Shown: one piece after another, positions 1-63,999 of the stretch
Layout of the letters: each line of letters begins with the position of its first letter
How positions within the stretch are numbered: the first letter of the stretch is position 1
Notes under the pieces: generated by a model
What the model was told of the DNA's origin: nothing
The model's database searches: none
What the model saw: the letters and a program-made list of their open reading frames with translations, nothing else
Program-made: the position numbers and the translations under genes
Assembly (NCBI RefSeq): GCF_001194135.2
Contig: NC_068983.1
Span: 167,685,529 to 167,749,527 of the forward strand
DNA: 63,999 nt
From: Octopus bimaculoides
Taxonomy: Eukaryota
Direction of reading: 5' to 3'

Positions 1-48
<48 letters not shown>
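1..48. repeat. (TA)n microsatellite
   Basis: Pure TA run. Confidence 0.95.
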
Positions 49-52
<4 letters not shown>

Positions 53-402
53 ACACACTAACGAATAAATCATCGACTCTCATAAGCAATAGAGAGTTTG
101 ATTATACTCCGATGTCTGCCTTATTTCGTTCCTTCTCATCATAGCTGCACTTATAAAACGACAGAAGGAAAGTTTTTTTTGGGTTTTTAAATATAGTTCC
201 TGCACGTAAAGAATGATTTCTAACATTTTGAAGAATTCCACAAATATTAAGACAAAGGTATATTTCCGATTTAATTGTTTCTGACATTTGAGAGGATCCT
301 AATGATAATTCTTGCGATGGCATTTAAGGGACAAGTTACGAAAAGTGGAGGAAAGGATTTCACTGAAATCGAATGAAACGGACTGAACAATAATGATTTC
401 AA

Positions 403-810
403 TTTTGGCACAAGCCCAGCAATTTTAGGGGGAAGTATTAGTCGATTATTTCGAACCCCTAAAAATGACTGGTACTTTATTTCGGCGTCCCAGAACAGAT
501 GAACGGCAAACTTCACCTCGGCGAGATTTGAACTCAGAATGTAAATAGGCAAAAGAAAATACTCCGGGGGAATTTTTCTTACGCTCGAAAGATTCTTCCA
601 GCTCGCTGCCCTAATAATAATAATAACAATAATAATGATGATAATAATAATAAACTTTTCTACTATAGGCACAAGGCCTGAAGTTTTGTGGGGAGAGAAC
701 TAATCGATGACATCGACCCCAGTACGTAACTGGAACTTATTGCCTCGACCCCCGAAAGAATGTCGATTTCCAGTAGAACATGAACCCAACAAAGCATCTT
801 GTCCGGCGCT
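403..810 (+). mobile_element. Two adjacent SINE copies (MetaSINE-like core)
   Basis: GGCACAAGG...TGGTACTT...ACCCCGAAAG...ACCTCGGCG...TTTGAACTCAGAA motif, repeated at about 15340-15700, 19400-19590, 30440-30650 and 54490-54870. Confidence 0.7.
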
Positions 811-930
811 TTCACAACATTTCACTTCAATGTTTGTGTAAACAAATACATGATAAGCTTATCTTGAACCTAAAACTATGGTATATCAAATAAAATGTAT
901 AAATAATATTGGCTTAGCTCCTGCACTCAC

Positions 931-1084
931 CGGCAATCAATATCAACGCCACATAAATTCCTAGATTCATCCAAAACGCTTTATCGCGGTAGGTAAGGAT
1001 GGGCTCGGCTTCATTGTATATGATCCCGCTGCAGTTTAATTCTAACAGGTTACTATCGAGTACATTGCAAGTTATGGTCGACAT
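931..1084 (-). CDS. First coding exon of a DUF21/CNNM-family (CBS-domain metal transporter, MAM3-like) membrane protein; the gene continues off the left end
   Basis: The minus strand reads ATG(1084) MSTITCNVLDSNLLELNCSGIIYNEAEPILTYRDKAFWMNLGIYVALILIA-G and ends at a consensus donor CG|GTGAGT (930-925), phase 1. FWxxLxIxxxLxLxAG resembles the first TM helix of DUF21, normally followed by LMSGLTxGL. It lies in a CpG-rich island and is too short for the ORF track. Confidence 0.75.
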
Positions 1085-1089
1085 TGTTC

Positions 1090-1400
1090 AGCACTAATCT
1101 AGCTCTGTTGTTGTCATGTGTGTATTAGGATAAACAACGAACTGATTCGGGACACGCGTGATGGGCGCGGCTTCCGAGTAAATAAATCGGAGTTACGTCA
1201 CCCTATATTCACAGACTGCTGTGCGAGGGCGCTCCTTGCATTCTGTTGCTGTTCGAATGAATATGTAAACAATAAATAAATAAATAAATGCAAACAGAAA
1301 GGAAACTTTCTCTGACGAGTAAGACTTTGTTAAAACATTGAGTCTCGAATTTTATTGTCCGAAACAGAAGTTTTTCAACACAAATACGTGACGGTCCGAT
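1090..1400 (-). promoter_or_regulatory. CpG-rich promoter region of the DUF21 gene with a CRE/ATF-like site
   Basis: CpG-rich stretch (GACACGCGTG, GGGCGCGG) directly upstream of the ATG. AGTTACGTCAC at 1191-1201 reads GTGACGTAACT on the minus strand. Confidence 0.55.
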
Positions 1401-1949
1401 TTGGATTTGTTTTTGCACCAATACACACACAAACACATTTATTTATTTATTCATGTATGTACGTACGTATGATTGTATGTGTTAGTATGGCTGATATGTG
1501 TGTTTATAGGTATTTGAGGGCATATGTATGTGTATGTATGTATGTAGGCATATATTCTCATGCATATTGTTGCATATCTAGACATGTTCATATATATATT
1601 TAAATGATAAACTTCTGGAAAGTTTTACAGATTTTTACTGTTCCAGTGATGAATTGGATCTGTAGTCTTTGAATTAGCTTTCTCCTTTCTGGTTCTGGTA
1701 TGTATGTACGTACGTACGTATGCACTATATATGTACGTATGTGCGTGCGTACGTACATACGTATGTGCCTACGTACATACGTACTTACGTACGTACGGAC
1801 TGACGCATGCATGCATGTGTGTGTATGTATGTTCATTGTACACACATGTTTGTGCATGCGTCTGTGTGTGTATATGTGTACTGCATGAGTTTTGCAAATA
1901 TATATGTGTTGGTTAAATTGAATGGTTTGCATAAACATCATATCGCATC

Positions 1950-2660
1950 CAAAAATAAAAGTATTCTAAAAAATGAGAAAAAAACATCAGATTATGGCTG
2001 GGAGATAACAGTTTATTCAAAGAAGCTGCTCTCAGCTTCCACTATGGGCTTAGAATGGCTCCAGAACCTGATACATACATTTCTCACTGTCTCTGGGAAG
2101 GTCTCCAAACATCAAACATCTTGGCCACCAGCTCAGGCAGAGTGGTTGGTATCTTTCTGCGTCCTACACAGTAATCTATAGGATTACAATCAAGCGAATT
2201 AGGGGCTGGTGAAGTCATAGAAATTCTCTGTCAACCATTTCTGATTCCTTCCAGAGAACTGATAAGGAGCCAAATCCTGCTGTCACACATGTGGTCTGCC
2301 AACAGCAATTCTTTACTGTAAGGATTTGACTACTGTCTCCAACAGCTTCCTATAGGTGTCTGAATTGAGCCTTAGGCCTTTGTAGGGATTTGAACCCCAA
2401 CTGCAAGATATTCAGTTAAGGATCACAAATGAGCCCCCACAGCCTCTCACTGATTGACCAATAAATCATCCAATCAGTGAGAAGCTGTGGCATGATCAGA
2501 ATTTTCTCCCTTTTCACCCAACAAACATTCGCAGTTTCGGGGACTTGATTCTCATGATACGTGACACTTCAAATGGATTGTGGGCAAGCCACCAGTTGTT
2601 CTGAGTGTTGTGCAACTGGTCCTGGCAGGTTTTTTCAACAGAAAGGAATAAGAGAAAATA
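1950..2660 (-). mobile_element. Degenerate Tc1/mariner transposase fragment (DD37D/maT-like)
   Basis: Minus-strand translation pieces: QDQLHNTQNNRWLAHNPFEV, GRPHVWQQDLAP, QKWLTENFYDFTSP, PNSLDCNPIDY (a decayed WPPNSPDCNP motif), with stops and frameshifts. Confidence 0.7.
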
Positions 2661-2851
2661 AACAGAGAGAGAATGAAAAAAAACTTGTAGATTTAGGAGT
2701 CAAGCTTGATGATCTATTCACACATGACAGATGCCCAAATGCCAACATGGAAGTACGTAGATACTACTGTGGGATAGCACAGGGTGAAATCTGAAGGGAG
2801 ACAAGCTTTATACTGTACTCCTAATACATTCTTGACAGAATATACCATAAC

Positions 2852-2891
<40 letters not shown>

Positions 2892-3097
2892 CACACATAC
2901 ATACTAAATTTATGGCTGGTGCAAAGTCCCGACCAGGCCTAGAGTAACATGGTGGTGGAAAAGTGTAGTTGACAGGGCCGTTAGAATAAGGAAGCAGGTG
3001 ATAGCAAAAAACTATATCAAGTAGCTAGGAGGGAAGGTAAGAGGTAGGTATACCCAGCCAGTGGGAAAGCAGAAAGGAAGAAATTTGCCAATTGCTG

Positions 3098-3460
3098 CAG
3101 ATATGGCTGTGTGGTAAGAAGCTTGCTTTCCAACCACATGGTTCTGGGTTCAGTCCCACTGTGTGGCCCATTGGGAAAGTATCTTCTCCTATAGCCTTGG
3201 GCCAACCAAAGCCTCGTGAGTGGATTTGGTTGACAGAAACTGAAAGAAGTCTGTCATATATATTTATATGTGTGTGGGTATGAGTTTGTCCTCCACCATG
3301 TTAGTGTGGTTACATTTCATAACTTAATGGTTCAGCAAAAGAGACTGATAGAATAAGTACTAGATTTACAAAGAATAAATCCTAGGGGTGATTTCTTTGA
3401 CTAAAGACGGTGCTCCAGCATGGCCACAGTCAGATGACTGAAACAAATAAAAGAATAAAA
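3098..3460 (+). mobile_element. tRNA-derived SINE
   Basis: A-box-like TGGCTGTGTGGTAAG and B-box-like GGGTTCAGTCCC, followed by the body and an AAAGAAT tail. Other copies at about 7630-7760 (-), 8580-8920, 25465-25840 (-), 33400-33680, 50960-51200 (-) and 60900-61030 (-). Confidence 0.8.
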
Positions 3461-3475
3461 AGAAAAAATACGAGG

Positions 3476-4392
3476 ACCAGTGTTTTGAGGTGTTTTGTGA
3501 TGTTATTGGAGAGAAGTGTGTTCGTATATGGATGATGGTTCACTTGCAGTTAGTGACTCTGCTAAGAAAGAAGCTTGGAAGTGTCACAACGAAGGGCTAC
3601 TAAATGTAGAGAACTCATGGGAGAAGGGGAGTGTGCCTGATGTAGATTCAAGAGAGGGACAGTAGCATGGTAGATAAAGCCATGAAGGATATGGAGCTGG
3701 GGAAAGCCCCTGGCCCATCAGGAATCACAGCTGAGGTGTTTAAAAAATCTGGTGGTGTGGAATATGGACTAGTCACCCATATAGTAAATCAGGTTGTACA
3801 CGAGGGAGTCATACCCAATGGCTGGTGTAGCAACACCATAGTCAACTGCTACAAAGGAAAAGGAGATGCTTTAGATAGAAATAATTACTGAGGTATCAAA
3901 GTTAGACCGGGCTAAGATACAGAGAGGGTCATAGCCCAACTAATTAAGACCAGAGTTAGTCTAGATGAGATACAATTTGGTATCGTGCCACTGATGCTAT
4001 ATTTCTGGTAAGGCAGCTGCGGGAGAGGTACCTTTGTACTTGGCTTTTGTTGATATGGAGAAAGCCTTTGACAAGTTCCTTCAATCCCTTATCTGGTGGT
4101 CACTGCAAAAACTATGGTTAGATGAGTTGTTGGTGAGAGTGGTACAAGCCATGTACAGGGATGGCATCAATAAGGTGAGGGTTGGCAACAAGCATAGCGA
4201 TGAATTCAAGGTACAAGTAGGGATTCATCAAGGATCAGTCCTCAGCTCTCTCCTGTTCATCATAGTCCTCCAGGCAATAACAGGAATTTAAGATAGGCCG
4301 CCCCTGGGAGTTCCTCTATTCTGATGACCTTGTTCTCGTAGCTGAATCATTTCCAGAACTAGAGAATTTTCGGGTGTGGAAGCAAGGCAGCA
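3476..4392 (+). mobile_element. RTE-clade LINE reverse-transcriptase fragment (decayed)
   Basis: GKAPGPSGITAE, LAFVDMEKAFD and GIHQGSVLS motifs followed by YSDDL, across frameshifted ORFs 3667-3891 and 4034-4291. Confidence 0.9.
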
Positions 4393-6149
4393 ATCTAAAT
4401 TAAGTATGAGTAGGATGGAAGGAAGAGGAGAGTAGATGAAGACAAGAGATTGGGAAGGGCATTAATGGTGACCACAGTGAGTGGTGGTAAGGGACAATGT
4501 TAAGAATGAAGGATGGCTATCAAGTGAAGTGGTTCTGAGAATTGAGAAAAATAAGAAGCATCACAGAAAAGATGATAAAACATGTAGTGCTGTCCTCATT
4601 TAATTACAACAGCAGAATACTTCAGTAAAGAGGTGGAGAGATCAATGATGTGAAATAAGGAGTTGAAGGGACAGGTTTGCTGAGGGAATTAGGCAAGGGG
4701 CCTGATTGTGTATTTTGACATTTTGTCTCCTGAATCTGGGCAGGATAACCAAATCTCATCTGAGATTTTTAAGTGCTCAAAGTGTCAACTGAGGCTCAAC
4801 ATGTAGTCAGTGTTATGGTTTTATATTTTTGTAATCCTTCGGCTAGTTTATCCAATATCTCACTGTTTCAACCATCTGCAACAGTCCAAAACAGTCTGCA
4901 TATCCCAGTCCAACAAGATTGTTACTACTAAGATGTAGTTAATACAGTTTCCTTGTAACGATGAAACAGATAGTATTATAGAAGACTAAATTTAATATTA
5001 AACCATGTTGATATGGTAATAAAAAAGACGCCCATATGTACAGAAATGTGATGTAATTGACAACAGAAACATTGTGACAAACAGTCTGGGTAATTGCTTC
5101 TATTCTAGTCATTCATTAATTCTGTGTGATTCAATTAACTAATTACCTTAAGTGAGGAATGTCTGGGTTATTATTGTTAGAACATGGATGTGTCAATTGT
5201 ATTAAGAAGATTATTGTTTAAATCTCATGTGATTAACATTTATCATAAAACATTCTTGTGTGCTTCACCCCCACACTCTGGATGATCTACAAGAATTTAT
5301 CCCTGCTTGGTAAGTGACTCACTGAGTGAGATCTACTCTCCTGGCATAGAAAAGCCATCCTATTTTACTTATAGTGAGAAGAAAGAAACCCTCATACAAC
5401 TACGTAAAGGTTTAATCATTTAACCTTTTTCATACCAACTAATTTCTTCATTATTTTAAAAGTTCATTGAAACAATGACAATGCAATTTTACAGAAATAT
5501 GGTGAGTAAATGGTTAATAACAACAATTTTACTAAATTTTTCATTACTTTCAAAATTAATTGAAATAAATGCTGTGAAATTCTAACAAAAAACTCGTTAA
5601 TATTCTTTGGTAGGATGTAGTCAGAGCAAGACATCTGTTCACTGATTCTTTGAAACAATTCTTTCTTTCTTTCTGGACAATGGGCATGAGTTTAATAAAA
5701 TAAGAACAGTAATGAGTGAAGTAAAAAATAACCATTCCGAAATACAACAATATCCGTTTCAACACACGATTTCACATCAGGAATCTTGCAAAACTAATTA
5801 ATAAATGTAACTCTATGAATAGAAAAATCATCAACTCATTTGATGTTTCTGAAGTCAGGATTCTGAACCCCTTATCAATTCCAAAGTTGGTTCCCTGTCA
5901 TTTTTCTTGAACTGAATGAAAATTAAAAGGTCAGATAGTGCTCAGTTATTCAGGTCAAATAATTCACACTAAAATTTTTAAAGCTATTTTCAAATATTTT
6001 TAATGTATAAATGTAGTAGGCACCTATCGGGCTTGAGAGGCCATGGATCTGCACCCAAAGAAATGTATACTTATTAAAAGTGTATTCATTTTGTGTCAAT
6101 ACTATTTATTAATGGTTGAACAGATGTTATCACTATAAATTTGTTGTAG

Positions 6150-6600
6150 CTTTAATATCGTGGCACTCTGTCAGTTACGATGACGAGGGTTCCAGTTGAT
6201 CTGATCAAAGGAACAGCCTGCTCATGAAATTAACATGCAAGTGGCTGGGCACTCCACAGATATGTGTACCCTTAACATAGTTCTCGGGGAGATTCAGCGT
6301 GACAAGGCTGGCTCCTTTGAAATACAGGTTACAACAGGAAGAAAGAGTAAGAGAAAGTTGTGGTGAAAGAGTACAGCAGGGGTCACCACCATCCCCTGCC
6401 AGAGCCTCGTGGAGCTTTAGGTGTTTTGCTCAATAAACNNNNNNNNNNCAGCAGGGGTCACCACCATCCCCTGCCAGAGCCTCGTGGAGCTTTAGGTGTT
6501 TTGCTCAATAAACACTCACAATGCCCAGTCTGGGAATTGAAACCGCGATCCTATGACTGCGATTCCGCTTCCCTAACCACTGGGTCATTGTGCCTCCACA
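6150..6600 (-). mobile_element. SINE copy interrupted by an assembly gap
   Basis: GTTGATCTGATCAA..GAACAGCCTGCTC core (also at about 29975-30140) and a tRNA-like head at about 6530-6590. A 10-N gap lies at 6439-6448. Confidence 0.6.
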
Positions 6601-8184
6601 AAGCTTTAATATATATCAACAGTGATAAATATGGGAAGATTATTTGGAAATAAGAGAACAAGTGTTTCTGCCTCAAAAGCCATCATCAGCACAACAATTT
6701 TCCAACCTTTTCTGTGGCAGCCAAACACCATACAAGATAACTTATTGATTTATTAAAATTGTTTCCACCTCTAGAGGATATGTCATAATTACCAAATAGC
6801 AGTTGAGACCTGCTCCACATGAGAAGTGGAAAGAATCTCAAGAATCAACACTTCTCCAAGTTGACATGTCATTGCAGAAAAGGACAAGTTTATCGTGTGA
6901 AGATAAGAGAAACGTGGACGTGTGTTTCTGCCTTAATAAGTATCATTTCTTTTAATGTATTTCTGTTGCTGTCTATTTGGTGGACAAATTCATATAATTT
7001 TGGAGTAATGTTTGAAATCTATTTTAAGGAAGAAAAAAAAAACTGCAAAAGAGGAAGAAATGATATGAGTCATATTTTCTTTGCTAGCAAAACTCCAAAG
7101 CAGAGTCCCCAAAATTGACCTCATAAAACTCAATTTCAGTTTCAAAGAAAAAAATAATAATAAAAAAAACAACTAGACAAAGCACTTATAGAAAAACAAT
7201 TATGAACATGTGAATAGAATTAGAAGAGCCTATCCTAAAAACGTTTGCAGAAATTAAGAACCAGATTCCCAGATCAAAGTAGGATTTCTATGCATACACC
7301 AATATGAAGAAACTGAGGAAGCAGTTAGGCTTGCTCCACCTTCACATTAATAGAATCATCATACACACACAAACATGCACAATAGTACTTAGACGTACAT
7401 AGAAATACTCACACAATTTAAGAAAATTTCAATTGCCCCAGAGAAAATTTCAGGCGTCTTTGCTCAAAAAGCATGGTGGCTATTTCACAGATTTAATTTC
7501 AAAGCACACTGCACCCACCACTAACATTGAATAAATATCATCAACATAAGATTGTTGTTACTTCAAGACACAGACATATTAATCTAATAAAAACAGAAAT
7601 ATTATCTGAATTGGTGAAAGATCTTAGTCTTTAGGTGCACGGCTGTGTGGCTAAGAAGTTTGGTTCACAACCATGTGATTCTGATTCAGCCCCACTATAG
7701 AGTACATTGGGGAAAGTGTCTTTTGGCAGACCAATGCTTTGGGAGTAAATTTCAAAGATGGAAATTGAAAAAAAAAAAAACTGTTGTGTGTGCTTGATTC
7801 TCCCACCCCACCCCCTGACAACCAATATTAATTTTAGAAATAATACATTTCTAAATCTCTCATTTCTCCCCCCACTTCTCTCATCCTGCTCCTTCCTTTC
7901 TTACATTTTCCCATTCTTTTTACTCTTCCTTTCTTTCATCCTCTCTCTCTCTCTCTTTTCTTTAATTGCAGGTGCAATACATACATTCCTATACTCTCCT
8001 AAATATTCATACCTGTCTATGTTCATAAATGCATCCACACAGACATGTATTTATGCTCACTGATATGCCTCACATAACAATATAACCGTATATGAGAAGA
8101 CACACAGATGTGTGCATTTTTATATATGCACTCTGTTTGTCCATTCATTTATCTAACTTTATTCAATAGCTCTCTCCTTCTCTC

Positions 8185-8260
<76 letters not shown>

Positions 8261-9576
8261 GATTTCTATTTTTTTTTCTTTTGAAGCAGAGTCTGTGAAG
8301 TCTTTCCATCTTCAATAAAATCTTGTTATTTAACTCTACCTTTGGAATTTGAATGTTATTTTCTCTCCTGTGTTTTGCACCTATGTACTTGCTTGTGTGT
8401 GTATTTAGAATTCAGTAGCATTTCCTGCATAAATGCAAGGTATGCACTGCATGTCTAAGATAATGCAAATAACAATTCTGCTTTGAATATACCTGTTTCA
8501 TTTTCGTGACGATAGCTGCAAGGAGACTGTATTCAGTTATATGGCTTTGATTTCTAAAATTGCATATTCTTGCTTAACGACCAATGCTTCCCAGCCCTGT
8601 GGTTTCAGGTTCAGCCCCACTATATGGCATCTTGGGATAGTCTCTTCTACAATAGTCCTGTGCCAACCAAAGACTTTTGAGTAGATTTCTTAGACACGAA
8701 CAGAAATAAGACTGTCATATGTGCATGTGTGTGCACATGCGCGCATGTATGTGTACATGCGTGTGCGCATGTGTATATGCGTGTGCGCATGTGTATATGC
8801 GTGTGTGTCTCCATGCCCTGACATCATACAGTAGTTGTAAACAAGTGTCACTGTCACCCAAGTGGTGTCCTTTGCTTTCAATTTTTGAAGAGATACGTTT
8901 CTGGTGACAGAGAAATATTACTTTGTTTGGAAACAGGTGAGAGTTGGTGACAGGAAGAGTATCTGACCACAGAAACTGTACCTCAACAAATATCATCTGA
9001 GCCATGCGGAGAAACAGAAAGTAGAAATCGAAATGAGAAGGACAATATACAGAGATATGCAGACACACACATGCACACCTCCATCCATACATACATCATA
9101 TATACATACATACTTGTACATATGTACATATATATTTTCATATAGCATTCGTCATGTCACATTATGTTGGCAAATAATCTTTACTTTAGAGTTACTCTTT
9201 ACTGAATGTCTCTGAAGAGACTTAGAAATAATAATTTTTCTATTTATTAAATCAGTGACTGTGTGTCACTTTGAAAATTATTCATATATTCAAACAGGAA
9301 TTTGACAGCACCACCTCCGGCCGAGCAGTTATTCTGTGCTGAGAAAAAGAACACAGAAAGCACAGTCCACAGATATTGCTTTGTGCTGAGTGGGCATACT
9401 AAACACCCCTGTTTGAAAATATAAGGACACAGATTGTGTGTCATATAGCCGCTAGAAACGATGTTTCCTGAGGCTAAATAACAAATATTCGTTCCAACCG
9501 GGACTGTCACATTATTTTGGCAAATAATCATTACTTTAGAATACTGTTATTGAATGTCTCTTGTTGAGAAATTTAG

Positions 9577-9618
<42 letters not shown>

Positions 9619-10558
9619 GTTTATCAATTCGTTTTGCAACAACAGAATGGAGTGAGTGGAGCAAGAACACACATGGAAACAAAAAGTGTCACTCTGAAGA
9701 GATCACAGATGTGTGACAAAAGATTTCCAGACAATGGAAAGGCATTAAAATAATAAAATAACAGTAATAAACAAGTGAAGAAAAAGAAAAAATATGTACA
9801 TAGTGTGTGTGTTTATTTGGTAAAAGAAAAAAAAGAATAATAAATAAAATGACCATCCTGAAGTACAACAATATATATATATTCATGTATACTTCGTTTT
9901 TGGATTTGGTTTGCAAGATTCTTTATGTGAGTTTATGTGTTGAGGTATATTCTGTTGTGTCTGGGGAGGGTCATTCTCTTTTAGTGCCTTATTATTTAAC
10001 ACACTCACCGGTAAAGTTTCCACTCATTTATTTTCCCTAAAATTTTCATTGTGACTTGCAGCCTTTTCAATAGTTGTTGACTCTGTCCATTATCAAAGCT
10101 GCGTTCTTTTTGTCTGTTTGTGCGCATGTATGTGGGTCAGTGTGTGTGTGTGTGTACATACACATGTATGCATGTCTGTATGCTTGCGTGTAAGTGTGTG
10201 TATGCATGTATGTGTGCATGTGTGTGTATGTATATATATATATGTTTTTATGTGTGTACGTTTGTATGCAAGTATTCTGCATATTCATGTGTTTGTGCGT
10301 TTTTATGTTTGTATGTGTGTGTACCTCTGTCTCTTTGTGTGTGCATGTCTGAGTGTGTCTGTGTGCAAATTTTTGTGACTATGTACTGTGTGTGTATGTA
10401 TAGATATGTGTCTCTATATGTATCCTTGTGTGAAGTGAAGTGTGTGTGTGTATATGGTCGTGTGTTTCAGTCTTCATTTGCATATGTATGTGTGCATGTG
10501 TGCTTGTCATCCATCTGTATGGCTATCTATTTACATTCATGTCCATTTACCTATTTTA

Positions 10559-10947
10559 TTGGGTTGGCAACTAAGTTCCTGCCGTTTTTTAAAATTTTGG
10601 AATCTATTTTTTTTTTTTTGAGAATTCTATTTTTGAATCATTTTTGAATCTATTTTTTTTTTTTTCTTCTAGTTAATTTTAGTTAATTTTCAGATCATTA
10701 AAATGGAATGTCAAGTTAAGAAAAATGAGCATTTTTGACACCTCCTTTTTGCTTTTAATCAAGGTTCTAAGGCTGCAAAAGCTGCTTGCGACATTTGTGC
10801 TATGTATGGAGAGGGTGCCATAGCTGAAAAAACCGCTCATGATTGGTATGCCATGTTCAAAAGATGCACTTTGTTCTGGCTATCCAGTTGAGTTCGATGA
10901 AGAGCAATTAAACTGACGTTTGCACAAAAATTCTTGTCAAATGACTA
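10559..10947 (+). mobile_element. mariner 5' fragment (TIR plus transposase N-terminus; mellifera-like)
   Basis: TA followed by TIR TTGGGTTGGCAACTAAG. The ATG at 10703 reads MECQVKKNEHF..HLLFAFNQGSKAAKAACDICAMYGEGAIAEKTAHDWYAMFK. Confidence 0.8.
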
Positions 10948-10949
10948 CA

Positions 10950-11440
10950 TTTCTAGTTTTACAGTTAATGCCTTTGGTTAATGCTTTTGGTTGTAAATCC
11001 TTCTTTAATTTGGGATGTTTGAGTTCCTGAATGTTGAGTTGAAGAGCACGTTGAAAGCCTATGTCAATTAGTGAAAGTGGGTAGTTCCTGATGATGAGTG
11101 TATCTTTTAGTTCATGTAGCTGTGTGTCTCATCCTTTTTGCTAGGTTGAAGGGGATGTTCATTCTGGGGTGGTATGAGTTGAATGGTAGATATTGCTTGG
11201 AGTCCGTAGGCTTATAGTATATATCTATTTCTATTATGTTGTTAGATTTCTTAATGAGGATGTTGAGGAAAGGAAGTTCTTGCTGGCTATATTCCATCGT
11301 GAATTGAATGTTTACATCAAGTCCATTTATAAGTGCTTGGAATTCTTTAAGTTTCTCTATATTTCTTCTTCTTTGTCTCCTTCCTCTCCGCCATCTCCAT
11401 CCTAACTTTTGCTGTTTAGAATAACAACTATGCAAATTTT
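10950..11440 (-). mobile_element. Penelope-like element RT C-terminal fragment
   Basis: NIQFTMEYSQQELPFLNILI...DIYYKPTDSKQYLPFNSYHP matches the PLE pattern IKFTxE..LPFLD..VYRKPT..YL...SxHP. Confidence 0.8.
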
Positions 11441-12049
11441 ATAAACAAAACATTCAAAAGAGATGTCTCAAGAATTCAATCACTACTACCATCCAGAACG
11501 GGTCATCTTCAGGACACTTGAACATTTAACATCCTACTATCATTGCACTCCCGCGTTCTTCTTCTTCCCTACCAAGAATTCACAATGACTTCGAACACAC
11601 AAGAGTGAGCAAGAGAGACAGAAATAAGCAGTAACACGGAAAATGCCCCTTGTATTTGAATACTATGCAAATGTTCTTTTAAAAAAAACTTTTCTTTTAA
11701 TTTTTCCAAAACTTAATTGTTTTCCATTCTTACAGTTGAAGAAGTCACAATGACTGAAACCGGTACCGAAATGGTTTTTATAGAATTATTTTACCATTTT
11801 CTACCTTGACTTTTTTTCCATATATATATATATAATACACACAAACACATACATGTAAACATACCTACTTACTTACCTACATCCATACAAACTTACATAC
11901 ACATATATATATACATCCCTATAGGCATACATACTTACTTACATACATACAAATCCATGTATATACATTACTATGGATATATATACATGTATAGATATAT
12001 ACAAACACACATACACACATACACACATATACATATATATATATATATT

Positions 12050-12190
12050 TGGATTCAAGGTGAATATGGTTCTTAAGTTTCGGCACCAGAGTTAAGTATG
12101 GTATTATCCAAACAATTCCAAAATAAGGTGATTAAAAATCAAAATAAGCAACAAGGATATTCCAGGATATTCAAGGATATATGTATGTAT
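12050..12190. repeat. Dispersed repeat (second copy about 57895-58010)
   Basis: GATTCA.GTGAATATGGT.CTTAAGTT..GGCACCAGA..AGTATGGT.TTATCCA.ACAATT.CAAAATAAGGTGA occurs in both places. Confidence 0.6.
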
Positions 12191-12972
12191 ATATACATCC
12201 CTATGTACATACATCCCTATGTACATACATACATAATACATATATACATACATGATGATGTACATAAACAATACTTCCCTTTAGCAATGTCTTACTTCCA
12301 ATCACACAACTTGGCACCCAGTAAAGTTTCAATAATTTTCCCCCCAAAGAATGTAAATGAACGATTGTTTTCATAAATAACAGATTAAGAAGTGACAAAC
12401 CCATAAACAACTAAATTAAAGGAGGCTTTTGTCCTGGTATTTAGCCCTGACATTGCTTCAATAATAAGGTTTCTCCCTTGTAAACTAGCACATTTCTTGA
12501 AGAAAAAAAAGACTTTTTTTTTGTGCCTTTTTCTTCCCATTAGTATACTAAGCACTTTACTGTTAGCTTCAACCCCCCACACTTCCCATCTACCAATATT
12601 TTGCTCTGTTAAGCAGCAGGGTAAATAGTACACACACACATGCACACACACACGCACACACACACACATACACACACACACACACACACACAAGCATGTA
12701 TATATATTTGCATGTGTGTGTCTATGTATGTATGTATGTGTGTGTGTTTTCTATATATATATGTATATATTTATATTTATATATGTACATACACAAACAT
12801 TTATATATATCACCGTGTATGTAATGTATATGTATATGTATGTATACACACATACATACAGATAGATAGACAGAGAGATACATATTATATACTGCATATA
12901 TCTATGTGTGTGTGTATGTCATCATCATCATTGTTGTGTAACGTCTGCTTTCCATGCTGGCATGGGATGGAC

Positions 12973-12974
<2 letters not shown>

Positions 12975-13041
<67 letters not shown>
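12975..13041. repeat. (TA)n microsatellite
   Basis: Pure TA run. Confidence 0.95.
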
Positions 13042-13043
<2 letters not shown>

Positions 13044-14518
13044 GCTCTTAATTTTAGCTTCTTTTTTGCTGTTGTGGTAAACAAAATTATGTATTATATA
13101 CATTATGTCTATATTTTTGTTAAGTTAAGGCAGTTGGACAAATGACATTATATAGCCTGAGAGAATTTTCTTGTTAAATTGTCAGGAAAAGTTGGTGGGA
13201 ATAATAGGATTTGAATAATCAGCCAAGTGTGCTATCAACATTAGAAGTTTGGAATGTTTTTGAGCTGGGAGGATGAGAAGTATTGAGGTTTCAAAAGTTG
13301 GTTCATAAGAAAAAATCAAGATGTCTTTGGGGAGAAAAACAAAAACAAAAAATGTTTGAAACAATGTTTGGAAATCTGTTACAGTTAGAGAGAAAAAATT
13401 TGCTGCTTTTGGACGCCTGACTCAAGTTCAAATGACTGAAATCTCATTGTTTTTGTTCTGCATCTGTTTTTCATGCTTGCATTGATTGGGTGATTGTGTC
13501 ATTTAAGGCATTGTTTTACTGCCGAATACTCATTCTGATGCTAACCCTAACCTGTTTCCCACAAGGCTTTGAAGGTAGAAAGTGACAGGATGGTTTTTTT
13601 TTTTTAGGTGGAAAACTGAGAACAACAACACTGACAGATAAATCTATTGTACAAGTGATTGCAGATGCAAGCAAACACAGAAACAGTTAGACATGCATGC
13701 ACTCATTCGCCTTTGGTTGGCTCAGGGATATTGTAGGAGACATTTGCTGAAAGTACTGTGCTGTGGGACTGAACCTGAAACAATATGATTGGGAAGTGAA
13801 CATACATCCATGCCTGCACATATTGGAGCTACGTCTGACCTCATGCCTGACCCAAACACCTGCTCCGAAGAAATAGAATAGAAAGAGAAAGATAAGCTGA
13901 ACAGTGTTGAGTAGGTTTTTTTGCTGAAGTGAATCAGTCATTCGAGAACAGAAGCAGAGAAGGTGAAGGGAGGAAACGGTGGACGTTCGTTGGATGCCAT
14001 TTTGACGAAAGGGGAGCAATCGAATGTGTTGCAAGGCACATTGTGAGACAACAACCGATGGGCACAAAGCATCATCATCGCTGTCAGCATCACTCTCATC
14101 ATCATTATCATCATCATCAGTGTCATTGTCATCATCAGTGTCATCGTCATCATTATCATAATCACCATCGCCATCATCATCATCTTTTAGCATCTGTCTT
14201 CAATGTTGCCATGGGTTGGATGGTCTGACAGGTCAGAGGACCACATTGTGCTCCATTGCCTACTTTGGCAGGGTTCCTATGTCAGATGCCCTTCCTAACA
14301 CTATTTGCTTTACAGTGTGTGGACTGGGTGCTTTTTTAATGTCATCAGCAGCAGTGAGGTTGCCATGCAACCTGCAAGACTAAGACCCCTTTTGATTGAG
14401 TGGACTACACTAGAGAGGAAGTTGGTTATGTTATGGGGTTAAAGTATAAGAGAAGGGGCCAGTACAGAACAGATTTCTTGCAGTAGAGTATCTACATGGC
14501 TACTCATATTGAGTAGCC

Positions 14519-14582
14519 ATGAGTGGTTAGGAGTGGTCAGAGTGATTAGGAGTGGTCAGAGTGATTAGGAGTGGTCAGAGTA
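14519..14582. repeat. 19-bp minisatellite (GAGTGGTCAGAGTGATTAG), about 3 copies
   Basis: Tandem copies visible directly. Confidence 0.8.
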
Positions 14583-15723
14583 GAGCTGTAAAAGGATAAA
14601 AATAATGGCAATGAAATGTCAGGGTTGACACTCAAGGAACAAAGTATGTGATGCAGGACAGGAGAATATAAAGTGTATGGGAGAGTTGGGGATGGTTATC
14701 AATAAGGAATGGATGAGAGGGTGAATAGAATGAAGGACAAGTGTTGAAGGATGATAAGAAGGGAAGAGGAAGAGTAGGTGACAACTGTTGAAATTGGGTA
14801 GGATTGAGAGGTGGCCAATGGTGTATGAGTTGAGGGGTAGTAGAGAGGTTATCTCTGGCCAGCACTGATTTGTTATGACGTTTCATGTCCAAATACATCT
14901 AATGTAAACAAAGTGATCAAAGATGAGGTAATGGGTGTATATGCATATTTCAGGAGTTCTTGCTCTTTTTTCAGCACCACATCCAACTCATTAACCATCC
15001 ATGAACTCATTGCTTAAATAGCTACTAATTATAGTAGTGTAACACTATTGGATATACCAATTTTATATATTAAACACATTCCTGGCAGCTGGTACATACA
15101 AATCAGTGTTGGCTGTAAACTCTTAAAAAAAATCTATAGAAAATAACCTTAAAACATGATTAAGTAGCACTGCTAACACAGTAGGACACAGTGTTCACTC
15201 ATACTTTGTAGTATATTATGGCTGCATAACGAAATACAGTGTCCCTACAAGTAATTAAAATGGGAGAGAAGATGAATGATTGCAGAAAAGGGTGTGGATT
15301 AAGTGAAAAGCAGCAGAATAGTAATAATTATGCTTTCTAATTTTGGCACAAGGCCAGCAAGTTTGGGGGAGGGGCTAAGTTAATTACAGCAATCTCAGTA
15401 TTTACTTTATCAACCTCCAAAAGGATGAAAAGCAAAGTCAACTCCAGTGGCACCGGAACCCAAAATGTAAAGCTGGACGAAATGCCGCTGTTAAGAATTC
15501 TTCCAGTTTGCTACCTTGGAACAGTAATGTCAATACTGATAACCGTTTCAACAGTGAAGACAAGTCCTGAAATTTGTGGAGAGGAGCCAGTTGATTACAT
15601 CCATTCAGCCACTTGACTGATTCTTGTTTCATTGACCCTGAAAGGATGAAATGCAAAGTTGACCTCAGTGGAATTTGAACTCAGAAACATGATACAGTAG
15701 ATAGAGGACAAGTGGGAGAAGAT

Positions 15724-15725
<2 letters not shown>

Positions 15726-15803
<78 letters not shown>

Positions 15804-15812
15804 GAGAGAGAG
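15726..15812. repeat. (AG)n microsatellite
   Basis: Long AG run. Confidence 0.95.
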
Positions 15813-16945
15813 ATGACATATGGTTGGGCAGGTTGTAAGAGTGCGGGGCAGATATAATAATAATGAGCTTATTGTGTGGACAATAAGGATGTGTGGACAA
15901 ATTTATGTTTGCAATCCTTAAGGTAATTCAAAATATTACTGAGATAAACTACCTTACCGAGTGAAGATAGCTGTGTTTATAGCTCCCTAATTTGGTTAAC
16001 TAAGACATCTCTCAGTTGAAAGTTTGGTAGAAGAAACAGACAAATTGATATTATAGCAGCAGTGACTAATTGTCTCTTTTGTCAGCAATCTGTTGGAGAA
16101 ATATCAGCTAGCAGTAATTTTTGATGGTAAAGGAAAGATATAGTTGGCCATTGATTTTGCATGTGTGCAATCAGTATTAAAACGAAGTTCTATCCATCTC
16201 TCTTGACTGTGCGTGTGTGCGACAGTGACTAAGACAAGATGTCTTACGACATTTAGTATCGATCTCTTTGTGTGTGTGACATAGAGGTGACATGACTGCA
16301 TTCATCGTGTGTTGAACTCTGTGTGGCAAGGCTAAAAAGGCTTGTATAGACAGGAAACCTGACAAGCTGTGCAAAGAGCTGTATTGTATTACCTGTGAGA
16401 GAATAATGGCAAGGTAATCTAGGGGTTTTGCTATTTCAGGTGAATCTATTCTGGTGGGGTCAGGGATCAAGTGGTGAAGACATTAACCAACTAAGGATAG
16501 AGTGTGTGGTCTTAGTGTTCTTAACTAAAAACAATAGCATTATGTAGCTAGGAGGAAAACTAGTGATTTGGTTTCAAGTCAAATGTTTGCTGCTCTGCAA
16601 ATGCATCCATTACAATCTCTTTCATCTGTTGTTTTTCTTCAATTTCCTCACTTTCTCTTTGCTTGATTTTATCCCTATTCTTCTCTGCATCGCATCAGAT
16701 TTAGTATTTTTTGTTTACAACATCTTTATTGTTTGAAATCAGGATGTATTCCATCACAGGTTTATGTAAACTTGTCCTTGGTTATGCAATCAAGTACCCC
16801 CTGTTCGTAGTTGACTGGGCAGTAGTGAAATAGGCTTCCTAATGGGCATTCTCATTATCTTTTAATGCCTGTCTTCCATACTGGCATGATTTGGATGGTT
16901 TTATAGGACCTGATGGATTGGTGGCATGACTTTTATGGTTGCATG

Positions 16946-18957
16946 CAAGAGTTGTAAAAAATTAATTGATGAAAAATTAATTGCAATATATTGGTCCAAT
17001 TAATTGATTGGAGTCATACTGCCAATTAAAAAATTGATTGCTATCATATCAATTAATTGCAACATTGTCAGTGAAAGTTCTTCAAATGGCTCATACTTCA
17101 TTTGACATTCAAAGGGCAAATACAGCATTCTATTTTTCTTTGAGGTATTGTGCTGTTGCTTTGTTCTGACTGCTGAGAATGATTCACACATTCTGTCATG
17201 TTTAGGAATTGACTATTGTGTATGCTGTTAAGTGTTGATGCTTGATTTGGACTGCTGAGAATGATACACATTCTATCATGCTTGGGAATTGGCTATTGTG
17301 TATGTTGTCAAATAAATGCTGTTGAGTGATTCTTGGCTCTGACTGCCAAGAATGATTCACACATTCAGTCTTCAAGTCATTAAATCGTAACTTTGCCTGC
17401 AACATGGTTGCATCTTGAATTCCACTCCAACATATTACCTGAATCAAACTTTCATCAGTGGAGTGGTGAAATATCTTCCATTGTAAACTGTGGTGAAATA
17501 TCTTTTGTTTTAAACTAAGCCATGCCACATGAAAATGAGCAAATCATCAGAAAATATTTTGATTAAACAGACAGTAAACATGTATGGAAATGCAAGTGTG
17601 GAAAAAAGGAACTAGATGGACAAATATTATGAATCGTATAAAAAAACCAGCATCCAGAGTATTCTACTACACTAGCAACTTGACAACCATCTTCATCAAG
17701 TTTTCTTTTACCTAGAAGTAGTTTGGTCAGTTGCTTAGCCTATAGTGAATTTGTGTAGAATACCATTGATTGGATGTGCCTCTCATAAATTCAATCAAGC
17801 TGTTTCTGCTTATCTTGACAAGCAGGAAGTTCTGCTTGATAAAATTAACGTGTTGATGAGCAAGCTAAAATCACTAAAACTTGCAGGTAAACTTCAAGAA
17901 AAAATGCGTTTGCAAAGAAATAAACCCCATTGGTCCAGTACTTATGACATGATTGAGAGGAACATCCAACTCAAGCCCTTTTTAGACTCTTTTCAAGTTG
18001 ATCCAAAGCTGGTTGATTATCTGTTGACTCCACGTGACCAGAATGATCTGCAGACTCTAAAAGACAATTTTGGAAAGTTACACTCAGTAACAGTCACCTG
18101 GCAAAGAACAGAAATAGATTCAGGAGATGTTCAAATTCTTTTCGACGAAATTCTTGCATTGTATCCTTATGAGGAGTTTAAAAAATATTTGCTCCCAGCG
18201 GCAGCCATTGTGCACAGCCCAAATTTTGAAAGTGGAGTTGTGAAAATTTTACAACATGCAAAAGCAGAGTTAACTGCAGATGAAATGGCTGCTCTACATC
18301 AGCTGAAAGTGGTGGCAGACACGTCACGATTTACCTGGAGAAGATGATGATTTTGGAGTGTTAGCTTTAATTTGTTTGTAAAAACACAAAAAAGATTAAA
18401 TTTCACCTCAGCAATATCTGAACTGTAGATTTTTGTTTCCAGCGTCTAACATCTTGGAACGTTTCTTCAGCTCAGCAGGTTACGCTTTTAATGTTTTTCG
18501 GCAATACCAATGAATTTAGAAATGCAATTATTTCTAAAAGTCAATCGCATTTTCTGAGATGAAGAATTACTTTCAGAAATCTACGATTGTTCATGACCTT
18601 TTGCTATATTAGAACATTTTAATTTTCCAACTCGTCTGAGAAACTCTTTCAATTAAAGATCTTTAATTAATTTTTTTTTCAACTCCTGTACAATGTAGAG
18701 TAGACATGTAGTTTGTTCCCTATTCTAAATCAATAAAATTGAACTTTGAACATTTTTGAGACTATAAGAAGTGCCTTTTATTTTCCTACCATTTTGGCTC
18801 TTATCTAAATCAAAGCCAACACTCCAAAATATATAGTGATTTTATGTTTGGCAAAATAATTGACAATAATTGATTGGCCTGTATTCTAATTAAAATTAAT
18901 TGATTGCTAGGAAAATAATCGATTGGAAAAGTTCCAATCAATTATTTACAACCCCTG
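16946..18957 (+). mobile_element. hAT DNA transposon, internally deleted, both ends and TSD intact
   Basis: Imperfect TIRs: left CAAGAGTTGTAAA, right reverse complement CAGGGGTTGTAAA. Perfect 8-bp TSD GTTGCATG at 16938-16945 and 18958-18965. Internal remnants: BED finger (VWKCKCGK..WTNIMN), GCASHKFNQAV (CxxH) in ORF 17745-18347, and a dimerization-like LFPASNILERFFSSAG. Confidence 0.92.
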
Positions 18958-19619
18958 GTTGCATGCCCTTCCTACCACTAACCACTTTACAGAGTGTACT
19001 GGGCACCCCCACCAATTCTACCACTTATTGTATTGACCAATAAATACAAGAAAGGCAACATTGTTGGGGCTTGGTCAAATGAAATATTCAAAGTAGGGGG
19101 TCAGGTGAAAGGAGAACGAAATCTCAGAGATTAAACTGAACAACACTTCAAAATCAGACTTTTTCTTAAAATGTAAGAGAGAGAGAAAGATAGATAGATA
19201 GATAGATAGTTAGATAGATAGATACAGAGAGAGAGAGAGGGGGAAAGAGAGAGAGAGAAAGAGAGAGAGAGAGTGAGAGAAAGAGAGAGAACGGGAATGG
19301 GACCAAAGCTATTTGCAAAGCTATTACAATGTTTTGCAGAACCTGTTCAACCTATCTCTTTAAACATGGGAAAATAAGTGGCAATAACAATTCTAATTTT
19401 TAGTACAAGGCCAGCAATCTTAGGGGAGGGGATAAGTCGATTACATCGACTCCAGTGCTTAACTGGTACTTATTTTATGGACCCCGAAAGGATGAAAGTC
19501 AAAGTCGACCTCAACGGAATTTGAACTCGGAACGTCAAGAGTTGAAAAAATGTCATTAAGCATTCTGTCCACCGCTCAAACAATTCTACTGATGGTGATT
19601 ATATTAGTGTCTAGATTAA

Positions 19620-20200
19620 TTTTTCTCGCTTTCCCGTCACGCTTTGTTATGTAGTGACGTAACTAGAGTGCGAGCCGCCCGGTGCAATTCGATGGCCTCC
19701 ACCCGCCTAGCGTACACAAGCTTATAGAGGAGACCTAAAGGTGTCGCCCGGGACGCGCTGTCTTCTTGCTCGCTACCCGGTATTGTTCTTAAAGTTTGCA
19801 TTTGAATCAGAGCAACTTATGGCCGAGTCATCAGGCAAAACAGTTACTAATTTCAGTTAATATATTTCGACCGCAAAATCTCAGCAAACTGCAAAATACA
19901 ATGAGTAAAACAAAGGAGAACATCAGTGCTTTATGCTCGCAGGTTTGCCTTGACAATGACTGCAGGGTGTCGAGGATTCTTTGTGGTTGATTTTCATGTG
20001 AAAAAAATCAACGATAATAGCATCTTGCCCCAGCATTACATAAATATCCATTGCAAAAACATGTAAAAGATCCCAGGAGACGGAGAGAATAAATCACAGA
20101 TTTAAGCCTGGGTTCATTTCATTAGATGAGAAAATCTTCCTGTGATCGGGCAATATCCTATCTGGGGATTGGTAGCTGTGTTATTCACATAACAAGGTAA
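19620..20200 (+). promoter_or_regulatory. CpG-rich island, putative promoter or non-coding first exon
   Basis: High CpG density (GCGAGCCGCCCGG, TCGCCCGGGACGCGC), GTGACGTAACT at 19654-19664, and candidate donors CAG|GTTTGC (19943) and AAG|GTAAAC (20197). Confidence 0.45.
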
Positions 20201-22178
20201 ACACTGGCGCCCACTTTTTCTGATTTTATAACCACCTTTCACCTGATTTAATCTTATTAACATATAGAATTCATCTCTACCTATCTTCTTTAATCCTCCA
20301 AAACCAGTTTTTTTATTCCTAGTCTTTGTTTTAATCTGACTTCCTCCATTTCAAAAACAATATTTCGTTCGCTTTCTCCAACCCCTTTTGTTTCTCTCAT
20401 CTCTTCCATATATATCTTCTATTCTCTAATATTTTTCATCCTTCCTACTCGCTTGGCTATTTTTCTTTGAAATAATTCTTTCCATTGTTTCTTCCTCTTA
20501 TTTTCATTCTTTCCCTAAGCCAGCCAATCTGCATATTCTTCCTACATAATTTTCACTTTTTCTTTTTCTTCCTGCCTCTTTTACTATTTCCTTATTCCTT
20601 TCACATCTCTTCAAGTTCGCTGACCTCTTAAAAGGACTAAACTTAACCGTTCACTTCCCTCCCTCAACATTCTCAGCCGAGGGAATTTTTCTTCAAATCT
20701 CTCTCATTGTTTTTATTCTCATTTTTAATTCCATTTCTTAAATATTTTCTTTCGTATGTTCTTCTTTTGCACTGATTCTTCTCAGACCCGCGCACACGTA
20801 GAACTCTTTCGGATTTAATGTTTCTCTTCTAATCTTTGTCAGTTCAAGAAATTAAATGCCAGTAATAGACCGTAGCAAAAACTTGTATATATTCAGTGCT
20901 TTACGGCATAAATTTAAATTTTAGAGGGAGATTAAATATATAAAAGAATCAACTGAGGCTTATGATGCAAAAATAAAATATGTGAAAAATAAATTTTTTG
21001 TAAGGAATATGTTTTTGTGTTAAATTCCTTCTAAAAAATGTACCCCCCCCCCGATTTCATATCTAGTTTAATATCAACAATATAACATTCGCTTTTATCT
21101 ATAACACCTTCCCCTTTTTAATATTTCCTTTCCCAACTGAAGAAAAACCAGGATTGGGATTTATTGTAGAAAAATAGAAATACAGAAAAGATAGAAGAAT
21201 ATTTTTTTAAGGGGAGAAGTACAGAGAAAATGAAATAGTTACATTTGGTCTGGAAGGATTTGAATGAATGGAAGGAGAGAAAAGGAATTAGATTTCATTG
21301 TTGCCTCGTAAAGAAGATATAGAACTATATATAAAAAAATACAAGCAATGAACTTAGGAGATTATTTGAGTCGGAAAACATATATATTTTGGATATTGGA
21401 AAGAGGAAATAGTAGCTAAGTGTTAAGGGGATTAACCAGTTGCAAAAGGGATTAAGTTATACCAGATGATACGTGCAAAACGGATTAAGCAGTTTATACT
21501 AGAAGTTTTAGGTATCTTGACAAACTATTACAAATTGAAAGAAAAGTGAGAGAAAGAGAAGAAGAGAAAAAAACAAGAAGAGAGAAAGAGGATGAGTGAG
21601 GAGGAAGAAAGAGATGAGACGGAGAGGAAGAGAGAGAGAGGAAAGAAATAGTGAGTGAGGAGAAAGAGCGAGAGAGTGGAGCCTGGCAGAAAATTGGAAA
21701 GTTGTTGGTAATTCGAGCTTGTTTGGAAGGGTGTGCAGAAGTTAGGTAGTATTATGTATGAGTGTGTAGGCATTCAGCCTCCTCCGCACTAGTTTCTTAG
21801 AAGTTCAGTTCCTGCACGGGAGACGGCGAAAGTGGATGGCTATTTAGAAAGTGGCCAAACAAAAGTTCTCTACTCTAAGAACTTTACGCTTTTATTATCT
21901 TCTTCTGTACAACCTGAACTTATGTCCATGCATTTATCTAATGCATCTGTTTTAAAGAGAGAGAAAATAATAAGGGACTTCTTTGAAATCTAACGATAGT
22001 CCTTTGCACTGAATTAAGAAAGAAAAACAAAGACTACCAGTTGAATCACTGGAAACCTGGAAAGAAATGAAGAAAATAGACAATTAGAGGAAATTCTATT
22101 CCATAAAGTAAACCGAAGAGGCCAAACTTGGAAACTAATTTTTTTCTGATGCTGTTATTACTTTGGCAGCCCTAAATT

Positions 22179-22521
22179 ATGGCTGTAGAGAAAAGGGCTA
22201 AATATTGTTTTGGAGTTGTCGATAGTACCAAAGAAAGTCATGATGTTTGTGTGGAAGGCGATCAGAGAACGGAGACAGCAACGACCGATGACAATAACAA
22301 TCGCAGCATGTACAAACACGGCAGGCATTTTACGAAGAATGCCAGCCGATTACCTCATCTGCTCATGTCTTGTATTCTGATTTTTTCCATCCTATGTACA
22401 CTGTCCACACAAGTCCATGCCATCAGTTCCCGTCATCGCCAACACCGAAAACATCGGCACCAAACTTATTCGCCAAAGTACAAAGATCGACGCCCCGCTA
22501 CGCCTGTGGCTGGGGTTGATG
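22179..22521 (+). CDS. Mosaic tyrosinase-like gene, coding exon 1 (signal peptide and basic tract)
   Basis: ORF with the hydrophobic core LLMSCILIFSILCTLSTQVHA and a probable cleavage after VHA, then SSRHRQHRKHRHQ. Donor G|GTAAGA at 22522, phase 1. The true start may be ATG 22179, 22308 or 22365. Confidence 0.8.
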
Positions 22522-23755
22522 GTAAGAATGGATTTTATGCAACCTTTTTTTTCTCACCTCTTTCACCTCTTTCATTTTATCCCACAGAAACATATATTAT
22601 TTTTCTGGCTCACTCCTGTTTCCAATCCCAAAATTATTTTTCAGAAATATGCGTATTTCTCGAAGGGAAAAGTATTAAATATGAATTCATTCATTTAATT
22701 TCAAGACAAGATTTTTCATAATCAAAATACAAACAATATTACGATGGTAAACAGTTCAACTATTCATTGAAGTTTAAATTTTAAACTGAAAATATATTTG
22801 TTAAAACTTATTTTTTTAAATTTTAAAATATGAAAGCTTTGAAACGAACTAATTTTCTTCTTTAAAATAAAGATGTTTCACAAATATGAATTGATGTGAA
22901 AATAAAATTTGAAGAAATTACATTTAAAGTACAATTAATTTAACCGCATCAAACAACAAAGAAAGTAAAATAAAATTTAAAGTAACCTCAATTTTTTAAA
23001 AACATAACAAATCGAGATTAAATGATATTGTTTATTAAAGATATGAGGCACAGACATGGTGACTCGAGCCGCTTGAAATAGTTACCGAACCTCCCTTATG
23101 ATACCTTCAGCTATCTTAAAAACAGAATTGTCATAGGCTAATGTATTCTTTGGTACACCATGCTTATATATAAAAAATATATATATATATATATACTACG
23201 TGGTGCTGACGGTTCGAATGCATTTGATTGTAGGTCTGCTTCATCTGGGCTGACCTGGGGCTATAGAGTATCAGCTTCCATACTTCGTACAAGCTTTCCT
23301 TAATCTTTGGAGTTTCCGATTAGCCAACAGTAATTCATAGGGATGGGAAAGGGCTAGGAATTGGGAGGCATTTCTTTTTCTTACAAATTACGATTATGAA
23401 AATATTTTCCCCCTTCTAAAATGTTCAATTAAAAAATTTTTGATCCTCAATTCTTACCCTTGCCATACCCCCATCTAATAGTGGCACTATTCCGAAACTC
23501 CGCCGTTATTTTGACCGTTTGGGTTGTATCATTGGAAGCTGACCAAACGTGCACTTGGATAATACTGAACATTTAAAATATATTTTGATCGGTCATTCAA
23601 CCCCCACTTTTTTTTATTTTTAATATTGACATTTATAAAGTTGCTAACTTATTGAGACAATTCGCTAATAGCTGCAATGAAACTTCAGGAAAACAACAAT
23701 ATTTATCTGCAAATAAGAGATAAACCTTTAACTGTTTCGTTGATTAATGTTTATT

Positions 23756-23759
<4 letters not shown>

Positions 23760-23804
<45 letters not shown>
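23760..23804. repeat. (CT)n microsatellite
   Basis: Pure CT run. Confidence 0.95.
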
Positions 23805-23807
<3 letters not shown>

Positions 23808-26800
23808 AAACTAGAGATCGTGTGTTCGATCTTCAGTGAAGGCCCTTTATAAAGACATTGGAAATTACAGCATTATCTTTGTAAATATTTGTTACAAAGA
23901 TATGAAGAATTAGGCTTAGCAGGCTGTGTCAGCATTTATTTTTATGAGACGAATTTTCGCGTTTAGCTTTCATGTAAATAAACATTGATTGATGCCGATA
24001 TAACACCATAATTCCGACTAATTATTTTAGGAATTTTTCTAATTGTTTCTGACATTCTCTACAAACACTCTGTCGTTGACAAATATCAGCACATGCTTCT
24101 TGTATAGATTTTGCTTCTTAAAACTTAATCATCATCATAATTTAACGTCCGTCGTCCATGCTGGTATGGATAGGACGGTTCGGTAAGATCCTACGTATCA
24201 GAAGTCTGCATTGCGTTCCGCTGTCTGTTCATAAGTATAAATTTGTTGCAAGTACCATTTTACTATCTAAAATATGTCCCACTCTCTTGCAAGAGTTACG
24301 ACTACTAGTTACAAATCCAAACCATTCTCTCCACTCATGCTGAACCTTAAAAACATCCAAATTGCCTTTCATTCTTGCTGTTCATAACAGTGCAAAGCAT
24401 TGATTACAAAAAAAGCTTTGCTCTTTTTTTGATAACAAGATTGATACTCTACCAGTCATAGATGTCTCTCACTAGTATTATTTCTACATCTATAATAAAG
24501 TACTCATCATATTCACCTGTATATGTTGTGGATAATGTCTAAGGGGTAAAATGTTTTGCCTGGTTATGTTTCCAACTGGAAGTCTTTCAACCACGAGTTC
24601 AGTTTCAGTTCACATCTTCTAATGTCTTCTATTGTTGTGGTTCCAAACTGCATTTACCCCTCCTCTACTCAGTCATCTTCTAATCTTTGAATGCTCATAT
24701 TAAACTCAGCCAAGTCCTTCTAATGCATAGCTTATCATTCTTAAAACTCACTTTCTGCTCATGTAAGCAACTACGAACTCTGCCAAAATCCAAACTTTCC
24801 TCAGTACACCAATCTAAGTAGGGTTTTGGTCACCTCTCTTTCCCTGCAAAACTATGTATTTAAACTTAATCCCATGCAGTCATTCATCTGCAGTTTCTGT
24901 TCAATTATTATAAAATAATTATTGATTCATCAATTACCAGTTCCTCTTAATTGTGACATACATTTTTCTTTTTCCCAAAGAAAATTTTAATGAAACGAAT
25001 CCAATCAGGAATTGAAACTAGACCACGGAACTATATTCAAATTTGATTATACCATCAATGTATTATACTCATTTTCCTCAAACAATTAAAGAGTTTGCCT
25101 CCAGAATACAGAAAGCTGGAAAGTTATGCCTATCTTTATAGCTTCCATTCTATCACACTTCAAACAGAAATAATGTTGTCACACTATTTGGCTCATCATT
25201 CTGCAGCCCTGATTTAAGATCATCATTTGAGTGCTGCTATTAACCCACCTGACCAAGACCATTCCTGATTCTATGATACAAGCTTCTTGCTTTAAAGTTA
25301 TCCATGTTAAAACCTTCCATCAAAATTTCATGTTAATTAGTTCTTCAAAGTACCAGCTTAATAATAATGATATTATTATTTTACTAAATATTTCATTGAT
25401 TCCAAGAATGTTTGAAACAAAGGTCGTGTGTGTCAAGAGGAATTTAGTAATTGATGGGTGAATATTATCTTTTACTTGTTTCAGTCAGGCTGTGGTCATG
25501 CTGGAGCACTCTCTCTTGAGTTTTTATTTAAATGAACTGACCCCAGGATGTCTTTCTTTATAAGCCTGGTACTTATTCTATCAGTCTCTTTTGCCTGATA
25601 TAAGTTATAGGGACATAAACACACCAACACACACACAAAGATGCATATACTCAAGTGTATATATACATATACATGCACACACACACACACTCTCACATTA
25701 TATATATACGATGGGCTCCTTTCAGTTTCTGTCTATCAAATCCACTCACAAGGCTTTGGTTGGTTTGAGGCTACAGTAGAAGATATGCCCAAGGTGCCAT
25801 GCAGTGGGACTGAACCCGGAAACAAACTTCTTATCACACAACTGTGCCTACTAAATTCTTCATAGTTTTCAAAATTAAATGAAGCCACAGAAATATAACT
25901 GAAAGATTAATAATGACAATTATACGAAATTTGACATTATTTTCAAAATTAATTGCAACAAAAGCAGTGCATTTCAGTAAAAAATTAATAATGAAAAAGT
26001 TAAATCAAGAAGCTGAAAGTGAACTTGTTCTTTGATTTGTTGTTATTTTTACAGATTTACCATTTTTCAATGTTTTCACTTAATATCTTAATTAGTTTCA
26101 AGCTGGTTAATGAGAGGCAGCAGCAGAAAAGTAGTGAAAATATTCAAACATATCCATCCCCATCTCTGACCTTTATGTTGTCATTACTCCCTCTCCTGTT
26201 CCCTTCCTTGGTCAACATACCTTACTGAGTATTTTCCTCTTTCACCATCTACAAGGCACCCCTGTGCCTTGTACAGGTCAATATCAAGTGAGGTTACCTC
26301 TCTACGCTAAGTGAATCGGGAAAGTGTAGGATTGTGAGGTGTCTTTAGTATTGTTTCACTGAGGACCAGCATTGGTGCCACTCTGTAAAGTGGTTGGAAA
26401 TAGAAAGGGGATTCAACTGAAGAAACCTTGCCAAACAACACTAGTTACTAAGGAGCATTAGCTCATCATCATCATTTAACGTCCGCTTTCCATGCTAGCA
26501 TGGAGCTCCTAATAAGAAATAAATCGGACCATGACAACTCATTCAGCCTGTGCTAACATGGAAAGTAGTGTTGAATAATGATGCTGATTTCAGTGAGTTT
26601 GTGGGATCCATTTGGTGAGATATGTTATTCTGGGCAGATGTAAAACAGGGTTGGAACAAATAATCACAGAGGCAGTGAGTCTTATTATTTTAGAAATATC
26701 AGACTGAGATAACAGAGAAGCCTTACTTTAAGCATGTAATGGAGAACTTCAATTAGAAAGAAACAGAAAAATATTGGATATAGGGTGTCAGAAAAGAAAC

Positions 26801-27419
26801 ATTGAGCAAGCAAAGGATATGGGAATAAATTGTATCAAAAGAACAAGAGGTTTGAAAAGTTTCAAATTGCAAGACACTGAAGGAAATAAACCAAGGCTAT
26901 TGTGGCAGAAGGATTATCAAAATGTTTATGTATCTTGTTTGTCCTTAATGACAATGAAACATTGTGATTGGTTAACGAACAAAGAGAATCATTGAGATAA
27001 GAAAATGAAAACAGAAAAAGGATTAAATTTTTAAAAGTTGATGAATAAAACAAACTTATGGAATATATGTAGATAGCTGTTATGTTGAAAGCATCTTTCT
27101 GGATAGAAAAATGTTAATGAAACACTCAAATTATCAAGAGATTTGTTAATATAATGACTGATATAGTAATATTATTAATTGTCTTTGAAAAAATGTGTAC
27201 TTTATGTACTTTTAACATAGTCAAATAAAGTATGAAGAGTTCTGCAATTTGCTTGAAGCTTTGTTACATGTAAATATTTTAAGAAGACCTTCAAGCCATG
27301 CAGTTGTCAGGTGATGTCAATAAAGGAAGATATTATATCATCTGACATAAGTTGTTTGATGATTCTGTTATATTTTGGAAAAGATTCCTTTTATCAAATA
27401 TAACATAGTAAAATATTCT

Positions 27420-28390
27420 CACCATTTTATGCCTGTTGTCCCTGCTGGTATGGGCTGGACGGCTTGACTAGGCTGGAGGGCTGCACCAAACTCCAGTCTG
27501 ATTTGACATGGTTTTCTACAGTTGGATGCCCTTCCTAACGCCAACCACTCTGAGAGTGAAATGGGTACTATTATGTGTCACTGGCATGGGTGCCATTTGC
27601 ATGACACTGGGGCGCGTTTACGTGTCACTGGCACTGGTGCAGTTTCCGTGACATGGGTATCTGCCACGATTGTGATTTTGCTTGGCTTGATGGGTCTTCT
27701 CAAGCACAACATAAAGCCAAAGGTCTTGGTCATTGCCTCCGTGGGACCCAACACTTGAACTCATCCACTTTGCCTCTGTGAGGCCCAATGTTCAAAAGAT
27801 GTTCTTTACATGCCACCAGCATGAGTGCATTTGGCTTGAAAGTGTCCTCACAAGCACAGCACATTGCCAAAGGTCTCTGTCACCAGTCATTGACTATGAG
27901 GCTCTAAGTTCATAGATCATGCTTCATCACTTCGTCCCATGTCTTCCTAGGTCTACCTCTACCACAGGTTCCCTCCACAGTTAGAAATTGGCACTTCTTT
28001 ATGCAGCTGTCCTCAACCATATGCATCACATGACCATACCAAAGCAGTCTCTCTTGTACACCACATCTGATTCCTCTGGCTAACTTTGCTCTCAAGATGC
28101 TTACACTCTGTCGAACTCACACACTGACATTGCACATCCAGCAAAGCATATTGGCTTCATTTCTTTCAAGCTTACGCATGTCATTGGCTGTTATAGCCCA
28201 TGTTTCACTGCCATACAGCATAGCTGTTTGCACACAGGCATCGTCCAATCTGCCTTTCACTCTGAGAGTGAGGCCTGTTGTTGCCAGCAGGAGCTCTCTG
28301 AACTTTGCCCTGCCTAATCTTATTCTCACAGCTACACTCTTGGAGCATCCACCTCCACTACTAACTTGGTGGCCTAGATAATGGAAGCTA
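27420..28390 (-). mobile_element. RTE LINE 3' fragment with tail
   Basis: Minus strand: KFRELL..LRVKGRLYDACVQTAMLYGSETW...LWYGHVMHM...GRGRPRKTWDEV, followed by the shared 3' UTR. Confidence 0.88.
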
Positions 28391-28716
28391 TTTACTATCT
28401 CTAGCTTGCTAGAGTGTGGAATGTGTGATATAAGGAAACTTTGTCAGTGAAAGAAAATCATTTTCTCGATTTCTTGTGATCAGTAAATATGTTTTGTATA
28501 TCAGGAATTGTCTAAGATGCTTGAGGTTTGTAATAAATTTCCAAAACTTATCATTCAAAATATATCCCCCCCCCCACCACAATTTAGCAATTTATCTAGA
28601 AACTATATTTGCATGACATTTGCTAGTTTTCAGTGATGCATTTGTCACTCATGGAACTTTAATTTTGACTCTGAAAAGCGATTAATTTTCATTATCATTT
28701 TATTGTTTTCTTTCAG

Positions 28717-29261
28717 GAATTGATATTATTAAAGAAATTGGGAGGCAGTCTACTAACCAGACTGTGAAAAGAGTGTCTTTGAGGGCCGTGCAGTTATCTG
28801 AAGGTTTCCATGGTAGAATAAGTCGAAAATCAATGAAAAGTCTTCTGAGGAAATCTAGCAGAACATTTTCTTTATTGTTATATGGTGATATTTCAGCAAG
28901 CGATGGCACTCAAGCCACTTTGATAAGTGTACATTCTGAAGGAAGAGAATTACCATTGTTACAGGTCTTGTTAGACACTTCAAACCAGTCTTTAGTTGTT
29001 CGGTACCAAGGTGAAAGATCTTACCAACGTGTTAATATTCATGGATTCATTCCTATTACATCTGAAGACATTTCTGAAATACAATCACATCCAAAAAGTC
29101 CCTGGGACCAGTTGCTGTTTACTTTCGGTCTTAATGAATTGCGCATTGTGGTTGACTGTTTTCCAGAGAAAATTATTCCTCTTCGTCAGAAAATGGCTAT
29201 TTTTGATGGCCATAAATTATTTTTCTTTGGCCATGATAAAAAGAAGAAGAATTATTTAGAG
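28717..29261 (+). CDS. Exon 2: TSPN / laminin-G-like domain
   Basis: Acceptor TTTCAG|. Open frame GIDIIKEIG...WDQLLFTFGLNELRIVVDC...NYLE, matching the TSPN pattern WxxLxxxxxxxxxxxxVDC. Donor GAG|GTTTGT. Phase 1 to 0. Confidence 0.88.
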
Positions 29262-31770
29262 GTTTGTGCTTGTTTTCTTAGATATTGTGTCTTTGGGTGA
29301 ACTTTGAGTTTTGAACTTTAACCCGTTTGATGGGAATCTGCATGGGACCCACCTGCTTCTAACATTTGGTTTAAAACGACTTCATTTACAACCGGCACCG
29401 AAACTTCATGTTATGTTACTTTTCTAAATTCTTCATTATTTTCAAAATCAATTGAAGCCAAGACTGAATAAAACCAGTCATACCCCAGGTGACAGAAAAC
29501 TTTTAAGTCACCTGAACGAATTATTAATCATACTCATTATTATTATCAATTGGGAGGAATAGTACCCTGTATATAAACTGTTTAATATTTAATTCTGAGT
29601 GGAAAGCCAAAGAAAGGGGAGCCCTTAGGTTTCTTTCTTTTTCATGTTTTTAACGAGTATCATTTGTTTTTAAGGTTCTCAATGAAGAAAAAAAATTTTT
29701 ATTAAATTTTTTTTTTCACTTCACGTTTTGTCTCCATTGCAACTGAATGCTTCTCATTTGTGATAAATGACATTGTATTTAGAAACCCAAGACAGCAGTT
29801 TATGAGAATATACCTTTATTCTTTTACTTGTTTTAGTCATTGTTTTGTGGCCATACAGGAGCACACTGCCTTGCAGGGTTTGTTGACAAATTGACCCCAG
29901 CACCTATTTTAAATCTGAAATGCCAAATCACTAAAAGAGGAAAAAAAAAAAAACAGAACCTGGCACTTCATTAGTGAAGGTTCAAGTTGATCCGATCAGT
30001 GGAACAGCTTGCTTGTGGAATTAATGGCTGAGTACTCCAGACATGCATACCCTTTATGTGGTTCTCAGGGAGATTCAGCATGACACAGAATGTAATAAGA
30101 ATGGTCCTTTGAAATACTAGTACTGCTCATTTCTGCCAGTTGGAGCAATATGAAAACTAAATTGCCAAGTTACAGGGACATAAACAAACTGACACTGGTT
30201 GTTAGCAGTGAGGAGATAAACACAGACATGCACACACACACAGCAGGTTTCTACACAGTTTCCATCTACCAAATTCAGTCACAAGGGATCAGTTGGCCCA
30301 TGTCTATAGTAGAAGACACTTGTCAAAGTTGCTGCATAGTGGGACTGAATGGGAACCCTCTTAACCACACAGCCATGTTTGTGCGTCAAAGAACATGGCA
30401 TTTCCATTTATTCATTCTTATATGCTATTCATTAACAGAGGAGATTTTGAAGCAGCAAGCTGCAAAATCATTAGAATACTGGACAAAATTCCTTGTGGTA
30501 CTTGTTCCATCTCTTTACATTGTGAGTTCAAATTTTGCTGAGATGAACTTTGCCTTTCGTCCTTTCAGGGGTTGATAAAATAAAGTACCAGCCAAGTACT
30601 TGGGGGTCGATGTAATCTACTAACTCCCTTCCCTAAAATTACTTTCTTTGTACTGAAACCAGAAACGTTTATTATCAGAATCTATAAATATCTGCAATTA
30701 GTAACTCTATGAAATAGACACACACCATTTCACAAACCTTTAGACCAAAGTGAAAGTAATTGGAACGGCACTGCAAACATTTCAAAGGGCAGTATAAATA
30801 TATATGGAACTCTTTCAAATTAGTTGCATATCTGGCCTGATTTAACATTTATTAAATAAGACAAAATGACCTTCTTAGAAAGAATCCTTTTTTGAAATAC
30901 TGTAATAACAATCTTACAAATGTTAATTCTAAATGTGAATTCTTCATCATAATCATTATCACCATTTAGCATCCACATTTCTGCTTGCTTGAATCAGAAG
31001 GAATTTACTTCTAAAACCAATTATAAAGTTACCACTAAAGCCTTCTCCTCCCCACTCTCTCTCAAGTTTTTTTGTCAATTTCTGTCGACTAAATCCAATT
31101 TCAAGGCTTTAGTTATCCTGGGGCAATAGCAGAAAACATTTTACCAAGGTTCAATACACTGGTACCAAGTCTGAAATCCTGTGATTTGTTAATCCGAGAA
31201 GAAAGGACAGAAGCCATTGTTGTCTTGATTCTTCTAGTTTGGAGATGTGATATGTTCAGGAAATTAATTTTATTAAAAGTAGGACTGAAATGTTGCCAGT
31301 CAGGCTGGATAATAAAATGGTTTGGGAAGTGATTTCTGGAAAGAAGAACCTTTAGAGAGAGGTCTTAGCAATTGTCTACACTGAGAAATTACTACCAAAC
31401 TACATAAACTACTACACCTATGCACCCAGGTATATACAAATAGGTACATGTATGTGCCTCCTCCTCCTTCCTGACCCAATTCCATTTCCTTCACCTCCCT
31501 GCCCAAACTGATATTTACCATTGACCCACCCTTGTTTGCCATTCACTTTTAATCCATCTCCGTCTCTACCCATCAGCTGTTCCCATTTCACACTCTTGTG
31601 AACTTTGCTTCTTACACACACACTTCCCAATTTCCTTTTCTTCACCTTCTTTTACCTTAAGCATATTCCCTAACCCCTGATCACTACCCTCTCTTTTTCT
31701 CTTTCCAGCTGGGGTAGCCATGTATCTCCTCTATAACAATACTCCTGTTTTTGACCCTCACTCATACCTT

Positions 31771-31818
31771 AGCCACTGGCATTCAGCCACTGGCATTCAG
31801 CCACTGGCATTCAGCCAC
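31771..31818. repeat. 14-bp minisatellite (CAGCCACTGGCATT), about 3 copies
   Basis: Tandem copies visible directly. Confidence 0.8.
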
Positions 31819-32067
31819 CCCTCTCAACACTACATGCCTACTTGATCGAGGGGTCTTGTCTTGAAAGTTATTTGGTAACTTCACTACAGCCCATACTATA
31901 AAAAAGCTCTCAGTATAGTCTGTAAAGTGGTTGATATTAGAAAGGATATCTTGACATGGAAACGATTTCAGAACACAGACAGACAGATCAATATGGTTCT
32001 CTGGCTCAACAAATCCTGTCAAACCATCCAACTCCTGCTAGGATGGAAGATGGATGCTAAGTGATGA

Positions 32068-32114
<47 letters not shown>

Positions 32115-32138
32115 TTAAATGATGATGGTACTTGTGTG

Positions 32139-32217
<79 letters not shown>

Positions 32218-32478
32218 GCACTCTCATCTGTATCACTAACGTTTGGATTTTATGTCAGATATTTATTAAAAAAAAAAAAAAAACTTGTCTACAAATCTCT
32301 GCTTAGATCAGTTGATTAAAAAGAATTGAATTTCTAATTGTAACTATTTTTTGAAAATTTCTAGTCAATAATTAGATAATATTGTTAGGGATTTAGTGAT
32401 TTATTTATTACTTTTTAATAAAAATGTTTGTACTTTACATGTTACTGTTGAAGTTCTATATGTCTGTTTATTCCTCAG

Positions 32479-32545
32479 GGTTTGGTTTATAAGGCAAAAC
32501 TTTACAATCATATTATTAAAGGATTTCCTTGGACTTGTCCCAAAG
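32479..32545 (+). CDS. Exon 3: end of the TSPN domain
   Basis: TTCCTCAG|GLVYKAKLYNHIIKGFPWTCPK G|GTAAG. Phase 0 to 1. Completes the domain with its terminal Cys. Confidence 0.85.
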
Positions 32546-32643
32546 GTAAGGATATTATTTAAAATATTTAATGGCTTCAGAGTGTGAAGAACTGTCTGAT
32601 TGATGATCTGCAATTGGTTGAATCTAGTAGCATGTATATTTGG

Positions 32644-32861
32644 TTAACCCTTTTGATATCAATCTGCCTAGAACTGTCTCTGATTCTTGTGATACAAACT
32701 CCCTGTTTTAAAGAGATGTATGTTAAAACCTTTACCGCAAAATTTCATGTTAATTTATGTTCCAGACATTTGGTTAATAAGAACAAATTTATTTTATTAA
32801 CTTTCATTATTTTAAAAATTAATTGAAACAAAGGCAGAATATTTCAACAGAAAAGAGTTAA
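32644..32861. mobile_element. TTAA-bounded MITE (piggyBac-like)
   Basis: TTAACCCTTT...AAAGAGTTAA ends, about 218 bp. Near-complete copy at 40068-40284; related copies at about 5420-5760, 25240-25430, 25860-26110, 47015-47240 and 54960-55190. Confidence 0.7.
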
Positions 32862-35721
32862 CTCAGAGAAATCATCATTATCATCATTTAGTGTACGTTT
32901 TCCATGCTGGCATGGGTTAGACGATTTGACTGGAATTGGTAAGCTAGATAGCTGTACCAGGCTCTAGTCTGATTTTAGTTTGGTTTCTACAGCTGGATGC
33001 CCTTCCTAATGCCAACCACTCCAAGAGTGTAGTGGGTGCCTTTTACATGTCACCAGCACTGTCCGTGACTACAGTTTCACTTGGCCTGATGTGTCTTCTC
33101 AGTCACAGAAAACTGTCAAACGTCATTCATTATCACCTCTGTGACACCAAACATCTGAAGATTATGCTTCACCAATTTGTCCCATGTCTTCCTGGGTCTA
33201 CCATTTCCACAGGTACCCTCCACAGATATGGACTGGCACGTCTTTATGCAGCTGTCCACATCCATATGCAAGCTGTCCTCATCCAGGCATCAAATGAGAA
33301 TAAAAAGGTAGGGTTAAATAATTGATTGGTTAATAAGAACGGTGAAAAGATGGGAGTTAGAACTGAAATAAATATTTTAAAACTCAATATTCAGGCACAT
33401 TTGTACCTGTGTGGTAAGAAGCTTGCTTCCTAACTACATGGTTCTGGGTTCAGCCCTGCTACATGGCACCTTGGGAAAGTGTCTTCTACTATAGCCTTGG
33501 ACCAACCAAAGCCTTGCGAGTGGGTTCAGTAGATGGAAACTGAAAGAAGCTTGTTGTATAGATCTATGTCTGTGCATGTGTGTCTATGTCTGCGTTTCTA
33601 CTCCACCATTGCTTGACAACTGATGTTGATGTGTTTAGTGAAAAGAAACCGATAAAAGAAGTTCCAGGCTTTAAGAAAAAAATAGTATTGGAGTTGATTC
33701 ATATGACTGAAACGAATCGTAGTTATGGCCAATGCTGGTGGCACATAGAAAGCATCTTTCGAGTGTTGGGCCTCACAGAGGCAATGATGAATAACTGAGT
33801 CCATTATCTCGTGCTTGAGAAGACTCATGAAGCCAAGTAAAATCATGATTGTGGCAGATACCGGTGTTACACAAATGGCACATGAAAGCGCCCATTACAC
33901 TTTCGAAGTGGTTGGCATTAGGAAGGACATCCAGCTATAGAAACTATGCCAGATCAGACTGGAGCCTGGTGCAGCTTCTCCAGCTTGCCAGCCCTGGTCA
34001 AACTGTCCAACCCATGCCAGCATGGACAACAGATGTTCAATGACGATGATGATGATGATTCTATATATGTTGCACTCTTTAGAAGTAATGTAACAAAATT
34101 CTTTACCTGATTTTCACAATAATAATAAGAAGAAGCTTCTTTGTTGTCAGCCAGCATATTGTAATTTCACATAAATTCTTTTGGCAGTAATTAATATAAA
34201 GCAATTACAGAATATTTAATACTGCAGACTTTATTTAGGAACATCTCTTTTCTTTTATATTATTATTTGATTTATTAGATCTTGTTTCTATTGTAGAATT
34301 ATTATTTATTGTTATATTTCTTTGAATGTTATCCATTATTTGATGGCTAAGTCTGGGAGTATACTTTTTCCACTGTGGCTGATATCAGGAAATATTCTTA
34401 CAATTATTATAATTTAGCTTTCATCAAATTTCTTAGTACTTATACAAAATGATGAAAGGGATACTAACCTCTGAAAGGAAAATATTACCTTAAAACAAAC
34501 AAAAAAAAGCAAATTTCTTGTTTGTGTAAATCCTTTCATAACTATTCTGTCATTTACTCTCTATCCCCTTCCCTTGTCTTTATGATTTATTCTCTCTCAC
34601 TCTTGAGTGTGTGTGTGGGGGCATTCCTTTACTCATTGCCTGCCACCAAGCTTAGTATATAGTGCTCTTTCTGCACTTCTCATGTTAACCCTGTTTGTAT
34701 ATCTTATTCTCCCCCCCCCCTCTATATGATGTACAGCATGACTGGAGAAATCAACCAACCAACATTTATATTGGCTGATATTATTATACAGAGATTATTG
34801 GATTTTACTATTGTTTCAGTTTTCTGCAGAAAATAAAACTAAATCAACATTATGACACTGCTCTTGCATGCATGGATTCTATGGGATGGTTTTTATGGTT
34901 AATGTTTATATTAATGTTTATATCATGGGAATATCTGTAAAAATATGTTCTGTGTAGTTTTCCTAGAAATGAGAGAGACCAGCTTAAAATGACTTGTTGC
35001 AAATTTTGAAGGAAGCCATTTGCCAAATGTAGACAGTCTGTTTGACATAATGAGAGAATTTTATTGAATAGGATCTTAAGAGGTTGGTGTTAGCAACATT
35101 ATCTAGCCATAGAAACCATGCCGAATTAGATACTGGAGCAGGATGCAAACCCCTGATTCATCAGATCTTATCAAAGTGGCCAACCCATTCCAACATGGAA
35201 GGTAGATGAGAATTAAATCTGAAACAAAACCCCTAATAACAGCAGCATCTAGCAGGTTTCTACGAGAAATATAAACATATTAAGGATTCTTCAGAGAGAG
35301 ATTTTGATACTTTGTGCACAAATATAAATTATGTAGAACAGTGATTACCAAATACTTTGTTCCACCAATCTCCTGGAACCTATTATTACTGGTCCTTATG
35401 ATATGTCGCCAGAAAAGCAATTTCCTAACCCTACTAAAGAACAATTATACTGGAAACCTTAAAGAGATGTTGAGTTGGTCTTCGTAATTAGATAGAAGTG
35501 AAGGTCATGGTAAGAGGTTGTGTTTGTAAATATGAATGACTCAACACTTAATGTCTCACATTTTCATATAATTATTATTTCAAGCAGCCATATTTTTTAT
35601 AGACACAATGGATTAATTATATTGAATAAACATACATTTTATCATGTTTGTGATATTTAAAAGTGTACTGCATGAGGTAGGAATAATGTTTTAGTTAATA
35701 GTGTTATATGATAACTGTATA

Positions 35722-36000
35722 TCTTAATATATAAAATCCGTTCTGTCTGTTTGTGCACTTATAACTCGAGTATTGTTCATCCAATCGTGCTGAAATTTTA
35801 TAAACATGGATAGATGAGAGAGTGGGGCATTCGCTAATCTAAAAGAATTTTCAAAATCGTTAGTTTCAAAGTGAGAATCGCAATTTTTGTAATCTTTATG
35901 TCCTGTTTGTTCCGCCATTAAAACAACCAGTTGCTCACACAGCTGGCACATACCATTTCGCTAGCAACAAGGGGAGTACAGGACGACAGTCAGCCGAAAC
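35722..36000 (+). mobile_element. Helitron-type non-autonomous 5' fragment
   Basis: Begins TCTTAATATATAAAA followed by a TGTC/TGTT microsatellite; shares the TTAGTTTCAAAGTGAGA segment with about 42465-42482. Confidence 0.5.
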
Positions 36001-36568
36001 TTTCGCTATGCTCTCTCTCTTCTTTCACCTCTTTGTGGGGTTAATAATCTTAATCTTTAGTTACAGTTTCTCATTCAAACTACATAATAGGCAGAATTGT
36101 CAGATTAAGACAGTAGGGTGTTTTGAGGGAGATTTAGCTGCTATTTCTATCAGGTCTTACGTCTGTATTGTTATGTGAGATACTGTCCTATATATATATT
36201 CCTTATGCTTTCCATGCATGGATTCTATGGGATGGTTTTTATGGTTAATGTTTATATTAATGTTTATATCATGGGAATATCTGTAAAAACCCACTCCGAG
36301 AGCGTAGTGGGTGCTTTTACGTGCCACTAGCACGAAGGGTAGTCAGGCGGTACTGGCAACGGCCACGCTCAAAATGGTGTATTTTACGTGCCACCTGCAC
36401 AGAAGCCAGTCCAGTGGCACTGACAATGATCTCGCTCGAATGTCTTTACACATGCCACCGGCACAAGTGCCAGGAAGGCGACGCTGGGCACAGGTGCCAT
36501 CACGATTTCGCTTTCGCTTGCCTCAACAGGTCTTTGCAAGCGGACATATATATATATATATAAATATG

Positions 36569-36599
<31 letters not shown>

Positions 36600-36929
36600 C
36601 ATCATCATCATTATCATCATTGTTGTTTAACGTCTGTTTTCCAATGTGGCATGAGTTGTACGGTTGAATTGAAGACTGCCCAGCCAGAAGCCTTCACCAG
36701 GCTCCAATGTGATCTGGCAAAGTTTCTACAGGTGGATGCCCTTCCTAGCATCAGCCACTCCAAGAATGTAGTGGTTGATTCTATGTGCCACCGGCATGAG
36801 GGCCAGTCAGGTGGTACTGGCAATGACTACACTTGAATGTTGTTTTTCACGTACCACCGGCACATGTGCCAGGAAGGTGACACTGACAATGGTCATGCTT
36901 GAATGGTGCTTATCATCAAGAGGATTAAT

Positions 36930-37478
36930 TGGACCATTCTCTTTTGACGCTACGGTGACTGGTCCCTTTTACTTGACCTTGCTGCAACAATCTGTCATGC
37001 CAAGCATTAGAAAAGACTTTGGAGATGAGGAGTTTTGTTTTCAGCAAGATGGGGCACCTCCATTGCGATGTTAGATCCTTCCTTGATGAGATCTTGCTAA
37101 ACAGGTGGATTGGACGAAGGGATTTCATTGAATACCCTCCACGTTCACCAGACCTCACACCACTTGACACATTTTTATGATTCTACCTAAAAGACAAAGT
37201 CTACGTTATGAAACCTGCAACAGTCACTGATTGGAGAGCAACCATTGAATGAGAATGCACACAAATACCAAAGGAATTGTTTCGTGATGTTTGTGATTCC
37301 ATTGCTTTGCGTTGTCAGCGGTGCCTGGACCAGAACGGACGTCAGTTTGAAAACAGTTGTTGACAAAACAATAAAATGATGTCTGTAGATTCTATTAAAT
37401 TTTGAAAACGAAATGTATTTTAATAAACACCTACTTTACAATTATCTAAAGTGTGTATACATTTTTCTGGACACCCTG
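36930..37478 (+). mobile_element. Tc1/mariner transposase 3' part with right TIR (rosa/DD41D-like)
   Basis: [35 protein letters not shown] motifs; ends TTTTTCTGGACACCCTG-TA. Confidence 0.85.
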
Positions 37479-37499
37479 TACATATTTACATACACTCAA

Positions 37500-37548
<49 letters not shown>

Positions 37549-40464
37549 GATATATATATATATATATTGACTGATTACATTTTAGTGAATATGATATACA
37601 AAGTTTGTTGGGCAAAACAAGAAGCAAACAAGTGATCACCTTCTGTGGAACTGAGTGACAAGATTTCTGTGTGATTCTGTTTTGGAGTTCAGTACTCCAG
37701 CTTTTTATAACCTTGGGTAAACTTCTAAAAGTTTCATAAATACAACTGGATAGGAATTTCACAAACGTCTGTTTTAAGTCTTTAGCCTTTACTCAATGTA
37801 TGTCAGTCAATACTAATTGATTGACTGACATTTGCAGAGCTGGTCATGCATAACGATTAGGCCATGGTTCTAAACTGAGAATCTGAGTGAGATGGTTTGA
37901 ATCTCGGCAGAAGCCTCACCCCAGGAGGAATAAATTGAAACAAACATTTAGGAAATTATATAAATATGTAGTCACACCTCCACTTTGGAAGTAGATAAAG
38001 ATTAAAGCCATTTTAGATGCTTATACAGTGATCACATGAATTCCATTCATAGCAAGATAACATTTAGATAATTGTTTTCTATTCTAATCTAGCTAAATTG
38101 ATTTTGTTTAAGCATCAAGTTGTAGTTGTGGCTGATGCTGGTCTCATGTACCTGGCACCTGTTTTGGTGGCATGGGAAAAGCACCTTTTGAGTGTTGGGA
38201 CTCATGGAGGCAATGACCGAGACCTTTGGCATTATGTTGTGCTTGAGAAGACCCATCAAGCTGAGCAAAATTGCAGTCGTGGCAGATACTGGTGTCACAC
38301 AAATGGCACCTGTGCTGGTGGCACATAAAAGCACCTATTACACTCTCGGGGTGGTTGGCATTAGGAAGGGCATCCAGCTGTAGAAACCATGCCATACTGA
38401 AATGGAGTCTGATGCACCCTTCTAACTTGCCAGCTCTGATCAAACCGTCCAGCCCATACTAGCATGGACAACAGATGTTAAATGATGATCTAATCAGTAT
38501 TACTATTAATTAAGCAATGGCATAGTGTTATACTTGGTATAAATTAATGTCACTTGTATCATATATGAATAAGCTGTTGGAGAAATTATACAGGATGCAA
38601 CCCTCCCCAAGAAAAACCCATTCCTACATTTTATAAGTTGACAGAAGTTTTGGCTACAAATGCACTGAATGTCCTGGTCTAAACCACAATAGTCGTCATT
38701 ATCATCATCATTATCATTTAACGTCTGTTTCCCACGCTGACACTGGTTGGATGGTTTGATAGGAACTAAGCCAGAGAGCTGCATCAGGCTCCGATTGTCT
38801 TTTTGGCATGGTCTCAACAGCTCGATGCCTTCCTAGCACCAACCACCTTACAGAGTGCACTTGTACTTTTTACATGACACCAGTGCTTTTTATGTGCCAC
38901 CATCACCAGTGCTTTTCTTGTGGTACTAGTACAGTAACTAAAACAAATAAAGAAACACAGTAAAACCATAGCTTCATAAAGACATTGATACCACCTGTCT
39001 AGTTTCACTAATGCCACACCAATGGCCATGTTGAATAGGAAGGTTTTTGCTATTGCAACCTATATGAAGGTAATTGTCTGTATCAGTGAAATGCATTCCT
39101 TAATTCTTTTACTTGTTGCAGTCATTAGACTATGACGATAGTAAGGCATTGGCCACAAGAGTTTAGTCTGTCAGCACTTATTTTAGTCTGGTCCTTATTT
39201 TATTAAATCTGTTTACTGAGCTGCTTGATGCCTGGAGCAAGGACCTTTTCCTATGGGTTTGCATTGAACCTAGAGGAAAAATTCCTTTTGAATTGAATTT
39301 GGTAGGTGGAAATTTGTGTGTGTTTGTTCACATGCACACACCTGTTTATGTTAATTGTTTGATTGTTGTATGTCTTCATGTTCCATAATTTATTATTTAA
39401 TATCCATTTTTCCATGCTGGTAGGGGTTGGATGAGTTGTTGCTATCTGACTCATTACTCTGAATAACAGATGACTCAAACTGTGATGACCCATCAACTTC
39501 CCATGTCGGCATGGGAACTGGCATAAAATAAGGTATGGAACATAATGAGATACAAAGAAACAAAAGATGTGGACACAAATGTCTGTAGAAAAAAAAGCTG
39601 CTGCACAGTTTCATTTACCAAATCCTATTCACGAGATGTTGTTCGATCTGATGTCACCTGCCTAAGGCACCATGCAGGGATATTGAATACATTTCAATTT
39701 TAACCAAAACAAACCATTCTGATCTAGAGTATACATGCATGCATGCACACACATGGCCACATGACACCTTGCTGTTGTGACCATTCCACTTCCTGTTATC
39801 AACGGATACTCTGTTCCAAAGCACTCTTCTACCAGTTTTCAGGTTTCATATCCTAGCACATGCACTCTGTGTTTTGTTTGTGTGTTTTGTTTACAGCATG
39901 ATGAGGCAATGTGGATTTGACTTCTACTCTCTTCTCCTCTTTCCATTTTCTCTTATTTTTACTCTTTATATGTGCATGTTTTTTTTTTAATTTAAAACGT
40001 AATCCTAGGTTAACTAACAATGGTATGATGGTTTTATATCTTTTTAAATCATAGTTTATTATCCTGTTTAACCCTTTTGATGCCAACCAGATTGATAATG
40101 CCTCTTGTTCCATGGTATAAACTTCCTGTTTTAAAGAGATTTAGATGGAAACCTTTCAAAATTTCATGTTAATTTATGTTCCAAACACCATTTGAATAAT
40201 GACAGTTATTTTACTATATTCTTCATTATTTTCAAAATTAATTAAAAGTAGTGTATTTAATCAAAAATATAACAAAAGGGTTAAATATTAACAACTTCCA
40301 ATTCTTTTGGAATTCAAAGCCTTTTTTAATGTACTTAACACTTTTAATTAATTTGCATACCATTTGGTTCCTGTAGACCTTTGACTTCATTTTGTCACTG
40401 TGTGTGTGTGTGTGGGTGAACACCTTTATTTTATTTTACTCTGCTTGATTCTGATTATCTTTAG

Positions 40465-40583
40465 CCAATTCTCTTCAAGCCGATGACAGTGGTTTCAGTT
40501 CTCTCACTTTGACTGAACGTGTGACAACTCTACAGAGACAAGTGGAACAGCTGGTTGTTGTGGTTAATTCTATTCAGCTCCAG
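40465..40583 (+). CDS. Exon 4: coiled coil
   Basis: CTTTAG|(A)NSLQADDSGFSSLTLTERVTTLQRQVEQLVVVVNSIQLQ CAG|GTAAAT. Phase 1 to 0. Heptad pattern. Confidence 0.85.
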
Positions 40584-42354
40584 GTAAATGTTGTAGTTAT
40601 GCTTCATATCATAGAGAAATCAATTTAGTTTCAGCTTGAAATATCCTTATTTATTATCTCAATGTTTTCATTTTTCATGCATACTTATACAATAAAAATC
40701 AAATTGTGCACATAATTTTGGTTTGGTTGTGTTCTATGGGGTCCTCATGTGAAATCATCAGAGATTCTGTGTTTTAGCATCTATGGCACATTTCCAGGAT
40801 TTTAGTGTTATTCATGACAATGGGGAGTGATTTAGTTGAAAAGAAATCCGAAGTTATTTTAATTTTGAGGCCTATCTCATTTCCCCACCCTCACAACTAG
40901 AATTTTATCATGTGAATAACTTGTAGCTCCTCCACAATAAGGAACCTGTCCTGTTCTGGTTCTTTCTCTCTACCCCCCCCCCCCCATCTCCTAGCATAAA
41001 GCCACCTCCCTCTTTATAGTAGCCCTACTCAGTGAAAGGGATCTTAGTTTTATGACCTCACTAGTGCTGGTGCTACAACAAAAACACCAAGTACCCTCTG
41101 TAAAGTGGTTGGCATTAAGAAAGGCATCCAACTGCAGAAACCATGCGAAAGCAGACATTGAGGTATGTTGCATTCATCAGACCTGTCAGATCCTGTCAAA
41201 CCATTGAGTCAGCATAGAAGATAAATGCTGATAATAATGATGATGGCCTTGGCCAGAGGCTCCGAGATTTTAAGGTCTTAAGTTTCAATCTTCCATGCCT
41301 TTAGGTTAATCTGGTCCTGGTGTAAGGTAGAAAACGTTTTCTGCAATATATGGAGCAGCAAAATAGAGATGATGATGATGATGATGATAGGAGAAACAAA
41401 AGAGAAATGACATGTTATTAGATAGATTGCATTAGTGGATAGGAAAAAGAGAGGCAGGCACAGTGTATGAGGGTTTTGGTGGTGGGGAATGAGGTTAAAG
41501 TCTGTATTGGTAAGATGCCATGAAGCACTAAATATTCTCCTACAATGCCTCAAAACTAAAGTAATTTATACTTCAAAATATTCCAGCATTGTAACATGCT
41601 TCTAAAATAGTTTTTAGATTTTATATATTGGAAAAAAAATTGTGAATATTTTTGGCAAATAATTTGCATAATTACAAAAAAAAGATGATTTGAACAAAAG
41701 AAATAGCTCAAGTTGGCCAGTGGCATAAAGTAAGTTAAATTAAGGAATAATGTTTTGAATGGATATGCAAAAAATTCTCAATGATTTGAAATTTTACTCT
41801 TAGCAGGAGGATGAAAACAAAAACCTAACGGTAATTGTTAGTGAGTGGTAAAGGCAATGAGGATAATTTTAAGAAATTAAGAATTCTATCATTAATTTAC
41901 ACATGTCTGTTTTGGCATGGTTTCTTTATCTGGATCATTTCCTAATGCCAACCAATTTATAGAGTGTACTGGATGGTTTTTTTTGTGATCCTTGCAACTC
42001 GCAAGACTAGATCCCTCAGCTGAGTGAGGCTGCAGTATTGAAGGAGGTGGCTTTATGACAGGTGAAAAAAGGTTAAAGTAAGACTGAGGGACAGGAACCG
42101 GTTTCTTGCCCTGGAGGCGATACATGGCTTTCCCATTTGGAAAGAGAGAAAGGAAAAAGATGGTAGTGATGTGGTGTTAGGACGTATTTAACACTACAAG
42201 GTACAAGAAAGTGAATATAAAAGAGAACAGAGGATGAGACAGGGTGAGTGGGTCGAGGAGATGATAGGTGGCAGCACAGATGATGTAAAGTGGAGGTTGC
42301 AAGGGAGATGCACTGTGATAGGGACAATATATGTGTGTATAAATGCGTGTGTGT

Positions 42355-44150
42355 GTGTGTAAAAGATTATAACGGCCGTATTTTACAACTGATCGCACTG
42401 AAATTTTACACATTGGTAAAAGACATTACAGTGGGTGCATCAGTTAAATTTCATAACATAATCATTAGTTTCAAAGTGAGATTTGCCCTTTTTTAATCAG
42501 AATCTTGATGGAAAATCCAATTTCAATAGTGCTTATTGGCTATTGTTCTGCAAATCACATATGAACAGCTGCTATGTTTGTCCAATCAGCACCAGAACAT
42601 TAATTGCATTAAGCTTTCTAAGTAATTTCATGAAAGAACATATGTGATTGCAGTAAAAATTGATATCATTCTAGAATGAACTGTACTCGAACACGTGCAT
42701 CCAGGCATGTCATTCTGTGTTTAATAAATAAACTGACACAAGAGAGTAAGAAGACAAAACAGTTATTTTGAATAAGTAAAAATGAAATACAATATTAACT
42801 TTAATGAATAAATGGCACTAATTGGCAATCAATTAACTGTGTGAATATTTTCTCACAACAAAATTCAATTGTCAGTAGAAAACGACAAATTGATTGGTAA
42901 TTGAATGTGGAAATTTGAGTGACAAATATCTAAAACTTTAGCTAACAATTTTTTTATATAAAACAAAAAATGAGTGGTATTTTTCGACTTTTGTGTGACT
43001 CACTTCATTTGACACGTACATGTCCATTGTTTGTTCTTTAATTCCATTTCATGAAGGAATATTAGTATCAACAGTTGGAATTATGAGTTATTTTTTACCA
43101 GTAAGCATAATTGAATGATATTTTGGCAAATTCTTCTTATCATTTTTAAGAATTTTACAGATCAAATTCATCGGTTACATTCTAAAAAAAGCACTGTTCT
43201 GTTGGCTTTGTCAGCTTATTCATCCACAAGGTTTACTACTTTATTGCTCAACATTGTATATTGCTAAACCCTATATTCCATTTGAAGTTTTCCAGTTACG
43301 AGGACTTAAATAATTTTATTTATAAAGACTTTTCATTACTTCCAAATTAATAAATGGTAATATTAATGCTAACCTCCTTTTTTCTGAAAGGAAGCCCGGT
43401 TTTGGCTGTCTTTCATTTTCAGAGAAGTCCTACAAACCATTTTGATTTGCATATTCTTTTTATTTAAAATTCACACTTAAGTGTTGATATTTCTTAGAAA
43501 TATCCTTTGCCTTCTGCTACCTGTCAGTGCACTGGTGTTTGCATTGATTCTTTACATTTTATCACAATTGCACTTTTGTTCGATAGAATATTGATTATCT
43601 CGAAATACATTCTGTCCACACATGCTTATAGATGTGAAGGCTCATTAACAACTGTCTGCATCCAAAGCCATTTGGTGCTTACAATACCATTGCAAATAAC
43701 TGTGCACTGAAGCACAGTTTTGTGTTGAAATACCATATTGAGTGGTTGCAAGCAGCAATGAGGTAAATTTAATTGATTTTTTTAAAGATTCATTCAAATA
43801 CAGATTTTCGATAGGATGCCTTGAAAAAACAACAGTCACATTGGCAGAAAAACAAAAAAAATGTTTCCGTTTTGTGTTCCTTGCAGACAAGTGAGACAGA
43901 AGAACAACATGTGGTTCAGCGTGTTCACAATGCTGCTTCGGCTTCAACTGCCAGAGCACCCAGAACTCTGAAATGCTTGCAATGCTACCTCTGATTTGAT
44001 TGCCAGAGCATCACAGACATCTCTGCAAGCAGAACTGTGGTGTGCTTGCAATGGTGCTTCTACTGCAGTTGCCAGAGCCTCACAGACAGAAGCGGAATTA
44101 CACTATTTCAAACTCCAGTCCTATCATTATCTGGCACCATCCAATGGACG
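42355..44150 (+). mobile_element. Helitron remnant (5' region and RepHel N-terminal repeats)
   Basis: Decayed repeats TSETEEQHVVQRVHNAASASTARA, ARASQTSLQAE and ARASQTEAELH, resembling Helitron N-terminal RAxETxEQ repeats; contains stops. Confidence 0.55.
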
Positions 44151-44170
44151 GGGGTGGTGGGCATTTGCTA

Positions 44171-44207
<37 letters not shown>

Positions 44208-44344
44208 CATATCATCATCATCATCATCGTCGTTTAACGTCCGCTTTCCATGCTAGCATGGGTTGGACAAATTTACATTTCTGAATATTTATTTCCTGCG
44301 GCAAGAGTTTCCTTTTAATAATTTTATTAATATTTACCCTTTAG

Positions 44345-44476
44345 AACACTAAAATGGCACAGCGTATTGCACAACTGGAAACCTGTGAATGCCTCCCCAA
44401 ATGTACATACAATGGCAAAACGTTTGGTGAGAAAGAAACATGGCAACCAGACACCTGTACTCTATGCCACTGTCAG
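44345..44476 (+). CDS. Exon 5: end of coiled coil, CxC and start of VWC
   Basis: CTTTAG|NTKMAQRIAQLETCECLPKCTYNGKTFGEKETWQPDTCTLCHCQ|GTATGT. Phase 0 to 0. Confidence 0.9.
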
Positions 44477-44722
44477 GTATGTTGAGCCAATATGTCTTGT
44501 TCTGCAACACTCTGTTTAAATAATCTCAATCTTTTAGAAGGCAGTATTGGTCATATTTGGAAGCCCTGATTTATTATATATTATGATATACAATGATAAC
44601 TAGCTGATGTAGGATACAACATTAAACATTCTGTAACCTTTAGTTTACAAATTAAACATTTAATGTTAATTTTTAAGTTGTTGACTGATATTATAATGTT
44701 TGCATTATTTTAATTTTATTAG

Positions 44723-44771
44723 GAAGGAAAACCTGATTGCAAAGTGAGGGCTGATATTCCTGGTTGTTCAG
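44723..44771 (+). CDS. Exon 6: end of the truncated VWC
   Basis: TTATTAG|EGKPDCKVRADIPGCS G|GTATGG. Phase 0 to 1. Confidence 0.85.
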
Positions 44772-45079
44772 GTATGGCTTTTATTCTTCTAGTAAAATCC
44801 AAGAAAGCAAAATACATGATTTAGAACAATTGCAAAAACAAAGTGTAAATTAGTTAAAATTTTGTGTGTGTGAAAATTGTGTTTTAACATAAGTATTATG
44901 TTAAAAGTTGTTGTAAGTTCAATCTTCGTTGGCAGCAGAGATTTTACTTCACCCTAATTTGCAATGAAGATTAAATATAGTCTTCCATGCAAACATCTTA
45001 ATAATTAATAATGTAAAAAAGACATGAACTTTTGAAAAACCCAAGAAAAATAGGAAAATCGAAATCCTACAAGAAATAT

Positions 45080-45830
45080 TTATTGACAGAAATTAAACAA
45101 CTTGCTTTTAAGAATCAGTAATCCAAAATATTAATGTCTGAAAATTGCATCTTGTAGATGTTCTCCTCTATTTGTACATTCTGCCAATCTGTTGTTGCGG
45201 CTCCTCATTGCTTGGTGCAATAACTCAGTTGATATACCATGAATTTCATCTTGAATTGTTTGTTTCACATCCAGTGTCCTTGGCTGAGCCACGTAGACCC
45301 AACTCTTTAGATAGCCGCACAAGAAAAGATCACAAATGGACAAATCCAATGATCTTGCGGGGTCAGTGAATGTCACCGAATCTTGAAATGACATGATTAC
45401 TGAACAAATCTCACACAGGTGTCGTTGATTGCCTTGTGTGTGATGTCACGCTATCCTGTGGAAACCAAACTTTGTGAAGTTGTGGAAAATTGTTTCATAC
45501 TGGTGCAACAAAAGATTGCAGCATCTCAACATATTGATCTGAAGTGACAGTCATTGTGACCCCCTATTCATTTTCGAAAAAGTAAGATCCGATGACCCCA
45601 TGTGACAAAACTGCACACCATACTGTCATCTTGCTGCTGTGTAAAGGGCATTCATGAAGTCCTTTAGGGTTGCTGTTTGCTCAGTAATGATAGTTCTGCT
45701 TGTTCACATAACCTGTGAGATGACAATGGGCATCATTTGACGTCCACAGCTTCTCCAGAAATTTGTTTTTCTTCATGTGACACTGTTTATTCAAGCATGA
45801 CCAAGCTTTATCCACATCAGCAAATGTACT
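45080..45830 (-). mobile_element. Tc1/mariner transposase fragment (rosa/DD41D-like)
   Basis: PARSLDLSICDLFLCGYLKSWVYVAQPRTL...GEHLQDAIF on the minus strand. Confidence 0.8.
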
Positions 45831-45848
45831 GTATGCTGTTTTAATAAA

Positions 45849-46211
45849 AACAAGAGCACTCAGAGAGTGCAAGCCTCTGCCAAGTCAACACCAACATCCT
45901 CTCAACAATTAGCTGGAGATGATTTTTAAAATGAGAATATCTGAAATAAACTCAACTGCTCTCACAAACGAGAATACTAAAAATGAACCTGATCATTCTC
46001 AAAAATTAATTAAAAAAACAGGAAAAATAATCCAGAATCCTTGTCTGGTACCAGATTGACCCCAAAATCTAATGAATTTGTGCCAGTTACGAGGTTGAAC
46101 CTCTCTGGAAGTTTCATCTGAATCCATCCAGCGGTTCTTGAGATATCTTGTCCATGGACAAACAAACACAACTGAAAACAATATCTCCGCCTTTGCTAAG
46201 GCAGAGGTAAT
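45849..46211 (+). mobile_element. HINE/DINE-like Helentron-associated non-autonomous element
   Basis: Starts AACAAGAG; subterminal inverted repeat CCTCTGCC / GGCAGAGG; 3' stem-loop CTCCGCCTTTGCTAAGGCAGAG. Confidence 0.55.
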
Positions 46212-46433
46212 AATTTGGTTTTTATCAGGCATGGAAAAAAGAGAGATTAAACAAATAACTGAATAACATATATAATCAAAGATATTGTTGTCGTCCTCAT
46301 CCTCATTCTACATCCACTCTTCCATACTAGCATGGTTTGGATAGGAATCTTTGATGCAATAGTTTATTGCCAGACACCCATTTTGAAGGCACTGATATAT
46401 GTATATCTATATCTATATATACATATATATACG

Positions 46434-46464
<31 letters not shown>

Positions 46465-46702
46465 ACGCACACACGCACACACACACGATAGGCTTGGCAG
46501 CATTTCTGTCCATTGAATTCACTCACAAGGAATGACCAAGGGCAATTGTAGAAGGGACTTGTCCAAGATGATGCCCCACGGTGGGTCGTATACCTTTTTT
46601 TGTAGTTCAAGCAAAATAAATATCATACAAAATATTTTCAAAAATCTAAACTGATTGATTCTGATGATTTTACTCTCTTTAACATATTCTTTTCTTTTGT
46701 AG

Positions 46703-46924
46703 AGCCATGTAGCAGTTCACCTTGTAAACATGGTGGATCGTGTGTTGGAAGCAAATCAAATGGTACATTCAAATGTCTCTGTCCAACACCCTTCAGCGGT
46801 ACTCTCTGTGAGACCTGGGTCAATCCTTATGTCTGGCCTGCTGACTCTGGTTACTGCCATGAAACCTATGAAGCATATTACTTTGATCGTAATAAAAATC
46901 AATGCCTTACATTTAATTATACAG
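46703..46924 (+). CDS. Exon 7: EGF-like domain and first half of a Kunitz domain
   Basis: TTTGTAG|(E)PCSSSPCKHGGSCVGSKSNGTFKCLCPTPFSGTLCE (6-Cys EGF), then TWVNPYVWPADSGYCHETYEAYYFDRNKNQCLTFNYT G|GTATGG. Phase 1 to 1. Confidence 0.92.
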
Positions 46925-47419
46925 GTATGGCACTTTTATTACCTTTACAAACCAACTACTACATGATTATTTTACTCAGTGTATATTTTTCAAGTTGAAG
47001 CATACAAATAGTGCATTAACTCTTTTGGTACCAACCAGTCCAAGACTGTTTTCGGTTCTCTGATACAAACTTTGTTACAAATTGACTTAAATTAACACTT
47101 TCCATCAAAATTCCATGTTGATCTATGTTCCAAACTCCAGTTTAATAACAATAAAGTTATTGTATTAAATCCTTCATTATTTTCAAAATTATTTGAAATG
47201 AAGACAATATGTTTCAACTGAAATACGGTAACAAAAGTTTATAGAAATAAGCAGACAGCTTCTTATAATGTGATGGAACAACCAATGATTTTATCAATTC
47301 CTTATAGATTTTGGGTAAATCAACCATTTACAGGGGTTGATTGTACCTCTGTTCAATATTACAAGGTAGCAATTGTTAGCAATAAAATATTAAATGCTAT
47401 TAATTGTTAGTTTGCAATA

Positions 47420-47545
47420 GTTTGTTCCTAGCTTGTAATAATTCATTGCAAGCAGTTGCTAGCCTGCAATAATTCATTGCTAGCTTGTAAGAATGCATTA
47501 ATAGCAATTGCTAGCATGTGATCATTTGTTGTTAGCTTGTAGATA
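47420..47545. repeat. Degenerate TTGCTAGCTTGTAATAATTCA-like minisatellite
   Basis: Recurrent TTGCTAGC units. Confidence 0.6.
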
Positions 47546-50500
47546 TTTGTTGCTACTTTTCTTTGTAGATGTGTTATTCATGCAAGATACAGAAGAAACT
47601 GATTCTCCCCCAAACACAACAAGTTCCCTGCATCATTTCTTTTATTATTTCACAATACTTGATGGGAACTTCTACACTCTTCTAAAACATTTCATTATCT
47701 ACAAACTTCATTCATTTACAAAATCTATCTTTAAGATTTAATTATTGCTCTTAATCAAATCTAAAATATGCCTTTGTGATAAATTAAGATTGTAAGGACA
47801 TATTTCACTAATTCTTCTCAAATCTGAATATAGCAATTGTATTTTTATGTAATATCCTCATTGTCCACTTTCCATACTGCCATGGGTTGGATAGTTTGTC
47901 CTGGTCCAAATAAGATCTTATTAGCATTTCCTACCCTTTTGGATAGGTTGGGGACTGTATTTCACCCGTGCATTGCATTTTTGGTATTGTTTCTGATTGT
48001 ATGCCCTGCTTAATGCCACCCACTTAACAGACTATAGGGAGTGCATTTTATGATAAAGCCCCAGCTCTAGTAAGGTTGCTTTGTCCCCTGCAGGATGAAA
48101 GGGTTTTCACTACTCAGTGTTGTTTTCATTTGTTTCCGACATAGGGAGGGAGAGGGGTGAAGGTGATAGAAGTAAAAGTAATGAAAGTGAGGAGGTGAAG
48201 GGAGAAATGATGACACATATCAGCAAAGATCACACACACACACACCCACACACGAGTAGTACAGGATGACAGCACAAGTAGAATTCAAAATATGAATATA
48301 TTATTTTTAATCAGCAGAAGTTACAAAGTGACTCAAAAGCTGAGCATTTTATGCATGGCCACTTATCAAATTTTGAATTTTATCCACACACACACACAGA
48401 TATTTAGATGCATTCATTTTTGAGATATTTCTGAAACAGGAAGTGAGTCATGTTTTGAGAATATTTGCTACAGCACCTCAAAATATTAGATTTTATGCTC
48501 TTCTGAAAGTCTCATATGTAGTAATATAATATGACAATACCACTATTTGTATAAGTATGTGGTGTCTGTTTTTGTTCATCATTTAGTCTTAGACTTGGCA
48601 TTAACAGATGGCTCTGCTGGTGTTAAGAGGAACAGAAAGCTTGCAGGTTCTACTATAAACATAAGGTGTTTTTTCGCTTTCCTGATGGTTGTGTAGCAAG
48701 TATTACAGATGTGGAAAGTACCTATCAGTTAGTGACAGGGGGTGACTTGCTCCCTGGTGTGTGGGCAGTGTTCTTTAACTGCATTGGGTTTTCTTTTAGT
48801 TGTGTGATGGAGATGCAATGAAGAATGTCTAGAAAGATGGTTTTGGTCACCCACTGAGCTCTTTCAGATGAGTTGGAGCCAAATCATATTTTACATGAAG
48901 AGTCGTCAAATACTTGAGGGGTTTCACTGAAGCATTAAGATGATGTGTGGTGTGATGATAGTTTACAATTGTTGACTAAAGGCTATGTTTGAAGATGAGG
49001 AAGAGGTCAACAGAACTTATGGAATCAATGTGTTGGTCATGGATAAATGTAGGCTGTCCTTTTTCATTCATTCTANNNNNNNNNNCTAGCAGTCTCTTGA
49101 TTCTTCTATTTTCACTTCCACTCACCACCTACATTGACGGCCCATAAAGATACTTCACCCCTGCTATTTTTATCTCTTCCCCACTCCACCCTGCTCCCTT
49201 CATCCCTTCTCTATAATAACTATTACTTAAACATTTTCTCGCACTGTCTCTAATGATGGGATATATAAAATACCCTGGAAACAACTGTAAGACCTTCTCT
49301 TGATAAATGTTCTGAAAACTATTCACAGCCTTGGATTTTTTACCCCATTCTGTTAATTTTTATATATATGCTTGCTAATACACAACCCACGTTGGACTCC
49401 TCATTCATATCATTATTACCTGATACCTTTGGGTCTTTTTGTCACCAGTACCTCTCATACCCCCTACACACACACACACATCATGATGATGATATGTCTA
49501 GGTGTGTTGTTTGTGTTGTACCCTGTCATGTGATGATTGTAAATGTGCATTGTCATTATATAAGCGAGGTTGTTTTTTGTGAAAAAAGCATGTCTGATCA
49601 TGGGAAATATTACCTTGCTTATAAACAGGTGAGGCCTGGCAACAGGAAAGGCATTGGCTTGTAGAAAATCTGCCTCAATGAATTCTATTTGACCCATGCA
49701 AGCATGGAAAAGTGAACATTAAAGCAATGATGCTGATGTATGTTATGAAAGTTAAGCGTGTGTGAATGGGATTCACCATTTAGGCAATTGACTTTGACAA
49801 GATGTATTTAGTTTTCAGCAGACAATGGTAAAAGAAATATTAAAAGCCATTTTAACATTGAATTAAATATTAAAACAACTTCCTTAAAAATACAGAAATA
49901 AAACTAAACCTACTGTCTGAACGTATTCCATTTGTTTGTAGCTGTATATGAGTAGATATTTTGTGAAAATGCTTGGAATAATTCTTTAATTGGTGTCATT
50001 TCTAAACACTTCAGAAATAGTTTTTCAGTTGGCATTCTATGACACTTAGGAACCAACCAGTTACACTGTATAATTTGACCTTTTTTTTTTTTGTCACAAT
50101 TTTATTCTTATTTTATTTATTTAGTTTTTGTCCTAATATTATGAGTTATAAAATGAAATACCCAAAGAGGCAGGTCGTTGTTTATTCTTGTTCTTTGAAT
50201 ATTTGGCTTAGTGTAGCACAAGAGGGAGAGTTCTTTGCAAGAAGAGGAAAACTGTAGGATTTATATTTACTTGTATATGTGTGTTTGTGTCTTTGAAGAG
50301 AGCCTGATAAAAATATAGATGAAAATAGTAGAATTACTTTGACATTTAAGATGATGTTGAAGCTTACAAGATTAATGTAACAGTTTGTGTGTATATGTGT
50401 TAGGGAGGAGGAGGGAGGTTTAAAGGGAAATATGTGTGCATTTACACTTTGTTGTAATAAAGAGCTATTTTACCAATAATATGTGAATATTAAGGTTTTA

Positions 50501-51296
50501 TGGGATAGTTTATCATTTTTGTGAAATTTGGCTGCATTTTCAACAATTATTATATCACAACTAATGATGTTGTTTTCACAAGAAAAAAAGGTTTTATTGA
50601 AAAAACAAAAAAGTGTTTTTTTATTTATAAAAAGCATTTTCATAAAACAACATTTACTAAAAGTAGGAGAGTCATATCTTTAATTTGAAGTGCAACATGT
50701 CTGATTTGGCAGGTTTTTCACAAAATAAATTTTGCAAAAAGGAAAAAAGAAAATGAAAATTATATTTTCTGACCAATTTGTGCTGTTTATCAGTGTAAAG
50801 TTCACTTCCAACAGAATTTTTAGTTTGTGGGAAACGCACATGGCTAATTTTGCACATGTGCACACAAACACATGCACACTTTCACTACCACCATCATCAT
50901 CATCATGATTAGTTTGATGTTCATTTCCCCATGTTTTCATGGGTCATGTGGAATTTACTGAGACAGATTTTCTACAAGTGGATGCTCTTCCTGTTGCCAA
51001 CCCTCACCTATTTCCAAACAAGCTTCCATTTCCCCTTGGCCAGACATATTTTGCAGAAGACTGGAAAGGAACGACATTGCTTCTGGGATGGTGTTATTTG
51101 CTTACATCTGTTACATGATGCCAAGACAAGGGCACACACACACACGTGCATGCACAATGGGCTTCTTTCAGTTTCCATCTATCAAAGCTTTGTTCATTTT
51201 CAGTCTTCTGTGAAATGCATCTGGCCGTTGGGGAAATATTCTATTGCATGGATTGTGAACTTATGATTCTTATCTATTTTTCAAATTGCTTTCCAG

Positions 51297-51439
51297 GTTG
51301 TGGTGGCAATGTGAACAATTTCAAATCATTGGAAGAATGTCAGAAGAATACCCTGTTTGGCGCTTGCTGTATTTACCAATATTCTATAAAAAGAGAAGAC
51401 ATAATAAATGGAAAGCAATCTGCTCAGAAAAGCTGTCAG
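51297..51439 (+). CDS. Exon 8: second half of Kunitz and start of a Cys-rich module
   Basis: TTCCAG|(G)CGGNVNNFKSLEECQKNTLFGACCIYQYSIKREDIINGKQSAQKSCQ|GTCTGT. Phase 1 to 0. Confidence 0.88.
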
Positions 51440-52010
51440 GTCTGTTGACTAAATTCTACGGATTGAATTGTTTTTATTCCATGTATTGTAGGTGCAAGCA
51501 TGACTCCGTGGTTAAGAAGTTCACTTCCCAATGGGGCAAGTGTTTTCTGCTATACCCCTGGGTTGATCAAAGCCTTGCATATGGATTTGATAAATGGAAA
51601 CTGAAAGAAGCCTGTTGCGTGTGTGTATGTGTGCAAGTTCATATTTTCCCTTATTTTTGCACGTGTTTGCTGTTATAGACTAAAGGCTCATTTGTTTAGT
51701 GTTGCTTGTTATTCGATAGAATGAGAGATTTATTAACTAACATGGAAACAAGTAGGGATTGGCATTAGGAATGTCATTCAACTGTAAAAAAAAAACACTG
51801 ACTCAACAAACTTTTGTCTAACCCATGCAAGCATGGAAAAATAGGTGTTAAAAGACCATGATGATGATGATGGTACATTGTTTTAGAAATCCTTAATTTT
51901 TGTGAAATGAGTGAACTGCTGATTACTTTCTTGATAACATTTTGGAATAAAATTCCTTAAAAAAATGAAATAAAAAATTAGTTTACTGCTTGGATTATGA
52001 AAGCAAAATG

Positions 52011-52053
<43 letters not shown>

Positions 52054-52314
52054 GTGGGGATGAATTACTGTCATGGTCATCGTCATCATTTTAATGTCTA
52101 TTTTTCCATGAATTGGATTTCCATGAATTGAGGTAGATTTCTATGACTGGATACTCTTCTACTCACCAACTCTCACCTGTTTCCAAGCAAGGTAATATTA
52201 CTCCATAACTGGATATGTTTTCAAAGAAGGATAGGAAGCAAATGACCTCACTTGTATGAGGTAACACTTGTTTACAACTATCACACAATATCAGACAAGG
52301 AAGCACACAAACGT

Positions 52315-52364
<50 letters not shown>

Positions 52365-53234
52365 CCATCCAGTTGGATGAAGGTGTGCAATACGTAAGTG
52401 TCCAAAACATTGATGAGGTCTGCTGTATTACTGATTATTCTCTGGTTTTAACAACCAAGGACTTTACTCTTGATACTTTAACTAAGATAAAGTAAGCTGG
52501 CATCTGTTAATTCTATATCCTGGTACTGGATATGTGATTTAATGAAGCAGAGACACAGAAAGTATTCACACGATGCTCTATGACTACTGTTACATGAGGT
52601 TAAATGCTCTCTTCCCATACAGCTCACAGTGAACTGCCTACCCTGAACAGCTGACACCTCTTTCTTTTATAGCAATGTGTCAATCCACTTTTTGTCACTT
52701 GAGGGTTGTCAGAATCCTTCCACAACAATTAAGAACCGAAAGCTTTAACCATCAACAATTTAGAGTAAATGGTAGGTTTAGTATGGCTTTTAAGATAATA
52801 AACTGCTTTGTCAAGGATCAGTTCAGTAAAGTTAAATTGTATTTGGCTGCTCAAGTTTCAGCCAAAGAACATTGCCACTGCCAATATTGGCTATTCAATT
52901 TTCAGATATAGATTATCCATTAATGGCTATTTCTGTTTCAGCCACAGGGCTTTAGTGGTCCCCACAGTGGTTGCCTGTGCTTACAAGCTTACTATAATAA
53001 TGATTATAATAATGAAATTATTGTATATAGTGCCCAGGTGCACTGTAAGTAATATAAGGTTTGTATCTTTATCAATAAAATTAAGTTTATGTCTTATAAA
53101 CATATTAAACATTATTTTTAAAACAAAATCTATTGGCAACTATCTTTTAAACTGCAGAAAGCTACTATTTAGATTGTATATGGTCAATATTGGTGCAGTA
53201 CATTTTTTTTATCTATAATTTTTGTTGTTTACAG

Positions 53235-53485
53235 GTTCTGAGTGTGTCTGCTTGCAGAAAATTTCACAGACATTCAAATAATCCATATGAAGAACAAGAA
53301 GTTGTAGGATTCTATCCAGGATTAAGTTGTGAGGATGCTAGATACCCACTTAATAATTCAAATCCAGTCATTGTCAAAGAAAAATTTTGTCATCTACTTG
53401 GACATAGTGAAATTGGAGTTGGCAAAGAAATAACAATTGGTTGTAAAAACTGCATTTGTATGCCTGGTGGAAAATTGAAGTGCAA
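53235..53485 (+). CDS. Exon 9: Cys module and VWC/pacifastin-like module
   Basis: TTTACAG|VLSVSACRKFHR...VVGFYPGLSCEDARYP...FCHLLGHSEIGVGKEITIGCKNCICMPGGKLKC AA|GTAAGT. Phase 0 to 2. Confidence 0.88.
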
Positions 53486-55537
53486 GTAAGTGGCCAGGTA
53501 CAGTTTATAATTAAATGATGTTTGAAGAAATAAATTTTACAGTCATTAGCTAGCAGAAAATAAATAGCACTTTTTTTTTTTTTTATAAAACATTACTTAC
53601 ATCATCATCCTTTACTGTCCATCTTCCACACTGGTATGGGTTGGATGGTTTGACAGACAGCGAGGCAAGCTGAGGAGCTGCACCATTGTCTGCTTTGGTA
53701 TGGTTTCTATGGCTGGATACCCTTTCTAATGCCACCCACCAGTGCCAACCATCAGTGCTTTCTACATGGCACCAATGTAAGTGGAATCACCAAGTTACTT
53801 GCAAGATAACGACCTCTCAACTGGAAGAGGGAGTGGAACCAAGGGAGGTGGCTTTGTGTCAGCTGAGAGGTTCAAGTATAATAGAGGGATAGAGATAGGT
53901 GTCTTAGCACAGAGGAGATATCCCAGTGGGATACGAAAGGAGAGGAAGAAGAGATAGATAAAGTGAGAGAGAGAGAGAGAGAGTGAGATAGAGAAATAGA
54001 TGGCGGAACAGTGGTGGGGAGTATAAGTGGTACAGATGGGATAGAAGGGGATGTTCCATGCGGGTAGATGTTTAGTGATGGGGAAGAGGTAGCTGTAGCA
54101 AGTGGTGGTGAGGGAAATTTGAGTGGCTGGGAGGGTATAGTAGATATGTGAGGGCATAGAGAGTGTGCTGGTAGGTATATGAGGGTGAATGGAGGGGACT
54201 GTAGTGGGTGGTGGGATGGAGGTTGGGTAAGATGGATTGTGGGGGAGTTTTGACAAAACAGATTATGTGTGTGAGGGAGGGAGGGACGTGGGGCATGGCC
54301 ATAAAGGATATGCCCCCATGTATGCATGGTCATGGTTTTACTTGGCTTGACGTACAAATCTGATATTTCCTGCAGATAATAAAGATAGTATAATTCCTTA
54401 TTATTCACAATATAATAATTATAATTACTTGTCATTTGTAATAAATGTTCTATATTAGAAGAATATTCCTCTCAAAATATTGGATTCAAATTTTGGCACA
54501 AGGCCAGCAAGTTTGGGGGGAGTGTTCAGCTGATTCTTATTTCATTGCCCCTGAAAGGATGACAGGCAAAGTGAACCCCGGCAGAATTTGAACTCAGAAC
54601 GTGAATAGGGACAAAATGCTGCAAAGCATTCAGTCTCGTCTGCTAACAATTCTGCCAGCTCATTGCCTTATTCATAGCAAAATATGAATAAGTCTTTCTA
54701 TTATAGGCACAGGGCCTGAAATTTTGGAGGAGGGGTAAACTTGATTATATTGACTCCAGTACTCAACTGGTACTTATTTTAATGACCCCTGAAAGGATGA
54801 AAGGCAAAGTCGACTTTGGCAGGATTTGAGCTCAAGATGTAAAGACAGACAAAATGCCAGCTCTGCACCTTATATCAAAATATTAAGAATAAAAGAACAT
54901 TTAAGTAGTGTACATTACTAAATATGGCAATTGGTATTTGGAAGAATACAAATACAACTTATGTTAACTCTTTCGACACTAACCGACCTGAGACTACTCC
55001 TAGTTCTATGATACAAACTTCCTGTTTAAATTGGCCTAAATTAAAACCATCTTTCGAAATGTCACACTAATTTATGCTCCAAACACTAATAATAACAAAA
55101 TTAGTTTTAAAAATTTTTCATTATTTTCAAAATGAAATGAAACAAAGCAGTGTATTTGAGCAGAAATATGGTAAGAAGACCTTAAAAAAAAAGTGGTAGA
55201 TGATATATATGCTTATTAGAAATTGGCATTAAATATAAAAACTTTTTAATGAATTTATAATATTGTTGTGGAAAATTTGAAGAAAATTGTCAAAAGAAAA
55301 TTAAAAAAGAATTAATTTGAATTTAGTTATTCATTTGTGAATATGTTATTACTTTGAGTTGTGGATGTCAACTTTACTTTTCATTGATTCAGGGTCTATG
55401 AAATGGTACCAATCAGTTACTTAATGTAATTGACAGGTTCCTCCCCACAAAGCTGCCAGCCTTGTGCCAAAGCTTAAAACCATTATTATCGTCTATAAAA
55501 TTCTTAATCTCATTGGAACTTACTTATATTTTCCTAG

Positions 55538-55900
55538 ATGTTCTGACTTAATTCTTCGCAAAGAAATTCGAGATTTCACCTGGGAAGAAATGACCAAACT
55601 CCAGCAGGCTATTTCCCAGCTTCGTTTGTCAGGAATAGACAATATCTGGAATAAATACAGAGACCTCTACATGGTTCATCGCATGCATTCACATGGTGGG
55701 GCATTCTATCTTCCATGGCATCGGCAGTTTTTGCAGCTTGTTGAATTGCAACTGAAAGAGATAGACTGCCATGTTACCTTACCATATTTTGATTTCACAA
55801 CTGATGCTGCTAATTTCTCAGAAGCCATCATCTGGCAGCCCAATTTCTTTGGAGGAGATGGGTGGGGATGGTGTGTTCCAGATCATCCTTTTGGTGACAG
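55538..55900 (+). CDS. Exon 10: tyrosinase domain, CuA half
   Basis: TTCCTAG|(K)CSDLILRKEIRDFTWEE...YMVHRMHSHGGAFYLPWHRQFL...VTLPYFDFT...FFGGDG...HPFGD AG|GTGACT. Tyrosinase motifs RKEIR, LPWHR, LPYxDx and FGG. Phase 2 to 2. Confidence 0.93.
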
Positions 55901-56507
55901 GTGACTATTTAATGTTATTTTTTATGTTACTCTTAAAAATGAATTTTAATTAATTATATGAACAATTAATCAGAATTTTCCAGTCATCATCATTATTTTC
56001 TGTTTGTTTTCCCTGCTGGCATCACTTGAATGTGTCACCATAGTCTGTGTCTGTTCTTATTTGAAGATTTTGTCCTGCTAGATGGGGCAAAAGACCAAGC
56101 TTCTCATGTATCTTTTGTTTTCAGCTTGGTTTCTAGAATTGTATATCTTTCCTGAATGTATTGTGTGTTTGTGTGTGTACACAGGGTAATCTTCTTTTTA
56201 GCACTATTGCCACAAAACAGCATTCATTTCAATATACGCATCATTTTACTTCTCAAAAATCCTATCTTTATTATATTTGAATGGGAAATATTTACTTGAG
56301 ATTTTAAGATTAAGATGATAATGACAACTAATCTTAAAATTAAGCTTGAATGAACTTATTTTTTGCTTTGTTAGACTTAAGATTTTAAAAAGTGTGGTCA
56401 ACATAAAAAAGAATAATTTGAGATTTGATTAATTTGGGATTTGATTAAGGGCAATTAATACTTCTCAGGCTCCTTTATATTATTAATTATTCTTTTTTTT
56501 TTAATAG

Positions 56508-57052
56508 TAATGCTTGGAAACCATGTCTGAAAAGGAACTTCAGCCATATTGTTGAGGTACCAACAATGCTTGATGTTGCTGCTGCTATCAGTAAAAAAGA
56601 TTTCATGGAAATGAGTCAATTTCTGGAGACATTTGCTGCGTATATCCATTCATTTGTTGGTGGTGATATGTCAACGACAACAATGGCTTATGACCCTCTC
56701 TTCTACATCATCCAAACTTACATTGACAGATTGTATGCCACCTGGCAGAAAATTGGCCACAACAAATTTAAATTCCCAGCAGCCTATGGAAATATTCCAA
56801 TGGTTCCATTCAATACGGCACCGTTGGATGTTCTTGATCTAGAAAATGACCTTTGTGTGACTTACATTCCCCCAGGAAAGGGTCGACCATGTAACAAAAG
56901 TGCTCATTTGCATGTGTCAGAGTTAAGTGCTGTTGAGAAAAATCCTAATATTCATGTGAAAATCATAAGTAGATCTGGTTATGATCAGTTTGGCTACAAT
57001 TCCAGGGGCTTTGACCGTAGAGGCTTTAATAAATTTGGATATAACTATCATG
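56508..57052 (+). CDS. Exon 11: tyrosinase domain, degenerate CuB half, and start of pentapeptide repeats
   Basis: TTAATAG|(S)NAWKPCLKRNF...LETFAAYIHSFVGGDM...DPLFYIIQTYIDRLYATWQ...CVTY...GYDQFGYNSRGFDRRGFNKFGYNYH G|GTAAGT. Phase 2 to 1. Confidence 0.93.
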
Positions 57053-57851
57053 GTAAGTGATTTTATTTCTTTTTCTTTTTTACAATGTTTAATCCAGTTA
57101 GAACACTGATTTTGATAATAATGTTCTATAAATTGTCTCTCTTTCATCTTTTTTTATGAAAGTATATATGTCATTTAGATATTAAAAGGGACATCTCGAT
57201 CAATGTGTGTGTGTACACACACACATAAACATTATCTTTTTTAATGTCCATACTTGTAGGAGTCAAGGGGAGTTTATTGAGGTAGATTTTATACAGTTGG
57301 ATGCTCTTCCTGTCACAACCTGCACATATTTCCAAACAAAGTAATATTCCCCCATGGCCATTTGCAGAATGATACTGCTTGTATGACAGTGACACTCATT
57401 TGCAACTATCATACAATGTCAAGAGAGTGAGACACCCTTACATGCACCAACATATTATTCAGGTGCCCTCCCTGTGTCCAGGGGTCGGCTTACCAAGACT
57501 CTTCAGTTACATTACTGGTTGCATCATTGGCATTGCTGTGGGTTAATATGTGATGAGACCCCAATCCCTTTCGCAATGACTGACTATCACTTTATGGCAC
57601 GTCACATACCCCACTGTCAAGGCCATTGATGTGTTTCGTTCTTCTGCAGTGTCTGTCATTTCAGGCTTTGTGTACTTAGACATCAAACGTAGCCCTTTGA
57701 GTTCACTCAAATAGTTTAGCTGGTCACTGCAACATCTGTGAAGCTCTACACTACTTAGACGTAGAGTGGGAGCTGAATAGGATTCTGGTCAGCGTTCAAA
57801 GGGAAATAACTGATTCTCATCTCTTGCATCCTATGTGTGTGTGTGTGAGTA

Positions 57852-57895
<44 letters not shown>

Positions 57896-58689
57896 TTCAG
57901 ATGAATATGGTACTTAAGTTGAGGCACCAGAATTTAGTATGGTGTTATCCATACAATTTCAAAATAAGGTGAGTAGAATCAAAATAAGCAACAAGGATAT
58001 CCAGAGGTAATGCAGTATGATTGTTTCATGCAACTCCATTTAATTGAACAATGCAATCATTACATCAATTTAAAATGCAGAGCAATCCTCAGCTGCACAA
58101 AGACATAGAATTTAATTAAAATTAGAACAGATGGACACATTAGTATAATTATCCCTAAAATCTCCAAGAAGTTAAGGAGATAGACAAAGAACATGTTGCC
58201 TCTACTTCAGCATAGAAGTTACTTAAGCTGAAGTAGAGACGTGTTCTTTGTCTATCTCACAGCAATTTGATTCACTCTAACACACTGCCTGGCAATCCAG
58301 AACACTTCAAGTCTCTGATCTTCATGCAAGGACATTGGTAAACTGCTTCCTTTCTGCTTCTACCCTAGCTACATATACCTGATGCCTGGCTTCTCTTTTA
58401 GCTATCTGATATGGTTCTTTGCTATCCCCACCTTCCAGTCTTTGCAAGCCAGTCTCTTTTCTTTTATATTCTTTTCTACCTCACTGTTCCACCACTATGT
58501 CACAATTGGTCTAGTGGAAGCTTCGCTCCAACCACAGATTTGGTCTGTTGCCCTCACTAGATTCTCCCATAAGAACTTCCAGTTGTCCTCTGTCATATGT
58601 CTCCACCTCTACCTCCTCATCAAAGCCTTCATTAAGGACATCTCTAAACCTCTGCCCATTTGAAAGATCCTTGAGTTTCCATAGCTTCC

Positions 58690-59800
58690 TTTTCTATATT
58701 GGTTTGTGCCTCAGAATCCCTCTAGCCCGACGTCTGAAGTCGCTAACCACTAACCTATGCTGAGTTGAGCATTCTTCACCTTGGAAAGACTTCATTCACG
58801 AGCATATGCCTGTCCCTGTTTCTGGTGAGGATGTTGTCAATGTGGCCTGTGTGCCCATCAGCTTGATAAGTGATCAGATGACTGGCAGGTGTCCTGAAAT
58901 TAATGTTGCAAACTGTTATGCCATTTGCATCACAGAACTCCAGCAGCCTTGTTCCATCCTCATTTCTGAAGCCAAAGCTGTAGCTTCCATGCTCACTGAA
59001 AACCATCAAAGATTTCCAACATAGCCATTGAAGTCCCCTGCCACAATGAGAACACCATTGTCTGTCACTGTGAAGGAAGCCTACAGAAGGGATTCATAGA
59101 AACAGCCCAGCATGTGGAGCACATGCAGAGATAAATGACACTTGTATTAAATGGGACTAATCTCAGCTTAATAATCTTATCACACACCCTGTCTACCTAA
59201 ATCATCTTATTCACTCATTCCTCTGTCAAAAGAATACCTTTTCCACTGAACCCAATCAAACTGTTGATTCACTTTCACTTCTCTGACACAGATAGAAAAC
59301 TGTGTGACTCGTGGGCCATGTTTCACTGCTGTGTAACATGGCTGTTTGCACACATGCGTCATACAGTCTACCTTTTACTCTGAGCGAGAGGCCCTTTGTC
59401 ACCAGCAGAGGTAGGAGCTCTCTGAACTTTGCCCAGTCTATTCTTATTCTAGCAGCTACGGTCTCACTACTGACTTGGTCACCTAGGTAACGGAAGCTAT
59501 CAACTACTTGTAGTTTTTCTCCTTGGCATGTGACGGAGGCTGTTTTCTGCACATTTTCAGTATTTATTGCCCCTATGCATTTGCCACACACAAAAACTAT
59601 CTTCCCAGTTTGCCTTCCTTTGATATTGCTGCACCTCTTATGTGTCCATAGCTTACACCAGGTACATCGTATGGAGCTTCTACCTACACCTTTTCTACAG
59701 ATCAAGCAGGGCCATCTACCTGAAGAGATTTGTGATTTGTCTGCCTTCCTACTTACTAAGACTTGGGTTTTTGCTAGATTCACTCTGAGGCCCTTCGATT
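58690..59800 (-). mobile_element. RTE LINE fragments (APE endonuclease piece and post-RT C-terminal piece)
   Basis: GSYSFGFRNEDGTRLLEFC...LITY...IDNIL (endonuclease); NLAKTQVLV...C.IC.KGVGRSSIRCTWC..W.HKRCS...FRYLGD...KFRELLPLL. Confidence 0.88.
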
Positions 59801-61032
59801 TTAGACCTTGCTCTTGCTCTCTCTCTCTCTATATATATATTATTTAGAGGTCACAATACATATATCAAAGCACTACTAATAACTTCTTATGTTGAGAAAA
59901 CTCAAACATTCTTCAGGCACAGACCACATCTCGTAACAAACTAAAGAATTTGAATAATAGAAGAAACGCAAAAAGTCTGAGAAGGCAGCAGACAGAAAAT
60001 GCAGACAATAAACAATAGAAAATGAAAAACAGAAACGAAAATGTAAAAAATCAAAATAGGGAACTATTTAATACATATATTGTGACCTTTAAATGAATAA
60101 TATTTATCTCTCATCAGATGGAGAACTTTTTTTGTTGAATTTTCTGTCACGGATCAGTACATTATATATATACATACATACATGAATAATGGATCATATA
60201 TAGAGACATGCATACATGTGGGGCTCACGGTTTGCTTATATACATTATATGTACTCATATATTATGCACTTGTAAAAACAGTTCATAGGTTGTAAAAAAA
60301 AAAAATCAAGGGCATTATGTTTATCTCTATGCATAGCCATCCATTTGCTTATGTGCTCCAGTGAGCATGCTCATACATGTGAGCAGGGTAACAAAGATGC
60401 ACGAACGTCAACGTGTGCAGGTGCTCAAACTCTTTCAAGGTGGCGGCGAGAGGTTGGTGGTGTTGAAATTGAGATTCAATGGAGATGGCATGAAATAGAT
60501 GGTCCTCCATGAAGATTTCTGGGAGCGAATTAAATTGGAAATTTCCAACTGAAATTTAAAGTACCTGCAGAAGTGGATATAGATTGGGTGGCGGGTGGGA
60601 GTGAAATTGAAAATTATGATAGGAATTGAAAGTGGTACCTGAGAGAGAGAATTCAAGACATAAATTAAAGTGATGCAGCCTGCAGGGACTGAAGGAAATT
60701 TGGCTAAATTATATTGTAACATGTATGTGAAGGAAAGCTGCAAAATGAGAGTGAAAATAAAAATAAACCAGTTTGCTTTGCTGTTTTAGTTTCAATGTGA
60801 TGTGTAAACCTCTAGAAGTGAAGCTGAAAATCATGTGCTAATTTTCTACATAATATCCTAGAATCAACGAGAATTGCACATGACTTTGGTAGTATGTTCA
60901 GAGAAACTATCATAGGCCTATGGCAGAAGACACTTGCTCAAAGTGTCAGACATTGGGATTGAACCCCAAAACCATGTAGCTGGGAAGCAAACATGTTAAC
61001 CACACACCATGCTTGTTCCTGCAGCCATCCTT

Positions 61033-61108
<76 letters not shown>

Positions 61109-62191
61109 GAGTGAGTGGACAAATGAAAGAAGGGCACTCAACACATTTATTGGGAGTTACATGTATGAATCAAAACAGTTTGGTGCTCTGAGTTTTGAGT
61201 ATGATGCTAATATTCAGACATTGGGAATTTGAATGAGAGAAGTTGAAGAAAGTTGATTGTTATTGCCATAAAGTGGGCTGCGATTGGTCAAGGAAGGTCA
61301 CGTGGTGTCGTGATTTGATGTTGGTATATCAGTGACAACAGTTACTTGGGAAATACTGCATGGTGAACAGAAAATTGACCGTGTGGTGGACTGGAAATTG
61401 GTTGCATGGTTGGAGGCGAAGGAGGAAGGGCCAGTGTGTGAAAGTATATATGAGCATATGTAAGTGTGTGCATGTGTGTGTATGTATTTATGTGAGCATG
61501 CATGTGTGCATAGGTGAGTACCCCCCCCCCCACACACACACATATAAAAACGAATATGTGCAAGGAAGGGCGTGCGTGCACACACGTATACATATACACG
61601 TGTGTATATAAATATATATATATATATGCACATGCACACATATATTCATTTATATGTATATCCATGTGCGTGTGCATATGTATGTGTGTGCATATATGTA
61701 TTTTCATGCATGTGCATGTATGAGTATATGCGTATACCAAGCATTGGAGATTGGTATTTGGCGGTCCTGCTCATGTGGGCTGGTTGGTGACAGTGACCTT
61801 GGTGCAGGGTAGCAGCTGGTACTAAGGTGGTATATCCGGGTTGTCAGTGGTCAGGGACTTGCACTTCTTAGGAGGATTTGTCTTTTTCTTTTTTTGCCTT
61901 TTAATCTCGATACTTTAATCTGTTCTGGGAAATGCTATTAGTTACTCTGCTATGTCGTAGCTGTTATAACATGCATGAAGTAGCAGTGAGGGCGTCTTGT
62001 TTGTGTTCTCTTCTGTATCATGTTTGAAGACTTCAGACTTGGCTGTGAAGGGAGGTTCTGTATGATAGCCTCATCCTGCACACTTTCTAAAAAATGTATT
62101 CCTAATTTTGCATTAATCATGAAGGTTTCAAACTCACTCTGTACGTTGCCAGTTTTAACATGTTTTCTTTTTTCTTTCTACATTTCTGCAG

Positions 62192-62311
62192 GTGTTAACC
62201 GAGAGGGATTTGATCGAGAGGGTTATGACTTGGCAGGATATAACAGGTATGGATTTGATCATGATGGTTATGATCGGGATGGTTTCAATGTTTCTGGCAG
62301 AGATCGTGATG
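62192..62311 (+). CDS. Exon 12: G[YF][DN]xx repeats; the gene continues beyond the window
   Basis: TTCTGCAG|(G)VNREGFDREGYDLAGYNRYGFDHDGYDRDGFNVSGRDRD G|GCAAGT. The putative donor is GC; an alternative in-phase GT donor lies at 62381. Confidence 0.85.
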
Positions 62312-63089
62312 GCAAGTTGGACGCTTCTCTTATTTTTGAGAAACAATACTTACAACATAGACATTGTTTAAACAGGAAAGGTTAGTATTGACTATATATA
62401 AAAAATTATATGACAAATTTGGGTATTTGTTAGAGTTGCAATTTTAGTTTTGTAAAATTTTAATATTTCATTTACTTTCAGGATTTCTGACTTAAATTCA
62501 CAATAACTTTAGTTTAAAGTAAATTTAACTCTTTAAGCATTCCGATTGCTCTGTCAAATGTAATATTTATATTGTTTTGAATGCATCCTGCCTTATCTCA
62601 TAGCTTTGAGATTTCGATATGATTACAGTAACATTGGTAGGTGTGAGATGCTAGATCTAGCTGGTTTGAACATAAAACTAATAGAATATTTGAGGCCGGA
62701 TATGGCTGGATTAAATGATAAAAGGTTTAACATTAGTGGTTAAGGAAATATCTAATGGATTGCATACAAGAAGAAATGGGGTTAGGAAAATATCTTATTA
62801 AGTGTGGGCATGGATCTGTCCTTAAGAAGTTCTCTTTGCAGCCAGGTGGCTTCATGTCCAGTCTCACTGCATGACACCTTGATCCAGTGTCTTCTACTAT
62901 GGCTTTGGACCAAACGGTACTTTGTGAGGGAATTTGGTGTATGGATTAAAACCAAGCCCATCATGTCAATCCCACTCGTTCGAATAGACTGGAGATCATT
63001 ACTTCATTTAGAAACAATGAACTGCCAAGACATGAACTGCTGAGCAAACTCATTAAGTGGGGAAATATCAATTCACTTACAAACACTCA

Positions 63090-63999
63090 TATATCATCAT
63101 CATCATTTAACATCCGCTTTCCATGCTAGCATGGGTTGGACGGTTTGACTGAGGACTGGCGAACCAGATGGCTACACCAGGCTCCAATCTGATTTGGCAG
63201 AGTTTCTACAGCTAGATGCCCTTCCTAACGCCAACCACTCAGAGAGTGTAGTGGGTGCTTTTATGTGCCACCGGCATGAAGGCCAGTCAGGCAGTACTGG
63301 CAACAGCCACACTCAAAATGGTGTCTTTTACGTGCCACCTGCACAGGAGCCAGTCCAGCGGCACTGGCAATGATCTCATTCGAATGTCTTTTTATGTGCC
63401 ACCGGCACAAGTGCCAGGAAGGTAACGCTGGTAGCGATCACACTCAAATGATACTATTTACGTGCCACCGGTACAGAAGCCAGACAGTTGCTCTGGCAAC
63501 GATCACACTCGAATGGTGCTCTTTGCATTCCACTGGTAAAGGTGCCATCACAATTTCGCTTTCGCTTGCCCCAACAGGTCTTCGCAAGCCGAGTTTAGTG
63601 TCCAATGGAGGAGATGTTGGCATGGGTGCCAGTTGTCGAATTTGGTTCGATTTCGATTTCACTTGCCTCAACAAGTCTTCGCAAGCCAAGTTTAGTGTCC
63701 AATGAAGGAAAGGTATGCATAAGTGGGCTGGCTACACCCCTGGCAGAGGCCTCGGATTATGGTCTCACTTGGCTTGCTGGGTCTTCTCACACACAGCATA
63801 TTTCCAAAGGTCTCGGTCACAAGTCATTGCCTCGGTGAGGCCTAATGTTCGAAGGTTGTGATTCACCACCTCATCTCAGGTCTTCCTGGGTCTACCTCTT
63901 CCACATATTCCCTCAACCGCTAGGATGTGACACTTTTTCACACAGCTGTCCTCAGCCATTCTCGCCACATGACCATACCAGCACAATCGTCTCTCTTGC
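63090..63999 (-). mobile_element. RTE LINE 3' end with full 3' UTR and (ATG)n tail, relatively well preserved
   Basis: Minus strand RRLCWYGHVARMAEDSCVKKC...GRGRPRKT. The 3' UTR matches the many short GGATGCCCTTCCTAACGCCAACCAC copies across the window. Confidence 0.88.

What the first reader, a model, noticed from the sequence alone, without database searches (positions are those of the whole stretch)
56623..56727. Pseudo-tyrosinase: two of three CuB histidines are replaced while the scaffold is conserved
The canonical CuB pattern is LExxHNxxHxxVGGxM...DPxFxxHHxxxD. Here it is LETFAAYIHSFVGGDMSTTTMAYDPLFYIIQTYID. The first ligand is Ala (GCT 56635), the second His is kept (56647), and the HH pair is Ile-Gln (56710, 56713). 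All six His are required for the dinuclear O2-binding centre of tyrosinases, catechol oxidases and hemocyanins; even the Zn-binding TYRP1 and DCT retain them. The flanking fold residues (VGGxM, DPxF, DxxxxxW, CxxY) and the reading frame are intact, so the protein appears maintained but should lack oxidase activity. Possible roles include catechol/quinone or DOPA-protein binding, regulation of active phenoloxidases, or structure.
Basis: partly seen in the sequence, partly recalled or inferred. Interest (0 to 1): 0.8.

Follow-up and report, generated by a model that had tools for sequence, protein, structure and literature searches.

The report
Copper-site-deficient tyrosinase domain in octopod kielin/chordin-like gene
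The stretch encodes part of a tyrosinase-like domain that has lost three of its six copper-binding histidines yet is strongly conserved, and it is one module of a giant kielin/chordin-like secreted protein found across animals, not a stand-alone enzyme gene.

Summary
Window 56623-56727 (+) translates to LETFAAYIHSFVGGDMSTTTMAYDPLFYIIQTYID. Ala (GCT 56635) sits at CuB ligand 1, His (56647) at ligand 2, and Ile-Gln (56710/56713) at the HH pair. A third canonical ligand is also gone: CuA ligand 1 is Tyr (55668).

The stretch lies in exon 56508-57052 of a multi-exon gene spanning at least 28.7-62.4 kb that runs off the window's 3' end. The gene is 80% identical and collinear to the 3774-aa "kielin/chordin-like protein" of the octopod Argonauta hians, which has Kunitz, EGF, two tyrosinase-like domains, 20 VWC repeats and a VWD domain.

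All 11 exons have AG/GT borders and give an open 874-codon reading frame. For the tyrosinase-like domain, dN/dS against Argonauta is 0.078, and the Ala and Gln codons differ only synonymously. It is therefore neither an error nor a pseudogene.

The Tyr and non-His replacements at CuA-1 and CuB-1 are shared by all 25 domains of this type, from molluscs, a brachiopod, a hemichordate, a crinoid and amphioxus. Related choanoflagellate-type proteins keep all six His. The Gln is seen in the two octopods and a crinoid.

Most likely this is an ancient non-oxidase binding or scaffold module. A remodelled metal site is not excluded.

The parts
56623..56727 (+). CuB region of tyrosinase-like domain 1 (Tyr1). 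A164 (GCT 56635) replaces CuB ligand 1, H168 (CAT 56647) is CuB ligand 2, I189-Q190 (56710, 56713) replace the HH pair, and Q190 sits at CuB ligand 3.
56508..57052 (+). Exon encoding the C-terminal half of Tyr1 plus the first G[YF][DN]xx pentapeptide repeats (from about 56968). Acceptor AG at 56506-7, donor GT at 57053-4.
55538..55900 (+). Exon encoding the N-terminal half of Tyr1 (CuA region): Y44 (TAC 55668) at CuA ligand 1, H47 (55677), H50 (55686), H52 (55692, CuA ligand 2), H61 (55719, CuA ligand 3).
62192..62380 (+). Exon of G[YF][DN]xx pentapeptide repeats following Tyr1. It is in phase with the previous exon (g + gt = Gly). The gene continues beyond the window.
53235..53485 (+). Cys-rich (VWC-like) exon directly upstream of Tyr1.
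51297..51439 (+). Exon with the C-terminal half of the Kunitz domain.
46703..46924 (+). Exon with the EGF domain and the N-terminal half of the Kunitz domain (Pfam EGF 2e-05, Kunitz 4.8e-14 on the spliced protein).
44723..44771 (+). Small exon (EGKPDCKVRADIPGCS) completing the first VWC-like module.
44345..44476 (+). VWC-like exon (Pfam VWC 19.2 bits, below the 27.6 cut-off).
40465..40583 (+). Linker exon (…LTERVTTLQRQVEQLVVVVNSIQLQ), conserved with Argonauta and Batillaria.
32479..32545 (+). Short exon at the end of the N-terminal domain.
28717..29261 (+). Exon of the N-terminal ~200-residue domain, 80% identical to Argonauta. A LamG/TSPN-like nature is only hinted at by a sub-threshold Laminin_G_3 hit in the crinoid homolog.
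22179..22238 (+). Tentative first coding exon (MAVEKRAKY…, resembling the annotated Argonauta N-terminus). The donor site is not resolved and there is no signal peptide, so the true 5' end is uncertain.

Best explanation
The stretch encodes the CuB half of Tyr1, the first of two tyrosinase-like domains in the octopod ortholog of a giant secreted kielin/chordin-like protein. In the Argonauta ortholog the domain order is: N-terminal domain, VWC-like, EGF, Kunitz, Cys-rich, Tyr1, G[YF][DN]xx pentapeptide repeats, EGF, Kunitz, repeats, Tyr2, repeats, about 20 VWC, VWD.

Shown here:
- The domain keeps the tyrosinase fold and scaffold residues.
- It has Tyr, Ala and Gln at three of the six canonical copper-ligand positions.
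- It is encoded by intact, correctly phased exons.
- It is under strong purifying selection.
- The replacements at CuA ligand 1 and CuB ligand 1 are shared by every domain of this type across Bilateria, whereas the sister clade, which includes choanoflagellate proteins, keeps six His.

Inferred:
- A canonical binuclear copper centre cannot form, so the domain is not a tyrosinase, catechol oxidase or O2 carrier.
- It has been kept since before the protostome-deuterostome split as a non-catalytic binding or scaffolding module of an extracellular, probably BMP-modulating, matrix protein.
- The most plausible ligand for the former substrate pocket is a phenolic side chain, for example the Tyr-rich pentapeptide repeats that flank every such domain.
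- Its conserved histidines (H47, H50, H61, H168) may hold a single structural metal.
For: Sequence and fold:
- Pfam Tyrosinase E = 1.3e-22.
- The closest solved structures by sequence are mollusc hemocyanin units and bacterial tyrosinases.
- The AF2 model has pLDDT 68.5 and pTM 0.71, with the ligand-bearing helices at pLDDT 70-90. Its best Foldseek matches are B. megaterium and Streptomyces tyrosinases, TM 0.62-0.66.

Ligand mapping:
- Y44, H52, H61, A164, H168 and Q190 align with H38, H54, H63, H190, H194 and H216 of Streptomyces MelC2.

Gene integrity and selection:
- 11 exons all have AG/GT borders and give an 874-codon open frame, 80% identical and collinear to Argonauta hians GAB1599713.1.
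- dN/dS for Tyr1 is 0.078 (pN 0.077, pS 0.564). Tyr1 is the best-conserved of the regions compared, at 86% amino-acid identity.
- The Ala and Gln codons differ synonymously between the two octopods.

Family-wide pattern in the 25 Tyr1-type domains:
- CuA ligand 1 is Tyr in 25/25.
- CuB ligand 1 is never His.
- CuB ligand 2 is His in 23/25.
- CuB ligand 3 is His in 19, Gln in 3 and Tyr in 3.
- By contrast, 46-50 of the 50 ordinary tyrosinases have His at each of the six positions. In the 7-member sister clade, which includes three Salpingoeca proteins, His occupies each position in 5-7 of 7.

Phylogeny and architecture:
- NJ bootstrap support is 82 for Tyr1, 84 for Tyr2, 97 for Tyr1+Tyr2, and 84 with the choanoflagellate-type clade added.
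- VWC x20-32 + VWD + Tyrosinase is confirmed by Pfam in Argonauta, Lingula, shark, crinoid, Limulus and amphioxus.
- Amphioxus Tyr1 has lost nearly all these histidines yet keeps the domain. This favours a metal-independent role.
- Pentapeptide repeats flank every Tyr domain examined.
Against: - No biochemical data exist; loss of activity is inferred from ligand loss only.
- The Tyr1 clade has conserved histidines of its own (H47 25/25, H50 20/25, H61 24/25, H168 23/25), which looks like selection on a metal site.
- dS is about 1, close to saturation, so the dN/dS value is approximate.
- No RNA evidence for this species was available.
- The BMP-modulator role is carried over from the name and architecture of KCP/Kielin, not tested.
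- The proposed binding of Tyr-rich repeats is speculation from co-occurrence.
Confidence: 0.75

Rival explanations
1. The domain is a remodelled metalloprotein, not a metal-free pseudoenzyme. The family-specific histidines H47 and H50, together with H52, H61 and H168, would bind one copper (or another metal) at or near the old CuA site. This would give a mononuclear redox or structural centre with a chemistry different from tyrosinase.
For: H47 is His in 25/25 and H50 in 20/25 Tyr1-type domains, against 8/50 for H47 in ordinary tyrosinases, where His is not among the seven commonest residues listed at the H50 position. H61 and H168 are almost invariant. H47 lies three residues after the lost CuA ligand 1 at the end of the same predicted helix. 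H50 occupies the position of the thioether Cys two residues before CuA ligand 2 in mollusc hemocyanin (alignment, …TCCLHG…).
Against: Amphioxus Tyr1 lacks H50, H52, H61, H168 and H190 yet retains the domain, and the crinoid lacks H168 and H190. A metal site is therefore not universally required. CuB keeps at most one or two ligands.
Confidence: 0.2
2. The substitutions are sequencing or assembly errors, or the locus is a decaying pseudogene copy of a tyrosinase.
For: CAA (Gln) is one third-position change away from CAY (His). Two 10-N assembly gaps exist elsewhere in the window. No reads or cDNA could be examined.
Against: An independent genome (Argonauta hians) has the same Tyr, Ala and Gln, with synonymous codon differences. 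There are 11 exons with canonical splice sites and no stop in 874 codons. dN/dS is 0.078. The same replacements occur at CuA ligand 1 and CuB ligand 1 in 25 domains from several phyla.
Confidence: 0.02
3. It is a stand-alone secreted pseudo-tyrosinase gene, as the reader implicitly assumed, acting for example as a regulator of active phenoloxidases.
For: Prokaryote-style gene calls in public assemblies list the domain as isolated 240-360 aa 'proteins'.
Against: Those calls are single exons read through into introns. In the window the two Tyr1 exons are in phase with upstream Kunitz, EGF and VWC-like exons and with downstream repeat exons, collinear with a 3774-aa annotated protein. The same collinear layout is seen in locus L001.
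Confidence: 0.03

Closest known systems
Kielin/chordin-like protein (KCP, Kielin): extracellular BMP modulators built of many VWC (chordin-type cysteine-rich) repeats plus a C-terminal VWD domain
   Same: The window gene is the collinear, 80%-identical counterpart of the Argonauta hians protein that NCBI names kielin/chordin-like. Homologs from Lingula, shark, crinoid, Limulus and amphioxus carry 22-32 VWC repeats plus VWD.
   Different: As I recall them, the characterised mouse and human KCP and Xenopus Kielin consist of VWC repeats plus VWD (Kielin also has a TSP-N domain), with no tyrosinase, Kunitz or pentapeptide-repeat modules. I could not verify this with these tools. Here about 1900 residues of Kunitz, repeat and tyrosinase-like cassettes precede the VWC array. 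The VWC/VWD part lies outside the window.
Type-3 copper proteins of the tyrosinase / mollusc-hemocyanin type (Pfam PF00264)
   Same: Same fold, same helices carrying the ligand positions, and the same scaffold residues: PWHR, VGG, DPxF, Phe at -4 and Asp at +4 of CuB ligand 3.
   Different: Three of six ligands are replaced (Tyr, Ala, Gln). The Asn after CuB ligand 1 is Ala. The domain is embedded in a multidomain matrix protein.
Copper-free derivatives of arthropod hemocyanin (insect hexamerins, crustacean cryptocyanin/pseudo-hemocyanin)
   Same: Same principle: a type-3 copper fold that lost its histidines and was retained for a non-oxygen, non-oxidase role (established knowledge).
   Different: These belong to a different branch of the superfamily. 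The window domain's closest solved relatives are mollusc hemocyanin units and bacterial tyrosinases, and no arthropod hemocyanin or phenoloxidase appears in the structure searches. Hexamerins are free storage proteins, not domains of a signalling or matrix protein.
TYRP1 / DCT (tyrosinase-related proteins with Zn)
   Same: Tyrosinase paralogs with altered metal chemistry.
   Different: They retain all six histidines (Aguilera et al. 2013, PMC3658974). This domain does not.
Choanoflagellate-type giant proteins with a Kunitz, pentapeptide-repeat and tyrosinase cassette (e.g. Salpingoeca urceolata P0039, S. rosetta P0031)
   Same: They form the sister clade of the Tyr1 and Tyr2 domains (bootstrap 84). 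They have the same Kunitz-then-tyrosinase order and the same flanking G[YF][DN]xx repeats.
   Different: Most keep all six histidines and lack the VWC/VWD array.

Membership tests
Type-3 copper protein (tyrosinase / catechol oxidase / mollusc hemocyanin) | Sequence match to the tyrosinase central domain (PF00264) above the curated threshold | tested here: met
   81.7 bits against a 22.6 cut-off, E = 1.3e-22; 77.4 bits on the spliced protein
Type-3 copper protein (tyrosinase / catechol oxidase / mollusc hemocyanin) | Four-helix-bundle tyrosinase fold | tested here: met
   AF2 model pTM 0.71; Foldseek probability 1.00 and TM 0.62-0.66 to B. megaterium and Streptomyces tyrosinases. Model confidence is moderate.
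Type-3 copper protein (tyrosinase / catechol oxidase / mollusc hemocyanin) | CuA motif H1-(n)-H2-(8)-H3 with three His | tested here: not met
   H1 is Tyr44 (TAC 55668). H2 = H52 and H3 = H61 are present.
Type-3 copper protein (tyrosinase / catechol oxidase / mollusc hemocyanin) | CuB motif H1-(3)-H2-(n)-H3 with three His | tested here: not met
   H1 is Ala164, H2 is His168, H3 is Gln190.
Type-3 copper protein (tyrosinase / catechol oxidase / mollusc hemocyanin) | Binds two Cu and O2, or oxidises phenols | not testable with these tools
   Needs recombinant protein, metal analysis and activity assays.
Kielin/chordin-like protein (KCP/Kielin) | Orthology to proteins annotated as kielin/chordin-like | tested here: met
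   Collinear exons and 80% identity over 874 residues to A. hians GAB1599713.1.
Kielin/chordin-like protein (KCP/Kielin) | Long array of VWC (chordin-type CR) repeats | tested here: inconclusive
   Only one sub-threshold VWC (19.2 bits) lies in the window. The ortholog has 20 downstream of the part covered. That part of the gene is beyond the window's 3' end.
Kielin/chordin-like protein (KCP/Kielin) | C-terminal VWD domain | tested here: inconclusive
   Present in the Argonauta ortholog and in five homologs from other phyla, but outside the window.
Kielin/chordin-like protein (KCP/Kielin) | Binds BMPs and modulates BMP signalling | not testable with these tools
   Functional assay needed.
Pseudoenzyme domain (fold of an enzyme retained without its catalytic machinery) | Catalytic or ligand residues replaced while the fold residues are kept | tested here: met
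Pseudoenzyme domain (fold of an enzyme retained without its catalytic machinery) | Maintained by purifying selection | tested here: met
   dN/dS 0.078 against Argonauta. The replacements are fixed across phyla.
Pseudoenzyme domain (fold of an enzyme retained without its catalytic machinery) | Demonstrated lack of the ancestral activity | not testable with these tools
   Requires enzymology.
Arthropod hexamerin / cryptocyanin (copper-free hemocyanin derivatives) | Homology to arthropod-type hemocyanin or phenoloxidase | tested here: not met
   The solved relatives found are mollusc hemocyanin units, tyrosinases, polyphenol oxidase and an o-aminophenol oxidase; no arthropod hemocyanin or phenoloxidase is named. 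This is an analogy only.

The most novel reading that the evidence does not exclude
Bilaterian kielin/chordin-like proteins carry an ancient cassette of Kunitz, Tyr-rich G[YF][DN]xx pentapeptide repeats and tyrosinase. It would have been inherited from a unicellular ancestor in which the tyrosinase was active, as choanoflagellate-type homologs mostly keep six His. In animals the enzyme would have been converted, before the protostome-deuterostome split, into a pair of pseudo-tyrosinase 'reader' domains. These would dock tyrosine or DOPA side chains of the flanking repeats or of matrix partners. That would add a previously unrecognised recognition or cross-link module to a BMP-modulating matrix protein.
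Probability: 0.2. Interest if true: 0.75.

Novelty: new variant of a known kind. Interest (0 to 1): 0.6.

Why it matters
Copper-free descendants of type-3 copper proteins are textbook cases for arthropod hemocyanin (hexamerins). I found no description of an equivalent on the tyrosinase / mollusc-hemocyanin branch, nor of one fixed as a domain inside a signalling or matrix protein.

The data here show two paralogous tyrosinase-like domains with eroded copper sites conserved in kielin/chordin-like proteins of molluscs, a brachiopod and a hemichordate. Homologs from echinoderms, amphioxus, chelicerates, crustaceans and fishes carry one such domain each. Copper-competent relatives occur in choanoflagellates.

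If followed up, this would give a dated, testable example of enzyme-to-binding-module conversion. It would also point to an unstudied part of KCP-type BMP regulators. As far as I recall, the mammalian proteins studied so far lack these modules.

For genome annotation, a PF00264 hit in such proteins should not be read as phenoloxidase capacity.

Tried and rejected
1. An exact look-up of the window's CuB-exon ORF in public assemblies found nothing on record. The species could not be named. An octopod origin is inferred from the Argonauta ortholog (80% amino-acid identity, dS about 0.9).
2. The word-indexed homolog search returned only exon-sized fragments without names. The exhaustive representative search was what revealed the giant proteins.
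3. A sequence search of the N-terminal domain against solved structures gave no significant hit, and Pfam found nothing there. I therefore do not call it a TSP-N/LamG domain.
4. A search with the shark Tyr2-type domain, meant to learn whether tetrapod KCPs keep the module, returned fish and bacterial hits only. It cannot settle the question.
5. Five literature searches found no analysis of the copper ligands in these domains. The only mention is a passing remark that tyrosinase hits longer than 3000 aa have kielin/chordin-like domains (PMC11667028).
6. Pocket geometry could not be analysed because model coordinates are not returned.
7. A Pfam scan of intronic ORFs gave only sub-threshold reverse-transcriptase and PHD hits. 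One call failed on a frame error.
8. The error/pseudogene reading and the stand-alone-gene reading were considered and rejected (see the rival explanations).

Full report
**1. The observation**

Window 56623-56727 (+) translates to LETFAAYIHSFVGGDMSTTTMAYDPLFYIIQTYID.

The window is eukaryotic, with GC about 0.37, microsatellites and introns. The stretch lies in an exon running 56508-57052, with acceptor AG at 56506-7 and donor GT at 57053-4. The partner exon 55538-55900 encodes the CuA half. The two join in phase (ag + t = Ser).

The joined 302-residue domain hits Pfam Tyrosinase at E = 1.3e-22. In the PDB it matches mollusc hemocyanin functional units and bacterial tyrosinases. In those alignments Ala lies under CuB ligand 1, His under ligand 2 and Ile-Gln under the HH pair.

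**2. Mapping of all six ligand positions**

Window residues are numbered from the Cys of CSDLILRKE. They fall on MelC2 residues as follows:

| Window residue | MelC2 residue | Ligand position |
|---|---|---|
| Y44 | H38 | CuA ligand 1 |
| H52 | H54 | CuA ligand 2 |
| H61 | H63 | CuA ligand 3 |
| A164 | H190 | CuB ligand 1 |
| H168 | H194 | CuB ligand 2 |
| Q190 | H216 | CuB ligand 3 |

As I recall, these six are the crystallographic ligands of the Streptomyces enzyme. The PDB titles 'H63F-mutated' and 'N191G-mutated' agree with that numbering.

The Asn that follows CuB ligand 1 in some tyrosinases is also Ala. The scaffold residues are kept: PWHR, VGGDM, DPLF, Phe at -4 and Asp at +4 of CuB ligand 3. 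Aguilera et al. 2013 list the last two as universally conserved.

**3. What gene this is**

The exhaustive representative search found, as best hit, a 3774-aa protein that NCBI names 'kielin/chordin-like protein [Argonauta hians]'. Pfam finds in it 20 VWC repeats, two Tyrosinase domains and a VWD domain.

tblastn of that protein against the window gives collinear matches from 28.7 kb to 62.4 kb on the + strand. I refined these into 11 exons. All have AG/GT borders. Spliced together they give an open 874-codon frame that is 80% identical to Argonauta residues 23-888.

Pfam on the spliced product finds Tyrosinase, Kunitz and EGF above threshold and one VWC below it.

The gene runs off the 3' end of the window. 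The second tyrosinase-like domain, the VWC array and the VWD domain are therefore not in the window. A tentative first exon starts at 22179, but the 5' end is unresolved.

The window is probably from an incirrate octopod. This is inferred only from the ortholog.

**4. Is it maintained?**

I took the Argonauta genomic locus (L002) and paired codons through the protein alignment. Nei-Gojobori estimates are given below.

| Region | Codons | pN | pS | dN/dS | Amino-acid identity |
|---|---|---|---|---|---|
| Tyr1 | 250 | 0.077 | 0.564 | 0.078 | 86% |
| All shared codons | 790 | 0.110 | 0.532 | 0.129 | 80% |

- Tyr1 has the highest amino-acid identity of the regions compared.
- dS is about 1, so the ratio is approximate, but the raw proportions already show the contrast.
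- The Ala and Gln codons are GCT/CAA in the window and GCG/CAG in Argonauta. The residues are conserved across synonymous change.
- The intron splitting Tyr1 is shared by the two octopods.
- Together these points exclude sequencing error and pseudogene decay as serious explanations.

**5. How old are the losses?**

The tyrosinase-like domains of these giant proteins fall into two clades, Tyr1-type and Tyr2-type. NJ bootstrap support is 82 and 84 for each, 97 for the two together, and 84 when a third clade of giant proteins, which includes Salpingoeca proteins, is added.

Named members:
- Tyr1-type: Argonauta, Patella, Batillaria, Lingula, Ptychodera, Anneissia, Branchiostoma.
- Tyr2-type: Argonauta, Lingula, Ptychodera, Limulus, crustaceans, a shark and teleosts.

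Pfam confirms VWC x22-32 + VWD + Tyrosinase in the shark, crinoid, Limulus and amphioxus proteins.

Residues in the 25 Tyr1-type domains:

| Position | Residues |
|---|---|
| CuA ligand 1 | Tyr 25/25 |
| CuA ligand 2 | His 8/25 |
| CuA ligand 3 | His 24/25 |
| CuB ligand 1 | Val, Ala, Ile, Ser or Leu; never His |
| CuB ligand 2 | His 23/25 |
| CuB ligand 3 | His 19, Gln 3 (window, Argonauta, crinoid), Tyr 3 |

- Tyr2-type domains are more eroded.
- Of the 50 ordinary tyrosinases in the alignment, 46-50 have His at each of the six positions. In the 7-member choanoflagellate-type clade, His occupies each position in 5-7 of 7.
- The replacements at CuA ligand 1 and CuB ligand 1 therefore predate the protostome-deuterostome split.
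- Only the His-to-Gln change at CuB ligand 3 is of limited distribution. It is at least as old as the split between the window species and Argonauta.

**6. Fold**

The AF2 model built on the 21-sequence alignment has mean pLDDT 68.5 and pTM 0.71. The helices carrying positions 44, 61, 164/168 and 190 have pLDDT 70-90. Its best PDB matches are Bacillus (Priestia) megaterium and Streptomyces tyrosinases, with TM 0.62-0.66 and probability 1.00. Coordinates are not returned, so pocket geometry could not be examined.

**7. Mechanism**

Shown: a conserved tyrosinase fold without a canonical binuclear site, embedded in a KCP-like multidomain protein and under strong constraint.

Inferred: it is not an oxidase or O2 binder. 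This rests on established knowledge that all six His are needed in tyrosinases, catechol oxidases and hemocyanins. TYRP1 and DCT also keep them.

I commit to a non-catalytic binding or scaffolding role (confidence 0.75). Two further observations shape the details:

- **Family-specific histidines.** H47 is His in 25/25 and H50 in 20/25 Tyr1-type domains. H50 sits at the place of the thioether Cys of mollusc hemocyanin. A remodelled, probably mononuclear, metal site is therefore a live rival (0.2). However, amphioxus Tyr1 has lost nearly all these histidines and the crinoid has lost two, so metal binding cannot be the universal reason for retention.
- **Flanking repeats.** Every Tyr domain of this superclade, including the six-His choanoflagellate ones, is flanked by runs of G[YF][DN]xx pentapeptide repeats, and a Kunitz domain was found upstream in those I scanned. 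In the window the repeats lie at about 56968-57052 and 62192-62313. This suggests an ancestral enzyme-substrate cassette, with a tyrosinase acting on tyrosines in cis. In animals it may have become a binding pair. This is speculation and is offered as the novel case (0.2).

**8. Comparison with what is known**

- **KCP/Kielin.** The gene's relatives are annotated as kielin/chordin-like. As I recall them, the characterised vertebrate KCP and Kielin lack tyrosinase, Kunitz and repeat modules. One search, meant to test tetrapods, was uninformative.
- **Hexamerins and cryptocyanin.** The closest conceptual parallel is the copper-free arthropod hexamerins and cryptocyanins. These belong to a different branch of the superfamily, and no arthropod hemocyanin appears among the structure hits.
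- **Literature.** In the searchable literature I found only a passing remark that tyrosinase hits longer than 3000 aa carry kielin/chordin-like domains (PMC11667028). I found no analysis of their copper sites.
- **Classification.** I rate it a new variant of a known kind, namely a type-3-copper pseudoenzyme.

**9. Verdict**

- Interest is 0.6. It is not a unique oddity of this genome. It is a window onto an apparently undescribed, deeply conserved pseudo-tyrosinase module in KCP-type proteins.

Noticed in passing
window 56968-57052 and 62192-62313 (+); also P0021, P0023, P0022, P0025-27, P0030, P0039 and others: Runs of five-residue G[YF][DN]xx repeats (e.g. GYDQFGYNSRGFDRRGFNKFGYN) flank every tyrosinase-like domain of this superclade, from choanoflagellate-type proteins to shark. 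No Pfam family matched them.
   Followed up: partly
P0021 residues about 1362-1620 (Argonauta ortholog; outside the window): The second tyrosinase-like domain of the same protein is more degenerate. Only CuA ligand 3 is kept: CuA ligand 1 is Tyr, CuA ligand 2 Ser, CuB ligand 1 Leu, CuB ligand 2 Gln and CuB ligand 3 Val. Fish, shark, Limulus and crustacean homologs carry this Tyr2 type.
   Followed up: partly
P0039 (Salpingoeca urceolata), P0031 (S. rosetta), P0032, P0044, P0050: Giant proteins, three of them from Salpingoeca species, form the sister clade and mostly keep all six His. Pfam found a Kunitz domain followed by the tyrosinase domain in the two I scanned (P0039, P0032), so that pairing predates animals.
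   Followed up: partly
P0025 (Branchiostoma floridae C3YUQ0), Tyr1-type domain residues 1-250: Amphioxus has lost almost every histidine of the site (E, K, N, A, N, Y at the H50, H52, H61, A164, H168, Q190 positions) while keeping the domain. The gene model seems N-terminally truncated.
   Followed up: no
window 55901-56507 versus locus L001 10064-10975: Tyr1 is split by an intron in the window and in Argonauta, but is a single uninterrupted exon in the unnamed ortholog-bearing contig L001 and, apparently, in the other fragments returned.
   Followed up: partly
window 6439-6448 and 49076-49085: Two runs of 10 N (assembly gaps). The first is flanked by a duplicated sequence: the same peptide SRGHHHPLPEPRGALGVLLNK reads on both sides in one frame. 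The second lies in the intron between exons 46703-46924 and 51297-51439.
   Followed up: no
window 3646-4288 (+), 58779-59828 (-), 28120-28443 (-), 11115-11438 (-): Fragmentary retroelement-like ORFs in intergenic and intronic DNA. There is a sub-threshold RVT_1 hit at 3995-4288 and a PHD-finger-like ORF at 59259-59828. The others have no Pfam hit.
   Followed up: partly
window 17739-18344 (+): A 202-aa open frame with no convincing family match (only a chance-level Pfam hit). It is possibly a transposase remnant.
   Followed up: partly
window 22179-22238 (+) and P0021 N-terminus: The annotated Argonauta protein and the matching window exon start without a recognisable signal peptide, although the protein is built of extracellular domains. 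The true first exon is probably missing from the annotation.
   Followed up: no
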